DNA of 11,900 nt, taken from assembly GCA_019058015.1 (NCBI GenBank), contig JAHLWH010000050.1:1-11900 (forward strand), given 5' to 3'. Both the position numbers and the translations under genes were made by a program. How positions within the stretch are numbered: position 1 is the first letter of the stretch; each line of letters opens with the position of its first letter. Below, piece after piece: positions 1 through 11,900 of the stretch. Under the pieces are notes generated by a model. The model saw only the letters and a list, made by a program, of their open reading frames with translations. It searched no databases and had not been told where the DNA came from. This DNA comes from Promethearchaeota archaeon (lineage in GTDB: Archaea; Asgardarchaeota; Lokiarchaeia; Sigyniarchaeales; SOKP01).

Positions 1-1372
1 CTTCAAAACTATCAAAATTAAAATCTAAAAAATGAATCCTGGGCCTTTTACTGAGTGGAATGATAGTCTGATTGCTGTATTTGTTAATTAAGAGATTTTC
101 GATCGTAGTTAATATTTTTTCTGTGTTTATTATATGAGTAAATATAGAAAATCGCAGAAAAGCAAGATAGATTCCCCCAAATTGACCATGCCAATAACAG
201 TCGTTGCATTGACTTTTATAAACCTCGTCCCAAGCATTCGATAATAATTCTTGAAGTTTTTGATCTTGATTCCCCAATTTTGTTATTTTATTTTCGATGA
301 TTTTTAATTTATTACGAATGTAAAGCATTTTTTTATGCATTGTATTCGATTCAGGGTATTTTACTAAGAAATATCGCCAGAATCCACCTTTAATAAACCT
401 TTCAATTTTTGAATCGATAATACGATTTTCAATTTTTTCTTTAATTTTTTTAAATTGAATCCTCTGCTTAGTAGGAAGCACCCACTCCTCCATTTTGTCA
501 TAAGATGATGTGGGAATATATATTAAACCTTTAGAGTTGTAATTTTCAATATATTCTGATAAAGTAAGGGTTTTAATCCAATCATTATCTAAAATTGTGT
601 CAAACAAAGCTGGAATAAATGGCTTTTTGTCGTCCCCATCATAATGCCCTTTAATATAACAAATCTCATGTGTGGTCCCCCATACACCCATCTTTTCGGC
701 ATCACTTAAAAGGACAACTATTCGGTCACCATTTTCATCTGCGGATTTTTTTAAATAATCAATCGTCATAAAAGTAGGTTTCCAAGGAGTTAAATATCTA
801 ATTTTTTCGTTAATAGGAAAAATTGTTAGAATGTCGCCTCCATCTTCGGTCGTGTAGGAATAAAGTGTATCTCCTTCTTCAAGACCGCAGGATTTGAGGT
901 GGTTATCATCAACTAAGATATACTTTAATCCAACCTTACTTATAAAAGATGGATAGTCAGGTTCCCACACCCTTTCGCTCAACCATGCTCCATTGACCTT
1001 TAATCCAAATTCATCTATTATGCGTTTGCTTAATTTATTCATTTGAGCTATTTTATCCTCATCAGGAATTATTGCATATATCGGTTCATAATAACCGCCA
1101 CCAATTATTTCAATTTGCTCTCTTTTTGACATTTTCTTCAATTTTTCCACAATTTCTGGCTCATTATCACAGAACCAATCTAGGAGATTTCCTGAAAAAT
1201 GGAGTGTAAACTTTATTTCTGGAAAATCGAACATTTGATCAATCAATGGTTCATATGCTTTTTTATAGCAATCTTCAATAACCCAATTAAAATTATCTAC
1301 GGGTTGATGGAAATGAAATACGAGAGGAAAATTGATTGATTTCCCTTTTATATCAGATTTTTGTTCAGTCAT
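1..1372 (-). CDS. GH57 family 4-alpha-glucanotransferase/alpha-amylase (3' end runs off the window)
   Basis: Manual translation from ATG at 1372 (in-frame TAG two codons upstream): MTEQKSDIKGKSINFPLVFHFHQPVDNF...LHFSG...GGGYYEPI...GAWLSERVWEP...LLSDAEKMGVW...SQCNDCYWHGQFGGIY, open to the window edge (457 codons). The GH57 conserved regions HxHQP, WLxERVW (nucleophile Glu), xDxEKxG (acid/base Asp) and QCNDxYWHG match the Thermococcus glucanotransferase/Dictyoglomus AmyA type. Confidence 0.95.
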   Translation of the reverse strand, partial: MTEQKSDIKGKSINFPLVFHFHQPVDNFNWVIEDCYKKAYEPLIDQMFDFPEIKFTLHFSGNLLDWFCDNEPEIVEKLKKMSKREQIEIIGGGYYEPIYAIIPDEDKIAQMNKLSKRIIDEFGLKVNGAWLSERVWEPDYPSFISKVGLKYILVDDNHLKSCGLEEGDTLYSYTTEDGGDILTIFPINEKIRYLTPWKPTFMTIDYLKKSADENGDRIVVLLSDAEKMGVWGTTHEICYIKGHYDGDDKKPFIPALFDTILDNDWIKTLTLSEYIENYNSKGLIYIPTSSYDKMEEWVLPTKQRIQFKKIKEKIENRIIDSKIERFIKGGFWRYFLVKYPESNTMHKKMLYIRNKLKIIENKITKLGNQDQKLQELLSNAWDEVYKSQCNDCYWHGQFGGIYLAFLRFSIFTHIINTEKILTTIENLLINKYSNQTIIPLSKRPRIHFLDFNFDSFE

Positions 1373-1525
1373 GGTCTAGATTCCTTCATTTATATACAAA
1401 TTAAAAAATCGAATATAATATTCAATTAATTTAAATATAGAATATAAATTTTAAAAAATGAAGTAAAATTCTAAAATATAACTTATCAATTCCTTTTAGA
1501 TTAGAGAAAAAAATACGTTAAGAGC

Positions 1526-3208
1526 GTGTTATTAAATATTAGTAAAGAAATTGTTTTAGAAATTATCAATACAAATGAATTTAAACATTGGTTGAAAAAC
1601 AGAAGATGGTTTGGAGAAAAAAATTTACCGGATTTTGATATAAAATTAAATTCTATTTTTATTGTTCCAAATGAATTTATAACTCCACATGACTGTGCAA
1701 TTATATTCACTGTTATCAATATAGATTCCAATAAAGAAAGAAATTATTTTCTTCCATTATGTATTATAAAATCTTTCGATTCACTCAATGAGGAGAGTAA
1801 TACCTTAAAATTAATTAAGCAGAAATGTTTAATATTAGATTTGAGTGAGAAAACAAAAGAGTTAATACTTTTTGAAGCTGAATTTTTTCCAGATTTTTGG
1901 AAGACTTTGTTTTCAAATTTTAATAAATTGGCAGAGATAAATTGCGAAATATTTTCTGAAAAATTTAAAAATCTCTTATTAGATGATTTTCAAGTTCAAA
2001 TAAAAGAATTAGATGATGCAAAGACTACAAATATTGTTTTAAAATTGGAGATTGATAAACCAAATGATAAAAATAACACTGGAAGTTTAAATCAGTTGGT
2101 AGTAAAATCATACAGAAAATATACTCCACATATTGAAGTAGAAATGCTTAAAACTCTTAATAATAACAGCTTTAATGCGTCTCCTAATATGCTGGGTTTA
2201 ATTAGTTTTAAAGAATATAATGTTCTTAATTTTATGAATTTTATAGAGAATGAAGGAGATGTTGGTCTTATTTATTGGAATGAATTGAATGATCTTTTTG
2301 ATTTTTACTTAAATAATCCTGACGAATTAAATGAAATTAATTTTGTGAAAAATACAAACCTATTAGAATTAAAATTAAAAGATTATTGTAAAAATTCAAT
2401 ACAATTTGGTGAAAAACTTGGAAATTTTCTCAAGCATATGCATCAGTGCCTTATCAACAACGAATCGAATGAATTTAGTTTAGAAAAAATAGATCAGGAA
2501 ACAGAAACTTTAATATTAAATCAATTTAAAAGTCTTTTATCTGATATAATAAACGGTTTAAATTTTAGTAAAGAATTAGAAATTATTAAAAACGAAGAAA
2601 TCATTGCGAGTTTAATAAACATATCCTCAATAATGGACAATAAAGATTATTTTTTAAAAATAAAAGATGTTAAAACACAAAGAATTCATCAAGATTTACA
2701 CATGGCCCAAATTTTAATTAGCAAGTTGGAAGGAAACTCGGAATTTATTATTACTGATTTTGAGGGAGATCCTCAATTATCTATTATGGACCAAAAAAGG
2801 AAATATCCAATTGAAAAAGATCTCGCCTCCCTTCTCAGATCACTTGATTATATTAAACTTCTCTCCCTAATTGGTGTAATAAAATATTATATAAAAGAAA
2901 CCTCTGATGAGATATCTAAAAAAATTTTATTATCTTTATACAAAGAACAGAAGCCGACAGCATTATTGGAAAAAGATTATATTTTTCTTAAAAATCTTGT
3001 AAAGATTGGGGATTTCTGGCAATCTCATATATCCAATTTAATCTCTATTGCATATTATAATTCCGAAGAAATATTTCAAATGAAAAAATTCCTTATAAAT
3101 TTCTTTTCAATTCAACGATGTTTGATGGAACTTAATTACGAAATAAACTTTAGACCAGAAAATATCATGATCCCATTCTTAGGGTTAAAAAGAACCTTGC
3201 TAAAGTAA
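1526..3208 (+). CDS. Maltokinase (Mak/Pep2)-like kinase, aminoglycoside phosphotransferase fold
   Basis: N-terminal WLKNRRWFGEK cap motif, VVKSYRK (ATP-binding Lys), QRIHQDLHMAQIL, ITDFEGDP, KDLASLLRSLDY and ELNYEINFRPE all match Mak/TreS-Mak motifs. GTG start; an in-frame TAG at 1502-1504 limits upstream extension. Confidence 0.85.
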   Translation: MLLNISKEIVLEIINTNEFKHWLKNRRWFGEKNLPDFDIKLNSIFIVPNEFITPHDCAIIFTVINIDSNKERNYFLPLCIIKSFDSLNEESNTLKLIKQKCLILDLSEKTKELILFEAEFFPDFWKTLFSNFNKLAEINCEIFSEKFKNLLLDDFQVQIKELDDAKTTNIVLKLEIDKPNDKNNTGSLNQLVVKSYRKYTPHIEVEMLKTLNNNSFNASPNMLGLISFKEYNVLNFMNFIENEGDVGLIYWNELNDLFDFYLNNPDELNEINFVKNTNLLELKLKDYCKNSIQFGEKLGNFLKHMHQCLINNESNEFSLEKIDQETETLILNQFKSLLSDIINGLNFSKELEIIKNEEIIASLINISSIMDNKDYFLKIKDVKTQRIHQDLHMAQILISKLEGNSEFIITDFEGDPQLSIMDQKRKYPIEKDLASLLRSLDYIKLLSLIGVIKYYIKETSDEISKKILLSLYKEQKPTALLEKDYIFLKNLVKIGDFWQSHISNLISIAYYNSEEIFQMKKFLINFFSIQRCLMELNYEINFRPENIMIPFLGLKRTLLK

Positions 3209-3246
3209 TTCTGATAATTTTAATAAATAAATTATATATAGTTTAT

Positions 3247-4635
3247 TTAATCTAATTTTTCTGCTATATATGGTTTCAAAGAATTTATTGCGATTGCGTA
3301 AAGAGGAATTACGGATAATTCAATAAATATTGAAATTATGAAAGGTGCTTTTGGACCTAAACTATCCCAGGCTAATCCACCTAAAATAGGGCCCAAAATA
3401 GCACCTAATAAACTTAACCACTGAGCTGCTCCAAAAATTTTTCCACGATGAATTTTTGATATCCGACTGAGAACATTTTGTAAAACTAAATTACCACCCC
3501 AGGCAAAAGTCGAATCAAATAGTAATATCATACCAAACGTTAATCCAGATGTAGAATTAATTATTAACCACGTCATTAATGCACCTAATCCACTCACGAC
3601 AGCAATTCCTAATATTGGATTTACTTTATCAGCAATTTTCCCTATTTTAGGAGCAAATAATAGAGATAATACTTGACTAGGAAAATAAATTAACATTACA
3701 AGTGTAGGGTTCTCAATTTTTAACTCTTGTATCAAATAGACTTGAAAAAATGGATATGCTAAGTCTGAATTCATACTACTTACCATAAAAGCAATACTTA
3801 ATACAAAAAAACCGATAAAAAACCCAATTGTTATATTATTCCTTGATTTAAAAAGAGAATCTTGTATCACAGGCTCATGATAAATAAGGGATGGTTCGAC
3901 TGAAGATGGAAATATATTGACAACATGCTTTTCATATGTAAGTTGCTCATCAACTTTAAGATGAAAAATTATCCCTCCAAAAATATTAGATGCAGCAAAT
4001 AATAATAGTGGACAGTAGACTAAAAAAAGATTTTCAGGAGTAAAGAAATTTGCTAAACCAAAGATAGTAAAACTAATAATTGATCCAATGAGGTTTCCTT
4101 TTCCTATCATTGCAGCTCTTTTACCAAATGCAAAAGAACGATTATCTTTATTTGATTTTTCGGAAATTAATGTATCTAATGGTGTCCAAAAAAATCCAAC
4201 AAAAAATCCCAAAACAAACATCCCAATAGCAAAGATCGATAAAGAAGAAAATAAAATTCCCACATACATTAATACATAGCATGCAGCACGCCCAATACTC
4301 CCTATTAGCACCAAAACCTTTTTTGAAATACGATCAGTTAAATAACCAATAATCGGAGCACTAATTAACCCACCCATTATTTGTATTGAAAATGTAAGAC
4401 CTAATTGTATACCTGAAGCTCCAAGTAATTGCACTGTTATATATGGTATCAAAAATGAAAAAAAGAAAAATCCCAAACCATTCCAAAAAATAATTCGAAT
4501 CATAGGAACAAAATCTGGAGTAATCTTTACCTGGATTTTATCTTCTTGAGGATTACCTCCAGAATTAATTCGTTTTGTCTCTTTTGATATATGTTTAGAA
4601 TTAGAATGATTTTTATTATCAATATTATAGGACAT
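3247..4635 (-). CDS. MFS transporter
   Basis: 462 aa with about 12 hydrophobic segments in two halves, MFS motif A in both halves (GYLTDRISKK; GKIADKVNP) and a hydrophilic central loop. Confidence 0.93.
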   Translation of the reverse strand: MSYNIDNKNHSNSKHISKETKRINSGGNPQEDKIQVKITPDFVPMIRIIFWNGLGFFFFSFLIPYITVQLLGASGIQLGLTFSIQIMGGLISAPIIGYLTDRISKKVLVLIGSIGRAACYVLMYVGILFSSLSIFAIGMFVLGFFVGFFWTPLDTLISEKSNKDNRSFAFGKRAAMIGKGNLIGSIISFTIFGLANFFTPENLFLVYCPLLLFAASNIFGGIIFHLKVDEQLTYEKHVVNIFPSSVEPSLIYHEPVIQDSLFKSRNNITIGFFIGFFVLSIAFMVSSMNSDLAYPFFQVYLIQELKIENPTLVMLIYFPSQVLSLLFAPKIGKIADKVNPILGIAVVSGLGALMTWLIINSTSGLTFGMILLFDSTFAWGGNLVLQNVLSRISKIHRGKIFGAAQWLSLLGAILGPILGGLAWDSLGPKAPFIISIFIELSVIPLYAIAINSLKPYIAEKLD

Positions 4636-4923
4636 TTAAAAAAGCTTCCCCTAAGACTATTATTTCTAATAAAGAGGCTTTTCCTAAAAAGTTCATTATT
4701 TAATTCATAACCGAAATTCATAGAATAAATGGAAACAACATAATTTTGAGCAAAAAAGCATACTAATTAAAAATGCCAAAGATTATTCAATTAAAATTAG
4801 CTTGTTAAAACGTATTAATCGAACTCATTTTTTAGGAATGAAAAAAGTCAAAAGCCCCTTTATTTATTGCAGCCAATCTAAGTTTATTGAGAGCTTTATA
4901 CCTAAAAGAAGCATTATTTGTAC

Positions 4924-5514
4924 CTATTCTTCTCTCAAATGCATAAATGTAAAGGTATAATAACCACTTGGAGCGTTTTCACCTTTGCCAAAAACTCTCT
5001 CATATTCTTTTTTTATCTTATCAGACGAGATGTTTTCGCTTAAAAATCGCATCGGCATCTTTTTTTCATTCACTAAACGATAACAAAATGATTTTACAAA
5101 ATTTTCAGGTCCAAATTCATGAGGTATCTGAATATTTCTATTACTGTCAAGAATTAGTAAGAACCAACCTAATCTATTACATAATTTTAATTTGTATTCT
5201 AAACTGAAATCTCCCTTAATTCTGCATATATCATTCACATATAAAGCCATATCATCACCGAGATCCATTTGAGATTTTTCATCCAATTTTGATAATATAT
5301 TTCGAATAGTCTCCTGCTTTAAGACCATTAAAGATCGATTATTATACCCCCGTATCGTTCCATCATTATGTATTGCTAAGATTTCAGCTAAATTCAGGAA
5401 ATTTCTTATAACACTACCCTTCTTATCATTTAGTATTTTTTCAGCAATAAATTTTAGTTGTTCTTCCAAATCAGAACTAATTCTAACTGTTATTGGCTTT
5501 TTTTCTGAACTCAT
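4924..5514 (-). CDS. Putative regulator: N-terminal ribbon-helix-helix domain plus C-terminal domain (possibly V4R-like)
   Basis: KKPITVRISSDLEEQLKFIAEK...KKGSVIRNFL fits the RHH (CopG/Arc/MetJ) pattern of an alternating beta strand followed by two helices. The C-terminal domain call is tentative. Confidence 0.65.
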   Translation of the reverse strand: MSSEKKPITVRISSDLEEQLKFIAEKILNDKKGSVIRNFLNLAEILAIHNDGTIRGYNNRSLMVLKQETIRNILSKLDEKSQMDLGDDMALYVNDICRIKGDFSLEYKLKLCNRLGWFLLILDSNRNIQIPHEFGPENFVKSFCYRLVNEKKMPMRFLSENISSDKIKKEYERVFGKGENAPSGYYTFTFMHLREE

Positions 5515-5538
5515 AATTTTTTTAATATGAATTTATAC

Positions 5539-5552
5539 ATATATACTTTTGT
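5539..5552 (-). promoter_or_regulatory. Candidate archaeal BRE/TATA for the RHH gene
   Basis: The minus strand reads acaaaagTATATATG about 25 nt upstream of the ATG at 5514, the spacing expected for a leaderless archaeal transcript. The AT-rich background lowers confidence. Confidence 0.4.
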
Positions 5553-5804
5553 AGAGATCATACACATAAAATTACAAAGTCTTCAAAAAGAATTTTAAGA
5601 TATAGCAAAAAATGATAATTTAAAATGAAATTCATATTATATTTATACCTAAAAATTTCCCATTTTTGTGGAAAATGATAATCATTAATTTAGATATTAT
5701 AATTTGAAAAAAAAAATTCCCCAAAAAAGTATCTATTTGAATAAGAAATTATTTATAAAAATATGTAGTCTTTTAGAATTTCTTTTATTAAAATGATGAC
5801 AATC

Positions 5805-5822
5805 GTTACATTTGTTACATTT
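5805..5822. repeat. Tandem direct repeat 2 x GTTACATTT
   Basis: gttacattt gttacattt at 5805-5813 and 5814-5822, in the intergenic region between the two regulators. Confidence 0.7.
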
Positions 5823-5829
5823 GATGCGA

Positions 5830-5846
5830 CGAAAAACCTTTAAATC
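5830..5846 (+). promoter_or_regulatory. Candidate archaeal BRE/TATA for the ArsR-type gene
   Basis: cgaaaaaccTTTAAATc: a purine-rich BRE-like run followed by a TTTAAA box, about 65 nt upstream of the ATG at 5912. Confidence 0.45.
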
Positions 5847-5911
5847 TTAAGAGAATATTAATTTGATTGTAATACAAATAGTAAATTTTGATATAGGGTT
5901 AAAATTATAAA

Positions 5912-6250
5912 ATGGAATTTACAGAAACCGTATCTTTTAAAGAAATCCCGGATAGTATTGAGCAAGATCTTAGAATAGATGATGATGAAAAAATAGAATT
6001 AATTTCAAAAGCTCTATCGAGTCTGACAAGACGAGAAATTATACGCCTTATTAGAAATCAATCAATAACTGGTGAGTTAATTGATGTGTCATCAATTGCG
6101 GACATTTTAAATATGACAGAAGCAAATATTTCCGCGCAGATAAAACGACTTGAGAAGGCAGGATTGATTCGATGTCTTTATATGCCTGGGCAGCATGGTG
6201 TAAAGAAAATTTCTCAAATGACATATAAAAAAATCATTTTTAGTATCTAG
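5912..6250 (+). CDS. ArsR/SmtB-type winged-helix transcriptional regulator
   Basis: KALSSLTRREIIRLI...IADILNMTEANISAQIKRLEKAGLI...PGQHGVKKIS is a typical ArsR-type wHTH. Confidence 0.9.
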   Translation: MEFTETVSFKEIPDSIEQDLRIDDDEKIELISKALSSLTRREIIRLIRNQSITGELIDVSSIADILNMTEANISAQIKRLEKAGLIRCLYMPGQHGVKKISQMTYKKIIFSI

Positions 6251-6393
6251 TCTTATTAATCTTTCAATTCAGGGGAAAAATTGTTAAATACTGTTCTTTC
6301 TCTAATTTAATAACTGTTCTAAATTTAATTTGATTTTTTATTTTACGGCAGATATTTTTAATGTAATTAATAGTTCACTATTAATTTTATGTT

Positions 6394-7074
6394 CTATGGG
6401 GTTTTAGAGTATCTAGCTTTCATATCTTCGAGTGAAATTCGTCTTGTTCCTGACTTTATGAATTTTAAATTGTAAATTAATTCAATGAAATTTACAATCA
6501 TATGAGAAGTCGCTCCAAATATTACATATTTGTTGTTATTTGTTTTATAAACATATTTACCGACAGCAATAGTGTCACCCCTTAGGTTATATGTTCTCTC
6601 AATATAATTTTTTTTATTAACAAAGAAGGAGATCGGAATTTTAATGATTTCTTCCACTTCATCATCGCATTTAATCATTTTCTGCTGTTTATCTGTATAT
6701 CCTACAAAAGGAGTAATTAGATGTCCTTTAGGTGTAACAACATCATCAATGCATCCAATTATTTGGATTTTATCTCTTGAAATGCCCAATTCTTCTTCAG
6801 TCTCTCTTAACGCTGTATCTTTATATGTATCATCTAATTGAGGATTATACAAACCTCCCGGAAACGACATTTCTCCTGAATATTTATCATTTGATCTATG
6901 AGTTCGTTGAATTAAAACTAAATTATAAGGTTTATTATCATTTGGAATAATTAAAAATAATACCGCTGAACTTATCAAGCAGTTATCTCTAAAGGAAATT
7001 CTTAAAGGCGAATTAAATTTTTTTAACTTACTTCTAAATAAATCTTCATTGAAGAATAAATTCATAAACTCCAT
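6394..7074 (-). CDS. Nudix hydrolase, CoA pyrophosphatase (NudL/Pcd1/NUDT7-like)
   Basis: SAVLFLI, NuCoA-like motif LIQRTHRSNDKYSGEMSFPGG, Nudix box TALRETEEELGI, ITPFVG, EVEEIIKIPI and C-terminal IFGAT. Confidence 0.9.
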   Translation of the reverse strand: MEFMNLFFNEDLFRSKLKKFNSPLRISFRDNCLISSAVLFLIIPNDNKPYNLVLIQRTHRSNDKYSGEMSFPGGLYNPQLDDTYKDTALRETEEELGISRDKIQIIGCIDDVVTPKGHLITPFVGYTDKQQKMIKCDDEVEEIIKIPISFFVNKKNYIERTYNLRGDTIAVGKYVYKTNNNKYVIFGATSHMIVNFIELIYNLKFIKSGTRRISLEDMKARYSKTP

Positions 7075-7085
7075 AATTCTACTTC

Positions 7086-7130
7086 AAAAGACTTGAATTT
7101 CTTAATATAATTTAGATTAAAAAGACTTGA
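7086..7130. repeat. Direct repeat 2 x AAAAGACTTGA upstream of the Nudix gene
   Basis: Copies at 7086-7096 and 7120-7130 (34 bp period). Confidence 0.6.
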
Positions 7131-7151
7131 GTCTATAAAAAATTAGCCTTT

Positions 7152-8354
7152 TTATTCTTCTTCCTCAAATTTCAACTCTTTTCCGCAGCTTTTACATCTT
7201 GAATCTATTAATTTTTCAAAACATTTTGTGTGGTATAATGCATTACATTTGTAATTGCCACATTTGATTATATCTTGTTCCTCCTCAAATATCATATTAC
7301 AAATTCGACATGAACCATAAAGTGCTTCATCACCTAACTCTGAAGTAGATGTCCTTATTGCATAAAAAACATCACTTGTTTCAGATTTGGAAAACAGACT
7401 AGGTTTTCTTAATGCTTGCAGTTTTGTAATTTGCTGAACCTCTACTGGAATTTTTAAAAGATAGAAACAATGAGGACAACGAAAAGTTCCTGAAGCTTTT
7501 AGTTTATCATCTGATAAACTTGCCGCGTAAGCCGTGGCACAGTGGAGGTGCATTGGAATATGACAATCGGGACAATATCTCCCCTCTGTAAAGAATGTTC
7601 CCCCACAATATGGACATATATCAGAAAAACAAATAGAGCATTTTTTATAATCAACCTCTCCGCGAATTTGTTTTATCCGTTCTTTTTGGTTTTTAGTTAA
7701 ATCCTGTGTTCTTAAGAGAGAGGCAGCAATTTTACGTAAGAAAGCTGGATTTTCAATAGCTGACTTGATATCTATTGTATCAATTCTTACATTTGATGTA
7801 GCAACTACTCTAGCTGAATTAAGCATACTCTCAGAATCATTATTATAAAAGTATTGTCCTTTAGTGACCTCTGACAATCTTTTTAATATATTAAAATGAG
7901 TTAATTCACCCAATCTTATTGTATCTATTATTATTTTTAACTTACTTGCTAAATTAGCCATCTTTAAAGGATCAATTGACGTCTTTGTATAATTTCCATC
8001 AGAAATTATTAAAATTCGTGGCACTTTAGCACTGATTTTTCTTAGTTCACCTATTTGTTTTTGGATTCCGAGAGCGAGAGTATCCCCCAGAGTGGATCTT
8101 CCTCCAAATTCCAGATTGTTTAAATTTTTAATTATTATTTCTTTGTTGCTATTGAAATCCAAAACGAGTTTAGGACTATCAGATATCGTTATAACCGCAA
8201 AAGAAGTTGATGGATCTTTTTGAAGCCTTGTAGAAACGAGGACTTGTAGAGCCTTTATACAAGATTCTAATCTATTTGGTATATAATCCTTTCTATACAT
8301 TGAACGACTAACATCAAAACATATAATAATATTTTCAGAGACTCGTTGGCTCAT
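7152..8354 (-). CDS. vWA domain protein with two C-terminal C4HC3 RING-like zinc fingers (p44/Ssl1- or Rpn10-like vWA)
   Basis: vWA at aa ~7-185 with MIDAS DVSRS...T...ISDG and DYIPNRL. Finger 1: C239,C242,(C247,C250),C261,C264,H269,C272,C293,C296. Finger 2: C349,C352,C365,C370,H375,C378,C387,C390. Confidence 0.88.
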   Translation of the reverse strand: MSQRVSENIIICFDVSRSMYRKDYIPNRLESCIKALQVLVSTRLQKDPSTSFAVITISDSPKLVLDFNSNKEIIIKNLNNLEFGGRSTLGDTLALGIQKQIGELRKISAKVPRILIISDGNYTKTSIDPLKMANLASKLKIIIDTIRLGELTHFNILKRLSEVTKGQYFYNNDSESMLNSARVVATSNVRIDTIDIKSAIENPAFLRKIAASLLRTQDLTKNQKERIKQIRGEVDYKKCSICFSDICPYCGGTFFTEGRYCPDCHIPMHLHCATAYAASLSDDKLKASGTFRCPHCFYLLKIPVEVQQITKLQALRKPSLFSKSETSDVFYAIRTSTSELGDEALYGSCRICNMIFEEEQDIIKCGNYKCNALYHTKCFEKLIDSRCKSCGKELKFEEEE

Positions 8355-8734
8355 TTTAATTTTAGAAGAAATATTTTTAAATATTTATAAAATATTTTAA
8401 TGAACTTAGAGGAAATTAATCCTTTCAAGTTGTATTTATGAATATAATAGAAATTAAGTCTTATAAAAACTTTTATAAAAAGGGACAAATAAAACGCAGA
8501 TTGCAAGAAAATACTTAAGGTTCAATTCTACTCAATATATTCATTTTTTCTATAAATTCGAAATGAAATAAATTTTGTAATTGGTGTAAATAAATAGATA
8601 AAAATAAAAGTGTTTTTGATGATTTTTTTTATGATATTTATGCAAATAATTAATATAATTTATGAATAAATAATATTATTAATATATTAATTTAATTTGA
8701 TTTTAAAATTAAACAAATAAAATGAATTTAGAAT

Positions 8735-9946
8735 ATGCAAATATCAGGAAAAAATGACATTGAAAAAATAAAGGGCTTTTTCAAATCAAGCATTCTCATT
8801 GATGATATTATGGAAATCCTAAAATATAAAGTGGATTCTCTAATTGGAATTGATACAATTAGTGCAAATATTCTCAAGAAATCGGGAGTGAATACAATTA
8901 AAGATCTGGCAGAATTAACTGATGATAGAATTCTTGAAAATAAAGAAATTCCCGCAGATATTTTAGAAAAGTGGATAAGTATTGCAAAAGTAATCCAGGA
9001 ATTCATAAGTTCAAGCAGATTTGCGCAGAAAAAAGTTTTATTGATAGGATTGGATAATGGTGGAAAGACTTCGATTTTAAATGTAATTCAAGATAAATAT
9101 TCTATGGTTAAAAATATTCTGCCTACAAGAGGAGTACAAAGAGAACAATTGGATTTTTTTGGTTTTGGAGTAGTATCGTGGGATTTAGGTGGCCAGATCC
9201 AGTATCGGGAGAATTTATATTTTAAAAGACCTGAATTATATTTTTCTGAAGCGGATTTAATTTTATACGTAGTTGACGTTCAAGATCCTAAGAGATTCGT
9301 AGAGTCCGCAAATTATCTAAAAATTGTTCTTCAAGTACTCGAGGATTTAAACGAGAAACCTGAGTTATTAATTGTTCTAAATAAATTTGATCCTGATTTG
9401 AAAAATGATAAAACAACTTTAGCTAATGCTGAATCTGCAAAAACCAAATTTAAGAATATGGGAAAAGACTATGGTGTTGAATCTCTTGATTTTGTGAATA
9501 CTACGATTTTCGAAAGTTTTACCATTAAACAAATGTTTTCAGTTGCTTTGAAAAAGATTTCCGAGACATCAGAGATTATTGAAAAGATTTTATCTCGATT
9601 TTCAGATTCGATTAATGGAAGAGCTATTTCTATTATTTCTACGGATGGACTTATTTTTGGTAGTTTTGCTGAAAGTGAAGCAGACGAAACATTAATTAAC
9701 AATACTGCTTTGTTGATGCAGACTTTATTGAGTTTTCATTCAAAAGTTGGATTATTAAGAGAAAATTCGATGGTGCTCGAATATCGGTTAAATAAATTCT
9801 CTATTCGGGGTGAAAAATTATTTGAGTATAGCGATAAAAAGATTCCGGTTTATCTTTGGTTGTTGAGTGAAGATGTATCACTCTTAGATGAAAAATTAAA
9901 TTACTTCACCACAGAAATTATGCCTTTGATAAATCTTTTTGTTTAA
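8735..9946 (+). CDS. Small GTPase (Arf/Rag-like) with N-terminal HhH/DUF4332-like domain and C-terminal roadblock-like domain
   Basis: G1 GLDNGGKTS (aa 105-113), G2 PT, G3 WDLGGQ, G4 NKFD, G5-like TTIF. N-terminal LIGIDTISANILKKSGVNTIKDLA...EKWI. C-terminal GRAISIISTDGLIFGS is typical of roadblock/LC7. Confidence 0.9.
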   Translation: MQISGKNDIEKIKGFFKSSILIDDIMEILKYKVDSLIGIDTISANILKKSGVNTIKDLAELTDDRILENKEIPADILEKWISIAKVIQEFISSSRFAQKKVLLIGLDNGGKTSILNVIQDKYSMVKNILPTRGVQREQLDFFGFGVVSWDLGGQIQYRENLYFKRPELYFSEADLILYVVDVQDPKRFVESANYLKIVLQVLEDLNEKPELLIVLNKFDPDLKNDKTTLANAESAKTKFKNMGKDYGVESLDFVNTTIFESFTIKQMFSVALKKISETSEIIEKILSRFSDSINGRAISIISTDGLIFGSFAESEADETLINNTALLMQTLLSFHSKVGLLRENSMVLEYRLNKFSIRGEKLFEYSDKKIPVYLWLLSEDVSLLDEKLNYFTTEIMPLINLFV

Positions 9947-10075
9947 CTCTTAAATCTTTTATCTCCTCTTTCTTATTTTTAAAATAGGTTAATTCGAAAC
10001 AAAAATCTTCAGAGTAATTCTTAAATCCCTATATGATGTTTAAAAAAATAAAAAAAGTTTGGTAATTTAAAATAT

Positions 10076-10585
10076 TTATTTTTTTCTTCCCACAAAAAAC
10101 GAGCCAACTAATGCAATTGCAGCTCCCGCACATGCAATGAAGAAACCATTACCTAATCGCCAAGTCCATGTTCCAAAAAAATCAAAAGTACCAAAAAATA
10201 TATTGTAATCACCTCCAAAGAGGAATTCTAAACCAGCAAGTATAGATTCAAAGTGTTCTTCAACATAGAGTGCATAACAGAATAGCGCTAATCCTACAAT
10301 CATTAAAAATGCGCATAAAAGTGATCCTGCTTTTGATCCTTTTGCAGCAGCTAAAATTACTAAAACAGAACTGGCAACAAACAGGAGGCCCCCGATTAAA
10401 AACAATTCTCCTGCAAAATCTCCATTTACATTATATCCATATGGATTTAGATAAGCTTCATTTGTACCTATACCTATATAAGTGACTTCCCACCATCCTA
10501 GAGATGGTTCAATAAAGGTTAAGATGGCAGCGATTATACCAATAATTCCACCTATTATTGCTAAAATTTTAGTCAAATTTCTCAC
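10076..10585 (-). CDS. Hypothetical 4-TM membrane protein (claudin/PMP-22-like topology)
   Basis: 169 aa, GTG start, four hydrophobic helices (aa ~7-26, 61-81, 87-107, 147-165), two long loops and basic termini. Confidence 0.8.
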   Translation of the reverse strand: MRNLTKILAIIGGIIGIIAAILTFIEPSLGWWEVTYIGIGTNEAYLNPYGYNVNGDFAGELFLIGGLLFVASSVLVILAAAKGSKAGSLLCAFLMIVGLALFCYALYVEEHFESILAGLEFLFGGDYNIFFGTFDFFGTWTWRLGNGFFIACAGAAIALVGSFFVGRKK

Positions 10586-10810
10586 TCATTAATTGAATAA
10601 TTTATTTCAGTATTACATTAGAAGTTTTAATTACTGTTTTATTATTACTTAAAAAATTTAACCATAATTTATAAATTAAAATAATGTAGGATTGATTTTT
10701 TAATAATTATTCAAAAATTTTTTCTTTTATCTTTTTTTTATTATAAATAACCATAAAAGGATGCTTAGCATATCTTATTTAAAATAAGTTTTGTATAAAT
10801 TTCGCAAAAA

Positions 10811-11665
10811 GTGCAAGAGAAAATGGAACAAAAAAGTGAAGAAAAAAAAGGACTTACTAATGAGCAAAGAATGGAATTAATAAAATCAAACATGGAGAAG
10901 ATAAGACACAAAATAGCGATAATTTCAGGCAAGGGTGGAGTTGGCAAAAGCACAGTTGCAGTGAATTTAGCTATGAAACTAGCAAGCACAGGTTCTGCTG
11001 TAGGGTTGCTTGATATTGATATCACTGGACCAAATGTAGCGAAAATGATTGGGATTAGTCCTGAATTGAAACCACAAATAGATCCAGATAAAATGCAATT
11101 TTATCCAATCAATGGACCTCTTAACATTAAAGTCATGAGCATGGCATTTTTAATTGAGGATAGTGATAGTCCGGTCATTTGGCGTGGTCCAATGAAAATG
11201 AGCGCAACAAGGCAATTTCTTGGGGATGCACAATGGGGTTATTTGGATTATTTAATAATTGATTTACCACCCGGCACGGGAGATGAGATTTTAGATATAT
11301 TACAACTGATACTTGATGTCCATATCGTTATAGTTACAACACCTCAAGAAGTAGCACTGATGGATTCTAGAAAAACCATTAAGATGTCTCTTATCATGAA
11401 TAGAGATGTAATAGGAATTATAGAAAATATGTCAGGATATATTTGCCCTGAGTGTGGCTACAAAGTTGATTTATTTGGGAAAGGAGGCGGAGAAAAAGCG
11501 GCAAAAGATTTTAACGTACCTCTTTTGGGTCAAATTCCCCTAGATCCAAATATTAGAGTTACTGGTGACTCAGGGTTGCCATTTATAATTCAATATCCAG
11601 ATTCTCCAGCCGCAAAAGCTTTTACAGAATCTGTAAAAAAAATTAAGGAAATCTTAGAAAAATGA
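10811..11665 (+). CDS. mrp: Mrp/NBP35 (ApbC) Fe-S cluster carrier ATPase
   Basis: SGKGGVGKST, LLDIDITGPN, PVIWRGP, DYLIIDLPPGTGDE, VTTPQEVA, GIIENMSGYICPEC. The true start may be the ATG at 10823. Confidence 0.97.
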   Translation: MQEKMEQKSEEKKGLTNEQRMELIKSNMEKIRHKIAIISGKGGVGKSTVAVNLAMKLASTGSAVGLLDIDITGPNVAKMIGISPELKPQIDPDKMQFYPINGPLNIKVMSMAFLIEDSDSPVIWRGPMKMSATRQFLGDAQWGYLDYLIIDLPPGTGDEILDILQLILDVHIVIVTTPQEVALMDSRKTIKMSLIMNRDVIGIIENMSGYICPECGYKVDLFGKGGGEKAAKDFNVPLLGQIPLDPNIRVTGDSGLPFIIQYPDSPAAKAFTESVKKIKEILEK

Positions 11666-11729
11666 TTTTATCTTTTTTTTTAATACTCTTTTGAAAATAA
11701 TCTAGTTAAAATAAAAAAAAAGAATAAGA
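11666..11729. terminator. Probable bidirectional oligo-T terminator region between convergent mrp and cdhA
   Basis: T9 run at 11673-11681 on + just after the mrp TGA, and A9 run at 11713-11721 (T9 on -) just after the cdhA TAA. Archaeal terminators are oligo-U tracts. Confidence 0.5.
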
Positions 11730-11738
11730 AATGTAAAT

Positions 11739-11900
11739 TTATTTTACATATATTTTTGATAATCTTTCTACGATTGTAGGATCGATGATTTCTCTTGGCT
11801 CCCATTTCTTGGATTTAAGATATTCCAGGACTTCTGTTTTCATACTGATTGGAATATCAGCTTCAACTCGAACATATTTCTCTAATTCTTCTGGAAGATC
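11739..11900 (-). CDS. cdhA: CO dehydrogenase/acetyl-CoA synthase complex alpha subunit, C-terminal 53 aa (partial)
   Basis: Manual translation: DLPEELEKYVRVEADIPISMKTEVLEYLKSKKWEPREIIDPTIVERLSKIYVK*. This matches the recalled archaeal CdhA C-terminus pattern P..L..(F/Y)VR.EAD(I/L)P...K..(I/V)...L....W.P....DPT..ERL. Confidence 0.8.
   Translation of the reverse strand, partial: DLPEELEKYVRVEADIPISMKTEVLEYLKSKKWEPREIIDPTIVERLSKIYVK

Follow-up and report, generated by a model that had tools for sequence, protein, structure and literature searches.

TRIM23 is a fusion of a RING domain with an Arf GTPase, RagA is ubiquitylated by RING E3 ligases, and Sec23/24 pairs with Sar1. Rpn10 and p44/Ssl1 provide two further points of reference, as their vWA domains are those of ubiquitin- or RING-linked eukaryotic proteins; E3 activity has been reported for Ssl1, and the zinc modules of p44/Ssl1 act largely as scaffolds in TFIIH. 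Rag-, Arf- and Rab-like GTPases number in the dozens in the genomes of Asgard archaea. According to a structural survey of the cultured strain MK-D1, its GTPase genes generally lie outside operons with roadblock, longin or TRAPPC3 genes, and this makes their partners hard to predict from the genome layout (PMC10933270). A ubiquitin-like system of Caldiarchaeum is mentioned in PMC4453063. The locus described here is an exception to the general pattern of GTPase genes in that one Rag-type GTPase has one conserved neighbour across an entire order, and the family of this neighbour is tied to ubiquitin operons. A literature search found no paper describing this vWA-RING/GTPase pair.

The window, i.e. 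the whole stretch of DNA that was analysed, comprises 11,900 nucleotides. The initial annotation had placed three ORFs in its second half, with two genes diverging from a 380-nt spacer and a membrane protein gene converging on the GTPase gene, and this layout was confirmed in every detail:

7152-8354, minus strand: gene of the vWA-2xRING protein (400-aa ORF), a member of the GTPase-linked subfamily
7164-7319, minus strand: second zinc module (approximately residues 346-397), RING/PHD-like
7452-7649, minus strand: first zinc module (approximately residues 236-301), C-x2-C...C-x2-C-x4-H-x2-C...C-x2-C, then a W that is mostly conserved
7785-8354, minus strand: vWA domain (approximately residues 1-190) with a MIDAS-like DxSxS motif
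8355-8734, no strand: spacer between the vWA-RING and GTPase genes, 380 nt, A+T-rich, approximately 22% G+C
8735-9946, plus strand: gene of the Rag-type GTPase (403-aa ORF)
8735-9019, plus strand: N-terminal helical domain of the GTPase (residues 1-95) with a helix-hairpin-helix-like (HhH-like) motif
9023-9574, plus strand: G domain of the GTPase (approximately residues 97-280)
9575-9943, plus strand: C-terminal roadblock-like domain of the GTPase (approximately residues 281-403)
10076-10585, minus strand: gene of a four-helix membrane protein (169-aa ORF), converging on the GTPase gene

The start codons of the divergent pair are backed by N-termini that are kept from residue 1 in 29 vWA-RING and 30 GTPase orthologues, and both promoters presumably lie inside the 380-nt spacer. 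The corresponding spacers in other genomes measure 42-384 nt according to our own start-codon calls. The 380-nt spacer has no match in Rfam at the gathering score, and its fold z-scores are -1.3 and -0.2.

Together, the two divergent genes form a module that is conserved within a single order of the Promethearchaeia (Lokiarchaeia-type Asgard). Judging from the best match to each protein, they are adjacent and divergent in 29 of 40 related genomes; their separation is at most 2.7 kb in three more, contig ends break the locus in another four, and the genes are unlinked in the remaining four, all of which belong to family f4 of the same order (187 kb apart in one genome, on separate contigs in three). 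An LRR-gene insertion of 2.7 kb splits the pair in one genome, and in two others both genes lie on one strand with 2.1 kb between them. The adjacent arrangement spans families f1, f2 and f3 at 31-56% protein identity. It is likewise present at 73 of 80 species-representative loci, which are drawn from the same collection as the relatives and hence do not add independent support; at the other seven, the contig runs out within 500 nt of the vWA-RING gene on its upstream side. As a control, the eight further genes of the window were looked for at the seven f2/f3 loci with long flanks, and not one lies within 6 kb of the pair; all other adjacencies in the window are gone outside the genus or family. 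Because the head-to-head arrangement is kept across three families while its surroundings vanish, its retention is far above chance, and the pair is both real and old. The linkage that the initial annotation had proposed from a single locus is thus strongly borne out, but not its generality across Loki-, Hel-, Thor- and Heimdall-type lineages: the pair is a feature of one order, with no occurrence in 103 genomes outside it (at E<=1e-25), and relatives of the two genes are unlinked in other orders.

Phylogenetic analysis places the linked vWA-RING proteins in one clade (18 rows, SH-aLRT 99) and, in a tree of archaeal sequences only, the linked GTPases in another (13 rows, local support 92), to which f4 is sister. 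In three genomes the GTPase gene is flanked on its other side by an additional, divergent vWA-like gene. No fusion of the two proteins was found; the search for longer proteins returned one, which has no GTPase domain. A proteasome alpha-subunit gene lies near the pair at 6 of 30 loci, all in family f2. Neither orthologue was found in three f1 genomes, a joint absence of little weight, since one gap in the assembly could account for it. Both proteins of the pair are soluble and approximately 400 residues long.

The GTPase appears from its predicted model (pLDDT 80.9) to be Rag-type, its intact G domain being preceded by an HhH-like N-terminal domain and followed by a roadblock at the C-terminus, which agrees with the 'Rag-like' label of the initial annotation. 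Two Pfam models score nearly alike, Arf with 78.4 bits and Gtr1_RagA (PF04670) with 77.4 bits (cut-off 22; residues 100-316), and the latter matches all 30 GTPase orthologues. Foldseek returned as best matches the Lokiarchaeal 'RagA-like' structure 8yl2 (E 2e-17), RagA/C and Gtr1/2, with E-values of approximately 1e-13 for RagA, RagC and Gtr1 over some 300 columns. These alignments cover the G domain and the roadblock-like domain jointly, as 299-324 columns are matched to chains of 272-310 residues from RagA, RagC, Gtr1 and 8yl2; at the sequence level, phmmer aligns residues 92-395 with 8yl2 (E 5e-39). The G domain has invariant P-loop residues G105, G110, K111 and S113, the switch I residue T131, D150-x-G-G-Q154 and K217-x-D219, with N, S, H or T preceding K217. 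In the predicted model, residues 277-402 form the roadblock-like succession alpha-beta-beta-alpha-beta-beta-beta-alpha, while the N-terminal domain comprises helices at residues 5-15, 25-30, 41-49, 55-59, 63-68 and 74-92. This latter domain is confined to the orthologue group and some relatives in other orders, and its Pfam matches are all below threshold (RNA_pol_A_CTD 21.1 bits, HHH_5 19.8 bits, DUF4332 15.0 bits); HHH_5 matches 2 of 30 members.

Its partner, for which databases offer only the names 'VWA domain-containing protein' or 'YegL', is a cytosolic vWA protein that combines a MIDAS-like site with a pair of RING/PHD-type zinc modules. The alignment of 29 orthologues has a mean column identity of 54%. 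The vWA domain shows no variation at D14, S16 or D119 in these sequences, and at least 90% conservation at S18. Each zinc module has eight ligands in RING-like spacing in the order C4HC3, which is common to PHD and RING-variant fingers: none of the 29 sequences deviates at C239, C242, C261, C264, H269, C272, C293 or C296 of the first module, or at C349, C352, C365, C370, H375, C387 or C390 of the second, where position 378 is C or H. The best Pfam scores belong to VWA_2 (50.7 bits), VWA (47.0 bits) and Ssl1 (PF04056; 31.4 bits, cut-off 27), the last of which matches 28 of 29 members. Prok-RING_1 scores 27.3 bits on the whole protein, under its cut-off of 29.1, and 30.3 bits on the last 65 residues alone; at E<=0.01 all 29 members are matched by it, and 24 of the 29 by zf-RING_2. 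A weak zf-RING-like match covers residues 254-280 of the first module, and the TFIIH C1-like zinc family is absent from the Pfam matches of all 29 members. Most genomes of the class encode two full-length vWA-RING paralogues.

Among the matches listed, the predicted model (pLDDT 81.9) mostly resembles TFIIH p44/Ssl1 and Rpn10. Searched against the PDB, the vWA profile ranks the Rpn10 vWA first of the solved structures (E 1e-17; positions 6-164), and finds TFIIH p44 with E 5e-13 over positions 9-179 only. Structurally, Foldseek puts p44/Ssl1 at the top for the full-length model (E 2e-17, approximately 400 columns), and VIA gives Z-scores of 25-26.5 with 244-251 residues aligned across model residues 1-392. 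The vWA domain by itself reaches a Z-score of approximately 25 against the Ssl1/p44 vWA (rmsd 1.9-2.0 over 180-184 residues; 25.5 for 4wfq, rmsd 1.9 over 182 residues) and 22-23 against Rpn10 (rmsd 2.3-2.4). The full-length p44 scores are thus tied with matches of the vWA alone (Z approximately 25 over 182 residues), and the likeness beyond the vWA is weak. 8s05, an archaeal vWA complex whose title makes it an orthologue of the core motif of Sec23/24, does no better than generic vWA domains (VIA Z 22.6). Sec23, Sec24 and DEPDC5 do not figure among the 50 matches listed by Foldseek or VIA, an absence that does not exclude likeness; the analogies with GATOR1/GATOR2 and Sec23/24 that the initial annotation had drawn find no support among these matches.

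The initial annotation had added a tetraspan gene to the module, but the linkage of this gene to the pair does not extend beyond the genus. The four-helix membrane gene is real: its 169-aa product has four hydrophobic 19-residue segments (approximately residues 1-32, 57-85, 83-110 and 144-167), without a family in Pfam or NCBIfam, and homologues are present in 25 of 41 genomes. It adjoins the GTPase gene in three of these and lies on other contigs in the rest, so that it is a genus-level neighbour outside the conserved module. The NUDIX gene is likewise a genus-level neighbour and no part of the module.

A ubiquitin link of the pair, as the initial annotation had suggested, is plausible because of the place of a sister subfamily in E1-E2-JAB operons. 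This sister subfamily of approximately 395-aa vWA-RING proteins occurs in other orders, where genes for JAB, ThiF and UQ_con proteins lie beside four, three and two of five loci, respectively; one locus reads E1-E2-JAB-ThiF-vWA-RING. Upstream of E1, the ubiquitin operon of other orders already carries another RING-like ORF, and the vWA-RING protein therefore need not be the ligase of that operon. Among the neighbours examined in the order studied here, no E1, E2 or JAB gene lies near either vWA-RING paralogue; the genome of the window carries ThiF (E1), UQ_con (E2) and ubiquitin-like genes away from the pair.

We put roughly even confidence in a reading of the pair in which the GTPase is a switch and the vWA-RING protein the E3-like partner to which it is coupled, with both binding and ligase activity putative. 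The two proteins would act together, the GTPase as a nucleotide-dependent switch that probably dimerises via its roadblock domain as Rags do, and the vWA-RING protein as an E3-like partner whose vWA/MIDAS face may hold the GTPase or a client specified by it. The RING modules would recruit the E2~ubiquitin of the cell, and either the GTPase would become ubiquitylated or its GTP state would gate the ubiquitylation of a target. Several observations speak against this reading: the unlinked relatives in family f4, the PHD- or RING-variant ligand order, the whole-protein Prok-RING_1 score under its cut-off, the distance of both vWA-RING paralogues of this order from E1, E2 and JAB genes, the largely scaffolding zinc modules of p44/Ssl1, the other RING-like ORF of the ubiquitin operon and the failure to find a fused protein. 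A more specific version, which is possible and advanced here tentatively, has the Rag-type GTPase directly gating a dedicated ubiquitin ligase, such that GTP-dependent binding to the vWA/MIDAS face switches on or aims the two RING modules; ubiquitin marks would then record the nucleotide state and might feed the proteasome.

The vWA domain and zinc modules could instead serve as protein-binding surfaces only, like those of p44 with XPD and p34 or of the Sar1 coats, and the vWA-RING protein would then regulate or scaffold the GTPase, or act as its effector, without catalysis and without any transfer of ubiquitin. Such a role would fit the standing of p44/Ssl1 as the best full-length structural match among those listed, the Z-score of 8s05, and a neighbourhood free of E1, E2 and JAB genes in this order; we nevertheless deem it rather unlikely, given the embedding of the sister subfamily in ubiquitin operons, the match of RING-family models to most members, and p44 scores that owe little to the regions past the vWA. 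In a further reading, the protein would be an archaeal p44/Ssl1 counterpart working on helicases of DNA repair or transcription, and the HhH-bearing GTPase would be its nucleic acid-associated partner. The above-cut-off Ssl1 model, the top structural matches, the weak HhH-like hits and the two paralogues per genome, which loosely recall p44 and p34, all point in this direction, but the sequence match to p44 is confined to the vWA, Pfam detects no C1-like domain, the HhH matches fall under their cut-offs and no helicase gene occurs among the neighbours examined, and we hold this reading to be very improbable.

Adjacency is the sole direct evidence of linkage, and the two products could serve the same process from a shared regulatory region without contact, the layout being kept for co-regulation. 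The spacer is indeed short (mostly 150-390 nt) and retained, and family f4 functions with unlinked relatives. Against this stand the recovery of the same linked clade in both gene trees, a layout that outlasts all other local gene order, and the additional divergent vWA-like gene flanking the GTPase in three genomes, which together make co-regulation without contact distinctly unlikely. That the adjacency reflects mere historical inertia with no functional meaning seems barely credible: the genomes are all related and the counts accordingly overstate independence, but the pair persists down to 31-43% identity, a divergence at which the other eight window genes are no longer within 6 kb.

The pair gives one Asgard small GTPase a likely partner from the ubiquitin system, and it could reveal what is controlled by a Rag-like switch in archaea, and whether GTPases were coupled to ubiquitin before eukaryotes arose. 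If true, the gating of a ligase by this GTPase would be a prokaryotic precursor of the cross-talk with ubiquitin that surrounds the Rag and Arf GTPases of eukaryotes, and no Asgard small GTPase before this one would have had both its partner and its output identified.

Compared with the described systems, the GTPase follows Rag/Gtr and 8yl2 (also 8zla/9m28) in its succession of G domain and C-terminal roadblock, and shares with Rag/Gtr a D-x-G-G-Q motif with invariant Q and a relaxed [NHST]-K-x-D. It differs in its additional 95-residue HhH-like domain, is scored as highly by the Arf model as by Gtr1_RagA, and with approximately 30% identity to 8yl2 is a distinct paralogue; in place of an adjacent Ragulator, GATOR or FLCN-type gene, its conserved neighbour encodes the vWA-RING protein. 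The latter resembles p44 (GTF2H2)/Ssl1 in having an N-terminal vWA followed by zinc modules in one chain of approximately 400 residues, but these modules are two C4HC3 units with no TFIIH C1-like domain, the sequence likeness is limited to the vWA, and its gene is paired with that of a GTPase instead of a helicase. Rpn10/PSMD4, the ubiquitin receptor of the 26S proteasome, provides the best sequence match for the vWA and has no RING modules. TRIM23, RagA with its E3 ligases and Sec23/24 with Sar1 each tie a GTPase of the Arf or Rag kind to a RING or vWA/zinc-finger protein, a parallel that does not imply homology of the partnerships. In other orders of the class, an operon of the prokaryotic ubiquitin-like kind, which combines E1, E2 and JAB with a small single RING, is home to the sister subfamily; the subfamily of the window, with its vWA and two zinc modules, has left this operon and pairs with a GTPase.

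The window makes up the entire 11.9-kb contig C39 of a ~3.8-Mb, 94%-complete genome (G000), and its nearest named relatives are metagenome-assembled genomes of the Promethearchaeota/Promethearchaeia, the Loki-type lineage of Asgard archaea. The sequencing runs listed for it are of metagenomic DNA, none of RNA. The initial annotation had described a vWA-RING gene and a Rag-like GTPase gene diverging from a shared spacer, with a tetraspan gene converging on the GTPase, and the ORF listing confirms the divergent pair and returns all three reading frames at exactly the coordinates then given:

7152-8354, minus strand: vWA-RING gene, 400 aa
8355-8734: spacer between the pair, 380 nt, a ~22% G+C stretch
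8735-9946, plus strand: GTPase gene, 403 aa
10076-10585, minus strand: four-helix membrane gene, 169 aa

The start codons of both genes, and with them the spacer length, stand because the orthologue alignments (n=29 for the vWA-RING protein, n=30 for the GTPase) are conserved from the first residue. Fold z-scores of -1.3 and -0.2 on the two strands of the spacer give no sign of a structured RNA, and an Rfam search of the whole window at E<=1 returned a single chance-level match, within the vWA gene, whose 23.8 bits fall well short of the gathering score (41.5). In a search for shared operators, 10-mers were common to up to 33 of 85 distinct spacers versus at most 10 after shuffling, counts that are uninformative because the loci are closely related. 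In the congener G003 the spacer lacks its left ~180 nt (window 8355-8530), a segment that is nearly identical in the genomes G001, G002 and G004, with conservation equal to or above that of the flanking coding sequence; neither an RNA family nor a stable fold was detected there. Further divergent arrangements occur in the window. At 4924-6250 a 196-aa protein without family match is paired with an ArsR-type regulator, and across f1, one of the families f1-f4 of the order, the two lie no more than 6 kb from the vWA-RING gene in 13/30 and 15/30 loci, respectively. At 2-3208 the gene of a GH57 glycoside hydrolase, truncated by the contig end, diverges from that of a 560-aa protein with a match to TIGR02457, a putative maltokinase domain (E 4e-35, under the cut-off), a pair that may serve alpha-glucan metabolism.

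The head-to-head pairing of a Rag-type switch with a vWA/zinc-finger protein is older than the divergence of three families of the order. In a census of 40 relatives, in which the best match to each of the two proteins was taken and the loci were read, the genes are adjacent and divergent in 29 (21 in f1, seven in f2 and one in f3), with spacers of 42-384 nt by the start-codon calls made here. In genome G009 a leucine-rich-repeat gene lies within a 2.7-kb gap between them; its 692-aa product (locus L028:6026-8104) is the sole spacer insertion among the loci read. The pair is 2.1 kb apart on one strand in G030, where proteasome alpha-subunit and TPR genes intervene, and the congener G034 agrees with this arrangement up to the end of its contig. 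Genomes G006, G010, G036 and G037 allow no judgement, the genes there abutting contig ends or being on short contigs. In f4 (four genomes) the closest relatives of both genes are unlinked; G033, assembled as a single contig, has 187 kb between them. A scan of species representatives, which kept 80 of 136 tblastn-confirmed loci, found the divergent pair in 73; in the other seven, fewer than 500 nt of contig remain upstream of the vWA-RING gene. This count is not independent of the census, as the loci come from one collection. Loci L021-L140 together supply about 100 orthologue pairs. Seven f2 and f3 loci with long flanks provide an internal control: none of the eight other window genes lies within 6 kb, and the adjacency of the pair alone survives at 31-43% identity. 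In three f1 genomes (G160, G177 and G209) neither orthologue was found, the best matches reaching ~200 bits versus ~600 for orthologues, a joint absence that weighs little because one assembly gap would explain the loss of two adjacent genes. As a module the pair is genuine and specific to the order; the synteny put forward earlier as a check holds in f1-f3 and does not extend to the other orders of the class, whose vWA-RING proteins have no adjoining GTPase of this type.

The remaining neighbours are less constant. Homologues of the four-helix membrane gene occur in 25/41 genomes, yet it adjoins the GTPase only in three congeners, so its proposed membership of the module is not borne out; the NUDIX gene that follows vWA-RING downstream is likewise confined to the genus. 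A 384-aa TPR/SNAP-like gene (L025:9639-10793 and equivalents) lies at most three genes from the vWA-RING gene in 24/30 loci of three families, and in f2 a proteasome alpha-subunit gene joins it (six loci; L043:10294-11016). Within the genus of the window, the TPR/SNAP-like query gave no match in G000, G003 or G004 and a weak one in G001 (E 5e-4), and the gene was dropped as a module part on this ground. In G003, G008 and G013 a second, very divergent vWA-like gene lies across the GTPase from the vWA-RING gene (L023:3297-4652, L027:8622-9923 and L031:41-775), so that the GTPase has vWA genes on both flanks; its A1 profile score is ~130 and it forms a long branch of its own. Just past the position of the window's right end, congeners carry genes for a CO-dehydrogenase/prismane-type protein, a V4R-domain protein of 173 aa and a GTPase of 320 aa that bears an N-terminal extension and has its Arf domain at the C-terminus (L021:13119-14778, L024:44-898 and, in the window's genome, contig C226 at ~21.7-29.9 kb); an unassigned gene of ~380 aa comes next in other f1 genera, and the set recurs in ~9-14 of 30 loci. 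Among the f4 loci (L055-L059), the unlinked vWA-RING relative is downstream of FtsX/MacB-like permease and BatD/TRAP-beta-like genes, and the unlinked GTPase relative has a different, unassigned divergent neighbour of ~300 aa in two of three loci.

The label 'Rag-like' is upheld. The GTPase matches the Pfam families Arf (78.4 bits) and Gtr1_RagA (77.4 bits), the latter in 30/30 orthologues, and its invariant residues include G105, G110, K111 and S113 of the P-loop, T131 of switch I, D150-x-G-G-Q154 and K217-x-D219; the position preceding K217 is N, S, H or T among orthologues. In the structural model (pLDDT 80.9) a helical N-domain, residues 1-95, precedes the G domain, and the chain ends in an alpha-beta-beta-alpha-beta-beta-beta-alpha domain. 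Its top Foldseek match is 8yl2, 'RagA-like small GTPase from Asgard Lokiarchaeota' (E 2e-17; by phmmer E 5e-39 over residues 92-395), followed by RagA/RagC and Gtr1/Gtr2 (E ~1e-13, ~300 columns), and these alignments cover both the G domain and the C-terminal domain, which identifies the protein as a Rag-type paralogue with an extra N-domain. Helix-hairpin-helix matches to the N-domain are all sub-threshold.

The partner combines a vWA domain (residues 8-180: VWA_2 50.7 bits, VWA 47.0, and Ssl1 31.4 with a cut-off of 27) with two zinc modules. Prok-RING_1 at residues 348-381 scores 27.3 bits with the complete sequence as query, short of the 29.1 cut-off, and 30.3 bits in a scan restricted to the tail; among 29 orthologues, Prok-RING_1 is matched at E<=0.01 in 29, Ssl1 in 28 and zf-RING_2 in 24. 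In their alignment D14, S16 and D119 of the MIDAS-like set are invariant and S18 is at least 90% conserved, the first module has eight invariant ligands (C239, C242, C261, C264, H269, C272, C293, C296), and those of the second are C349, C352, C365, C370, H375, C/H378, C387 and C390. Both follow the C4HC3 order common to PHD and RING-variant fingers. The best match of the AlphaFold model (pLDDT 81.9) is TFIIH p44/Ssl1, by Foldseek (E 2e-17, ~400 columns) and by VIA (Z 25-26.5, 244-251 residues aligned across model 1-392), vWA-only VIA matches tying with it (Ssl1 vWA 4wfq Z 25.5, Rpn10 Z 22-23). Profile comparison with solved structures places the Rpn10 vWA (E 1e-17) and p44 (E 5e-13) closest, over the vWA domain only. 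The analogies drawn earlier with GATOR and Sec23/24 found no support in these searches, since neither the 50 matches listed by Foldseek nor the 50 listed by VIA include Sec23, Sec24 or DEPDC5, which does not amount to exclusion. Protein Atlas gave no usable match for the RING region or the GTPase N-domain, and databases name the vWA-RING protein only 'VWA domain-containing protein' or 'YegL'.

The family reaches beyond the order. In a phylum-wide sample outside it the vWA-RING profile matched 0/103 genomes at E<=1e-25; within the class it matches 100/101, including 6/7 from other orders, mostly with two full-length paralogues per genome. A quick maximum-likelihood tree unites the GTPase-linked proteins of f1, f2 and f3 in one clade (18 rows, SH-aLRT 99), groups the second paralogue of the window's genome (contig C101) with ~395-aa other-order proteins (SH-aLRT 94), and sets the f4 proteins in a separate clade of unresolved placement. 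FastTree, a fast method with several long-branch joins flagged among paralogues, recovers the same split for the GTPases: the linked ones are united in a clade (13 rows, local support 92) with those of f4 as sister (joint support 97), and other-order HhH-bearing GTPases stand apart. In sister lineages the vWA-RING family has ties to ubiquitin operons, as five other-order loci show, with JAB in 4/5, ThiF in 3/5 and UQ_con in 2/5. Locus L142 reads ThiF (E1), UQ_con (E2), JAB, second ThiF, vWA-RING; L144 and L145 read JAB, ThiF, vWA-RING; JAB is adjacent in L143, and L141 has none of these. An extra Cys-rich RING-like ORF upstream of E1 in L142 means that the vWA-RING protein is not the sole candidate ligase there. 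In this cluster (L142:1-6173) the RING-like ORF is cut by the locus start, E1 and E2 have 409 and 172 aa, the 472-aa JAB protein has a long coiled C-terminus, and the second ThiF (275 aa) is on the opposite strand; L142 and L145 also carry a 126-aa ORF and an Arf/Roc-type GTPase (525-618 aa) two to three genes past vWA-RING. In the window's genome, a ThiF E1 and a UQ_con E2 are encoded on C195 and a ubiquitin-like protein on C40; neither vWA-RING gene has any of the three nearby.

How might the two products be related? The vWA-RING protein and the GTPase would act together, the vWA/MIDAS face holding the GTPase or a GTPase-specified client, and the RING modules would recruit E2~ubiquitin, which would couple the GTP state to ubiquitylation. 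The catalytic and ligand residues of both proteins are all intact, and a putative ubiquitin-ligase role is made plausible by the sister-lineage operons. We regard a functional partnership of this ubiquitylation-coupled kind as about evenly balanced between right and wrong; the narrower proposal, that an active ligase is gated by the GTPase, is appreciably more doubtful. Against the partnership stand the unlinked relatives in f4, the lack of adjoining ubiquitin genes in this order, the PHD-like ligand order with a sub-threshold RING score for the whole protein, and a search for fused GTPase/vWA-RING forms that gave none (its one result was a vWA protein of 717 aa, and as evidence of absence it is weak).

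The structural likeness to p44 also fits a non-catalytic, p44-like regulator or scaffold of the GTPase, which the ubiquitin operons of other orders do not favour and which we deem unlikely. Mere co-regulation from the common spacer, with products that never make contact, is a slightly weaker contender, which the short spacers kept between the genes suit. The same p44/Ssl1 match could suggest a TFIIH-like role, a very improbable one. Equally improbable is that the adjacency is meaningless inertia, a view against which the internal control stands. A ubiquitylation-coupled partnership remains our preferred reading.

Rag-like GTPases fused to a roadblock or longin domain are well documented in Asgard archaea (PMC10933270; bioRxiv 10.1101/2020.10.19.343400), and two lokiarchaeal Rag-like GTPases have solved structures. 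In strain MK-D1, GTPase genes are generally outside operons with roadblock, longin or TRAPPC3, and their partners are hard to predict (PMC10933270). The terms 'vWA', 'RING' and 'ubiquitin' are absent from PMC10933270, as are 'vWA', 'von Willebrand' and 'RING' from the main text of bioRxiv 10.1101/2020.10.19.343400, the supplements of which may list these families; among the papers of the library searched, none joins Asgard, vWA and RING with GTPase or ubiquitin. Judging from the literature searched and the database names, the parts are of known kinds and the conserved pairing appears to be what is new. Other orders also encode a longer relative of 608-717 aa (L156-L160) in which a vWA domain is joined by the first zinc module and to which the protein of L157:649-2475 adds a C-terminal PCI-domain match (23.8 bits, cut-off 22), a combination of vWA and PCI that is reminiscent of parts of the proteasome lid or COP9.
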